Of a stretch of DNA of 64,000 bases, positions 1 through 64,000 are shown in pieces. The position numbers were made by a program, and so were the translations under genes. The notes below the pieces were generated by a model, which was given only the letters and a program-made list of their open reading frames with translations, had not been told where the DNA came from and searched no databases. The stretch comes from Octopus bimaculoides (taxonomy: Eukaryota): contig NC_068985.1 in assembly GCF_001194135.2 (NCBI RefSeq), positions 20,920,835 through 20,984,834 of the forward strand. The letters are read 5' to 3'. Numbering within the stretch: the stretch's first letter is position 1; the number at the start of each line of letters is the position of its first letter.

Positions 1-9
1 ATACATATC

Positions 10-57
<48 letters not shown>

Positions 58-80
58 GATATGTATACACACACGCGCAT

Positions 81-113
<33 letters not shown>
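1..113. repeat. Compound (CA)n/(TA)n/(TG)n microsatellite
   Basis: Directly visible dinucleotide runs. Confidence 0.95.
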
Positions 114-115
<2 letters not shown>

Positions 116-979
116 AATGTAAGTATATGTAAATTGTATCCGTCTACCTTCAAAAGAAGAGCCGTTTACTAAATTATGCACTGTACTTCAAACATAAAAT
201 TAGCATTTTTACAATGAACTAGAAATCATTTACATTTACATTTTATATTACATAAAATTTACATTTTATATTTCATAATTAATGTATATAACTTCAGTTC
301 AGGCAGGCACTGCCTTACCTACCTAGACAGCACGTTTCTGCTCTTGAGGCACTGAACTCAAAAATAGATATAAAGATTTAAGTAAAAAACAAAAATTTAA
401 TACAGTACTTCTGAATCTTAAGCATTTCTCATAAACAACAGTATTTTTATTTTACAGTGTTAACAAAAAAGCAACAATGTGTTTTTAGAGTGTTGATGCA
501 ACAGATGTCTTGTATTTTAGGATCCAAATTAAGTAGGTGTGAATATTTTAGTATGTCAAACATGAAAGTAGTTTTTTTTTTTTTACAGAGTTCACAACTT
601 GACTGGTTTAAATATAGCTAGAATGGATGTGTGTGTGTTTAGTTAGTAACTGAGCTTAACCTTTTAGCATTCAGATTACTCTGTCAATTGTAATGTTTAT
701 TCATTTACATTGTTTTGAATTCCTCATGCATTATCTCGCAGCTTTAAAATTTTGATTATGTGATATTTTTTCGAATGACATCATAGGGTAGGTGTAAGAG
801 GCTGGATCTGGCTGGTTTGAACATAAAATAGGTAGAATATTTGGGCCAGACATGGCTGGTTTAACTGGTAAAGTGTTAATAGCCAGTCATTACTTGATAT
901 TACTGATAGTATTATGATTTTCCTTTTTCAAAGCTGCTATTTTCCAAGTACTTTTTGCATTTATTTATTGTTTTTTAAA

Positions 980-1135
980 GGCACAAGTGTGGCTGTGTGG
1001 TTGAGAAGTTTGCTACTCAACCATGTGGTCTCAGTTCCACTGCACAGCACCTTCAGCAAGTGTCTTTTATTATAGAACCTCAGGCTGACCAAAGCCTTTA
1101 TGCATGGATTTGGTAGACAAAAACTAGAAGCCAAC
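980..1135 (+). mobile_element. tRNA-headed SINE family A, 5' part, degenerate
   Basis: Head GGCACAAGTGTGGCTGTGTGG followed by CAAGTGTCTT and ACCAAAGCC..GGATTTGGTAGAC, matching better-preserved copies at 19928 and 29697. Confidence 0.8.
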
Positions 1136-1174
1136 CATACACAAACACACACACACATGCTTTATATCTTTTAT

Positions 1175-1552
1175 CTTTTACTTATTTCAGTCATTAGACC
1201 ACAGCCATACCAGAGTGTCACCTTGAAAAAGTATTTTAGTTGAATGATTTGACCCCAATACTTATAATTTTTTAGGCCTGGTAGTTATTCTATCATTCTT
1301 TTTTGTCAGCCTGCTAGTTACCAGAATTTAAACACACCAGGACAAGCACAGATTCAAAGCGCACACACACATGTAGATAAATATATATATATATGAGGTG
1401 GGTTTCTTTCAGTTCTGTCTACAATATACACTTACAAGGCTTTGGTTGGCCCAAAGCTGTAGTAGAAGACATATACCCATGGTGTCATGCAATGAGATTG
1501 AACCCGGAACCATGTAGTTGTGAAGCAAGCTTATTCTATACAACCATGCTTA
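1175..1552 (-). mobile_element. SINE family A, near full length, degenerate
   Basis: Reverse complement of the 29697-30125 copy (TTTCAGTCATTAGA...TTTCTTTCAGTT...CAAGGCTTTGGTTGG...GAACCATGT). Confidence 0.8.
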
Positions 1553-1635
1553 CAACTATATATGTACACATATGTATATGTATGTACTCTCGTCTTGACA
1601 CCACACAAATCATATAATGATTGTAAATGAGTATC

Positions 1636-1840
1636 ACCATCATATAAGTGATGATCATTCTAGTCTTCTGTGAAAAACATTTCTGGTCATGGGGGGAAAT
1701 ATTACCTTGCTTGGAGACAGGTGAGGGTTGGTGACAGGAAAGGCATCTGGCCAAAGATAGTCTACTTCAACAAATTCCCTCCCTCCCATGTAAGCATGGA
1801 AAAGTAGACATTAAAATGAAGATGTTGATGAAAATGATGG
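1636..1840 (+). mobile_element. SINE 3' segment ending in a (GAT)n tail
   Basis: GGAAATATTACCTTGCTTGG..TGACAGGAAAGGCATC..AGCATGGAAAAGTAGACATTAAAATGA; similar segments at 28620-28855 and 44700-44930. Confidence 0.7.
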
Positions 1841-1887
1841 TGATGTTATTTATTCTGTTCCTTTTATTCATTTCCTTTTAATTTCAG

Positions 1888-1957
1888 TCAAAGAAAGGCA
1901 GTTTAATCAAGAGAAAGGATTCTAAAGAGGTTCCAGACACTGAAGGTCCTGAAGAGA
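1888..1957 (+). CDS. Internal coding exon of an unidentified host gene (SKKGSLIKRKDSKEVPDTEGPEE, phase 0 to 1)
   Basis: Pyrimidine tract plus TTTCAG acceptor, GTAAGT donor at 1958, 70 nt; only one of the three frames is open. Confidence 0.8.
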
Positions 1958-2398
1958 GTAAGTGAAACATTTAACATGTCATTGAGTTTTGAGCTGGTGT
2001 GTTTGTAAAATTCACATATCTATCATTTTAACTGACTTAAACTTTCTGATTAAATCAGTATATGAAATAGAAAAAAAAGAATTTTTTAAACCCAATACAG
2101 TATACTAATATTTAGATGTGACTAAATTTTAACTTAAACTTAAAATGCAAAGTTAAAAAGGAACAACAATTTCACATACTATGTGTTGCTATAGGCATAC
2201 TATTTCTTGCTAATAGTTTCCTGAACTTTCTTCACTCCCACTGTCGGAAAACTAATCTCAAAATGCTGAAATGAAGATAATAAAGAGCCGTGATGATTGG
2301 CAACATGTGATGTTGAAAAAGACCTGCCACCCATGCAGGCACTGTGAAATGATCATTTAAATGTCGCTAATGATTCTGAGTAGAATGTGAACATGTGT

Positions 2399-2403
2399 GT
2401 CTA

Positions 2404-2480
<77 letters not shown>
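2399..2480. repeat. (TA)n microsatellite
   Basis: Long perfect TA run. Confidence 0.95.
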
Positions 2481-2486
<6 letters not shown>

Positions 2487-2611
2487 AGCAGAGTTAGCGG
2501 TTGGAATAACCGTCTAAGGGATAAGAATATCCATTCTTGTTACCAGTATCATTTACCTATGTTAACCCGGGTAATAACAATAAACAAAAGTTTATCAGCA
2601 ATCAAATTTAA

Positions 2612-2774
2612 ATAAGCAGAAATTGGAGAAAACCTTTGATCAACAAACAAACAAAGTGACCAACATTGGTTAATTATTTTTTAATACAAAACATAAAATA
2701 ACATAACATAAAAATAATTAACCGATATTGGTCAGTTTGTTTGTTTGTTGATCAAAAGTTTTCTCCATTTTCTG

Positions 2775-2779
<5 letters not shown>
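2612..2779. repeat. Fold-back inverted repeat (69-bp arms, 30-nt spacer)
   Basis: 2612-2680 is the reverse complement of 2711-2779 with 5 mismatches by eye. Confidence 0.9.
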
Positions 2780-2797
<18 letters not shown>

Positions 2798-2811
<14 letters not shown>

Positions 2812-2956
2812 GAGAATGAGATAACAAAGCCAAGGCTGTGAGGAGTTATCAGGACATTTATAAGGAAATAGTCTTACAGCTGTTTCTGGGATATTATGGA
2901 TAATATAACTCTTCACAGCCTTGGCTTTGTTATCTCATTCTCTCTAATATATATAT
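2798..2956. repeat. Fold-back inverted repeat (52-bp arms, 55-nt spacer)
   Basis: 2798-2849 is the reverse complement of 2905-2956 with one mismatch (G2842/T2912). Confidence 0.92.
2871..2920 (-). ncRNA. Degenerate minimal type I hammerhead-like motif (PLE-type)
   Basis: Minus strand reads GGCT-GTGAAGA-GTTATATTATCCATAATATCCCA-GAAA-C-AGCT-G-TA-AGAC. GAAA, the palindromic stem III ACAGCTGT and the GUA site are intact; the CUGANGA box has C3 changed to G. Confidence 0.5.
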
Positions 2957-3837
2957 TCATGCTAATACAAGACTCACATTAGACTCCTCACTCATATCAC
3001 TATTAAACTAAGGGTTTAACTACAGTCTGTCCATAGCACTTACTAAGCATTATCTGACACTCTTTGGGTCTTCTAGATACCAGTACCTCTCACAACCTCG
3101 CTATGTATATATTATAAAAGATAGGCTCTGATTTCCTGCACACAGAGTTACTTGTTTCCAATCACCAGCAGGTAAATTGAACCTAGTTTTCTTTTAAAAT
3201 ATCCAGTCTAAATTTCTTTTGAAATATGAAATGAAGGTTTGAAGAAAGTACTAATCCTTATGTTCTTTTGTTTAAAAAATCTTTTTTGAACAACTTGTGC
3301 AAAAGCAGCTGCTTCAAGTTCATACTTTTGATTTCATTTCTGGTTCTCATGGTAATGTTATAAAGGTCTATATAATGTCATGATAATGTTATAAAGGTCT
3401 TAAACTACATACAAGCAAAGACATGAAAATTTTGTTGCTGTTTTAGCAATGTTCCATATATGCAGACATATATAATACAAACACAGATAGATAGATAGAT
3501 AGATAAATAGATAGTTAGATAGATAAACAAACAGGCATATATTTACAGATATATTTATATACACACATACACATACATATATAAGGACTAAATCATAATT
3601 TTCAATATTAATTTTAGTTCTCTGTTGACACAAAATATTTTGTTGATGTTTAAACTCAGCTCTATTTCTTTTTTTTTGTTGGAGATTAGAATATATTAAG
3701 GATTTAAATAATGACATGCCTGAGAATTAAATTTCTTGATTACATTAAAAAAAATTCATTTATAAAATTAAAAATAGTATTTCTTCTGGAGATGTTGCTT
3801 ACTTATATAATCCAAGTTATAAACATTGTGATGATGG

Positions 3838-3885
<48 letters not shown>

Positions 3886-4767
3886 NNNNNNNNNNNNNNN
3901 NNNNNNNNNNNNNNNNNNNNNNNNNNNNNNNNNNNNNNNNNNNNNNNNNNNNNNNNNNNNNNNNNNNNNNNNNNNNNNNNNNNNNNNNNNNNNNNNNNNN
4001 NNNNNNNNNNNNNNNNNNNNNNNNNNNNNNNNNNNNNNNNNNNNNNNNNNNNNNNNNNNNNNNNNNNNNNNNNNNNNNNNNNNNNNNNNNNNNNNNNNNN
4101 NNNNNNNNNNNNNNNNNNNNNNNNNNNNNNNNNNNNNNNNNNNNNNNNNNNNNNNNNNNNNNNNNNNNNNNNNNNNNNNNNNNNNNNNNNNNNNNNNNNN
4201 NNNNNNNNNNNNNNNNNNNNNNNNNNNNNNNNNNNNNNNNNNNNNNNNNNNNNNNNNNNNNNNNNNNNNNNNNNNNNNNNNNNNNNNNNNNNNNNNNNNN
4301 NNNNNNNNNNNNNNNNNNNNNNNNNNNNNNNNNNNNNNNNNNNNNNNNNNNNNNNNNNNNNNNNNNNNNNNNNNNNNNNNNNNNNNNNNNNNNNNNNNNN
4401 NNNNNNNNNNNNNNNNNNNNNNNNNNNNNNNNNNNNNNNNNNNNNNNNNNNNNNNNNNNNNNNNNNNNNNNNNNNNNNNNNNNNNNNNNNNNNNNNNNNN
4501 NNNNNNNNNNNNNNNNNNNNNNNNNNNNNNNNNNNNNNNNNNNNNNNNNNNNNNNNNNNNNNNNNNNNNNNNNNNNNNNNNNNNNNNNNNNNNNNNNNNN
4601 NNNNNNNNNNNNNNNNNNNNNNNNNNNNNNNNNNNNNNNNNNNNNNNNNNNNNNNNNNNNNNNNNNNNNNNNNNNNNNNNNNNNNNNNNNNNNNNNNNNN
4701 NNNNNNNNNNNNNNNNNNNNNNNNNNNNNNNNNNNNNNNNNNNNNNNNNNNNNNNNNNNNNNNNNNN
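3886..4767. other. Assembly gap
   Basis: N run after (TA)n. Other gaps: 20422-20737, 34810-35332, 51175-51184, 55302-55495, 58870-58879, 60553-60950. Confidence 1.
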
Positions 4768-4768
4768 G

Positions 4769-5000
4769 ACATAATAACAGAACATCCAATGTGTAACAAG
4801 GTAAAATCCATATTTCACCATCTTGAATGGTCAATCTTATCTAGAACCCCCCAATTTAAGGCTAATATTAGCAAGTGCTTATTATGCATTAGGGAATCCC
4901 TTTCCATTCTTAGGTCTTTTGGGTCGAAAACCTTGAATAAGTTTATCGAGGTAATCCCTTTTTGCAATCATAAATTTTCCTCCACCTTCCTAAAACTATA
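4769..5000 (+). mobile_element. Penelope-like element 3' end, C-terminal part of the GIY-YIG endonuclease region
   Basis: ORF 4789-5115 contains LEWSILSRTPQFKANISKCLLCIRESLSIL..TLNKFIEVIPFCNH. This matches the W-x-IL..CxLC..E..IL..LNK..E....CxH pattern of PLE endonuclease C-termini. Confidence 0.65.
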
Positions 5001-5465
5001 TAAAAATAAAAATAAGAACAAAAATAATAGTATTAGTAGTGGTAATAATGGTAGTAATGGTGATAATAATAGTAATGATAAAAATAAAAATAAAAAGACA
5101 AAAATATTGCTATAAAAATAATAATAAAAATATGGATACAATGGTAGTATTTATTTTTTATCATGGCTTACGTTGGATTTGAAACCTAGTAGTTTTATTT
5201 AGTTACCAAACCTGCCTGACTATTCTAAAGGGTATACTAAAAATTAGAATTAAAATATTTTTAATCAACTTTTTAGTCGCAGTTTATTTATTTATGTTAT
5301 TCTATTATATTTTTAATCGATTTTATACTTATGTATAAAAATTTTGACTTCCCTTTGCTAATTTTGTTTTGTGGTTTATGCTGTACTTCTTATATGTGGT
5401 CATTGGTGGGCTGTGGCTTTTTGAGCCGATAACCTAACAGTTTTATTCTGCAATTAACTTTATAT

Positions 5466-5506
<41 letters not shown>

Positions 5507-5767
5507 ACTGGCTGAAACTGCTGAGAAAATCTGGAACTTGACCAAAGATAGAAAACTCTGAATGACCCATCCTTGTTTCTTTCTGTCCTTTTTTGTATTG
5601 TCTAACTGTCCAGATGTTTTGTTGTTGTCTGTTACATTCTTCTTTTTTTTGTTCCCTTTTCTATATATTATGTATGTATATATAAATGGATGTGAAACCA
5701 TTGGTCACTCTATGATCAGAAATATATTTAATTGCATATGAATACATTACTGCTTTATCCTCTAGAG

Positions 5768-6039
5768 CAGGGGTTTTCAAACTGTGGTCTGCGGACCACA
5801 GGGGGTCCGTGGACAGCAAATACTTTTTATGGGCAATTTGATTTTATATATATTTTTTAATCAAAATCTTTTAATTGACAAACCTATTTGTTAAATACTG
5901 TTAAATAAATAAATGTAAAAATATATGTTATTTTAAGCAAATATTTATGTATAAATTTCATAAGCATTTATAAGGGGGTCCCTAAGGTAAAGCCTGAAAT
6001 ATAAAGGGGTCCGCAAATCAAAAAGTTTGAAAACCCCTG
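5768..6039. mobile_element. hAT (Charlie-like) MITE
   Basis: TIRs CAGGGGTTTTCAAACT / AGTTTGAAAACCCCTG; exact 8-bp TSD CTCTAGAG at 5760-5767 and 6040-6047. Confidence 0.92.
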
Positions 6040-6121
6040 CTCTAGAGTGTGGTTCTTTTTGGGATATATGCTCCATTGATGACATACACACACACACACA
6101 CACACATGCATATATATATAT

Positions 6122-6386
6122 TTGGTTGACTTCCATGCCGGCGGCACGTAAAAAGCTCCAACCAATCGTGGCCGTAGCCAGACCCCTCCGGCCCCTGTGC
6201 CGGTGGCACGTAAAAAGCACCCACTACACTCACAGAGTGGTTGGCGTTAGGAAGGGCATCCAGCTGTAGAAACACTGCCAGATCAGACTGGAGCCTAGTG
6301 CAGCCTCCTGGCTTCCCAGACCCTGGCTGAACAATCCAACCCATGCTAGCATGGAAAACCGACGTTAAACGATGATGATGATGATG
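6122..6386 (+). mobile_element. SINE family C, 3' part with (GAT)n tail
   Basis: GCCGGTGGCACGTAAAAAGCACC..GTTGGCGTTAGGAAGGGCATCCAGCTGTAG..AGCATGGAAAACCGACGTTAAACGATGATG; same as 50770-51315. Confidence 0.85.
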
Positions 6387-6389
6387 GAC

Positions 6390-6535
6390 TTCTTTCGATT
6401 TCTGTCTACAAAATCTACTCACCAAGCTTTGGTTGGCCCAGGGCTATGGTAGAAGACACTTACCTGAGGTGCCACACAGTGGGACTGAACTGAAACTGTA
6501 ATCTTGAGAAGCAAACTTCTTACCACACAGCCACT
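6390..6535 (-). mobile_element. SINE family A, 5' part
   Basis: GTCTACAAAATCTACTCACCAAGCTTTGGTTGG..GAAGACACTT..GGTGCCACACAGTGGGACTGAAC. Confidence 0.8.
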
Positions 6536-7382
6536 AAGTATTTTCACTAATTATGATATATAGATGACTATTTTAAAAGAATTATATTTGGCTATGGTCT
6601 GGGAAATGTTCTGTTGTTGTAAACTAAATGTGAATATCTGTTAGTTATACATATTAATCATTCTCTTGCAAGTTCACTAGTCACCGATATGTTTCTGATA
6701 TAATACTAACCAAATGAATAGTAGGCAGGTTGCAGGAACTGGGTCTGAGATTATTTATAAAGTTGAACAGTCTTGATTACCTTGGGATTGTCAGTCCCAA
6801 TGTAATATTGCAAGTTGGATGTAGTAATAATAACATCAGAGGTGGTAGTTTTGACAGCACCACTGACAACAATGATTACAGCGATGACATTAAATTAAAG
6901 AGAGAACTGATGGAATAATAAGTTGGGTAAATTTAGTTTTAATATTATTCTTATTTCTGAGAAAAAGAAAGCTGTCAGCTGTCTGAAAATGTATTAAATT
7001 AAATAAATTGAACATTTTAGCCTTTAGATTAAATTCCATTTTACTGCCTCACTTCAATATATACTAGTTACCTAGTAATTTAATTCATTGCAACAGTTTA
7101 CATCATCAGGTGTGAAGTGTCAGCACATTATTTTATGCTGTCTTTAGTTTGAACAGTTTACTTTTTATGAAGATGCATGCTTGTTATGCTTATATTTATA
7201 GAAGAAAACTGTTTTAAACTTCAAAAATGATATCGTGCCTGATATTAATCAGAGGAAAAGGAAAATAATTCATTTTACTTTGTTTAAATTTAATTTTTTT
7301 TTTTATTATTGTTCACAATTTCAGAGTTAACTTATTAATAACTTACACAAAAAGACTAATAATAATAATAATAATAATATCT

Positions 7383-7493
7383 AAGTTTCTATGGTCATTG
7401 CAAATAGCACAAGTTAGTTCCAGTAACGAGTTGGTATCAATTTACTGAAGTTTCTATGGTCTTTGCAAATAGTGCACATTGGTGTTCCAGTAA
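7383..7493. repeat. Diverged direct repeat (about 45 bp, period 65)
   Basis: AAGTTTCTATGGTCATTGCAAATAG..TTCCAGTAA occurs at 7383 and 7448. Confidence 0.75.
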
Positions 7494-7729
7494 GTTACCA
7501 ATGAATTTATCAGCAAAATTCATTTTAAAGATACTTATTTGTAATGTGGATGATTTGTCATTAGTTTATAGTGAAACAAAACCAGAGCATGATATAATCT
7601 TTTAAACAAAAGTTACTACAAGTATATTCTAACTTTAACTTATCTCATTTGGAATAGAGAATTACTTCTTCATCCAGATCTCCTTTGGCCTCTTGAATAA
7701 TCATCTATATTTCAAAATAATGAAAAATA

Positions 7730-7900
7730 ATCCTTTCTACTATAGACACAATGTCTGAAATTTGTGGGAGGGAGTTAGTCAATTGCATCAACCCAGTACT
7801 CAACTAGTACTTATTTTATTGACTCCAAAAGGATGAAAGGTAAAGTTGACCACAGCAGAATTTGAGCTCAAATTCTTAAAGACAGATGAAATGCCACCAA
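7730..7900 (-). mobile_element. SINE family B, degenerate
   Basis: CCCAGTACTCAACTAGTACTTATTTT..AAAGGATGAAGGTAAAGTTGACC..AATTTGAGCTC. Confidence 0.75.
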
Positions 7901-7914
7901 TCATTTCACCTGGT

Positions 7915-8190
7915 GATACTGCCAATGCTCAGTGGATCACTTCCAACTCTTCAAAACTTTAGCTGTTTGTCAGAACAAATTTTCTTACATCTATAAAATA
8001 TATCAATGCTATTAAAAGCAAGCAGCTGTAGCCACTATCAATAATGGTGTGCCTTTTACTATTAAAACAGATGTTACTGGTGAAACTATTGCCATTACAT
8101 TATTAAAGGCAGTAGATCTGTAACATCCTTTTCAAGGTCCTTCAGTAATTTTGAAAAACTCTCACCTCACTGTTTGCGAAAGCTGTGACA
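7915..8190 (+). mobile_element. Gypsy-type RT connection/RNase H relic
   Basis: With stops and a frameshift it reads AQWI..SSKL..AVATINNGVPFTIKTDVTGETIAITL, resembling the PFxVETDAS..AIAAxL motif. Confidence 0.45.
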
Positions 8191-9879
8191 AAATAGATAT
8201 ATTTTTTCCACTAAACATTTTAAAAAGGTTCATTTCAGTCTTTTTTTTTTTTTGACAATAAAAAAAAATCATCGAAAATATTTTTTAAATCTTATAAAAC
8301 CCAATGCTTGAGAATCTACCTTCCACTCTTTTTCATATTATATAAGCTCTGAGAATCAGCTTAACAATTGTCATACTTGTGCTATTACTTTTACTACTCT
8401 AAATTTAGAATTACGACAAAATTGTTCAGTGCTTTTAGGAAGAATGTTTCATTTTATAAAAGTAACAACTTATTGTTTACTGCAAAAAAAAAAAAAAGTA
8501 CAGTGAGTCTGCACTAGTAGCAATAAATGGATAAAACTATACTTAACTTTTATCATCCAAAAGATACTTCTCTTATAAAACCTACTTTTCTATTTGAACA
8601 CTTATAAATAAAATAGTCTTTAAACAACTTTTTCTGCATACCTCAAAAGTAAGCATTATAATTGACAAATCTTCTCATTTTCCATTAATTCGTCCATACT
8701 GTGGTACATGTGCTTCATGTATTAGAAAGTTGTCCTCTTTTCTCTATTCCTAGAATGCCATTGTTTCTGCATTCACATGTAGGGTAAAGACTTTTCATGT
8801 GTACTGAGTTGGAAAAGTCCAACTTATTAAGAGTCATTGCCAGTTTAGACAGGTCAGAGGGCCAAATCATATTTGTACATTCCATTTTCTATGTGGTTTC
8901 TATAGGTGGATGCCTTTCCTAGTACTTCACCTAAGAGTTTGTAAATGGTGCATTTTATAGTAGCACCAGTACTTGGGGTGGGGATACATACTCTAAAATA
9001 AAGAAGAGTTGTCTCAGCCATATGTTGTGTCATTTGCCCACCACATTACAGAGTGTACTGGATGTATTTTATCATACCACCATTATTAGTGGATTGCCTT
9101 GCCCCCCTTCAACACTAGAGGTCACTCATCTCTATATTATCATTGTTCTTTCAAAATAAACATGACCAATGAAATGAATAGGAAAGTGAAACCAAGAGGA
9201 TGACAAGAAAGAGAGTATGAGTGTGATGGGGAAAAGAGTTGTAAGGAAGCAGCTGCAGAAGAGAGGTAGTGAGAGCTACATACTGGTTATTGGTAAGGAA
9301 ACTGAATAAGGAACAGCATGAGTAGTATTTTGGGGTAGCATTGAAAATGGGTGATGGTAAAGGAGAGTAAGTGATGACTGGATAGCAATGAAAATGCAAG
9401 ATTGTGGGACAGAAAATTGTAGATGTTAACAGATAGTAAGTGAAAGTGGTAGAGGAGAGGTAAAGTAATAAAGAGTGATGGTAAAAGAATTTGACCACAA
9501 GTAGATTACCTGCCCTTCCTTGTTACACAGATGACATTTGGAAATTGAAAAATGAAATGCCTAATGCTGATATTTTCAGATAAAAGGAGTAAAGGTTTGA
9601 TATGTTAACATACTAGATAGATGATGATAAAGAATGCATAGTGAATGTATACATTCATGAGTAATAGCAATTAATTAAATGGGGAGGACAATGCTATGAT
9701 AGAAGCTGTTTATCTATAGAAACAATTATGTCTGTTGCATCACCTTCTGCCACCATACTATCTGTGGTTGTTAATAATATATAAGCATCTTTTAAATTGA
9801 GTGGAGGATTATGTATGATACTTACTTTATTACACCATTTCAACAGTGTCAATAAGATAGAAACTGTGCAAAAGCTTAT

Positions 9880-10082
9880 CATGTATGCATGTACATACAT
9901 ATGTGCATATGTATGTACATGCATACAAACATACATATATGCATGCACACACACATACGCACATACATACATACATACATACGTACATATATGAGCATGT
10001 CTAGATATGCAACTATGTGCATGAGAATACATACATAAAGCAAAACATACAAACCGATACATATACATACATGCATACATAT
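9880..10082. repeat. Imperfect (TACA/TGCA/CATA)n purine-pyrimidine alternating tract
   Basis: Directly visible; accounts for the overlapping YIHT/MYVC ORFs. Confidence 0.9.
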
Positions 10083-11339
10083 ATTATATTATTCACCTGT
10101 TATCAAGTCTGGCAAGACCCCTTGTTATTATATTGAAAGTATTTCAGGTATTTATATGCAATATTTAGTAATTATGTTGCTATCTCACATCACTGCTTCT
10201 CTTTTCTCAATGAAGCTTAACGAACTCTTTCCTGTTCATTCACTTTCTGATTCATTTATTTATTATCATTTCTAAGTTACTATATCAATCTTTCTCTCAG
10301 CTTCAGGAATTCTTCAGAAAAACAAAGAAGCTCAAATTCCTTAATTAGATGGAAAGTATCATTCTGTCCAGTGTCCTTTTTTTTTTAAGGGGTGGGTGTA
10401 CTCCACAAAAGAAACAAACAGAATCTGCCTTGAATTATATAATTGTATTTTGTAGCTGAATACTCTGTTGCTGTACATAGCTTTTGTATCTTTAATTTTA
10501 TTAAAGAGTTTAGATTCATTATATTTTGAGATTTTAGTGTCTGCAGTAAATATCAAAAAAATCATTATAGGTTATATATTATGCTGCAACAGAGATGCAT
10601 ATATTGAAAAACTTTCAGCTAGTATTTGTGTATCAGATATGTGAGTTTGAGTAATGCTTTAAAATGGCTCCCAGTGTAGCAACAATCAGAGTTACTAATC
10701 CTAAAGTACATTAATGAATATTTAATCAAACTGCAAGTGTTATATAAGCAAAGTGGTCTATCTGATATAATCAAGCCTTTAGTGATAGTGGGTTTTTATA
10801 AGCAATGTTTTTGTGGACAGCAAAACAGACACCCAGTCACTGATAAAATATTAACACAAGATTAAAGCTAGTCTGGCTGATATTTCTGTTGTGGTTGATA
10901 AAGATATTGTATACAAGGACATGTTGTGTATATCTGTCTATATTACATACAGGGTTGACTAAAACCTTTAGATATATTCTATAAATATATTTTATACATA
11001 GTATAGAATTAAACTATATCAGTCTCTCACCAGATACGTTTATTAACATATGTAAATTTGTTTTCCTTTGTAAACCAGTTATGATTCCTGGGTGAAGTCT
11101 CTTTTTTTTTTTTACACAATTAGTATCATTGGAATAGGCAAAAACAATATATCATACATTCTAATTCCTGTAAAATGTCTTGCATACTTCAGCTACTTCC
11201 AGCCACCCACCCTTATATAATGCATGGTAGCCATGTATCTCCTCTATTGCAAGACACCAGTTCTTATCCCTCTATCATACCTTAGCTTCTCAACACCTAG
11301 CATAAAAGCCACCTTCTTCTCTATTGCATCCAAGCTCAT

Positions 11340-11580
11340 TTGAAGGGGATTTTCTTTGCTTTGTGAGTTATCTGACCTCACTAGTGCTGGTACTTTGGAA
11401 AAAAACGCCAAATGCACTCTGTAAAGTGGTTAGTGTTAGGAAGAGTATCTAGCTGTAAAAATCACAACAAAGCAGACAGTGAAGCTCAAACATACTTCTC
11501 CAGTTTATTGGATCCTGTCAAACCATCCATCCCAGCATGGAAGACAGATGCTAAGTGATAATGACTGATGATGATATAAA
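11340..11580 (+). mobile_element. SINE family C-type 3' segment
   Basis: CTCTGTAAAGTGGTTAGTGTTAGGAAGAGTATCTAGCTGTA..CCAGCATGGAAGACAGATGCTAAGTGATAATG. Similar segments at 22150-22380 (+), 8830-9100 (-), 13822-14010 (-), 14170-14300 (-), 23720-23960 (-), 54570-54870 (-). Confidence 0.7.
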
Positions 11581-12803
11581 CTTACTTACATGCAGACACA
11601 TACTTATATATACATATGTATATTTTTACATGCACACACATATGTATCCATACATATGTGCCTGTATAAGCACATGCGCATGCATACATACACACATGCA
11701 AAAATAGCAAGACACCTCTAAAAGCCAAGTCCACCTAGTACATAGAATGATGTATTTCAACGCTGTAAAATGATAAGTGCTTCATTAGCAGGTGGTGGTG
11801 AGCTCAATTTTATTTCTTCAGAATAATGTGGGTTGAATGTTGGGTCATCAGTCCATCTTTGCAATACACAACACTCCTAAAATCAATTTTACAGAAAGAT
11901 TTTTCTGGATCATATATACTGTAAAACATTTGTAAAGACTTTACACACATAAATCAACTGAAAAATCTGTTAATCAATTGAATATTGAATAACTCATATT
12001 CTTTAAAAGCCAACCTAGTAAGTATAAGAGAGGATGTATTATATCCTGTTTTAATGGTAGCTCCAAAACTCATGAAGTGAGAGGATGAGAGTCAAAATAT
12101 CAGCTAGGCTGTCTTTTCTTTATATAGGAACTGTACTATACTTCCTTCTCTTGACTAAGCATTTCTTTTGAAAATATGAAAGTTCAACACCAAATTGATA
12201 ATGGAGTCTCTGGCCAAATATGCAAACATACAAACAATACATACATGGCGAGAGAATGCATGACAGAGAGAGAGAGAGAAAGAAAGATGTTAGATTACAC
12301 ATGAGTGAAACTTTTATGTATTGTAGAGCCTGCCTTATTTATCAAATTAGAATTATCTTAAGGCATGAGAAAAAGGAGAAAATTAATTGATTTTTGTTTT
12401 TATTCCTGCAAGGAGTAAAGACTAGCTTTGTAATAATGATTGGAAGGACAGAAACTATTTTTGACTGCCTAGTCTATCCAATTTGGAAACAATGTTTATT
12501 TATAGACAATGCAAAATTAAATATTTAGATTGAAATTGCATTTAGTCATGACATGGGTAGAGCTCAAAGTTGCAGTCTGCTTCTAATCGCATATCCCCTG
12601 CAACTACAAATAAAATCATGTACAAACACCTAGACTCACTTGTAAATTCCCAGAACACTACTATAGTAACTCTTAAAATCACAACCCTTCATACTTAAAT
12701 CTGGATCAAGCACACGTCTTTGTATAATCTATCATTACTTTCACTGGAACACTACAGTTGTTTTTAGAATCTCATGCTTATTGTTGTTCATTTACATTTC
12801 TAG

Positions 12804-12833
12804 TGTTTATGCAGAGTGATTCCAGATCTCTTG
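12804..12833 (+). CDS. 30-nt symmetric phase-1 microexon ((M)FMQSDSRSL)
   Basis: TTTCTAG acceptor and GTAAGA donor; in frame with the 1888-1957 and 30175-30339 exons. Confidence 0.6.
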
Positions 12834-14135
12834 GTAAGAAGCACTTGAAACCTTGTTAAAATATCCATTCATGTGCTTTTACAAATAATGTACAATTAAA
12901 AGTCATATACTCTTGCTTTTCCTATGGAATCAAAATATTTTCAGATAAAACTATAGTCCCAGTTTAATTGCTATTTAAATTCAAGTATTCCTAATTGGTA
13001 GTTCTTGTAAATTATGAATTAATCTATCATGACCTGATCACTGACGTTATATAAAACATGTGGTAAAAGTATATATTTGCATTAAGAACACAGTATCAGA
13101 TTTGATGTCTCCGTAATTGCCTTGCTCTGGTGCATTTCTTTTGCTCTTATAGTTGTTAACAATGATACTGCAATACCTGTCAGTGGGTATAACACTTCTC
13201 TGTATTACCTGATTGGCTATGCAAATGACTAGCATGTACTCTATTTCACAGATATTTTATGCTTTTATATCCTTAATTCTGCTTGCCATTAGATTATTGT
13301 CAACTTAGATGGCAGGGTCTTTGTTGGGTCTGCTTATTCATTCAGTAACCCCTCTGAATAACTACCACACCTTTTTCTATTCAGTGTCAGTAAAGGCAAG
13401 TATGTCATTACCATTCCATTCACACTTCTTTCCAATGTCATCTTGACTTTCTCTAGTATACTATCATGCAACCCAGAAAGCCTTACATTTTTGATCTTTA
13501 TGATGCACAGCATTGACAACCTCATATTTTCTGCCTCTTTCTTTGCTAAATATAACTACTTGGTCTTCTCTGTTAACCTCTTACTTCCAGTTTTTCCAGG
13601 GCTTTCTTAGCTTTTATGGCTCCATTTACAGTACTGTTCCACCTTGCTCCAGTCATAGATTTGGTCTGTAGCCCTCAGTGGCTTGTCTCATGGGAACTAT
13701 TCATCTCCCTCGCCCTCTTTTCAAATACTTCAACTAATACTTTCCTAATCCTGTTTGGCTCTTTAAGTGTCCATGTCTTTCTTTCTCAAATTGTCTTGTG
13801 ATATAAATATATTGCACACATCATCATCATCATCATCATCTGGCATGGGTTGGGCAGTTTGATAAGAACTGGCCAGCTGTGGAGCTCTCCAGACTCCAGT
13901 TGTCTGTTGTGGCTTGGTTTCTACAACTAGATGCCCCTCCTCATGCCAACCACTTTACAGTGTGCTGGGTGCTATTTACATACCACCAGCACAGGTTCGT
14001 TTATGCAGAACTGGCACAAATGCATTTTATGTGGCACTGGGATCTGTAAAAGACAAAAATGAAAGGATATGTTGGCTGGGAATAAAACCCAGATTGACTG
14101 CTTGGAAAGTAACCTTGCTAAAAATTATATCACCA

Positions 14136-14171
<36 letters not shown>

Positions 14172-14427
14172 CATCGTTGTCGTCATTTAACGTCTGCTTT
14201 CCCTGCTGGCATGGGTTGGACATGCCAGTCTCCAATCTGATCTGGTAAAGTTTCTACAGCTGGATGCCCTTCCCAACACCAACCACTCCTGTAGTATGTT
14301 GTTAATAACAAATTTTTTGATTTTATTGTTTTTATAATTTATTACTAATGTCAGCATGTATCTCATTTTATGAGATTTTTCTACTATGGGTTATTCTGTT
14401 CTGATACCTGGTATGTATTAGTATGTA

Positions 14428-15059
14428 TTAGTTCTCACAACGCTGCTTTATGGCTGCGAGTCCGAGATGGTCTACCAGCGTCATGCCAGGAAGCTGCACC
14501 ACTTTCATACAATATGCCTCAGAAAACTTCTCAGCATAAAGTGGCAGGACAGGATCCCGGACACCGAGGTACTAATATGTGCTAACCTCCCTAGCATCCA
14601 TACCATCTTGATGCAGTCTCAGCTTCACTGGGCAGGGCACGAAGCTTGCATGTCAGACGATCGATTACCAAAAGGATTGCTCTTTGGCGAGCTGCAAAAG
14701 GGAAAGTGCTCACAAGGCGGCCAGAAGAAGTGCTTTAAGGACATACTGAAAGCCTTCAACATCGACCGTGACACTTGGGAGCAGTCTGCTCTAGACAGAG
14801 AAAGGTGGTGATCAGCTGTCCACAAGGGTGCCAACACATGCGAGACCAATAGGATTGCTGCTGCAGAAGACTGCAGACAAGCCAGGAAGAACAGAGCTAA
14901 CAACTCTGTAGCAGGCGCTACCACTTCCTGTCTACACTGTCAAAGACTCTTTTGGGTGCAAATTGGCCTCACTAGCCATCTGCGGACTCACAAAACAAGC
15001 CCACCCCCACCCCAGGATGACTAGATGGTCTTCGTCACATCGACGGACAAACTACATAC
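14428..15059 (+). mobile_element. 5'-truncated RTE-clade LINE (RT C-terminus, C2H2 finger, 3' end)
   Basis: LLYGCE..FHTICLRKLLSIKWQDRIP..LHWAGH..DRLPKGLLFGEL..CLHC..IGLTSHLRTH; 11-bp TSD ATTAGTATGTA at 14417-14427 and 15060-15070; internal stop at 14809-14811. Confidence 0.9.
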
Positions 15060-15149
15060 ATTAGTATGTAGTAGATGTACTTTAACAAGGTTACTGTCTA
15101 ATATATTGGTTTCATTGTATTTGTGTGTGTATTCATTAGTAGCTTAATC

Positions 15150-15600
15150 TAAAAGTTTGCTTAAATATCCAATGTCAATTAGTGATTGTTCTATTTTCTG
15201 TATTTTTTATGTAATGCCTCGTCTGTTCAAAGGAATCGAAATGCTCCCCTTATTAGTGATTTCCCTAGAGTGTTCATGTAAATATATACATTCATTATTT
15301 TTTGTGTAAACTGGCATAATGTATCTATTGTTTTCAGTTTGAATGTTTGTGTCCACAAATGGAATTGAATTAGCATTGTTTTGGGTGTTGAATTTTATTA
15401 GTGGATTTTTCTCCAGGTCTTTCTTTAATTTCTCATCTTTTGATGTGTCCAGTACAATTAGTATATCATCTATATATCTAATGTATATTGTATGTTTGGG
15501 TCTAGATATTATTTTGTTTTCTATTGTTGCTAGGTAGAATGCACATAGCTACTTCAGCTTTTAGTTTCTATAGCTTATCCCTGGAGGAAGTGAAATGATA
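15150..15600 (-). mobile_element. Penelope-like reverse transcriptase relic
   Basis: Stop-free frame 15539 to 15207, absent from the ORF track, reads FYLATIENK..IYIRYIDDILIV..IKFN..IPFVDTNI..VYTK..IYLHEHS. YIDD is at 15465-15476. Confidence 0.75.
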
Positions 15601-17600
15601 CTTCAGTTGCACAAATTATAAGTAATATTTTTAATAATTTTTCTGCAGTCAAGAGTGGCTTTATTTCATGGTCTTCATCTGTATAGTGGACCTACTGAGG
15701 AGGCTATCAGGCCAGTAGATACACTGATTCCTTTCAGTCATTTTAGCTTACAGTGTTGTTTATCTATTATCTTGACTTTGTTCCACAAGGGTTGATGGCT
15801 TCCCTTTTCTCTTCACAACCAGCCATGCCTGATTTTTCTATCTCTCCATAAATCAAAACTTTTTAATGTTCCTAATTTTAATTTTAGGTGGTAGTTAATT
15901 CACATTTATGTTCACTACCACAATTGCAGTGTTCTTAGTTATGATCTCTTATGTTTTGTTCATCAAAAATGTCTGGTAGACCTTTTTGAATACTGTCCTG
16001 ATGTTGTATGAACAGATCTGAATTATTTCCAGCTCTCCCCTTTTGTAAGGTAGACAGATTATGACATCTTTTGACTAGCATTCTTAACTCTTATGTCTCT
16101 GCTCTTGGAAGCTGATGCTGTTCTTGCAGAGTAGTTATTACTCTAATGAGTCTTTCTAATCCAGATCATCTCTTGCTGGTATGTGTCTGGGTTTCTGTTA
16201 GTTCAAGGCAACATGACCAAGAGAGTAAAGAAGAGATGGAATGATGACAGAAGAACCAGGTTGAGTAGGTGAATGCAGTGAGAGTATGAAGGAAGAAACA
16301 GAGTAAGAGGGAACGGAAGAGAAATAGTTTTGGCAGCTGCATGTTTCCCAGTGAGAGAGGGAGTGATGGTAGCAATAGTGATGGGTGATGGTTGGCTGTA
16401 TTGGTTACAAACTTATCCAATACAAACATTTATACATTGGCATTTTGAGGTGGGCGAATGAGAGATCAAATGATAAGAATTATTGCAAGGGAGATAAGAT
16501 ACAAATATGTCCAGTATCATTGCCTCGATACTCAGACAGCATTGGGTGCAGTGATTAGAATATATATATATATATACACATATATAATTTCTTGTCTTCT
16601 CTATAGATTTTTTAGCCACTTTTGCTGTATAGAAAGTTTCCAACCACAAATATACCAATAGCATCTCATTTGTTATTTCAAATTCATATGCAGACATTGG
16701 TTTAATCCTCATTCTAAATATAAGCATGTTATGCATCATTAATTATATTGTGAAAGTCTACATATCTCTTTCCTCTCAGAAGTGGAATGTTTTTGTATAG
16801 TCTACATAATTTTAGAATCCACAATCCTAATTTAGATTTTACTCCCCTTCTGACTTGGCTTCATTGATTTGACGAACAACACAAACTATTTTTGTTACAT
16901 TACTTCAACTGACTGCTCATATACCCTCAACTGATGGAGTTAACTTTTAGTAGACAGCACCAAAATCACATACTTTCTTTAATACAAACAGTCATTTATC
17001 ACAATCATTTTTATTTTCAATGATTTTATAATAAAACCAAATTTCCAATATCCAAGCATGCCATAAATAGATTTATTTGCTGAACTTGTATTCTATAACC
17101 AACACTACTTATCATAAATTGTATCAGAAAATAAAGTTATTATTTCTCAGCAAGAATTTTATTCACTTTGTGTATAGAGTCTGTAATTTATATGACAATA
17201 AAAAGATAGTGTTTTTATTGAGGCTTTGAATATAATTTGCTCACCATACAATACAATAGAGTCAACAAGTTAACCAAATTATTAGGGTGCTGCCATGTCA
17301 GTTAAAAGTCTTTGGCATTGTATTACAGTGTGTTTACTTATAACACTTCTGTTCATTTGGTTTTAGATATCATAGGAATCCCAATATCATTGCTGAAAAC
17401 AATACTCCTAAATCTCTTTTCATGGCCAAAACCTTATCACATTCTGCACAATGACTTAAGACCTGATATAACCTACAGTTAACTGTAGCACACTTAGTAA
17501 CAACAATGAATAAAAATGACATTAAAATATCTATATACCTGGGGAAATCAGCAACTTACATTTCTATGTGTCACAAATGATAAAATATGTTCTTGTCTCT

Positions 17601-17822
17601 TATTTCTTTATTGCCCACAAGGGGCTAAACATAGAGGGGACAAACAAGGACAGACAGAGGGATTAAGTCGATTACATTGACCCCAGTGTGTAACTGGTAC
17701 TTAATTTATCGACCCTGAAAGGTAAAGTCGACCTCAGCGGAATTTGAACTCAGAACGTAACGGCAGACGAAATACTGCTAAGCATTTCGCCCAGCATGCT
17801 AACGTTTCTGCCAGCTCGCCGC
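17601..17822 (-). mobile_element. SINE family B, near full length
   Basis: Reverse complement of the head GGCGGCGAGCTGGCAGAAACGTTAGC..TTCTGAGTTCAAATTCCGC; 9-bp TSD CTTGTCTCT (17592-17600, 17823-17831). Confidence 0.9.
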
Positions 17823-18969
17823 CTTGTCTCTAGTTTCCTTGTTGGCAATGAAGTGATAATTGCATATATACCTAGTCAAAAAAGAAATTAATAAATAAAT
17901 AAATATTATTATTATTATTGTTATTTTGTATTTGTCTAAATTTATTATATAGAAAGGAAGTATTTGAATTTGACAATCATAAATAATTATCATAATTACT
18001 ATTCATAATTATCAAATTGAAACAGTCTCTTAGATTGAAATAATCAGCAGTATTAACCTAATCTGTCCATCATAATTCCTGATTTAAAGCCTTTTTGATT
18101 TCTCAGTTCAGATGAATTTTTTTATCACTAAATGCAAGTATGATCAAAGTAGAGGGGATATGCAATATTTAGTAATTCTATAACTAAGATATTTTCATTG
18201 ATATATTGGATATGTAGTAACACAGCAGTTTTTCTAGTGTTTGAGCAGTTTTTGTGTGTGTGCGTGCGTGCGTGCATGTGTGTATGCATACATACATGTG
18301 CATGTGTGTGTGTGCGTTTGGGAGTGCTAAAATGGGTTAGACAATTCAGCTGAATCTAGCAAGTTATGCTTTATGCGTGGTTGCCTTTCCTAACACCAAC
18401 CATTTTACAGTATGCAGGGTGCATTTTTTTCTTGGCATCTGCACTTTCTAAATTTTCCAACCTTTCAAACCCTTCATTGTCTCTACTTGATTCACCAACC
18501 ACATCACAGAACCTTCTGAATATTTTTTTTCATTCCACCTACACAAAAGAGATTGCTTTGTAACACACTATATGAAAGGGGTCTCCACCATTGAATAGTA
18601 GAATGGGAGAATGATGAGTTTCAGTGAAGTATTGAAGGTTACAGTATAATGGAAGGAACAGTTTTATTGTTTTGGTGAGTGGTATTTGAGAGAATAACAA
18701 GAGAACATGGAGAAGAAGAAGGAGGAGGTGTCAGAACATATTCTCAATGTAACATGCCCAAAGTGAAAAGAAGAGAGCATAGTAACAAAAGACTCAGAGC
18801 ATGTGGGCAAAGACTGCAAGAGGGCAGACCCACCTATCTCCTCTAAAGTATAATGATTAGGAAGGATAGAGTAAGGGGTAGCAGAATATTGATGGCAAGG
18901 GCAGAAAGGATTCAGAATGCATAGGATCATGTGGCATGGTACAGTGTGTAGAAGAAATGGAAGGGTATA

Positions 18970-19200
18970 AGATAGGTACAGTAAAACAAAAAGTAAAGTT
19001 ATCTTCTTGAGCTATGCCAACTCATAAGGGTCTGTTTCCTCATTTCCATGACATAAATTCCCCACCTAGATGGAATGCTGGTCATTCACAAGATTACTCA
19101 TTTTTGCTGGCTGAGTGGACTGTAGCAACATGAAATGAAGTGCTTTGCTTAAGAACACAAGGCATCACCCAGTCCAGGAATCAAAACCACAATCTTATCT
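18970..19200 (-). mobile_element. Old SINE-like relic of a distinct family
   Basis: GCTGAGTGGACTGTAGCAACATGAAATGAAGTGCTTTGCTTAAGAACACAAGG..CCAGGAATCAAAACC resembles the reverse strand of an ancient tRNA-SINE head and core. Confidence 0.5.
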
Positions 19201-19279
19201 TCCTATCACTAAGCCATGCACATCCATGAGATAGGTACAGGAGGAGCAGGGGATTCAGTGTGCACAGGTCAAATACTTT

Positions 19280-19790
19280 CACTTCAATTAAGAGTGTTTG
19301 GTATGATGAGTAGATTGGTTGTAAGAGGAGAGGATATGGCAGAGAAGAAATGAGAAGGCGTGAGGATATAGAATAGGCAGTAAGTGGCAGAAGGAGATGT
19401 ACTTTTATCACTGTTTTTGCAGGCATTTTCATAAAATGGCGTGGGAGATTGACTCTTCTGCAGCACCATGTTGAAACAATCTTCTATAATCTTTCTCACC
19501 ATCTTGAGATCATTCTTTGCCATCTCATCCCAAGTCTTCTTTGGTTTCCCTCTTCCATAGTGAACATTCCCTTTGAGCACAGTTGTCATCATCCATTTGC
19601 ATCACATACTTATACCTTCATGGCACACTACATCTGATTTCTCTGATAACCAGTTTGCCTGCCAGCTCCTTTATACTTCATTATTAATGCACATTAACTT
19701 ACCACATCAAGAAAAGCATACTCACCTCATTTCTTTCGAGTCTTTTCATATCTTCTGCACTTAAAGCTCACATCTCACAGCTAGGAGGGC
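19280..19790 (-). mobile_element. RTE-like LINE 3' relic
   Basis: ORF 19284-19592 contains GRGKPKKTWDEMAKNDLK (RTE C-terminus), followed by a pyrimidine-rich 3' UTR. Similar purine-rich (+) tracts at 9150-9500, 16200-16400, 18600-18950, 24170-24700. Confidence 0.7.
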
Positions 19791-19927
19791 TTTGTTTTGG
19801 CTCTCTTGGCAATAAAAAAAACTATCTAAACATCAATAAATTCATTGTTGGATGTAGAATCCAATCTCATATGCAAAGGAGTCACTCTTAAATTATTCTA
19901 TTATGAAATTCCTTTGCTATTTTATAG

Positions 19928-20421
19928 GCGCAGAAGTGGCTCTGTGGTAAGTAGCTTGCTTACCAACCACATCGTTCTGAGTTCAGTCCCACTGTGTGGC
20001 ACCTTGGGCAAGTGTCTTCTACTATAGCCTCAGGCCAACCAAAGCCTTATGACCAAAGCATTGTGAGTGGATTTGGTAGACAGAAATTGAAAGAAACCCA
20101 TCGTATATATATATATATATATGTGTGTGTTATTTCTTTACTACCCACAAGGGGCTACATACAGAGGGCACAAACAAGAACAGACAAATGGATTAAGTCG
20201 ATTATATCGACCCCAGTGCGTGACTGGTACTTATTTAATCGACCCCGAAAGGATGAAAGGCAAAATCGACCTCGGCGGAATTTGAACTCAGAACGTAGCG
20301 GCAGACAAAATACCGCTAAGCATTTCGCCCGACGTGCTAACGTTTCTACCAGCTCACCACATATATATATATATGTGTGTGTGTTTATATGTTTGTGTGT
20401 CTGTGTTTGTCCCCCCAACAC
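19928..20421 (+). mobile_element. SINE family A interrupted by a family B copy
   Basis: The head and body run to 20100, then resume (GTCTGTGTTTGTCCCCCCAAC) after the nested element. Confidence 0.85.
20130..20358 (-). mobile_element. SINE family B nested in the family A microsatellite
   Basis: Well-preserved, CpG-rich reverse-complement copy flanked by (TA)/(TG) repeats. Confidence 0.9.
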
Positions 20422-20934
20422 NNNNNNNNNNNNNNNNNNNNNNNNNNNNNNNNNNNNNNNNNNNNNNNNNNNNNNNNNNNNNNNNNNNNNNNNNNNNNNN
20501 NNNNNNNNNNNNNNNNNNNNNNNNNNNNNNNNNNNNNNNNNNNNNNNNNNNNNNNNNNNNNNNNNNNNNNNNNNNNNNNNNNNNNNNNNNNNNNNNNNNN
20601 NNNNNNNNNNNNNNNNNNNNNNNNNNNNNNNNNNNNNNNNNNNNNNNNNNNNNNNNNNNNNNNNNNNNNNNNNNNNNNNNNNNNNNNNNNNNNNNNNNNN
20701 NNNNNNNNNNNNNNNNNNNNNNNNNNNNNNNNNNNNNGTAGGTTTGTGTCTTTGAGCATTCTAAACATGCTGAGAGTAAAAACTCAATATTGGTTCTAGG
20801 ATCAAAATAATATTTATTATCAATGATACTGGATGCTTTAATCAATATCATTGATAATAGATATGATTTGAGAAACCAGTACTGATAAAACTTCAAAATA
20901 AACAAATGCCATTGATTATATATATATATATCTA

Positions 20935-20976
<42 letters not shown>

Positions 20977-21109
20977 CACACATGCCTGTGTGCATGCATG
21001 TATGTGTGGGTGTATGTTAGAATCAAAATTATTCACCTAATGAAGATTCCATGCAGTACAAAACATAGCTTCATAATACAAATTAGATAAGATTAGTGAT
21101 TCTTTTTCA

Positions 21110-21260
21110 GTTTAGCTTTATAAAACTAAAGGCTGAAGTGTTAAAAGCATATGTAAAGACCCTGAAAGCCATACTGGCTACTGGATGCAATGGAGATAAT
21201 CTTAAGTCTTACAAATCTTTGATGTCTTTCTGTAACCTAAGTGTGGTTAATCATTTTACT
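21110..21260 (+). mobile_element. Possible R4/Dong-like LINE thumb relic
   Basis: KLKAEVLKAYVKTLKAILATGCNGDNLKS resembles the Y.KRLK.IL.S.LNG.N.I pattern. Confidence 0.35.
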
Positions 21261-24200
21261 ACATATTTTATATAATTTTGTTTTTACTGCCTTCCATTGA
21301 CTTACAGAAAATGAACATTGTTGTGAAATCCAATCTATGTGCATTCTAGTGACAGTGATGTGCACATAAGCCTAAAATAGTTGATATGTTTACAATCTAG
21401 AATAAATGAAGTTTGTTTCTAGTGACGAAGTTAATGTATCTAGATAAGTATAGGTTTGTGTTTAGGTAAAGATAGGAAAAAAATACAGTTAATTTGTAAT
21501 TTCATGTTATTGCTAATTATTTTCTGTTTCATTATGTAATTATATTGTTATTGTTCCTTGAATTTAATTTTAGAATATTTCCAGACTTATTGATTATATG
21601 TGCAAGTATGTGAGTGCATATACGTTTTATAATTAAGTAACAATGTATTTCAATATGAAAGAGCATGTGTGTGTGTGTGTATGTGTGTGCATGCACACAT
21701 AGTTACATGCACACAGAATAGATACTTATACCAAGATTTTTAATAAATTATATTTTTTTAGAGAGGCAGTATTAATAAATTGTAGATGCATGTGTATGTC
21801 CATGGGTATGTGTTTATGCTTTTAAGTAAAATGTAAAAAATTAATAAAACTTCAGTGAGAAGCATTTTAATTTACTTTTACAATTTTCTTGTATTTACAA
21901 TTTTCTTGTATATGTGCATAAAACACTGCTTTAAAACTATAATTATATATTTAGTGTATATTCTTAGTTCATACATCACTAAAAGGAAATACATATAGGT
22001 GGTGCAAGTATACTTTTAGCAGAAACATGGTAAATGGAATTATTGAAGTAGCCAGGATATGTAATAGAATTTTAGACTCAGATTAATGAGTGGTACAATA
22101 ATAGTATGTTCAATCATGGCATGAAAAAAGAATGCAGTAAAGAATTCTGTAAAGCTGTAGGGCTGGTAGCATGAGAAAAGCACCTAGTGCGCTCTGTAAA
22201 GTGGTTGGCATTATGAAGGGCATCAAGTCACAGAAACCATGTCAAGGATGATACTGGAGCTTGACACAGCCCTGCAGCTTGCTGGTTCCCTGTCAGACTA
22301 TCATATCCATGCCAGCATGGACGGTGAACATTAAATGATGATGATGATGATGATTGTGATGATGATGCTGACGATGACAATGACAGCTTTCTAGATTAAT
22401 AGATGAACAAAAGGACTGGTTCTATAAAGCCCTTGCACAAAATATCTCCAAGTTGGAATTTCAAAGAACAAGTAATGAATCACTAAACTGGGTAAATTTG
22501 TGCACATGGAGGCAGTTCCACAGTACAATCATTTGAGAGGAATCAAAATGCTTACTGTTCTTTGATGCAATAGATCTACTATTTTGAGCACAAACTTCTG
22601 AAAACCAATGAGTCATTGGAGGTTGACTAAATTTGTTCTGATCTTACAAATCTTCCCCCAACATTAATTTAATGTTAGCAACTTCAGGTTGACATCAAGG
22701 AAGACTGCAAAACAAATGATCCAACATGAAATAACATGCTTGAAGTGTTCTAGATTGCAAGTCATTTCCTGAGCCAGAATTTCACTGGAAAGAAGTGTAT
22801 CTGAAACATAAGTATCACACTTATTTCTTCTTTGGTGATGGTAAAATGGAAAGAAGTATGGAAACATGACCATGGAAGGTTGAGATACATAGAAACTGCT
22901 AAAGCTAAAATAAAGGCTTAGAGTTCAAAAGCTTGATGTCAGTATAGCAAAGATACTTACTGACTAGGAATGCTAAAATCTGCAAGTTGCATATGCTAAC
23001 ATTTATATTCATATTAACACAAGATTCTTCGAAAGGGTTCTCTAAAAGTCGTTGATGCTTCATCTTGTCAACATGAATAAGTTTTTAAAAATGGGTTTAG
23101 GAGGCCTCTGTTTAACGTTATTGTTTTTTTACATAGTTGTTGGGAAGAATAATTTGTGCTGTTAATCAATTTATTACTTTTATCTTGAGTAGAAGATTAT
23201 AACTGTTGCTCCTTAAGTAAGAAGTAAATCCAAGGAGGGAGCTATTTTATGTTTGTGAGCCATTGATATGATCCAATTTCATTCTATTTTAAGGTTACAG
23301 ATATGTGTATGTAGTGGGCAATGTTTGGTAGGGTGGGGTCAAATTTATATCTATTTCATTCTTTAACTGTTCCTCTTCATAAGATTTCTAGATGCAGTTT
23401 TAGTTTCTATTTCAAACATTTTCATTTCACTTTGTGCCTGCATGACAGCGGAATTTGTGAGCTCTTAATAAATATTCCAATAATTATCTTCTGAAAGTTC
23501 ATCTATTTCTAGGAGTAATGAAATATTTTCAAGTACAAGAATGTAGCAGCTAATTGCATTCAGTAATTCTGAGAATAGAAATTCTGTCTCTTTCTGTACA
23601 ATAAGGTGTTCAAAATTAAGAGGCTAATTTATTTTTTGCAGTCTGTTTAGTGGAAGGTAATTTCTGATAATGACAATTTGTGACTTTTATGCTTGCAAAT
23701 TGTAAAATCTTTTTTGTGCACCCGACTTCATCATCATCATCATCATCATTATCATCATTTAACATCCATGTCCCATACTGGTGTGAGTTGGATGGTTTGA
23801 CAGGATCAATGAATCCAAAGACTGCATTATGACCCCACTGTCTTCTTTAGTATGGTTTCTAAGGCTGGATGCCCTTTCTAACATTAACCACTTTACAGCA
23901 TGTACTGGGTACCATTTTTTCTTTTCAAAGCACCAGCACTAGTGAGGCCATTATGCAACTTGCAAAACTTTGAACACGATGCCAAAAGAGGAGGCTTTAT
24001 TTTCAGAGATGGGGACTTAAAGTATGAGTGAAGGGGTCAGAGCAAAACAAGTTTCTTGCCTCAGACCAGCCACATGGCTACTCATGTTTTAGAAGAGAGT
24101 GTTGGAATGATTGGAGAAAGAGATAAAAGTAGTGGCGATGAGATAAAAAATAACAAAATAAAAATAGCAGTGTCAGAGTGGACCCTCAAAGTACAAGGTG

Positions 24201-24929
24201 AGTAGAACTAAGTGGGGAGAGAAGTAGGTGTGTAGAGGTTACAAGGGCACATGGAGAAAGTGAGAGATAGGAAATTGGTGTGGGGATAAATATAATGAAT
24301 GAATGAAGAAGTGTTAAGAAATGGTAAGGAGAGGTAAGGAAGAGTAGGTGACAACTGTAAAAACTTGATTGAGCTGAAGAGTAAATGTAGTGAATGGTGG
24401 ATAAGAGGTGAGGGTGACCAGTAGTTCATATGAATTGAGGGAAGCAGGAGAGACTAGGAGATAGGGTGGGGTGAAGAGTAGAAGAAGAGTAATGATGATG
24501 CAGTAGACAGGAGAATGATGGGAAAGAGAAAGTGAGATGACATGTAATTGGGTAGGTTGCAGGAGTATATGTAGGAAGAGAGAAGCCGCATAAGGAGAGT
24601 GAGAGACATATGGTTGTGGAGAAGGAAGAAGAATTTTAGGGATCAGGGGTAGGGTAATCAATGTAAAATATGGGTAGAGGGGACAGTATTAAGGATGAAG
24701 GTTGGATATCAAGTGAAATGTCTCTGGGTAGTGAGACAGATGAGTGATATGAAGGAAAAGCTGCAATTTAATGTGATTATAGATGGTAGGGATATCTTGA
24801 AGAGGAAATTAGATGTAGGACTCAGTTATGCATATATGATACACACACAGTGCTTCCAGAACTCAGTTTTGCTGTTGGGTGGGTCTTCTCATGAACTACA
24901 TATCAACAGTCATCCTGGTCCTTTGTCTT

Positions 24930-25830
24930 CTCCACAAGGTTCAAGGTACAGAGATCAGCCTTCCACACTTCATCCCTTGTCTTCTTGAGTTACCCTCTTT
25001 CACAAGCTCTATATACATTAATTGAACAGCACTTCTTTAAATGGCTCTCCGCCTATGCAGTACATATCCATACCAGCACAATCTTCTCTCTTGGGCACAA
25101 CATCTGATTCCTCTTATGCCCAGTTTTCCTCTCAGTACATTTGTTATATGGTGTTCATGCACACCTACATTGCATGCACATCCAATGCTTACTTCATTTG
25201 ATTCCAGTCGTCTCAAGACTTCTGCATTCAAAGCCCATGTCTCACTACCATACAACATTGCAGTTCTAACACCAGCCTCGTATAATCTGTCCTTCACTCT
25301 AAGAGTAAAAACCTTTGTTGCCAGAAATAGTTGCCCCCTGAACTTTCTCCAGTCCGTTTTTACTCTAGCTACTATAGTTTCAGTACTACCATCTCCCCTG
25401 CTAATTACATCTCCTTGATCACAAAAACTAATAACTATTTTCAGTGAACCATCCAGACATTTAAAAACAACTATTTTGGGTGTGCTTATAGTACATAGGG
25501 CTCTGGTTCATTTATTACATATGAAGTTTATGTGATATATGAACTGCTTGTGATTCCACTACACCTCTTGTGTAGTATAACATATTGAGTATATACTTGC
25601 TCTTTTTCTGCCTATTGAGCAAGGCCATTTCCCTGTAGGTAACAGAATCCTATCTTCTTTCCAACTTAATAAAACGTTTGTTTTTGCTGTTTACCTTAAC
25701 ACCTCTCAATTCTATCGTCACACTAAATTCGTCACTGAAATTGTTTTTGCATCTTTGTACATAGCTTGTACAGTCCTCACAAGCTGTTCATCTACATCTA
25801 GTTTCCTGAAGGTCAGGTAATATTTATTTC
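24930..25830 (-). mobile_element. RTE-like LINE RT relic
   Basis: KDRLYEAGVRTAMLYGSETW..RRLESNE..QERRLCWYGYV; upstream ARVKTDWRKFR and VDEQLVRTVQAMYKDAK; many stops. Confidence 0.8.
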
Positions 25831-26368
25831 AAAACTACAGCTTTTTTATTGTCAACCTGATAGCACACTTTTCTAAACTAAACTATGTATGCATATACAA
25901 ATGTAATGGTTGGAATATGATCTTTGAACATCTGAATAACAAACATAATTTGATGTTTCAAATTATCTTGCTTGCTTTCAGATGACACAAAACTGAGATA
26001 CTTAATATATAAAATATAGAGAGAAATTACAGCTTAAACTTACTACCAACTTTTTACTTTCTACTTCCATGGCCTTTAGCAGAATGACGTGATTTAAAAT
26101 ACTGAAATAGAATATTTGGGGTTCATAAGTAGATTTAGAACCATCATTAGTCTATTGATGTAACAATGTTTCCTGCAACATGTTTATAAAAACTTCTTGG
26201 CATGCAAACAAATATACCTTGCTTCAGACTCCCTATTTACTCTCATATTAAATGACAAACAAACATTTTGGCCCGATTCCAATGTCGTCATCATCCTTAT
26301 TTTTATTGTTGTTCAGCTTTAGAACAGTGATTTTCTTTAGCTAAATATGAGCATCAGCATCTCAACAT

Positions 26369-26401
<33 letters not shown>

Positions 26402-26423
26402 GTAGTAGTAGTAGTAGTAGTGG
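26369..26423. repeat. Loop-less palindrome CC(ACT)10(AGT)7GG
   Basis: (ACT)10 at 26371-26400 directly abuts (AGT)7 at 26401-26421. Confidence 0.95.
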
Positions 26424-26479
26424 TTTTTATTTGTGGTGTATATTGCTTTACAAACATCAATAAACAACAAAAATAATAT

Positions 26480-27330
26480 TTTCTGATACATTTTGTAAAA
26501 AGGGTAAACTGAATTAACCCCCAGTATATTACTGGTACTTAGTTTATTGAAGGTTAAGTCATCCTCAGCTGGATTTACTATAAGATTGTAAAGGGATGTA
26601 ACTAAATACCATTAGGCATTTTTCCAATATTCTACAATCTTGTCATTCTACCATTTTTTAATAATGATAATAATAATCCTTTCTACAATAGACACAAGAC
26701 CTGAAATTTTGTAAATAGGAGTTTAGTTAATTACAGCAACCTCAGTATTTCACTGGCACTTATTTTATCGACCCTGAAAGGATGAAAGGCAAAGTCAAAC
26801 TCTGTGGCATTTGAGCTAAGGATATAAAACCAGAAGAAATGATACAAAGCAATTCTTCCAGCTTACCTTACACTAACTGTTGTTGATGATGATGCTTGGG
26901 GTGAACAGACATGTGTAACACAGCTTGGGGAAAGTATTGGGTTTAGGATTGTTGTTTGATTCGTTATTATATTGCCCCCAAAAGGTTGAAAGGTAAAGTT
27001 GACTTCAATGGGGATTGAACTCAAATCATAAAGAACCAAAACAAATCCGCTTAGCATTTTGTTTTGTGTGCTAATAATTCTGCCCACTCACCACTTTAAT
27101 AATAATAATAATAATAACCATTCTACTAAGGTACAATGTCTGAAATTCGGGGGAAGGGGACTAGTCAATTACATTGACCCCAGTGTTTCACTGGTACTTA
27201 ATTTATCAACCCCGAATGGATGAAAGGCAAAGATGACCTCAGCAGGATTTGAATTCAGAACATAAAAACGTGCATAGTACTGCTAAGCTTTTGTCCAGCA
27301 TGCTAAGGATTTTGCCTGCTCACCCACCTT
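26480..27330 (-). mobile_element. Cluster of four same-orientation family B SINE copies or fragments
   Basis: Family B body recurs at about 26480-26640, 26670-26865, 26960-27095 and 27110-27330, separated by (AAT)n tails. Confidence 0.8.
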
Positions 27331-27950
27331 AATAACTATAATAATAATAATAATAATGATGATAACAATAATGCTGATGATGATAACTATAATCCAATAA
27401 TCTCTTCAGTGTTAATTGAATATAAATATTTCCACCTACAGACAATTTTCGGATAAGAGTGAAAGCATTACCTAACATCTGGCAATAACTAAATGCAAGA
27501 AGGGTGGCCTTAAAATAGACTGTAAGGTGTAACAAATGATATGATTTGATTATCATAGTAAATACCTTTAGCGTGTGATATATTAATAGATGTGGGTTAA
27601 TAATTATGTTACTGAGTTCAATTTTTCATCTGCCTTAAGGTAGTAAAATTTATAATAAGTGATATCTCAGTATTAAGCAAATTTTTTGATTAGAAAAATA
27701 TTTGCTTCTCACTCTGAATTTGCTTATGTTTTTGTTTTGTTTCTTCCAGTGAATCTTAATTTTTTGCTTATGTTTTTGTTGTGCCATCTGGAAAGTAGCA
27801 CAAAGTTGGTAGGAACTGAACATTGTGTACTCAGTGCTAGCAATACATGTTCAAAAGGTGCAGTGGGATTTATGACAGATGATGAAGGAACCATAGATTT
27901 GAATGACTCAGATGTACAGGAGCTGTTAACAATACTTTCTGTTATCTTAA

Positions 27951-28160
27951 GGCAGTGAGCTGGTAGAATCGTTAGCATGCCAGGCAAAATGCTTAGCGGC
28001 ATTCGTCCACAGTTACACTCTGAGTTCAAATTCTGCCAAGGTTGATTTTATCTTTCATCCCATTCAGCATCAATAAAATAAGTACCAGTTGAATACTGGG
28101 GTCGATGTAATTGACTTAACACCTCCTCAAACTTGCTGGCCTTGTACCAAAATTTGAAAT
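27951..28160 (+). mobile_element. SINE family B
   Basis: Head GGCAGTGAGCTGGTAGAATCGTTAGC; about 20-bp TSD AATACTTTCTGTTATCTTAA / AATATTTTCTGTTAGCTTAA with 2 mismatches. Confidence 0.88.
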
Positions 28161-28512
28161 CAATATTTTCTGTTAGCTTAACTGGAAATAAGTTCAAGAA
28201 ACTAGTTTTTTTAGCAACAAAGATATTTGCATATAATGAGCATCTTTTATGAAGTACATGCAAAAATAGTGATGCTGCATGGTATTGAAACATAAACACA
28301 GAATGCATTAGCCAAAATGTGCAGAAGAGATAACTGGTTGAACATATGATACAAATGGGCAGTGAATGCTGGAGGGGAGAAAATTAATCGGTATGGTTGA
28401 TCAATTCATAGAAAAACAAGAAAACATTTACTAATGGTGAGATTTTATACATTTAGTACAGTGAAATAAATTAATCATTTTGAATTGACTGGGTCTTTGA
28501 GCAAATATCTTA

Positions 28513-28567
28513 TATTATAGCCCTGGGCCAACAACTAAAGCTTTGTGAGTGAATTTGGTACATGGAA

Positions 28568-28609
<42 letters not shown>

Positions 28610-28855
28610 TACATGTGTGAGTGTGTGTACGTTTGTGCCTCTTTGTTTTGATATTGTGTAATTGTTGTAAATGTATGTTATTCCTTTCCAATATTCTGTG
28701 AAAACTTGTTTGGCCATGGAGAAATATTACCTTGCTTGGAAAGAGATAAAAGTTGGCATCGGGAAGGGCATCCAGCCATTGAAAATTTGTCTCAATTAAT
28801 TCCAGTGAACCTATGCAAACAAGGAAAGGTTGGTGGTGAAAATGATGATGGGGGT
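28513..28855 (+). mobile_element. SINE with a family A body, (TG)n and a GAT-tail 3' segment
   Basis: AAAGCTTTGTGAGTGAATTTGGTA..(TG)n..GAAATATTACCTTGCTTGG..GGAAGGGCATCCAGCC; similar element at 44510-44930. Confidence 0.7.
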
Positions 28856-29455
28856 GTTTCTGTACAGTTCTCATTTATCCAATTCCACTCACAGCATGTT
28901 AGACAAGTCAAGGTTGTAGTGGCAAACACATGCTAGAAGCACCCTATAAATGATGCTTACATTTTCTTAGCCATCTAGTGTGACTTAGATGGTGTATTGA
29001 ATCAGTTGACTCTGTTCTCTAGATTAACTGGAGCAGAGTTGTTTAGGCTGTTCAAAACAAGCAACATACCATTTGCTTTCTTTACAATCCATGTCAAAAT
29101 ACGAAAGAAGAAATAACTATGCCAGCTTAAATATGCACATTTTCAAGTGAAGTGTAAAATCCAAGCTAACACAGAGAGATAACTTAGTATGCATGCTATT
29201 TTTGCTGGTAATTTAATGGTGTATATTCTAGGTTTATTTCTTTCTCTTGGGAATTTTCATCTCTTGAGTCAATGATCAACGAGATCTTAAAGAGACTATT
29301 CATTAAGAAATTCATTCACATGTTCTAAATTTGCAGAGCTGTCTAACTTTCATGATATTTCTGAAACATAAAATCAATGCTGATTTTCTTTCTCTACACT
29401 TGCAATATTCTGATTTTCAGAAAAATATATTTTTCTAATCTGTTTTATGAATATT

Positions 29456-29674
29456 GATTTCAAATTTTGGCACAAGGTCAACAATTTTGGAACGGAGGAT
29501 AAGTTGATTGCATCGACCCCAGTGTTCAACTAGTATTTCTTTTAGTGCCCTACCCCAAAACGATAAAAGGCAAAGTCAACCTTGGCGGAATTTGAACTCA
29601 GATCGTAGAGATAGATGAAATGTTGCTAAGCATTTTGCCCAGTGTGCTTACAATTCTGCCAGCTCACCACCTTC
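29456..29674 (-). mobile_element. SINE family B
   Basis: Family B body; 18-bp TSD ATCTGTTTTATGAATATT / ATCTGTTTTATAAATATT with 1 mismatch. Confidence 0.88.
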
Positions 29675-29696
29675 ATCTGTTTTATAAATATTAACA

Positions 29697-29867
29697 GGCA
29701 CAGGAGTGGCTGTGTGATAAGTAGCTTGCTTACCAACCACATGGTTCCAGGGTCAGTCCCACTGCGTGGCACCTTGGGCAAGTGTCTTCTACTATAGCCT
29801 TGGGCTGACCAAAGCCTTGTGAGTGGATTTGATAGACGGAAACTGAAAGAAGCCTGTCGTATATATG

Positions 29868-29924
<57 letters not shown>

Positions 29925-30125
29925 GTGTGTGTATATGTTTGTGTGTCTGTGTTTGTCCCCCCAACATCGCTGGTGTTTTTACATCCTTGTAATCTAGCAG
30001 TTCAGCAAAAGAGACCGATAGAATAAGTACTAGGCTTACAAAGAATAAGTCCTGGGGTCGATTTGCTCGACTAAAGGTGGTGCTCCCGCATGGTCACAAT
30101 TAAATGACTGAAACACGTAAAAGAG
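29697..30125 (+). mobile_element. SINE family A, full length
   Basis: tRNA-like head (GGCACAGGAGTGGCTGTGTGATAAG..GGTCAGTCCCAC), body, internal (TA)n and 3' arm ending GACTGAAACACGTAAAAGAG. Confidence 0.9.
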
Positions 30126-30174
30126 TATCTGTTCTCCACATTTCTACAATTGATTCCATGATTTCTCTTTACAG

Positions 30175-30339
30175 GTCAAGAGATTGACCCTGTCTACAGT
30201 TTGCTGAAATGTGCTGCCGATTTACCAAAAACTAATAGATCCTGTACCCACACTCACTGCACTGGTCACCATGCTCGACACAGCCAAGGGGATACTGCAT
30301 GTGGTAATACCTCTAAAAACTCCAGTCCGTCTTCATCAG
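30175..30339 (+). CDS. 165-nt symmetric phase-1 exon ((G)QEIDPVYSLLKCAADLPKTNRSCTHTHCTGHHARHSQGDTACGNTSKNSSPSSS)
   Basis: TTTCTCTTTACAG acceptor, CAG/GTAATG donor, 55 open codons, raised GC, phase compatible with neighbouring exons. Confidence 0.88.
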
Positions 30340-32140
30340 GTAATGTCCTATGTTATTCTTTTTCTATAGAAAATGCATCAGCTATGCTATAAATAGAATA
30401 CGAAATATTACAATTTTCATTGTACAGAGATTTAGCCATTTGTTTCATTCCTTTTTACATGCCATTTTTCTATTTTTAACTATGCTTAAAATTAAATTTA
30501 TGCCTTCGTTATTCAACCTAACTGTAATTCATAACCAGCACAGTAATTGCTCGCCTCTCACCCTTCTCTCACTCTCTCTCTCAAACATAGATGTTGCATA
30601 TATATATATATATACTATTACATTAAGGGCTGTTACTATAAGTAAAGCTACATGCTGGAAAGGGACGCTAAAGTCAAACTACTTTATCAAAAATTCCCTT
30701 TCTAGCATGTGGCTTTGCTTACAATAACACCCCTTAATGTAATAATGTATTTTTTTTTAAATTATATACTTAGTGTTAATTTTTTACCTTAACTGGTTTT
30801 ACACACTGGCTACTTGATAAAATCTTATATAATCTTATATATCCAGTTAGTTTTCCAAAGTCAGAAAACAAGCATACACAAGAGTTGCCAATACTGCCAA
30901 ATGCAATAATTAGCATAAAACCAATGATAACAGTTTCACTAGTTATATTTATATGCCACAACCAGTAATATACTGCCGATGATATATATACATGTGTGTG
31001 TGTGTATTATTTTGTAAGATTCCTGATGTGAAATATGTTGAAACAGTTATTGTTATATTCTGGGCAGGTCATTTTTTTTTTTTTTGGCTAAATAACTGCA
31101 CACACACACTATATATACTCATTCTTCACTTCAGATTTATTATTGTTCTTATTTTAATGTCCTTTGTCTGAAATCTTTCATCATACTTTCTGTGACCTCT
31201 TCAGTGACTCTCCATATCCTTTTGTCCTGTTTGGTCCATTATATATGCATATATGTATGTATTCTTTAACTTAGATTAGATTCACAGATACCATTCTACT
31301 GAAACTGATACTAGACCAATAATATAAAATGTCTCTTCTTAAAGGGTCTGTATTTAAATTAAAGCAGTCCATCATAATTTCATGTAATAATCTGCTAGTA
31401 TGTTAGATTAACCTAATCCTAGCTTTAAGTTAGGTTCTAAACACCGCCTTGATAATGGAAAGTTAATTATTTTATTAAATCCTTCAATATAGCTGATTAT
31501 TTTCAGTATTAAATGAAACATTTAATTAGTGTATTTCATTGGAAATTATTGTCCCTATAGTGTTAAAGTCCATTATTCTGATATATTAATTTCAATGTTG
31601 CTTAAGTTAATTTCAATAAAAATGATGATATTAAGTCTGTGCTAGCCTTGCTAATTTGCTTCTCAATTGCCATGGTTTCCTAGAATCATCATAGTTTCTA
31701 CTTTTTTACATTAGAAAACATCAATATTATCTCATAGAAACATATTATTTTTCATATTTGTACCATATGTTTTTGCAATTACTCTTCATTATTTCTTATA
31801 TAATCCGAGTAATTCAATGTCTCTTAAATATATCTTTCTTGTATATAAATCCTTTTACGTATACATGGCATGTTATAAAGACAATCCTTTAATTTCTCCA
31901 GTGTTTGAGTCATGTGTCTCCCTCTTCCTTTGTTTATATCTATGCAATGTAAAAGTATTGCGTTGTTCTTACACACTATTTTGATCTTATATAATCTTAC
32001 ATAAACATTTATTGTTTGTCTTGTTGGCTGTTCATTCACTGCGCAGAGGAATTTAGTTTTATCTTTGCCTTATGTTTAGAAAGAGGTTTCAAATAAAATA
32101 TTCCACTGGAATTTATACCTTAAGGTTCAAAGATTGTCTT

Positions 32141-32213
32141 CACTTCAAGTATAATAGTAATGACACTTCAGGTATAATAGTAATGACACTTCAGATATAA
32201 TAGTAATGACACT
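32141..32213. repeat. 23-bp minisatellite, 3 copies
   Basis: CACTTCAAGTATAATAGTAATGA repeated three times with 1-2 substitutions. Confidence 0.92.
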
Positions 32214-34764
32214 GTTGGGCTAATGAAACTTGTATAGTTCTCAGTCAAGTGGCTATCAATGTTCCATACTGATGTTTTTATATTCATTTCTGTTTTGTAC
32301 TTGTCTGATAACAAAGAGTAGTTAATTATCATTGTCTGCATAAAATTATATTGAGTTACATACGTTATTTAGATGAGTTTATCATTCTTCAGCTGCTCTA
32401 GAGGTGACTAATATTATCAACTTAAATATTCTAAGCCCTCATTGGAAATCTCATTCTTAAAGTATCATCTGTGTAATATGGTGACAGCTAACCCAAATAC
32501 TCTTCTATTTAGTTTTCTATATCTAATCACAAATTGCTTTATACCCTGTAGTTTGGTTTTATGTAGAATATCCAAAGATGTCATTTAAGATATTCAATCA
32601 CTGCCATTATCCAAATGGTTTTTTTATTATCGTTTTCCCAAGATGCCTCTTGGAATAACATTGAGATATTTAAGATGGATAAAATATCTTTATTGAATTA
32701 GCGAAAACAATGAAAAACGGATAGAGAGAGATGAAAGTGAGGAGAGGGAGAGATATTTGAAATCTATAAAAGATATAACAGTGTAGGTACTTTCTTCAGT
32801 ACACTTTTCTTTTTTGCATCGTTTTCTCCAATTTCTATTATTTTGCTATTGTACTATCATATCAATTGTTCTTTCAAAGAAAACAAAATGAAATGGTTTT
32901 CATTTTGTTATTTTCATATAAAATCTTACTATTCATAATGAACCTTTCAGAATTTTATTTTTATTTTCTAAACCGCTCAGGTTTATTAAACACAACTTTA
33001 AAAAAAAAAAAACGTATTGCAATATATCTATTTGCTTCTTTATTTTTTAAATACCACAGTCATGTAGATATTTCAACTGTATTTATAATATACTGCAGTT
33101 CAGGCATAAATTTTATTTTGTCTTTGTCTTTTTAAAATCACTAATATAAATTTATGTACGTCAATATATAAACCCTTTATTTCTACTCAGCATATTATAT
33201 ATTCATGCTTACAGAAAATAATTGTATTTCTTGTAACTGTAGTTTTCAAATCAAAGATATCAACAACTCACTACTAACTCAGCAATATTTTAAGTTGTTT
33301 TAATTTTTGTGTTGAAATCAGGTACAATGCAGACATTATTTCTACCCAGTGGACACACATTAAAGTTCTAAGTGGGTTTTTCTCTTACTTCAAAATGTTG
33401 TGCTGTTCAGGAACATAACATTTTTTTCTTTCTGTCATCAGTTTTATCAAATCATACAATGTTTTTGGCACTGTCTTTATAATAACTTTAGCATGCAGAG
33501 TATTTTGTATATTCATAATGCAATGTCTTATTAACCACTGGATACATTGAAAACTGAAGTATGGTAAAGACAAATTTACCAAGTAGTACCCAACTTTCTC
33601 TAAGCCATTAACTACAAACAAATTTGTTGGCATGAAGCCTGTCGTTTTAGAATGTAAGTGAAAAGTTGTAACATTCAGGCATTTTCTAAGGAGAAAATAA
33701 AAAAAATGACTCCAACTAACAATCAACTATTGTTGTTGACTAGGGTGTGTGTATTTGTGTGTATGTGTGTGTGTGTGCAAGTGGTAACTGTTAAAGAAAA
33801 TATATCTTATTTTATTTACATTTTTATGAAGCAATATTTATTCAAAATGAAGAAAAAAAATGAAAAATCATAAATATAATTTTAAATATGTAATATGTAA
33901 AGAAATTTACAGATATTTACAGTTTTGAAGTTAATTGTGATTTTGATTTCATTGCACTCTTATATATTTGATTTACTTTTTTTTTAAGGCCTTTGTTTTC
34001 CTAATTTCTGTTTGTTACCAAATTTATGGAATTCACCTTCATCAACAATTGCGATTGTAATCCATTTTCAGTGAAAAAAACGTAATGCTTTTCTTATTGC
34101 AGGAAATTCATTCACAACCACTTTCTCTTTTGTAATGAATTTTTCTTGTTTTTTTTTTCTTTTTAATTTCATTTATTTAACAATTTTTGTTTTTTTATAT
34201 AAAAGAAAAAGAGAGAGAAAAGGAAATAGTTTGTAGTTTGACTGATCTCACAGAAATTATGTAAATGATGTTAAGAAAAATTATAAATTTTTTTTAGTCT
34301 TCTTCATTTTTTTATATTCTATTCCCATCTTATGGTTTACTTATTCCCATATTTCTAGTCTACACTTCAATCATGATGCTTTATTTATTATTTGTTGGAA
34401 TATTTTGTTTTTGATTTTTTTGTTATTCATAGATATTCTTTAGATCACTCCATAAGACATCTTTTAAAAAAGAACAACAATTATCTCACAAAGACATCTC
34501 AGTTTACAGTTTCCAATAATATTGATCAAAATATAAAACAAAACCTTTTATTTTATCTAAGCATCTAAACATCAATTGAGATAAATAAAACAGAACTAGA
34601 AATATTTTCACAGATTCTGTTTTGAAAAAGACCTAAAAACACATACATACTAGTTGGATTAAAATGTTTTTATTACTATGACAATTAGCCTAATGTCTAA
34701 TCAATGAAAACATCAACACTGCTTTCCTAACATCTATTCAGTTTTAAATCATTTATGTACACAC

Positions 34765-34809
<45 letters not shown>

Positions 34810-37800
34810 NNNNNNNNNNNNNNNNNNNNNNNNNNNNNNNNNNNNNNNNNNNNNNNNNNNNNNNNNNNNNNNNNNNNNNNNNNNNNNNNNNNNNNNNNNN
34901 NNNNNNNNNNNNNNNNNNNNNNNNNNNNNNNNNNNNNNNNNNNNNNNNNNNNNNNNNNNNNNNNNNNNNNNNNNNNNNNNNNNNNNNNNNNNNNNNNNNN
35001 NNNNNNNNNNNNNNNNNNNNNNNNNNNNNNNNNNNNNNNNNNNNNNNNNNNNNNNNNNNNNNNNNNNNNNNNNNNNNNNNNNNNNNNNNNNNNNNNNNNN
35101 NNNNNNNNNNNNNNNNNNNNNNNNNNNNNNNNNNNNNNNNNNNNNNNNNNNNNNNNNNNNNNNNNNNNNNNNNNNNNNNNNNNNNNNNNNNNNNNNNNNN
35201 NNNNNNNNNNNNNNNNNNNNNNNNNNNNNNNNNNNNNNNNNNNNNNNNNNNNNNNNNNNNNNNNNNNNNNNNNNNNNNNNNNNNNNNNNNNNNNNNNNNN
35301 NNNNNNNNNNNNNNNNNNNNNNNNNNNNNNNNTTTTTTTTTTTTTTTCAATTCCAATATCCTTCTTTTTATTTTACTTGTTTCTTTTCTTTGGTTACACT
35401 TTTCACAAAACATTTTATACTCAGTACAATCCAAATATTTCTTAAAATATATATCAATTTCAAATAACAAAATAATTCTTGCCTAAAATTTAATCGCGTG
35501 AATATTTGTTCTTCAGAATGTTTCAGATATAACATTGCATTTTCCTTCGTCTTCATGGGAACTTTATGATCTCTTCAGAATACAACTTAAAGACAAAATA
35601 GAAAAATATGTTGATGTTCTCAAGTGGTATATGTGTTTATTTTAATATAAAACTTCATTTAATGATAAAATCAGCAATAATCATGGAACATATTCTTTAT
35701 ATTTCCTTGGACATGTCAGTTTTAAATACAACTTCTTTATTTTCCAAAACATATCTTCAAAATATTTTAGATTTCATTAATTTGGAAAAACATTAAATCT
35801 TTTGTAGTCCATATAGAATTACCAAAGTATTTCAACAACCATATTAATGCAATTTCTGTCTCAGGAAATGTTTGTAGAATCCTGTAGATTCTTGTCTGTT
35901 TCATTCTGAAATTCTTAATCAGGCCTCAAATATCTTCAGTGTGAATATATTCAAAATGTTGTAGCTGAACTCTAGTCCCATGCTCAAAATGCAGGATAGT
36001 CATGCAAAACTCTGCCAACCCAATGTTATTCAGAGAATGACATTGAATGCTATTTTAATAAAATGTTAATGTCTTTATGGCATTTCTTACATTGCTATTT
36101 GTAATTTTATTTACAATGATTTATCAATAATTACATTTGAAATAATATCATTATCTATTAGCTGATTCAGGGACTGTTTACTTCTATTTATTATCTCAAA
36201 TTGAAATAGAATCCAAAATAACTTTACAGAAAAACTCAAAGAATTCTTAAAAACAGCAGTACTTTATGGTAATCTACAGTTTTAAACATTTGTCTTTCAT
36301 TTCAATTTTGGTGTATGTCTATATACGGGAGAATGGTAAACTAAATTTAAAGTTTGAAATGAGTGAAGTGATGATCTCTTGCCAACAAATTTCCATTCTG
36401 AGTAGAAATTTATGACTTCACTTTCTAAGTGTAGCTCCTTCTTTCTTTGTGATTTTTATACTTTTTATATGAGAGGGTATTTTATCAATAATCTTTTCTT
36501 TAATTAATCTTGCCATATCTATTTCCATATCAGTCTTTCTCATGAAGTCATTCAACTATCATATTCTTTTATTTTATTTTCATATTAGCTTCAGTATTTG
36601 GTCAGTAGCCATGCTAACACACTACTTTAATGGGTTTTTAGTCGATCAAAGTGGTCCCAATCCTTAATTTAGTTTTGTACTTATTTTATCTGGCTGCTAA
36701 GTTATCATTTTGAATCAAAACATTTAAGGTTTGTTTGTAACCAGCGGTTTCATGTTCCAAACTCATAAACACTGACACCCACCCATACACACGTGCATAT
36801 ATCTGCAGTTTCCATTTATTAAATTCTATTGGCAAGATATTGGGTAAAAATTATTTAATCATTCATTATTTTCTGTCTACATTTTATGATAGCAACTACT
36901 GAATGATACTTAAATTATGAGGTATTTACATTATCCAAAGTCACTTGTGATATGTGACATGCTGGCATCAGTTTGATTGACTTAAGCAAGTAAAATATTT
37001 CTGACAAGGATCTTTACCACTGAAATGCAATGTCTGTAATGATCCAAAATTACAAATAATCACATCAAATGATTACATAGTATTTTAACTTTTAAAAGTA
37101 AAGACAAACCAAATGGAAATTCATTTCTCTGAAGGATAAATTGAAGCAAAATACATACATAACATAAGATTTAAACCAGATATAGACAGCATGTTTTGAA
37201 AAGCAAGCCACATGAGACATTGCTCATCATCAAGTGAGCCATTCTATTAAAACAAATTCGAAGTAATTTTTTATTGGCATGTCAATGACAAAGTCCCATG
37301 GGCTGCAGTTTGCTCATGATTTAAACTCTAGAAAAGAATGTAACTAGAACTGGAAAAGTCAATGTTGCAAACCTACCAATATGGTAAAAAAATGTAAAAT
37401 TATTGAGGATAAATTGAGAAAATGTTTTAGAAGAAAATGACATATCTATTCTGTTGCAACGCAGGTGTTTCAAAATTGAAATCAAATTTGGTCATACATT
37501 ATTTTGCTTCCTTTCAGCAAACTTTTCCTTCTAAAAATGTTTTCTGCTTCTACAAAATTGGAAGATTTACACAACCAAATTTAAATTACATTTTTTGAGA
37601 ATATTGTTAAGTATATTTTCAGGGAAACAATATCCTTTGTTTTGGGGGATTTTTTTCCAAAACTTAGACAATTTTTTTAAAATTTCAGGTAAAATAAATT
37701 ACTATTGAAATATGATGGAATTACCTTAGATCGTTATTGACAAAGTGTCATTTATATTGTATCACCTCCAGTCTTATAATCATGTAATTATTCCTATGAT

Positions 37801-38022
37801 ATAAGTACTGGTTGGCTGCATGATTAAACAATATTTGCTATTATCATTTCACTATGAAAAGTATGTTATAATTAACATACTTCTACAAATAATATACACA
37901 AATCTCATTACAATTAATTATCTACCAATGATCATTTATAACATGATATTCCTGATATGAAATCACAAAACGCTCTTAAAATCTTGATGTTTTATCATAA
38001 TATACTCTCTTGATATCAACAG

Positions 38023-38073
38023 AAGCACCTACATCGAAGCAAAAAGAAAAATTCCCCAGAAAGAAAGATGAAG
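38023..38073 (+). CDS. 51-nt symmetric phase-1 exon ((E)APTSKQKEKFPRKKDE)
   Basis: AACAG acceptor after CTCTCTTG, AAG/GTATGT donor; open in phase 1 and in frame with 30175-30339. Confidence 0.75.
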
Positions 38074-38674
38074 GTATGTAAGTCTGCCCAGCTGCAGCAT
38101 CGATGCATCATGTTTTTAATCCTGGTTGTATTTTGCTTTCCTTTCAAATAGCTTTTGGCTTGGGTTTGGTAATTTTTCATTTTTTTTTTTGTTTCTTTGT
38201 AACATTTTTTCTCAACCCATGTAGTATGGTTTCTTACATTTTTTTTTTTCAATGGTGGTGGTAATGGTGTTTGAATCCAACAACTTAGAAGTTTTCTACT
38301 AATAGCATTGGCATGAACAAACTAGAGTGCTTGCTGGAAAAGACTAACCATTTAGTTTCTCTTTTATTTCTTTGTTTTACATGTGTTTAGAAGCTCGTCA
38401 TTTTGCAGTAGGTTTAGTCTCCGCTTTTCCTTTAGAAACTAGTCTGTCATGTTTTCTTCTCCATTCCAAAAACCATTATGATCATGCTACATCCCAATAT
38501 CGGTTACATATTACCACTTGTTATTGCAGTTATGCTCTTTTTAGTTTGACAAAGAAAAACCCTCATGGGTCTAGAAAAGGTGGATGTCTGAAATTTGTAC
38601 ATAGTATTTTAACTAATATTAGTCTTTTGAAAAGTTATGTGTGCTTATGTGTACCAATAAGTGCATATGTAATA

Positions 38675-38717
<43 letters not shown>

Positions 38718-39086
38718 GTGCTTATGTGTGAATGTGAGTATGTCTGTATAAGTGAGTATGAGATGTTTTGGCTTAGCCATTTTGGCGTCACTCATTTGGT
38801 GTCGCTGACTTACTTGACATCAAACATTTTAATGTTGTTTCTCTCCCTGTTTCTCTTTGTCTATGTATGTGAGCATCTAATTATGTTTGTATGTATGTGT
38901 AATGTTTCTCTTTCTCTCTCTTACTCTCTATCTGTATGTGTGTGTTTCTGCATGTGCATGTGTGGATGGGTGCCTCCAGTGTCAAAATATGCTGCTGCCA
39001 AAACATATTGAATGGCCAAACAGCCACGCCCAATCATCTCATTCTGTATGTGTGTATGTATACGTATATATTTAGAATGTAGCTTG

Positions 39087-39216
39087 TTATGGCCAGTCAA
39101 AGAGCTACCATTAGTTTCACACCTATAAAGTGCTTATAGGGAATTTATAGGAGTTGCCTATACAGCTACGTACCTTATAGGTGCGAAACTAATGGTCACT
39201 CTCTGACTGGCCATAA
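39087..39216. mobile_element. 130-bp hairpin (MITE-like)
   Basis: About 45-bp arms beginning TTATGGCCAGTC..CCATTAGTTTC.CACCTATAA with about 5 mismatches. Confidence 0.75.
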
Positions 39217-39329
39217 TAAATAACCTTCTAAATATATTACTGCTCTAATTTATTAGAATGTGCTTCGTTTTCAGATATATGAACTACTGATGATGTGTGT
39301 GTGTGTGTGTGTGTGAATATATGTATATA

Positions 39330-40208
39330 TGTGGTCTGATCAATAAGTAACCAGACTGTTGCCATAGTAACGAAGCTAAAGTACCAGAGTAAAGCAGCCT
39401 GACCTTGAACCCTGCTGTGCATGTGCACTAGGTTTTTAACATTCTAGCTCACTTCCACCGTTTACAGCAGTGCCTGGAAGGAAGGTGTATTGTGTGTAAT
39501 CACCGCATTGACTATGACAGAAAGTTGAGAAGAGAATCTGCATCAAATTTTGCCAAAAGCTTGGCGATACCTGCTCAGAGGCCTACACAAAGTTTTCAAA
39601 ACGTTTCATCATTCTCGACACAATCAAGGAAATCTTGTTCAACTGAAACCCGAATGTCTTTTTGGTCAGTTGAAAGCAGTTTTGGCACAAACTTGGCAGA
39701 CGTGCGTCTCATACCCAAATCTTCAGTGATAATGGACTGAACTGAGCCATAACTAATTTGCACATCCGCTGATAACTCACAGATGGTGATTTGACGATTT
39801 CTCCTCACAGCTGCATGCACATCTGCGATGTTTTTCTCAGTTCTGCTTGTTGCAGGTCTCCCAGAATGTCTGTCAATATCGACATTTTTTGGCCATCTTG
39901 GAAACGTCTGAAACACTCGTACACTTGTGTGCGGCTCATACACTCCTCTCCATACACTTTCTGCAACTTTGTGTAGGCCTCTGAGCAGGCATCACCATGA
40001 CAACTTTCTCTGTCATGGTCAATGTGTTGATCACGCGCTACACACCTTCCTTCCAAGCACTGCTGTAAACAGCGCGAGCTAGAAAGGTAAAACTTAGTGT
40101 GCATACACAGCAGAGGTCAAGGTCAATTTGTGCCAAGCAGCTTTATTCTGCGTACTTCAGCTTCGTTACTATGGCAACAGTTCAGATACTTATTGATCAG
40201 AGCTCTTA
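39330..40208. mobile_element. Mariner derivative made of two 5' ends in inverted orientation
   Basis: Both ends carry the TIR (TCTGATCAATAAGTA) plus about 190 bp of leader and a start ATG. The + arm encodes ICIKFCQKLGDTCSEAYTK. The - arm encodes CSEAYTKLQKVYGEECMSRTQVYE..GRPATS..LGMRRTSAKFVPKLLS..ENDETF. Confidence 0.85.
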
Positions 40209-41066
40209 TAATGTATGTATGTGTTTATATGTGTCTGTGAGTATGTTTGTATAAGTGTATTATCGTGTATGAGTGTGTTTATGTATGTCTGTGTGTGGCA
40301 TGTATTGAAACAGTAGCAATAACATACATATATAAATGTAAATTTTTTTTTTAATAAGTCATTATTATTGCTGATGAAATGAATTTTCAAACTTTTAACC
40401 AAACGTTTTTTGTTTTGTAAACCTGCATTTTGAAAATTAAGAAAACTGCAAATATTAAAAGCCTGAACAAGTAGTACTGGCTGAGAATCCAGCAAATAAA
40501 TCTGGTCCTTTGCTCAGTCAAATGCAGGGGTTTAATTAAGACTCAAGTTGACATACATATTATTGTATTATGTGGTCATAGTTTGTTGGTTAAGAGCATT
40601 GAAACCCTGCATAAAATAAGGATTCATAAGCTTAATCACAGCAGATTTACATAGAAATTTGGTATATATGACCCTTTTCTATGAATGTAGTTCAAATCAT
40701 TCATAACAAATATTGGAATAATTCGATGCTCTTTATTCCACTGTATGAAATATTCCTATATTACATTTTGCCGACACAAAACATCATTAGTTTTGTTACA
40801 TTCTATTGCTTTTACTATACAAATGACGCAAAATGGAAAGTCAAAAATAATTTTGTTACTAATGATGGTTTATGTAATTATACATGTGTATTTGTATTGT
40901 GAAAACATACTGTATTCTAGTGTAGTGATCTGTTTGGATTAGCCATTCTCTAGGACTGGCTTTATATTCCAATAATTTAGTTCCACAAGAACTAAGAAAA
41001 TATATTTTTATTAAAAGAAGCCTGGTGAGCTGTCATCCTATGGTTTAAGTTTGAAAGCCAAAATGA

Positions 41067-41067
<1 letters not shown>

Positions 41068-41137
<70 letters not shown>
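41068..41137. repeat. (TG)n microsatellite
   Basis: Long perfect TG run. Confidence 0.95.
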
Positions 41138-41138
<1 letters not shown>

Positions 41139-42049
41139 TAACTCTATCATAGAGCAAACATGTAAACAATAACATGTTTTAAATTTTAATCATCTTTTCT
41201 ATTATCTCTTTTCTTTTTCTGTGAATTCCTACTGAATCTGTTTGTAGATCAATGATATGTATGTCTTTCTATTTTTTGTCTGTCTGTATGTCCGATTGCC
41301 TGTTTCTCCCTTTCTTCCTCTACTTCCACTTCCTTCTTTGCCTATAACTGTTCTAAACCCAGTTTCTAGGAACTGGTATCTATGAACATTTAATAATGGC
41401 ACCACATAGAAATCTTGCGAGCACAAAATCTACAATTAGTAACATTGACACACATCTACATAGATACATGTTTACAAATGGTATTATAAAAATCAAATAT
41501 CAAAGCACTTTATGCAACTGAGGTGCATGATGTTGAGTTGTGCACAATAATGCCAGAAACCCATGCAAATGATAAAAATAATGATAGTAACTTGGGCTAA
41601 AAGGGAAAACAAGACTTGGCTTCATGCTTCCCAGGAATCTCACATATTTGGATCACTTTAAAAGCACTCAGTATGCAGATGTATAGGAAATGCCTAGTAA
41701 AGAAAATGCATACTGAATCAATTGTCACCCAAGTAAAAAGAAAACAAAAGTGAGCTGTGGTCCCCTGGAGTCAAACCAGTCTAGTCCAAGGTCGAAACAC
41801 TTGCTAATGGTTTGATCTCTTCCCAAACACAGTCATGGGGTCTCCCTGTAGCAGGATGATTCCAAACAATCGCTCCTCAAGTTTTCTATTTTTATCTTGT
41901 AAAGTTAAAACAAGGCAAAAATGGACGAGGGAGGAAAACAAGGATGTTCTAGAGGTCTCTTACACTGCAATATATATTCCATCAGTAGATCTTATATGGA
42001 ACAAAGGTATTTAAACAGGAGAGAGAGAAAATTCCTACCAATAGGTCAA

Positions 42050-42830
42050 ACATAGAGAGCAATGAATTGACTAATGTTTGCAGGAACATCATAAAGAATA
42101 GACTGTTGCTTTGGAATAAAATATAAGGTAAATACAACAATAAAATCCCTCTTCAATGAAAAATGATGTGGATCTCACCTCACTGAATAATCTACACTAT
42201 GCTGAAGCTTCAATAACAACAGCACTGCATAGAATTCAAATAAAGAGAAAAACTAAACATATAAACAGGAAACTAGCATGACAACAGACATTTAAAAAAA
42301 TAGAATTAATGTTCTCCGATCTGATACTGAAATACTTAAAAATATGGAAAGCAAACAAAATGTTAAGATAACAAAAATTATGATGTATAAAGAAAACACA
42401 AGAAAAGGGTAAGTGAAATCAATGAAGTAATCAAGAAAAGTCAAGTAAATTGTCCAAACTTAAGTGGCACATTTAAGGTGGTTCAAGAAAAAATCAAAGT
42501 CCCTCAAGGATAACAGTATGTTCTGAAACAATCTTAAAAACTTGTATTGAAAAATTGCAAAAACTAATATGGCAATTAAAACCACTAAGGACATATTGCA
42601 AAAGTTTTGGAAATCTGATTGAATCCCAAAGAATATAATCGTGATGCTCCTGGGTTCATCAGCAAGTCAGAAACCTTGAATGCATTAAAGAGCAAATATG
42701 GAAAAGATCTCAGAACTGAGAAAAATCTAGTAGATGGACATCACCTGGACAAGATAGAATCTCTAACTTCTGGCTAAATGCTCTCTGTAAATCCTGTGAG
42801 AAAGTGATCGATCTGTGTAATAACGACCAT
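42050..42830 (+). mobile_element. R4/Dong-like non-LTR retrotransposon relic (pre-RT region)
   Basis: KSSRWTSPGQDRISNFWLNAL at about 42720-42785, similar to the NWKAPG.D...FWLK motif; FWKS upstream; many stops. Confidence 0.55.
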
Positions 42831-42998
42831 GAGAAAATCCCTCTCTGGCTGGTAAATGGAGTAACTTACTCCCCAAAAGTGATGAAACTAATTACCTTGC
42901 ACCCCTCCCCACACAAAAGCTACCTACCAATAACATGCCTTATTACTATGTTTAAAATACTAACATGCCAGTGATTCTGATATTGGTATATATATGAC

Positions 42999-43283
42999 CA
43001 GTAGCAGACTGGGTCTGAAAATATTGGTTGCCAGGAGACTAAGGGGGCCCACCCGCAACTACAATGCTATCATTTAATTTTTTTTTTTTTTTTTTGTTGA
43101 AAGTATTCTTTTCAACTGTCTACAAACACAGCCAGGCTGAAATAATTAATGCATTCTTCCTGGAGTGATCAAAAAATTCTCAAACTTGAGAGGATACTAA
43201 CATGAGTCCCCATATATGGATTCTAATGGCACAGGGGCCCACTCGCCATCATGCAAGCTAGCAACCTGGCCAGTCTACCACTG
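42999..43283. mobile_element. hAT-type MITE
   Basis: TIRs CAGTAGCAGACTGG / CCAGTCTACCACTG; exact 8-bp TSD TATATGAC (42991-42998, 43284-43291). Confidence 0.85.
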
Positions 43284-43422
43284 TATATGACCCATCAGTG
43301 ACTGGCTGTGCCTGGACTTCAGAGACAGCATCAGAAAACTTCATTATAACAGCTAAGTATCAGTGTCTTACCCATGCTAACATTAAAAAAAAATGGTGCT
43401 GATCCTCTCTGTCACTGGTGTG

Positions 43423-43458
<36 letters not shown>

Positions 43459-43880
43459 ACAGGTGCATGCGTACATGCCTGCATGTAATTATTTCTTCAA
43501 CTGATTTTGTTTTAAGCCAGTATCTTAAATTTCACAAATGCTCGATCTATCTGGCTAGCTGGTAGACTGTAAAGTAGAGAAATAAGGCATCAGCCTAAGA
43601 AACATGATAATATTCTACACCATATATTGAGTACTTTTCCATCTGTTTGCCCCTTAACATTTTATGCTTCCTTGAGAAATCACAACAGTCCCAATATGGC
43701 TGCTGTCTTAGAGCATGCATGCATAAATTCACAAGATATCATCACCTTAGTAGCTGCATTTTCTAGAATTACACCAACTCTGCTTGATAGAGAAAAAGCT
43801 CTACTTTAAACATTCAAATGTTTATGTGATCTAGCACAACATTTTTCACCAACCTGAAATATGTTTGTCAAATCAAAGTG

Positions 43881-43984
43881 ACTACATTTCAGAACATTAC
43901 TGTGCAATTCCTTACATATACACCTTTCAGACTACATTTCAGAACATTACTGTGCAATTCCGTACATGTACACCTTTCAGACTA
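43881..43984. repeat. 50-bp tandem duplication
   Basis: 43881-43930 and 43931-43980 differ at 2 positions. Confidence 0.95.
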
Positions 43985-45131
43985 AGCCTTATACACTCAG
44001 TGTTATACAAGGAAATGAAAGAATAATTGGATATCATCATATTTCTTATGGTTGGTGACATCTGCAAATATTGACTGTTGTCTCAAAGAATATTGAAGCA
44101 TAAGTATAGTGTTTCTGTAGTTATTATTCCTCAGAACATTAAGAAATTACATTTGAAGACTTCCATGAGAGTAGAGTTGATTGATACACCACATTCATGG
44201 AGACAGGAGGCAATAATGGAATAACACAAAATATTTGAAATTCTTTAGAAAGTAAACCATACTTAACTACGATACTGACTGACTTGATAGGGACCATAAA
44301 GAATAAATTTTATAAATGTAGTGCATCTTCAATAGCAGAATACTAACTTCCAAATATTTAGCTAATATGGTGATATTTTATCAACTTGGTCAGTTGTAAC
44401 TGATATACATATTTGTTATTTGAGCATGCACACATATATATATAATGATGTACCAAAGCTCGAAGATGTATACTTTACATGATATGAAATATAGTCAACA
44501 CAATGTATACGTCTTGCTAAAGTTTGCTTCCAAATTATATGGTTTTGGGTTCTGTTCTACAGTATGATTCCTTGGACAAGTGTCTTCTACTATAACTCTT
44601 GGGCATAGATTTAGTAGATGGAGACTGACAGAGATCCATTGTATTTGTATATGTATGTATGTGTAAGGATGAAATTATGTGTATGTGTGTCTTCATGTCT
44701 CCTTGTCTTGACATCAAGTCATAGCTGTGAACAAGCATCACCTTCTTGCAAATACTGTCATTCATTTCCAGTCTTTTGTGATAGTATGTTCAGCCAAGGA
44801 GAACTATTACTTTGCTTGAAAACAAATATGGGTCAGTGACACAAAGAGCGTCCCCACCCACAGAAAATGTGTCTCAAGAAAGTCCTTCTAACCCATTCAA
44901 ACATGGAAAAGTAGGAGTTGAAATTATGGTAATTCATGTATGCATATGCACAAACATATATATGCGTGTGTGTGTGTGTGTGGTGTAGTTTTTCACCAAT
45001 TGAATTCTTCGTCAACATCATATTTCAAGACTCAAAAGGTTTTTCTCACATTTTGATGAAGGGTTCAGTCCAAAAAGTCAGAAGATTCTTTTCCTAATGG
45101 CATATGGACTTCAACAACTTTATGCTCTCTC

Positions 45132-45186
<55 letters not shown>

Positions 45187-45415
45187 CTACCTCTTAAGTT
45201 ATTATTGTTATAACAAACACTTCAGATTGATGTTAATTACCCATGTATTTAACTTAAACACTACACCAAGCATTCTGTTATAAGCATTTGGATTAGGTCT
45301 TTGGTTTGAGAGTACATTTCACCTTTCCTCTCACCTTTCCTCTTGGAGGCCCTATAAAGAATCATAGACCATTTGTTCCTGTTTAAGCAATAAAACAATA
45401 TCTTTTAAACATATA

Positions 45416-45632
45416 CGAGGGAGTGCTGAAAAGTTCTTGGCATTAGGTAAAAGAAAATGCAGAAGGATCAATTAATTACGATTTTATTCAACATGTTCCC
45501 CTCTCAGATTCACACACCTATTGCAGCAGTCTTTCAGTTTTCCTAAGCCCTGTAAAATAACTCAGAAGGTTGGGCTTCCAACCAGGCCTTTCACGACACC
45601 CTTAAAACCAGGAACTTTTCAGTACCCCTTCA
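45416..45632. mobile_element. Tc1/mariner-type MITE
   Basis: TIRs CGAGGGAGTGCTGAAAAGTTC / GAACTTTTCAGTACCCCTTCA, preceded by TA; an inverted partial copy lies at about 46157-46240. Confidence 0.8.
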
Positions 45633-45809
45633 TGTATGTATATATAATTAAAAAGTCTCTATCTGATCTGATATAAACGAAATTGTTACAAACACACATA
45701 TGGACGCACATACTTACATATAAGCATGAACACATAAGTGCGTGCACACATATGAGCGTGCACACATACGAGCTTGCACACACTCACATGCTCATACCAA
45801 ACAGTTTCG

Positions 45810-46042
45810 AAACAACGCCAGATCATATATTCAAAATAAATGGAAGTGGAGAGACAAGTTACTGAAGAGATTGCAAGAGTGCAATGAAATAATTTAACAA
45901 AAAACTATATAAATTAATAAAGGACTGAACCAGTGCGTGTGTTTATTACCGGCATAATGCCTCTCCCAAGGTTTAATTGTATTTCTTTCAACACACGTAT
46001 CCACATCAAGAATCTTGCACACGAAATACACATACGAAATAT
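45810..46042 (+). mobile_element. Short young repeat (putative PLE pseudo-LTR fragment)
   Basis: Identical by eye over 177 bp to 63678-63854; reverse complement of 63303-63523 with 1 mismatch; ends in a (TA)n/(TACA)n tract. Confidence 0.75.
45858..45898 (+). ncRNA. Candidate minimal type I hammerhead ribozyme
   Basis: GTTA-CTGAAGA-G-ATTGCA-AGAG-TGCAAT-GAAA-T-A-ATT-TAAC: intact CUGANGA and GAAA, 6-bp stem II, 4-bp stem I, AUU site. One extra G before stem II and a very short stem III. Confidence 0.45.
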
Positions 46043-46050
46043 ATATATAC

Positions 46051-46098
<48 letters not shown>

Positions 46099-46785
46099 CA
46101 TCATCATCCTCATTTAACGCCCACCAATGATGATGATGATGATGATATACATACATAAGGAGGTGCTAAAAAGTTCCTGGCTGTAAGGGTATCATGAAAC
46201 GCCTGGTTGGAAGCCCAACCAACCTTCTAAGTTCTTTTACATATACATACTGCAGATAATAAAATTTTATTAAATGCTATATCTCCATTTTCTTACTGTC
46301 TTTTGAATGATTATAAACCATGGTTTATATATAAACCTATTGTTTTATGAATATTATTAGGTATTGAACCAGTAACTCATTGGATGATACCATCCCTTAA
46401 TGAGGCTCATTTAACCTCTAATTGAATTCATATATATATATATATATAAACACATCCCAACTACAAACCATTGCCAATTAGTTACTCATCTGTGGTAAAG
46501 TGCCCTTAATTATAAGTTCTTGTTTCTGTTTATTGGTTTATTATGGCTATTTCTGGCTTCATAAAATGATTATATAAATAGTCAATTCTTAGAAATATTA
46601 TATGAGTGTTGTTACAAACTACAAAATTAATCAATTAGTGATAACAAAAGAGAGAGAAAAAGTAATACTAAAAAGCATTCAGTTTCTCTGTGGTTTACCA
46701 CCACCAAAACTTTGTTACCACTTGTTTTGAAATGTGACAGCTGTTAAACCAATTGTAGATTATAGGCTGTACTTTCATATACATA

Positions 46786-46786
46786 C

Positions 46787-46859
<73 letters not shown>

Positions 46860-46907
46860 ACAGATAGATAAATATTCACATATAGATGCATACATGCATA
46901 CAGACAT

Positions 46908-46960
<53 letters not shown>
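46786..46960. repeat. Compound (TA)n-(GATA)n-(GA)n-(GACA)n microsatellite
   Basis: Directly visible. Confidence 0.95.
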
Positions 46961-47639
46961 GAAGGCAGAAATGCAGAAATTTCACAAATAGATCATAAGT
47001 TAATTACTTTAAATAGCTGTTACATTAGGAATAAACATCATTAATTCTATAGTTATGTAATTAATATGAATTAATTTAAATTGAATTAATTTGGCACAAT
47101 GCTTATGCAAAATCTTCAGAATGGACCATTGTTAGTATTTAAACCAGCAATGGCTTATAGCTAGCATAGTTGGTATTATTCCTGATGATTTGAGATAAAC
47201 ATTGATTTAATATTAATCATATATATATATATATTATGTAATTATAGAATTAATAATGTTTACCCGTAATAAAGCTTTTAAGGAATGTAATTAAATTATG
47301 ATTCATCTGAAACTTATGCTTTCCTGCCTTTTATTATAAATATTCATTGCTCTTAAGGATTATCTTAGCTGATTGTGTATATACATTCCAGTTGGTTCCA
47401 CCTGGATTTACTGCAATAACATGTTGGATTTTAACAACTTATTATTAATGGAGCTCTTGACTATCATGGGTGTATATATAAGGAAAAGTTCAATTATCTC
47501 TAATTGTACAGTTCTATATTTGAGAGATGAGGAATTATCTACATTATTTACTTTATGAATCATATCAATCCATAATCCTTATTTTAGTCTCTTTTTGTTA
47601 CATTACTAAGTTACAGGACATAAATGGACACAATATAAA

Positions 47640-47840
47640 CACAAATATGAACACTCACACACGCATACACATAAATAACAAGCTTCTACACAGTTTCTAT
47701 CTACCAAATTTTATTTACTTGACATTGGTCAATCTAACAGTAGAAGACACTTAATCAAGGTGTCACTTCATGGTATTAAACCTGAAACTTTGTGGTTGCA
47801 AAGTAACATTTTAACCATGTAGCAACGCTGGCACCTATTC
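47640..47840 (-). mobile_element. SINE family A relic
   Basis: CAGTTTCTATCTACCAAATT..GTAGAAGACACTTAATCAAGGTGTCAC. Confidence 0.65.
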
Positions 47841-49599
47841 TAGATATTTTACTGCATTTATTTTAATCTGCAAAATTAGATAAGTTACTTGCTTAATTTG
47901 ACAATAAAATATTAGAGAGAGCATCTAGCCATAAACACGTTTCATGCTAATGAATGAGATAGTAAATATAAGCAGCATTCTTTCTATCTTTTAATGAGCT
48001 GCATTTGTTAAATAAAACTTTTCTTGTAATATAAATTACATCACTTTATATTACCATTTTTTTGTTGTTTCCATTTTCTTACTTCATTTTTCAATGTATG
48101 GCTATTTTCTAAACCAAATAATTCAGAGATTCTATTTTTATCAGAAACTTTTTCACCTTAATTTCCTCAAAAAATCATCTGCTCTCTTTATTGCTCCCAG
48201 ACCTCTTCAATCTTACCCAACACTCATCACTAAACTTCCTGTCTTGCATTAACACAGACAAATCTTCTGATCATTTTTCTTACTTTAAATCTATCTTCCA
48301 CTTCCATAGTAGCCATATTCAACAAATCTTCTGCCTTCTTGACCTTAGCAAATATATAGACCCAAATAGCATCCAACAGCTATCTTCACATAATGTACAA
48401 CATATTCACTACCTATTCTAACCAAAGTATTTGATTTCTCTTTGTGTCTGTGTGATTGTGTGTGTGTGTGTGTGGATAGATAGATAGATGCAAATCATGA
48501 TTTTTTTCAGATGTAAGCATATATATTTATCTTTCAAATAAAGTTTATCTATCTCTAAAAGAAGATAAATTCTAAGACCTTGGAATTAACGGGATGATAG
48601 ATTATGAGAAAGCTAAATTTGGATTAACTGAAAATGATCTGAAATAATTGGCCACACAATCATGTTAATGAGGAAAATATTTCATGAATGTTTCTTGATT
48701 TCTGATCAAGATGCAAAGCAAAAATGCATTTATCAACATAGAATATTTATTAGAAAATACATTTTTCAACTAAAGTTCAACTTTACAGAAAGTTTTTCAT
48801 CTGAAGAACTGATCTTAGTTAGAAAAACAAGTACAATATTTAAAAATATTATCATAAAAAATAACACCTGCTAAAAAAATAATTTTCTGTCATAGATACT
48901 AATTCATCCAAAGAAAACCAAATATAAGTTTGGTAAGCATCATGCTGCTAAACTGTCTGTAATCCTCACTTAGAGAAAATTGATACTATTTTCTGCTAGT
49001 TGAGTATCATGTTTCTGAGGTTTGTCATGAAGCAGCCAATCTTAGAAATTGTAGAAATCATGTTTCTGTCAGGTTATTTTTAAAAGAAACAAATGAGGAC
49101 TCTCTTCAGAAGTAAGATATATAGAAATAAAGTAAAATTTCTAGATCTCATTTAGCTCTCAGAAAAATTGTTTTAATATAAATTCAGGTAAATTTTAATA
49201 TTCAATTTTATTCTATTAATTAGTTCCCTCCTTTTGTCATAAAGGTCATCAAGTTATTCAGAATGAGAGTGGTTTGATATCAATGTATCTTCAGACTGAT
49301 GAATACATTTTTGTACATTTGAAACTTAATTCAATGTGTTCTTGAATTACTGATTTGTCTCTGTGGATGAAAGATAGCAAACGTGTACTGCAACAATTAA
49401 TAAAATCCCCAGGAATTATTTACATCTAAAATCTATCTAAATAGAAAATAGTATAGTTGATTGAAGATATATGAGTGTATGTTTACTTAATATACACTAA
49501 GTAATCTTTTCCTTTGATACATATACTACCTTTTTTTTTTTTTTTTTTTTGCAAGAAGATTATATTAACTATTTTGTGGATTTTACATTATTTTTTATC

Positions 49600-49787
49600 T
49601 TTTATGCATTTCAGTCATTAGACTGCAGCCATACTGAGCTTAAAGTTTTAGTCAAATGAATCGACCCCAGTACTATTTTTTTTTAAACCTGGTATATATT
49701 CTATTGGTCTTTTGCTGAACCACTAAGTTATGGGGATGTAAACACACCAACACTGGTTGTCAAATGGTGATGGGGTGACAAATACAA

Positions 49788-49846
<59 letters not shown>

Positions 49847-50010
49847 CACACACAACAGGCTTCTTTCAGTTTTTGTCTACCAAATCCACTCACAAGGCTT
49901 TGGTTGGCCTGAAGCTATAGTAGAAAACACTTGCCCAAGGTGTCACACAGTAGGACTGAACCTGGAACCACATGATTGGGAAGCAAGCTTCTTACTACAC
50001 AACCACTCCT
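49600..50010 (-). mobile_element. SINE family A, full length
   Basis: Reverse complement of 29697-30125, including the internal (CA)/(TA) tract. Confidence 0.88.
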
Positions 50011-50769
50011 GAATACTTTTACTAAAATATTATTGAAACATTAATTTTAAAAAATTATTCACAATGATCAAGAGTCTTTCCTAGTGACATAACATACATA
50101 ACATAGCTAAAACATCTACCCAGAAAATATTTCATGCCAGATTCTATAAGAAGCTCAAATAAATTCCACAATGGTGTACTACTCCTACATTTAGGGCAGT
50201 GCTGCTGCTACACACACAAATCTCTTAGGCTGTATCCAAAAGAACATCATCTAGATGGTTAGTAATGACTTATTTCTCTATATCCTACAATTATTATCTC
50301 ATGAATGTTTCTTCTCTATCTTTTCTATCAGTACTGCAACAAATCCCTCACAAAGGCCTTCCAAAAATACATGCTTTTTATCACCCCTGCTGAACCTTTT
50401 CAACACCCATTCTGTGGTTCAACTTCACCAATCTTAACTACAGATATAGGCCTAAACATGTGCAAACTTGAACCTTTTAGGTTCAAGATATATCTCATGG
50501 ATGCTTTAGAATGCATCATCAGCAATGTTTCTGGGGTCATAGGAGGACTATTGAGTCTTTCAACATCAGACCCCCTTGCCCAGTTGATCAAGACCCAGCT
50601 TAATCCTTTACCTTTTTAACAGGCCATATCTGACCCAAATATGCTACCTCATTTATGTTCTAGCAGGCAGATCCAGCCTATCATACCTACCCCTCAATGC
50701 CATTCTAAATATATAGCCACATCAGCAAAATTTCAAAGCTACAATATAATGCGTGATTAATTAAAAACA

Positions 50770-51278
50770 GCGGAGCGCTAACAGCACCACCCGAGCAGGA
50801 TCATTGCTAGAGCAGCTGTCTGGCTTCCATGCAGGTGGCATGTAAAAAGCACCATTTGGGCGTGATCATTACCTGCGTTGCCTTACTGGCACTTGTGCCG
50901 GTGGCACATGAACAAAACATTCGAGCGAGGTCGTTGTCAGTGCTGCTGGACTGACTCCTGTGCAGATGGCACATAAAAAAACACCATTTGAACGTGGCCA
51001 TTGCCAGTATCCCCTGACTGGCCCTCGTGCCGGTGGCACGTAAAAGCACCCACTACACTCTCGGAGTGGTTGGCGTTAGGAAGGGAATCCAGCTGTAGAA
51101 ACTCTGCCAGGTCAGATTGGAGCCTAGTGCAGCCATCTGGTTCACCAGTCCTCAGTCAAATCATCCAACCCATGNNNNNNNNNNAGGTCAGATTGGAGCC
51201 TAGTGCAGCCATCTGGTTCACCAGTCCTCAGTCAAATCATCCAACCCATGGCACTGGCATGGAAAGCAGACGTTAAAC

Positions 51279-51315
<37 letters not shown>
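50770..51315 (+). mobile_element. SINE family C with four internal repeats of about 66 bp and a (GAT)n tail
   Basis: GC(C/A)G(G/A)TGGCA units start at 50831, 50897, 50962 and 51029, followed by the standard 3' arm. Confidence 0.85.
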
Positions 51316-51317
<2 letters not shown>

Positions 51318-52282
51318 TGTGAATGAAAAAGCATTACATTTGACAGAATAATCTGAGTGCTAAACGGTTAAACATTAACTGCATTGGTCTTATCAATCTG
51401 AGAGGACTTGCAAAGGTTAAGAGACTTGTCCATCTTTCTGTGACTAATTTATGTTAGAAATAAAGATTTTAAAAAACAGTGGTATAAGTGGAATTTTGTG
51501 GCTAGATTTAATTTTCTTTAGCACATTTGAAAAATACTGATACTATAAAATAAATAAACATAATTAGTGAAGGCTGAAACTCTGCAAAAGCCTGAAGAAT
51601 ATTTGTACAATATGTGAACTTATTTGCTTGTTAGTTGCTTATATCAATTTGATGATGATTTTACTAACAGATTCCAGATAGCTTAAGGTAAGAAGCAGAA
51701 ATATTCAGATGCTGCTTGTAAAAAAAAGTGATGGACACATTTTAGGAATGTATAATATAAATTTCAAAAAATATTATAAAATGATGAAATATAATAGCCA
51801 GAGTTGAAACAAGCCCTCGGAACCTAGACTTACTTGATATCAATGGAAGATATGGCTAATGATAGATATTTAAAAGTACTAATTTCTATAATCTATCTAA
51901 TTTGCTATGACATGGAGGTAAGAAAATATTAATAATCATCATCATCGTCCAGTATTTTAAATCCAGGTTTTGTCCCCATTAATAGGGGTGGCCGGATCTA
52001 CCTCAGTGCCATAGCAACCAAGGCAGGCAGGTGCAGCCCACCCCAACCTTTGGGCTGGCTGGTGCCCATTCTCCTTTGCTATCTATCATCAGGCTCTTTT
52101 GGAGCTGGATTTTCTATGGGGAGCATGCCCTTGCTTACTCCCAACCTCAGTTGGTCCCAAGACCAAGGCCTCTACCACGATTTTTAAGAAACGTGGTGGA
52201 AAACTAGCTTAGGAAGGCAGGGACACTACTCTCTGAGACCCCTTTCGGAGCCCCCCTACCTATAATAATGATGTTGTTATAA

Positions 52283-52492
52283 GGTAGCAAGCCAACAGAA
52301 TTGTTACTTTGCTGGACAAAATGCTTTGCAGCATTTCTTCTGGCTCCTTACGATCTGAGTTCAAATGCTATTGAGGTTGGCTTGGTCTTTTATCTATTCA
52401 GGGTCAAAAAATAAGTACAATTTGAGCTTTGGAATTGTAATCAACTTCACCTGTCCCTCAAAATTGGTGGCCTTGTTCCAAAATTAGAAAAG
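52283..52492 (+). mobile_element. SINE family B, degenerate
   Basis: GATCTGAGTTCAAATGC..GGGTCAAAAAATAAGTAC..CCTCAAAATTGGTGGCCTTGTTCCAAAATTAGAAAAG. Confidence 0.75.
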
Positions 52493-53314
52493 AATAATAA
52501 TGTAGTTGACTAGCTCCTTTATAGCTAATAATTTATTCTCTTTTTCACTAAAAGTTTAAATTTTAGACAATTAAACTTTCTTGACTCAGTAAATTATGAT
52601 AGCACTGACTTTATTAGGATTGACATATCTTGTCTGGTGTGCTTATGGTTTCAGCATTTGTGAATGTCATTGAATATTTTAGCATATTATGACAGGTTGG
52701 CCTCATTCAAGAAATTGGTCAGACTAGCAAGAGACATTTAGAACTATTTATAATTGTAGCAAAATTTCACAAGGCCAATTCTGTAGTCTATCAATAAATC
52801 AATTCTTTTTCTCTTTATCAATCCTTATGCAACTTTGAAAAAAGTGTATTCAAGACAACGGGTGTTCATTTATTTCAAAGACTTTCCAACAACAACACTT
52901 CCTATAGAATTAGATAATAATAAATTCCTCAGCTGGAAGTATTATGAAAAACCTACAAATTCCATTCAAAATATTTATATATACACTTACAAAGTGTCTC
53001 AGTCTAATTTTTCTCATAATTCCTTCTGTAACTGAGTCAATAATCATACTAGAAAGTTTATACAAATGTGAGGTGTCCAAGTGAACTGTCTCCAGAAATA
53101 TATATGAGCAAGAATGACCTTACAGAAAATATACTCATGCAAATCTGGATGATTAGAGCTTAACCTTAACAATCAATGTTAAAATTTTAAACTGTAATTA
53201 CTTCAGTACCTTATCAAATCAATTCTCATTTTACTTAAATATTATCATCAACTTATACACATACGGAATATAAGCTGGCCAGTTTCAATTTTATATTATT
53301 TTATAGAGCACTAA

Positions 53315-53500
53315 GGCGGTGAGCTGGCCGGCATGTTAGTATTTTGCCCGTCGCTACGTTCTGAGTTCAAACTCTGCTGAGGTCAGCTTTGCTTTTCATC
53401 TTTTGGGGTCAATAAATTAAGTACCAGTTGCATACTGAGGTCAATCAAATCGACAGGCCCCTTCCCAAAAAATTTCAGGCCTTGTTCCAAAGTAGAAAGG
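53315..53500 (+). mobile_element. SINE family B with an exact 20-bp TSD
   Basis: TSD ATTATTTTATAGAGCACTAA at 53295-53314 and 53501-53520. Confidence 0.92.
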
Positions 53501-53975
53501 ATTATTTTATAGAGCACTAATCACATATTGGTCCATGCTGGTGTTTCACCCAAACATTTTAGACTCATTCCCCCTAAAATCAAGCATTTAGCTAATTTAC
53601 TAAGACACATAGAGTACAAAAAGTTTCAGCCATGATATTTTACTCCTGTTTCTACAGTTACTTCAGTGGTCTCTCATTTCTTTGGACTAGCAAGCTACTC
53701 ACCAATTCTGTACTGATCTACCTCACACATCATTCATTCTCCTTTTATAATTTAGTGACTGTGCAAAACACTTTACCAAGTATTTGATTCTCAGAGTGGT
53801 AGTTTCCTTGGAATTCCCTCTCCACAGATATCAACCTACAGATATCAACCTACAGAGTTACAACCCGACCATCATGCATATCAAAAAAATCTATCAGTTT
53901 TAGGGAGACTACAAAGATCATAGTTCCTCCTCCTCTAACAGCAAGATTCTAGATGGTCTGCAAGGCTCCATGTTC

Positions 53976-55920
53976 TGTAACTATAGAAATAAATATTGCC
54001 CACACCGCAATATTGTGCAAGACTTTCAAAAATAAGCACTTTCAAAATGACAACTTAAAATAACTACACATGTATTTTTGGTTGTCTCCTTTGTATCACA
54101 AAATAACATATTTTTTAAAGCTATGATGTCTCTTAGATAAGTAGAATAAAATATCCTAATTAGTGACACAAAGTATATTACACCTAATATTTTTGATGAA
54201 CCAACAAGGAAGTCTCTACATATTCATTTTATCTGCCATAAATAGAAGCTAGATTTCCTTCAAATCATACCTTATTTTCTTAAAAAGAGAAACATAGTAT
54301 TGTATCCAGGATAGTGCAGGATACACTATGCTTTAAATAAAGATTTGAATATTTTTGTTCAAAAAGTCTATTCAACCTGGACAGTTACTTGACTAAATAG
54401 CAGCAGAAATAGTTTCAAATTTTAGTACAATGCCAGCAATTTTCATGGAAGTTAGTCAATTACATTGACCCTAGTACTCAACTAGTATTTATTTTGTCAA
54501 CCCTTAAAGAACGAAAGGCAATAACCATAACTGAATATATAACTATCAATATACTTACTAACACACCTCATCATCATACTTATCTAACATCTATTCTTGC
54601 TGAGATGTGTCGGACAGTTTGACAGGAGGTGGCCAGCTGCAGAGCTGCCCCAAACTCTATTTGTCTGTTTTCACAAATGGTTTCTATGGGTGGATGCCCT
54701 TCCTATTGCCAACTTCATTACAGAGGGTACTTGGTGCTTTTATATGGCACCAGCATGGGCACTTTTACATGACACTGGCATGGGCACTTTTATGTGACAC
54801 CAGCGTGGGTGATTTTATGTGGTACTGGCACAGGTGCCTTTATGTGGCACCAACACTCACGAGACTAGGATCTCTCACCTGAGAGAGGAATGTAGAGGAC
54901 ATGCCTGTATGCATGGACATCCACAATTTTACTTAGCTTGATATGTCTTCTCAAGCACAGCAAACTATCAGAAGTTTCAATTCTTTGTCATCTCCTCTGT
55001 GCAGCCCAATGTCTGAAGGTCCATTCTCACCACTTCGTCCTCCATTTATATACATATATATATATATCTATGTATGTATGTTTGTATAGATTGTTTGAAG
55101 TGGTGTGTACAAATATTATATATTAAGAAGGAGGTAGTCAGGATTTGGATAAAAACTATCTATTTAGTGCTTTCATCCCTTTGAGGGATTCATCATGAAA
55201 AATGTTTTTATTGAGAATCCATACCTTTTATATATGTGCAAGTTAGGTGAAAAAAATCTTAAGTTTAATTTGTTTTCTTGAGTTTTCGGAATATATATAT
55301 ANNNNNNNNNNNNNNNNNNNNNNNNNNNNNNNNNNNNNNNNNNNNNNNNNNNNNNNNNNNNNNNNNNNNNNNNNNNNNNNNNNNNNNNNNNNNNNNNNNN
55401 NNNNNNNNNNNNNNNNNNNNNNNNNNNNNNNNNNNNNNNNNNNNNNNNNNNNNNNNNNNNNNNNNNNNNNNNNNNNNNNNNNNNNNNNNNNNNNNTTAAA
55501 TTAATATCTTTTATGTTATTTATCATTACTAAAAATTCTATAAAAGAAACCAGACGGTAAGCCCCAGGCCATCTAAGAAAATAAAGCAGAAAAATTTCTG
55601 TTTATAGCTAATTATAGACATTGTGTTTATTCTTTTCTTTTTCTTTTCCTTAATTTAACCAGAACTAGAAATCTAAAAGTTTTTTTCTGACCCATATTAC
55701 AGCTTATATTGTGGCTGAATATTAGAAATAACCATTCTTCTATTGATGCCACACTCACTGAATTAGTGAGTTTGCATTCTAAATGTGCTTTGTTCAGTAG
55801 TAATCTAAATATGCTTTGTTCAATCATAATCTTCTAAATATGCTTCAATAATTATAATCACTTGAATCTTATAACACTTACTGAAAACAAATACACACTC
55901 ACACATATGTGTGTATGTGT

Positions 55921-55955
<35 letters not shown>

Positions 55956-56472
55956 CAGATATATGTATGTATGTATATATGATTATTTATACAGTCCCCA
56001 AGGTTGATAATGTCATAAATTGGAGTTATACCAAATGGTAACATAATATCTTTGTGTGGGTTATTAGTGATAAACCATATGATCATCAGATGACTAAAAA
56101 ATACACATGTAGTCATTTACATGGCCATTCTTGTCATGTGCAACATTGTACAGGAGGATATTTTACTTCTAAGGCAGTGGGTTGCTAGCCTTGAACAATT
56201 TTCATTATTTATTTATATTGTCAATAAAAATTAACAGTATAGAGTTTATTTGATTTCACAGGAAATCAGTGGTAAAGAAGATAAATGTATGAAGACAACT
56301 AAAAGAGAATGAACTCATAAAGATTTAAAACAACTAAACCCTGGACAGTATGCACGGTTCCATATGTAACTATAGAAATAGATATTCCTCTACTACACAA
56401 TATTGTGCAAGACAAGGAAATGAGCATTTCCAAAATGAAATCTAAAATAACTTCACATGTGTAATTTTTGGT
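53976..56472. repeat. Pair of diverged direct repeats of about 107 bp (53976-54082, 56365-56472)
   Basis: Shared blocks TGTAACTATAGAAATA, CAATATTGTGCAAGAC, CAAAATGA, AAAATAACT, CACATGT and TTTTTGGT. Confidence 0.75.
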
Positions 56473-57663
56473 CATCTGATGAGTTCACATTGAGATGCAA
56501 CCATTTGTTGAAACTCTGAATAACAACATTACCATTTCTGGGTACTATATAAATCATAAATTTCAATCAACATTGTATTGGGCTTTTCTCTTTGCCTAAT
56601 GTTATTCCTATTACAAAATATGAGTATGTATGTATGCTCGTGTGAGTACATGTGTACAATTTTGATCGTCATTGGTGACATTTAAAACGTACCATTGAGA
56701 AATTTATATTTAATTCTGCTGAGCAGTCTTTCATGACATATCTCCATCCATATACATACATCCACATATATATCTTGTAATGTAAAAGTTGTAAAAACTA
56801 TAAAAATATATTTTACATAGTGCAAACATGTAATGTATAAGACCAATTAGTTGAGTTGAGTGGGTAGATAAACTGTTGTAGCCAAATTCGACAGTCTACT
56901 CTGAGTTTCATCCTTATCTGGGTTGTTCATAGACGGTGAATATTCAATATATTATAATATATACAGAGAGAAAAATAGATAGATAGATAGATAGATTCTT
57001 TTTAGTCTTATAAAGAGAAAAACAACTAGTTTTAAATCTCAAAGCGAGAAATATGTAGTAACAATACTACACAGTAAAGTCTATTTGCCAACACAATGTG
57101 GCAGTCCTACGCAGGATGATGTTACTACTTTTTAGCCCTAGAAAAACATCTTTTCCAACTGTCTACCAAAACATGGTCTGTGTCCATATACTGTGAGCAA
57201 GGGAGTCTATTGTTCCCTTTCTAGCCTTAGTGATATCTGTAGACCAATGGTTCTTGGGTTATTTCTCTTCCTTAGTACAGGACTATCACCCACTAGAGAT
57301 GGCAGCCACTCGACCTTGCTCACAGTATATACTTTTAAAGTAACACACAGTCGCTGATCTCATAAAGAGAAAACTTTTAAACTAGTTTTAAATCTCTGAA
57401 CAAGAAACATGTAGACTTTTTTGTCTTTTTTCTTTAATTCTTTTACTAGTTTCAGTTAATGAGTTTCATATATGCTGGGGCACTGTCTTCAAAGATTTTA
57501 GGCAGTCATATTGACTCCAGTACATATTTTCTGGTATTTATTTTATCACTCATTATTTATTAAATGGGTAAGTTCTACTTTTGTAGTGTAAATGTATATA
57601 ACTCAATACTCCAATTTAAACCAATATGCACAAACACAATAACAGACATACATGTATGTATGT

Positions 57664-57717
<54 letters not shown>

Positions 57718-58272
57718 GTATTTGGTACTGAGTCTGCATGGTTTAAAACAGTACACTGCTAGATAGATATCAAGTATTGCAACCACTTTAGAATTCAGTA
57801 GACTTTGATACAATTAAATATCAAATCAGATTAATCAAATGAATAGGTGTTTTATATGTCAAAAATGACTATCAAAATGCAATTACATGTTTCAGCATAC
57901 AATCTTGACTTAAATTCTCAGCATAAAAATACAAAAAAAAAGACAATAAATATATAATATATTTTTGAGTGAACTTAACTTGCTAATAATTACTTATATG
58001 ATTTCTTTCTGATAATCTTAACAATGATCTATGGGAAAAAAACTACTGACATCCATTGTCTTCATTTTTTAGGTTTCTTATCTGATTTTCTTTTTTTTTG
58101 TATATTTTACTTCAACATGTTATTGTGACATGTCTCTTGTTATATATGCTATTATCTATTATTTTTTCCTCTTTCCTTTATCATCATTATCTCTTTTTCT
58201 CTAAATATACATTTATACAAATATATTTGTATTGTAGTCTGTTTAAACATATCACTCATACTCACTCACTTC

Positions 58273-58307
<35 letters not shown>

Positions 58308-58324
58308 TACATATATATATATCT

Positions 58325-58824
58325 GTTACTTATTCCAGTTATTAGACTGCAGCAATGCTGAGGTATCACCTTGAAGAATCTTTAATTGAATGTATTGACA
58401 CCAGTACTTATTCTTTTAAACATGACACTTATTCTCTCAGTCTCTTTTGCTAAACTGCTATGGTATGGGGATGTAAACACACCAGCACCAGTTATCAGGT
58501 GGTGGTGTAGGGCAGTGCTTCTCAAACTATCTGATGTAGTGTACCAGCAGTTTTTTTTTTCCAACGTTCCATGGACTGGTAATATTTCTTGGCAAATATA
58601 TGTAATAGATATGATAAAAGTTGACAATTTTTTTAAATCTTATTTATTTTGTAAACAAATAATACAATATTACATAAGCATTTTATAAGCATGTTATAAC
58701 GTTTCTTTCTCTTCTGGAAACTCACTGCGTACTGACAGCTGATGGCTCATGGACCAGCACCAGTCCACAGACCACCGTTTTGAGCAGCACTGGTGTAGGG
58801 GACAATCACAGACACAAAGACACA

Positions 58825-58869
<45 letters not shown>

Positions 58870-59070
58870 NNNNNNNNNNTATATATATATACACACACAC
58901 ACTTATATACGACAAGCTTCTTTCAGTTTCCGTTTACTAAATCCACTCACAAGGCTTTGGTTGGTCTGAGACTATAGTAGAAGACACTTGCCAAAGTTGC
59001 CATGCAGTGTGACTGAACATGGAACCATGTGGTTGGGAAGCAAGCTTCTTACCACACCCATGCCTGTGCC
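58325..59070 (-). mobile_element. SINE family A, full length, interrupted by a hAT MITE
   Basis: 3' arm at 58325-58512, resuming at 58793 through the head at 59070. Confidence 0.85.
58513..58792. mobile_element. hAT MITE nested in a SINE
   Basis: TIRs CAGTGCTTCTCAAA / TTTGAGCAGCACTG; exact 8-bp TSD GTGTAGGG (58505-58512, 58793-58800). Confidence 0.9.
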
Positions 59071-59080
59071 TATCAATATA

Positions 59081-60333
59081 TTGGGTAATCCCATAAATAA
59101 TGCAATCTTTTTTCAGTTGCATGAACTAAAAGTCAGAGGAGCACAGGATAAACTACCTGCATCAAATTGCTATAAAAGCAGATAGTAATTTTACCTTGTA
59201 TTTATTCTTAGTGCAAGTTTTGAATAGTGCAGTTCGATTTTAACAGTTATTTTTTCAAAGCTATAATGGAAGTGACAAAGGAGCATATTAAGCATATTTT
59301 GCTTTATGAGTTCAATAACGGTAACAACGCAATGGAAAGTGCAAGGAATATTAATGCAGTATATGAGGATCGGACAGTAAGTGTAAGCCAGTGCCAATAA
59401 AGGTTCCAGAAATTATGAGCCAGAAACTACAGCCTAGAAGACAAGCTTCGTCCTGGAAGATCTGTAGAGCTCGACGAGGCTGTTCTGCAAACGCTGGTGG
59501 AACAAAATCTCATCGTAAATGTTGAGGAACTAGTAGAGAAGCTTGGATTTGGTCATTCAACCATTCATCACATGCCCTCAGAAAAGTCAGCAAATTTTCC
59601 ATGTCTAATCGAGCATAGAGAGTGAATGTGTGTCCTTTGCTGTCACATCTCACGAATGAACCTTATTTGGCCCAAATAGTGACTGGTGACGAGTAGTGGA
59701 TTCTCTATAAAAATGTCAAGTGCCAAAGACAGTGGTAGGGAATGGAGAAACACCAGCACCCCAGGCTAAAGAAGATCTTCACCCATGTAAGGTGTTGTTA
59801 TTTGTTCGGTGGGATATGAAAGGTTTAGTCCACTTTGAACTTTTAAACCCAAACTAAACGATAACAAAGAAGATCTACTGCAAACAGCTTGAGCAGCTTA
59901 AGTCAGTGCTAGAAGAAAAACAACCATCTTTGGTTTCAAGACAAAAGGTGTTCTTCCATCAGGATAATGCTCGGCCACATACAGTGAGGATAACATTCCA
60001 AAGGCTTGAGCAGTTTGAATGGGAAACGGTGCTCCATCCATCATATTCGCCAGACATTGCCATATCTAATTATCATTTACTACGCAGTCTTCAAAATCAT
60101 TTGGACAGAAAAAAACATGAATTCTGTGGACGAGGTCAGAACAGTACTGGAGGAGTATTTTTCGTCACAGACAAGTAAATTTTGGAAGAGGGGCCTTGCA
60201 AGTCTAAAAGATAGATGGAAGAGCATTGTAGAAATTGAAGGAGAGTATATTTTAGATTAAAAAGAACTTTGTTTATCTTAATTTTGAAAAATAAAAGAAG
60301 TATAAAAATAGCATTATTTATGGGATGATCCAA
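59081..60333 (+). mobile_element. Near full-length mariner (DD34D) transposon, inactivated
   Basis: TIRs TTGGGTAATCCCATAAATAATGC / GCATTATTTATGGGATGATCCAA flanked by TA. Transposase runs from ATG 59266 to TAA 60260 with IVTGDE, HQDNARPH and YSPDIA motifs; stops, frameshifts and an internal deletion. Confidence 0.93.
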
Positions 60334-61455
60334 TATATATATATACATATATTTAAAGTGAATGAGCACAAATATACTTCTATAAATATATATTTAGAGA
60401 AAGGGAGATAATATATATGTGTGCGTGCGTGTGTGTGTGTGTGTGTTTGTTTTTATGTTCTGTTATAATGAAAAAAAATTTACATTAATATAATGGTTTA
60501 TTCTATGTGTCTGTAGAGTACAAATTTATTCTTTTTAAACAAAAATATTGTTNNNNNNNNNNNNNNNNNNNNNNNNNNNNNNNNNNNNNNNNNNNNNNNN
60601 NNNNNNNNNNNNNNNNNNNNNNNNNNNNNNNNNNNNNNNNNNNNNNNNNNNNNNNNNNNNNNNNNNNNNNNNNNNNNNNNNNNNNNNNNNNNNNNNNNNN
60701 NNNNNNNNNNNNNNNNNNNNNNNNNNNNNNNNNNNNNNNNNNNNNNNNNNNNNNNNNNNNNNNNNNNNNNNNNNNNNNNNNNNNNNNNNNNNNNNNNNNN
60801 NNNNNNNNNNNNNNNNNNNNNNNNNNNNNNNNNNNNNNNNNNNNNNNNNNNNNNNNNNNNNNNNNNNNNNNNNNNNNNNNNNNNNNNNNNNNNNNNNNNN
60901 NNNNNNNNNNNNNNNNNNNNNNNNNNNNNNNNNNNNNNNNNNNNNNNNNNAGATATATTAAAAAATTATTTACTTAAAACATCCTTACAAGTGTTTCAGT
61001 AACAGATTACACAAAGATATTCATATATTCATGTTGGTGTATGATGTGCACCTGAACTTGCATTTTGCAAGCATCATTTTATATGTTTATGTGTGTGTGT
61101 TTAGTTAAAACAGGTAAAACGATCTTTTTTTTTTTAAGTATAGTTATTCTTCAATAATAATAAACAAACAATATAATCAATGTTTCAAATCTCATTACAT
61201 GTTTTAGGACATTATAATTGAAAATTGACTCAGTTTTTGTCTTTCGATTTTTGTTATGTTTTGTTCTAAACTTTTGTTGTAAAATCTTTGTATTTAAAGT
61301 CATACTATTGTCTTTAATTTCTTTCTTTACAGAGATTTTATGAATTTTCGTTTATACATGTTCACTTATGACTCATCTATTCATATTCTAAATGCCATGC
61401 TCATACATATACACACATAATTTTACCTGCATATTTGTACCCAAAACATTAAAAG

Positions 61456-61581
61456 GTACTTTGTTCTTACATGCACACAGGTGAGTGTGCAAAGCTAAAT
61501 AAGTACTAATATTTATACTAGCATTATACTTTTATTACTCATGCACACAAATACAAATATACAGGTCACTAGCTGACTAAT
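61456..61581. repeat. 126-bp segment duplicated in inverted orientation at 63551-63676
   Basis: Reverse-complement match with 1 mismatch (ATGCAC vs ACGCAC). Confidence 0.95.
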
Positions 61582-62515
61582 TGAATTTGATATCATTTGT
61601 GGCTGCATCTTTTCTCTTGTAAAAATATCTTCAAAAATTACTTAAGTATATTACCTGTATTTATATATATATATATATATTGCTTTCTTAAAACTGACAT
61701 CTCAACTGATATATAATAATGTTGTTTTTGGCGAGCTGACCCACATCAGCATGTGACAATTATTCAGTGTATCGTTTGATGATAGAAGTAAAAAAAAACA
61801 AAACAAATGAATCTTTGCAGTTTGACTTGTATAAAGAGAAGAGCATCTTGATATGCTAGTTACTCCATGTATAACAGAAGTTCAATTTTCCAGAACCAAC
61901 TATTTAATATGAAAACACTTAAGATAGGTAGCATCTCAAGTGAGCTATACAAATTGTACAAGTATAGAGGCATCTAGTTAACAAGAATTAGACAACTCAT
62001 ACTGTGTTGTTGTATGATACATGCTGGTTTGGATCACTTCCCAAATGCTCCTCTGCAAAAAGAAAAGCAAAACTGAACTGCAACAAATGATAGGCAGTTT
62101 TCTTTTCTCTCCATTAATAATAAACCATTGGCTTTTATAATTATTTCAATGGATATAGTCTGCTCAAAGCTTTTGTACAGTCTTACTTTAGAACACACCT
62201 ATTTGGATATTATCATCAGCCTGAATAAGGCCTAGGATAAACTCAGAGTGACCATACAAACCTAAGGTACACTCATATATACAGACAGACAGTCTGAAAG
62301 TTACTCTTTATCATTATAGCTAAAATACTTGTTTTCTCTTCTTATATGTTGTGGAGAAAATGCTTTGAAATTACAAATGTCATAAAATAATCAGGTTGAT
62401 TTAGTATGGACATGAAAAGCATATAAATGAACCTCATGGGAAAGCATGTTTTGAGCTGGTGAAGTGAGGTACTTGTAAAAGAGGCAGATAAAATATGACA
62501 TTGGAAGAATTCTCT

Positions 62516-62742
62516 TTTACTCTTATGTTTTTACTTGTTTCAGTCATTTGACTGTGGCCATGCTGGAGCATCGCCTTTAGTCGAACAAATCAACCCCAGG
62601 ACTTATTCTTTGTGAGCCTAGTACTTATTCTATCGGTCTCTTTTGCCGAACCGCTAATTTACGGGGGACGTACACACCAGCATCGATTGTCAAGTGACGT
62701 TGGGGGGACAAACACAGACACACATACATATACACACACACA

Positions 62743-62789
<47 letters not shown>

Positions 62790-62884
62790 GACGGGCTTCT
62801 TTCAGTTTCCGTCTACCAAATCCACTCACAAGGCTTTGGTCAGCCTGAGGCTATAATAGAAGACACTTGCCCAAGGTGCCACGC
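62516..62884 (-). mobile_element. SINE family A, 5'-truncated, well preserved
   Basis: TTTCAGTCATTTGACTGTGGCCATGCTGGAGC..GACACTTGCCCAAGGTGCCACGCA. Confidence 0.9.
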
Positions 62885-62975
62885 ATGTGATATTCATATC
62901 AGATGAACATTTGACCTCTACAACTGGATATTTTCAAAACAATAATTAATTTATGTCAATATTTAATTTTTATTT

Positions 62976-63117
62976 CTAAGTTCAAATTCTGCCGAGGTCG
63001 ACTTTGTCCTTTATTCTTTCAGAGTCGATAAATTAAGTACCAGGTGCGTACTGGGGTCGATCTAATCAACTAGCCCCCTCCCCCAAAATTTCGGGCCTTG
63101 TGCCTAGAGTAGGAAAG
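62976..63117 (+). mobile_element. SINE family B, 5'-truncated
   Basis: TCTAAGTTCAAATTCTGCCGAGGTCGAC..GGCCTTGTGCCTAGAGTAGGAAAG; AATATTTAATT repeated on both flanks. Confidence 0.85.
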
Positions 63118-63293
63118 AATATTTAATTACTATGCTATTTTGATTCGACATGACATTTCGTCTTTCATTTTAAAACACTTTAAAATCTCTCAACCTCTAA
63201 ATCTACTTGCTTGCCTTCCATCTCTTTTATTCTACTTCTTCCAATCAAATACAAATTTCTAACCCTGCCATACATTATAAAGAAATGATTATC

Positions 63294-63862
63294 TTCTCTG
63301 TAATATTTCGTATGTGTATTTCGTGTGCAAGATTCTTGATGTGGATACGTGTGTTGAAAGAAATACAATTAAACCTTAGGAGAGGCATTATGCCGGTAAT
63401 AAACACACGCACTGGTTCAGTCCTTTATTAATTTATATAGTTTTTTGTTAAATTATTTCATTGCACTCTTGCAATCTCTTCAGTAACTTGTCTCTCCACT
63501 TCCATTTATTTTGAATATATGATTTGGTATTCTTTCTACTAATATATATCATTAGTCAGCTAGTGACCTGTATATTTGTATTTGTGTGCGTGAGTAATAA
63601 AAGTATAATGCTAGTATAAATATTAGTACTTATTTAGCTTTGCACACTCACCTGTGTGCATGTAAGAACAAAGTACAAAACAACGCCAGATCATATATTC
63701 AAAATAAATGGAAGTGGAGAGACAAGTTACTGAAGAGATTGCAAGAGTGCAATGAAATAATTTAACAAAAAACTATATAAATTAATAAAGGACTGAACCA
63801 GTGCGTGTGTTTATTACCGGCATAATGCCTCTCCCAAGGTTTAATTGTATTTCTCTGTAATA
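63294..63862. mobile_element. Composite bidirectional insertion: inverted arm, captured local DNA, forward arm, with 12-bp flanking direct repeat
   Basis: TTCTCTGTAATA at 63294-63305 and 63851-63862; arms at 63303-63523 (-) and 63678-63854 (+); filler at 63551-63676. Confidence 0.85.
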
Positions 63863-64000
63863 ACTACCCACTAAGGAATGACATATGTATCTCTTGCTTC
63901 TTGTACCATACCTACAACTCTGTCCCGTCGCCATGTTACTATCTGGCATATAAATGAATACCTACACTCACCAATCTCCAAACACATCATGATCATTGTC

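Follow-up and report, generated by a model that had tools for sequence, protein, structure and literature searches.

A recent head-to-head insertion of a hammerhead-bearing unit with captured host DNA, in keeping with the biology of Penelope-like elements

How did two inward-facing copies of a hammerhead-bearing sequence, with nearby host DNA between them and a 12-bp duplication outside, come to form a single insert of 545 bp at positions 63294-63862? The window, by which we mean the whole 64-kb stretch of DNA that was analysed, belongs to a repeat-rich eukaryotic scaffold of 67% A+T and is broken by seven runs of N. Many interspersed repeats at 70-85% identity lie across it, and ORF fragments of the mariner-like and LINE-like kinds are present. 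Above 95% identity, the only repeats in the window are the modules of this structure and an exact duplication of 66 bp on either side of a 10-N gap (51175-51184), the latter a clear assembly artefact. That duplication aside, the modules are alone at this level of identity and so form a sharp contrast with the background of old repeats. The insertion is fresh and compact, with a pseudo-LTR-like hammerhead unit arranged head to head around captured host DNA; it belongs to the known biology of Penelope-like elements (PLEs) and represents no new element type or mechanism. The account that we favour, and hold to be probable without being secure, is a recent single insertion in which PLE machinery acted in trans on an ORF-less hammerhead RNA of ~233 nt and both target strands were primed.

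The anatomy of the locus was checked by BLASTN of 63200-64000 against the window, by base-by-base comparison and with a repeat finder. The original prediction had described three modules between identical 12-bp direct repeats, namely a 221-bp minus-strand arm with one mismatch, a 126-bp inverted copy of local DNA and a 177-bp plus-strand arm identical to its counterpart elsewhere in the window, with the repeats overlapping the arm ends by 3 and 4 nt, and each of these was confirmed. The target-site duplication (TSD), TTCTCTGTAATA, occupies 63294-63305 on the left, where its last 3 nt (ATA) are shared with the element, and 63851-63862 on the right, where the right arm reaches 4 nt into it (TTCT); these 3 and 4 nt are the microhomology of the outer junctions. 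The pair is exact over 12 bp, no other direct repeat within 63000-64000 reaches 12 nt, and the chance of finding such a repeat at most 5 nt from both boundaries is ~3e-5 for a non-repetitive 12-mer. The TSD is 75% A+T and the site 70% A+T, values that are not informative about an AT preference since the window itself stands at 67%.

The left arm (63303-63523, minus strand) is the reverse complement of 45822-46042, with a single mismatch in 221 nt (A63378 against G45967), and its 3' end faces outward, to the left. The right arm (63678-63854, plus strand) equals 45810-45986 at 177 of 177 positions, and its 3' end also faces outward, to the right. The two copies are in inverted orientation with their 5' ends inward and, over 177 nt, the inverted arms are 97% complementary. 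The left arm alone carries a tail (63303-63358, minus strand), a 3' extension of 56 nt that corresponds to 45987-46042 and is 70% A+C; the right arm is without it. Beyond its inner end, the left arm runs on weakly for 13 bases (63524-63536 against 45821-45809, 9 of 13 matching, p ~0.002), and this degraded continuation places the ends of both arms at the same 5' position, 45809/45810, to within 1 nt.

Since the arms stop at the same 5' base, a discrete unit of ~233 nt without an ORF is implied. Its reference copy (45810-46042, plus strand), with a hammerhead at 45858-45898, is the probable donor or a sibling, and there a (TA)n tract follows directly on the 3' end of the unit, from 46043 onward. 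A shared 5' end, together with a distal 3' end at a (TA)n flank, points to discrete ends and not to arbitrary breakpoints. The unit occupies 0.4% of the window. Neither the unit nor the whole insert holds an ORF of more than 74 aa, and none of their ORFs has similarity to a reverse transcriptase (RT) or an endonuclease (EN).

Between the arms lie 27 nt of filler next to the left arm (63524-63550), a module of captured host DNA (63551-63676, minus strand) and a single untemplated A (63677) at the boundary of that module with the right arm. The captured module is an inverted copy of 61456-61581 (plus strand), a donor locus 1.7 kb upstream of the insertion site, with one mismatch in 126 nt, at 63590. 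Neither the element nor its flanks are related to it; a reading of the module as the upstream region of the element was rejected on alignment scores that were no better than those of shuffled sequence. Within the filler, 63537-63549 forms an inverted match, at 12 of 13 positions, to 63616-63628 inside the captured module, which is a weak lead, and no other source of the filler was found in the window, where exact matches were limited to chance-level 10-12-mers. The inner junctions are marked by filler or by one extra base instead of microhomology. Across both arms the copies show one mismatch in 398 nt, a near-identity that makes the event recent and bears out the very recent date that had been proposed for it.

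All three copies of the unit carry the same hammerhead motif, which is of the minimal type-I kind. The motif of the left arm (63447-63487, minus strand) is identical to 45858-45898, and the motif of the right arm (63726-63766, plus strand) lies 238 nt from this opposite-strand partner. It reads GUUA CUGAAGA G AUUGCA AGAG UGCAAU GAAA UAA UU/UAAC, with cleavage predicted at the slash, after U45894. All hammerhead core nucleotides are present, a bulged base separates A9 from helix II, helix II has 6 bp and helix I has 4 bp, and the minimum-free-energy folds of 45850-45912 and of the whole unit form exactly helices I and II. At the usually conserved G10.1-C11.1 position the motif has an A-U pair.

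We searched the window with a descriptor composed of CUGANGA, a bulge of 0-1 nt, the helix II hairpin, GAAA, 0-6 nt, U, H (not G) and helix I. In the 64 kb its matches were confined to the three copies, at 45862(+), 63730(+) and 63483(-). By composition-matched simulation, the expectation from chance is 0.0013 matches per window if stems have 4 bp or more and 0.013 if they have 3 bp or more, figures that refer to a descriptor modelled on the PLE minimal hammerheads of PMC4209133 and written after the motif had been seen. Rfam returned no hammerhead, either at gathering thresholds across the whole window or at E values up to 10 at both loci. Rfam matches to MIR7533 and MIR2630 (E ~1e-15, far under the gathering scores) were rejected; they reflect the long inverted repeat and are not miRNAs. 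The fold stability of the tail and of the whole unit equalled that of shuffled sequence, and a special stem-loop was unsupported beyond a 9-bp GU/AC helix.

The minimal hammerheads of PLEs are without a real helix III, carry a bulge after A9, a long helix II and a short helix I, and cleave poorly, as dimers, even if canonical (PMC4209133). Cervera and de la Pena (2014) described such hammerheads in pairs on opposite strands, 100-700 bp apart (PMC4209133). The motif examined here resembles these metazoan counterparts in its type-I topology, its CUGANGA...GAAA core, its 6-bp helix II and 4-bp helix I, and its one-pair helix III with a near-palindromic AUAAU (PMC4209133). The resemblance extends to the opposite-strand pair, at 238 nt here against 100-700 bp, and to the occurrence of the known motifs mostly as isolated truncated copies (PMC4209133). 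It differs from them in that A-U replaces G10.1-C11.1. We accept the presence of a PLE-type minimal hammerhead motif in all three copies, with ribozyme activity as a prediction only.

Published PLE insertions provide the closest comparison to the locus as a whole. In Adineta vaga, PLEs (Pen2a_Av and pLTR-captured sequences) have an inverted pseudo-LTR beside a direct one, and PLE inverted repeats carry a 31-bp tail on one of the two, with TSDs of 8-10 bp (PMC3846280). Craig et al. (2021) reported PLE copies that are inverted, 5'-truncated and next to the 5' end, together with a tail of 30-40 bp on one side and a target bias towards (TA)n, and cautioned that such structures disturb short-read assemblies (PMC8557442). 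Frangieh et al. (2024) found that a purified PLE protein (Poseidon PAc) cleaves and extends both strands in vitro, with AT-rich targets preferred, and that reverse transcription starts at two adjacent internal sites, the interval between which is the tail (PMC11167929). In that system RT starts at ORF nt 111-118 and the hammerhead cut falls 26 nt inside it, which places the start ~85-92 nt past the cut (PMC11167929).

The locus shares with insertions of endonuclease-containing PLEs the head-to-head 5'-truncated copies with 3' ends outward, the tail at one end, a short TSD, a hammerhead in the repeated module, the capture of unrelated DNA between pseudo-LTRs and an AT-rich target. It also resembles the in vitro reaction in the apparent priming of both strands and in an apparent RT start ~90 nt past the cut (here 92). 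It is 92 nt from the predicted cut to the end of the right arm, at 45986, and another 56 nt to that of the left arm; each arm looks as though it began at a different one of the two alternative RT start sites. That PLEs insert as inverted copies with minimal hammerheads had been part of the original prediction, and it is a published signature (PMC3846280, PMC8557442, PMC4209133). The hammerhead-bearing unit that it named is upheld by the minimal type-I motif, which occurs only in the three copies against an expectation of ~0.0013, with Rfam negative. Its bidirectional priming, given the results with PLE protein, is established PLE behaviour and not an ad hoc assumption (PMC11167929): the layout and the priming of both strands in vitro speak for it. 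Taken as a whole, the earlier interpretation is partly supported and largely in line with known PLE biology.

We infer that an RNA template, a PLE enzyme and a joining step lie behind the insertion. The template RNA would correspond to the 3'-terminal pseudo-LTR module of a PLE, and a GIY-YIG endonuclease would nick both strands of an AT-rich site, 12 bp apart. The 3'-OH of the top strand (...GTAATA) would prime one cDNA from the distal RT start site, unit position 46042, and the 3'-OH of the bottom strand would prime a second from the proximal start at 45986, which lies 92 nt beyond the hammerhead cut site; each 3'-OH end would anneal over 3-4 nt. Both cDNAs would run to the template's 5' end at 45809/45810, which would yield inward-facing copies with outward 3' ends, one of them with the 56-nt tail. 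The cDNA ends would be joined by error-prone, microhomology-using synthesis that copies 126 nt from the locus 1.7 kb away and leaves the 27-nt filler and the one extra A, and fill-in of the staggered nicks would produce the 12-bp duplication.

In other respects the locus is unlike known PLE insertions. Here there is no RT or GIY-YIG ORF between or beside the arms, and the whole insert is only 545 bp. The tail, at 56 nt, exceeds the usual 30-40 nt, and the TSD, at 12 bp, exceeds the 8-10 bp of A. vaga. The locus that supplied the captured DNA is 1.7 kb away, and only 17.3 kb separate the right arm from the nearest sibling copy, to which it is 100% identical. To our knowledge there is no reason for such locality in retrotransposition, whereas DNA-level template switching has one. 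The local origin of the modules and the length of the tail speak against the PLE reading, as do the A-U pair in place of G10.1-C11.1, the negative Rfam result, a tail that folds like its shuffles, the lack of further copies of the unit in the 64-kb window and a gapped, short-read-style scaffold with at least one artefactual duplication. Since the insert has no RT or EN ORF, and the window holds only a decayed RT remnant 30-48 kb away, the insert is not an autonomous PLE; it is at most a non-autonomous or pseudo-LTR-only PLE derivative.

Metazoan non-LTR retrozymes, described by Cervera and de la Pena (2020; PMC7229834) and in a preprint by Li et al. (2026; 10.64898/2026.07.22.740005), have been proposed to be just such non-autonomous derivatives of PLE pseudo-LTRs, moved by PLE enzymes. 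Their defining feature is a head-to-tail tandem array from which circular RNAs arise, and their hammerheads are usually canonical (PMC7229834; 10.64898/2026.07.22.740005). Our unit is like them in being a short (150-450 bp), AT-rich, ORF-less sequence with a type-I hammerhead, and unlike them in the lack of a tandem array, in a hammerhead of the minimal PLE kind and in unit ends that lie away from the cut site. A head-to-tail tandem copy of the unit was absent at both loci. The sequence upstream of 45810 weakly resembles the tail (p ~0.045), which is the only hint of a tandem arrangement.

A further comparison is offered by L1. In the twin priming that Ostertag and Kazazian reportedly described in 2001, both target strands prime cDNA, and the product is said to contain an inverted and a direct segment within one TSD, with microhomology at the junction. 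The two segments reportedly derive from adjacent, non-overlapping parts of the RNA, with the 3' terminus at one end only. The arms at this locus, unlike those segments, span one and the same stretch of 165-177 nt, and each begins at a 3' terminus of the element. Overlapping arms of this kind require two templates or two passes, as with PLE proteins in vitro.

If the structure is real, it offers an unusually clean and very young example of PLE integration, with an intact TSD and the probable donor in view. One genomic event would then mirror the behaviour of the purified PLE protein, in that both strands were primed and a defined 5' end was reached, and one arm would derive from each RT start site, which would explain the enigmatic tail. 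The host DNA trapped at the head-to-head junction would illustrate one way in which PLEs shuffle host sequence. The insertion would serve as a helpful in vivo example of priming on both strands and of how the tail arises.

The strongest rival places the whole event at the level of DNA, as a templated insertion made during break repair or replication restart, either by serial template switching of the MMBIR/FoSTeS type or by polymerase-theta end joining. We consider this unlikely, if still a serious contender. In MMBIR/FoSTeS, short segments of DNA from the vicinity are strung together in either orientation, the junctions show microhomology and a small duplication flanks the product. Applied to this locus, a 3' end at 63305, stalled or broken, would have copied 46045 to 45822, then the filler, 61581 to 61456 and 45810 to 45986 in turn, and would have returned to a point 12 bp upstream of its departure, which would create the flanking duplication; the hammerhead element would have been copied by happenstance. 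The donors are all local (17.3 kb and 1.7 kb) and 99-100% identical, which fits this course equally well. The 3-4 nt of microhomology at both outer junctions are in its favour, as are the filler and extra base at the inner ones, a 13-nt snippet in the filler that resembles a snap-back, the concentration of mismatches in the last 13 nt of the left arm and the lack of further copies of the unit in the window.

The positions of the breakpoints argue the other way. Unlike those of MMBIR/FoSTeS, they fall at the ends of a discrete hammerhead-bearing unit that was used twice. This unit makes up 0.4% of the window and is the sole hammerhead-bearing sequence there, yet it would have been chosen on both occasions and set in the head-to-head arrangement typical of PLEs. 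Two supposedly independent switches both end at 45809/45810. One outer breakpoint is the boundary between the unit and the (TA)n tract, and the other lies 92 nt past the hammerhead cut, at the place of the PLE RT start in vitro (PMC11167929). Under arbitrary template switching, these agreements would all be coincidences.

It is improbable, in our judgement, that the structure arose in assembly, either from contigs that overlapped by 12 bp but were kept apart, the gap between them being closed by a wrong or chimeric path of repeat reads, or from a real PLE-type insertion that was given a false centre. The window does hold seven N gaps and the 66-bp exact duplication around the 10-N gap at 51175-51184, and that duplication aside, its repeats above 95% identity all belong to this structure. 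Tandem and inverted PLE structures are, moreover, a known source of trouble in short-read assemblies (PMC8557442). Against this, 63294-63862 and the adjoining bases are free of N. Junctions with overlaps of 0-4 nt are impossible by k-mer graph joins and need reads that physically span them, and an artefact would have no reason to reproduce several independent PLE signatures, among them the tail, the TSD and the shared 5' end.

Also quite improbable is a version of reverse transcription in which all three modules derive from one local plus-strand host transcript. A check of polarity showed that the left half could have had its entire top strand templated by one plus-strand molecule with both 45822-46042 and 61456-61581. 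After copying 46042 to 45822, the cDNA of the top strand could have jumped, on the same RNA, to 61581 and on to 61456. A PLE enzyme would have taken up the pseudo-LTR-like unit as part of a transcript still being made, its integration would have been co-transcriptional and within 18 kb, and intronic RNA would have been captured on the way. If true, this would amount to local hopping by a retroelement, and to an in vivo snapshot, within one event, of both alternative RT starts, which have so far been seen in vitro only.

A foldback-type or MITE-like DNA transposon moved by a transposase, to which the long terminal inverted repeats (177 nt, 97% complementary) within a 12-bp direct repeat might point, is hardly credible and was rejected on its unequal arms (221-234 nt against 177 nt) and its termini, which are not mutual inverted copies and have a tail on one side only, and the reading also sits badly with a spacer that is a fresh copy of neighbouring DNA and a solo copy at 45.8 kb that is one-armed. 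We know of no DNA-transposon superfamily for which a 12-bp TSD is typical.

Searches for relatives of the unit were made inside and outside the window. No further copies of the unit or of the captured module, diverged ones included, were found in the 64 kb beyond low-complexity matches. No paralogous empty site was found in the window, where the neighbouring interspersed repeat stops ~170 bp before the insertion point. In collections that do not hold this genome, exact look-up gave no record either for ORFs across the left junction and the right one or for two ORFs from transposable elements. Two scans of metagenome contigs for members of the family gave nothing relevant, with 0 matches to an exact 28-mer. 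Five degenerate-core matches in metagenome contigs were rejected as chance, as all were without helix II. If the structure is real, it points to a short hammerhead unit without an ORF, one that may still move within this genome.

For an insertion by PLE machinery in trans, the reading that we prefer, the window offers one sequence as context only, a decayed PLE-type RT remnant at 15210-15548 (minus strand). It is a stop-free segment with the motif RYIDDILIV and a weak match to RVT_1 (E 0.005), it lies 30-48 kb from the copies of the unit with no physical link to them, and it is the only PLE-type RT in the window. A word-indexed protein search with the remnant gave no matches; an exhaustive HMMER search gave 88 relatives. 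The longer relatives that were scanned carried RVT_1, one relative had a weak Pfam GIY-YIG match downstream, and, among the relatives, eight had the PLE endonuclease signature VYxIxCxxCxxxYIGQT or a close variant of it. The remnant, together with relatives in which a GIY-YIG motif follows RVT_1, shows that PLEs have lived in this genome.

Within the young 545-bp insertion, the 27-nt central filler at the inner end of its left arm (63524-63550) contains a 13-nt segment, 63537-63549, that is an inverted copy at 12 of 13 positions of 63616-63628, which lies within the captured module of neighboring DNA between the two arms. Such an inverted match would be expected of snap-back synthesis in end joining, but as a departure from chance it is borderline. 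The region 63393-63821 is also matched by the Rfam plant miRNA models MIR7533 and MIR2630 with E-values of about 1e-15 and scores far under the gathering scores, matches that arise because the insert forms a 177-bp hairpin. If transcribed, this hairpin could still yield double-stranded RNA.

At 45.8 kb, the plus-strand copy of the hammerhead-bearing repeat unit is enclosed, together with its microsatellites, by inverted repeats of about 93 nt that are 87% complementary (45551-45643 and 46145-46241; also 45406-45445) and whose ends point outward from the center. They may represent terminal repeats of mariner-like type, or else an inverted duplication of greater age. The AC-rich sequence directly upstream of this copy (45690-45809) bears a weak likeness to the 3' tail of the unit, 45987-46042 (local alignment, p ~0.045), and may be the remnant of an older partial tandem copy.

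A 66-bp exact repeat (51109-51174 and 51185-51250) lies on either side of the 10-N gap at 51175-51184. This is a contig overlap left unresolved, an assembly artifact, and it demonstrates that false duplications do occur in the scaffold.

A decayed Penelope-type reverse transcriptase remnant with the motif RYIDDILIV is present on the minus strand at 15210-15548; in its relatives, RVT_1 is accompanied by a GIY-YIG motif. The remnant is adjoined by a LINE-like reverse transcriptase C-terminal ORF on the plus strand (14467-14811), which may have truncated it.

Two mariner-like transposase fragments were identified, at 39596-40104 (minus strand) and 59906-60178 (plus strand), one of which has a weak Transposase_1 match; the former is held within an inverted repeat (39326-39527 and 40001-40210). 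Short interspersed repeats of several families, at 70-85% identity, occur throughout the window, as exemplified by the copies at 29701-30124, 49598-50011 and 62529-62885, and by a family of at least nine copies represented at 7725-7868. Upstream of the insertion, one short interspersed repeat copy stops about 170 bp short of the site.
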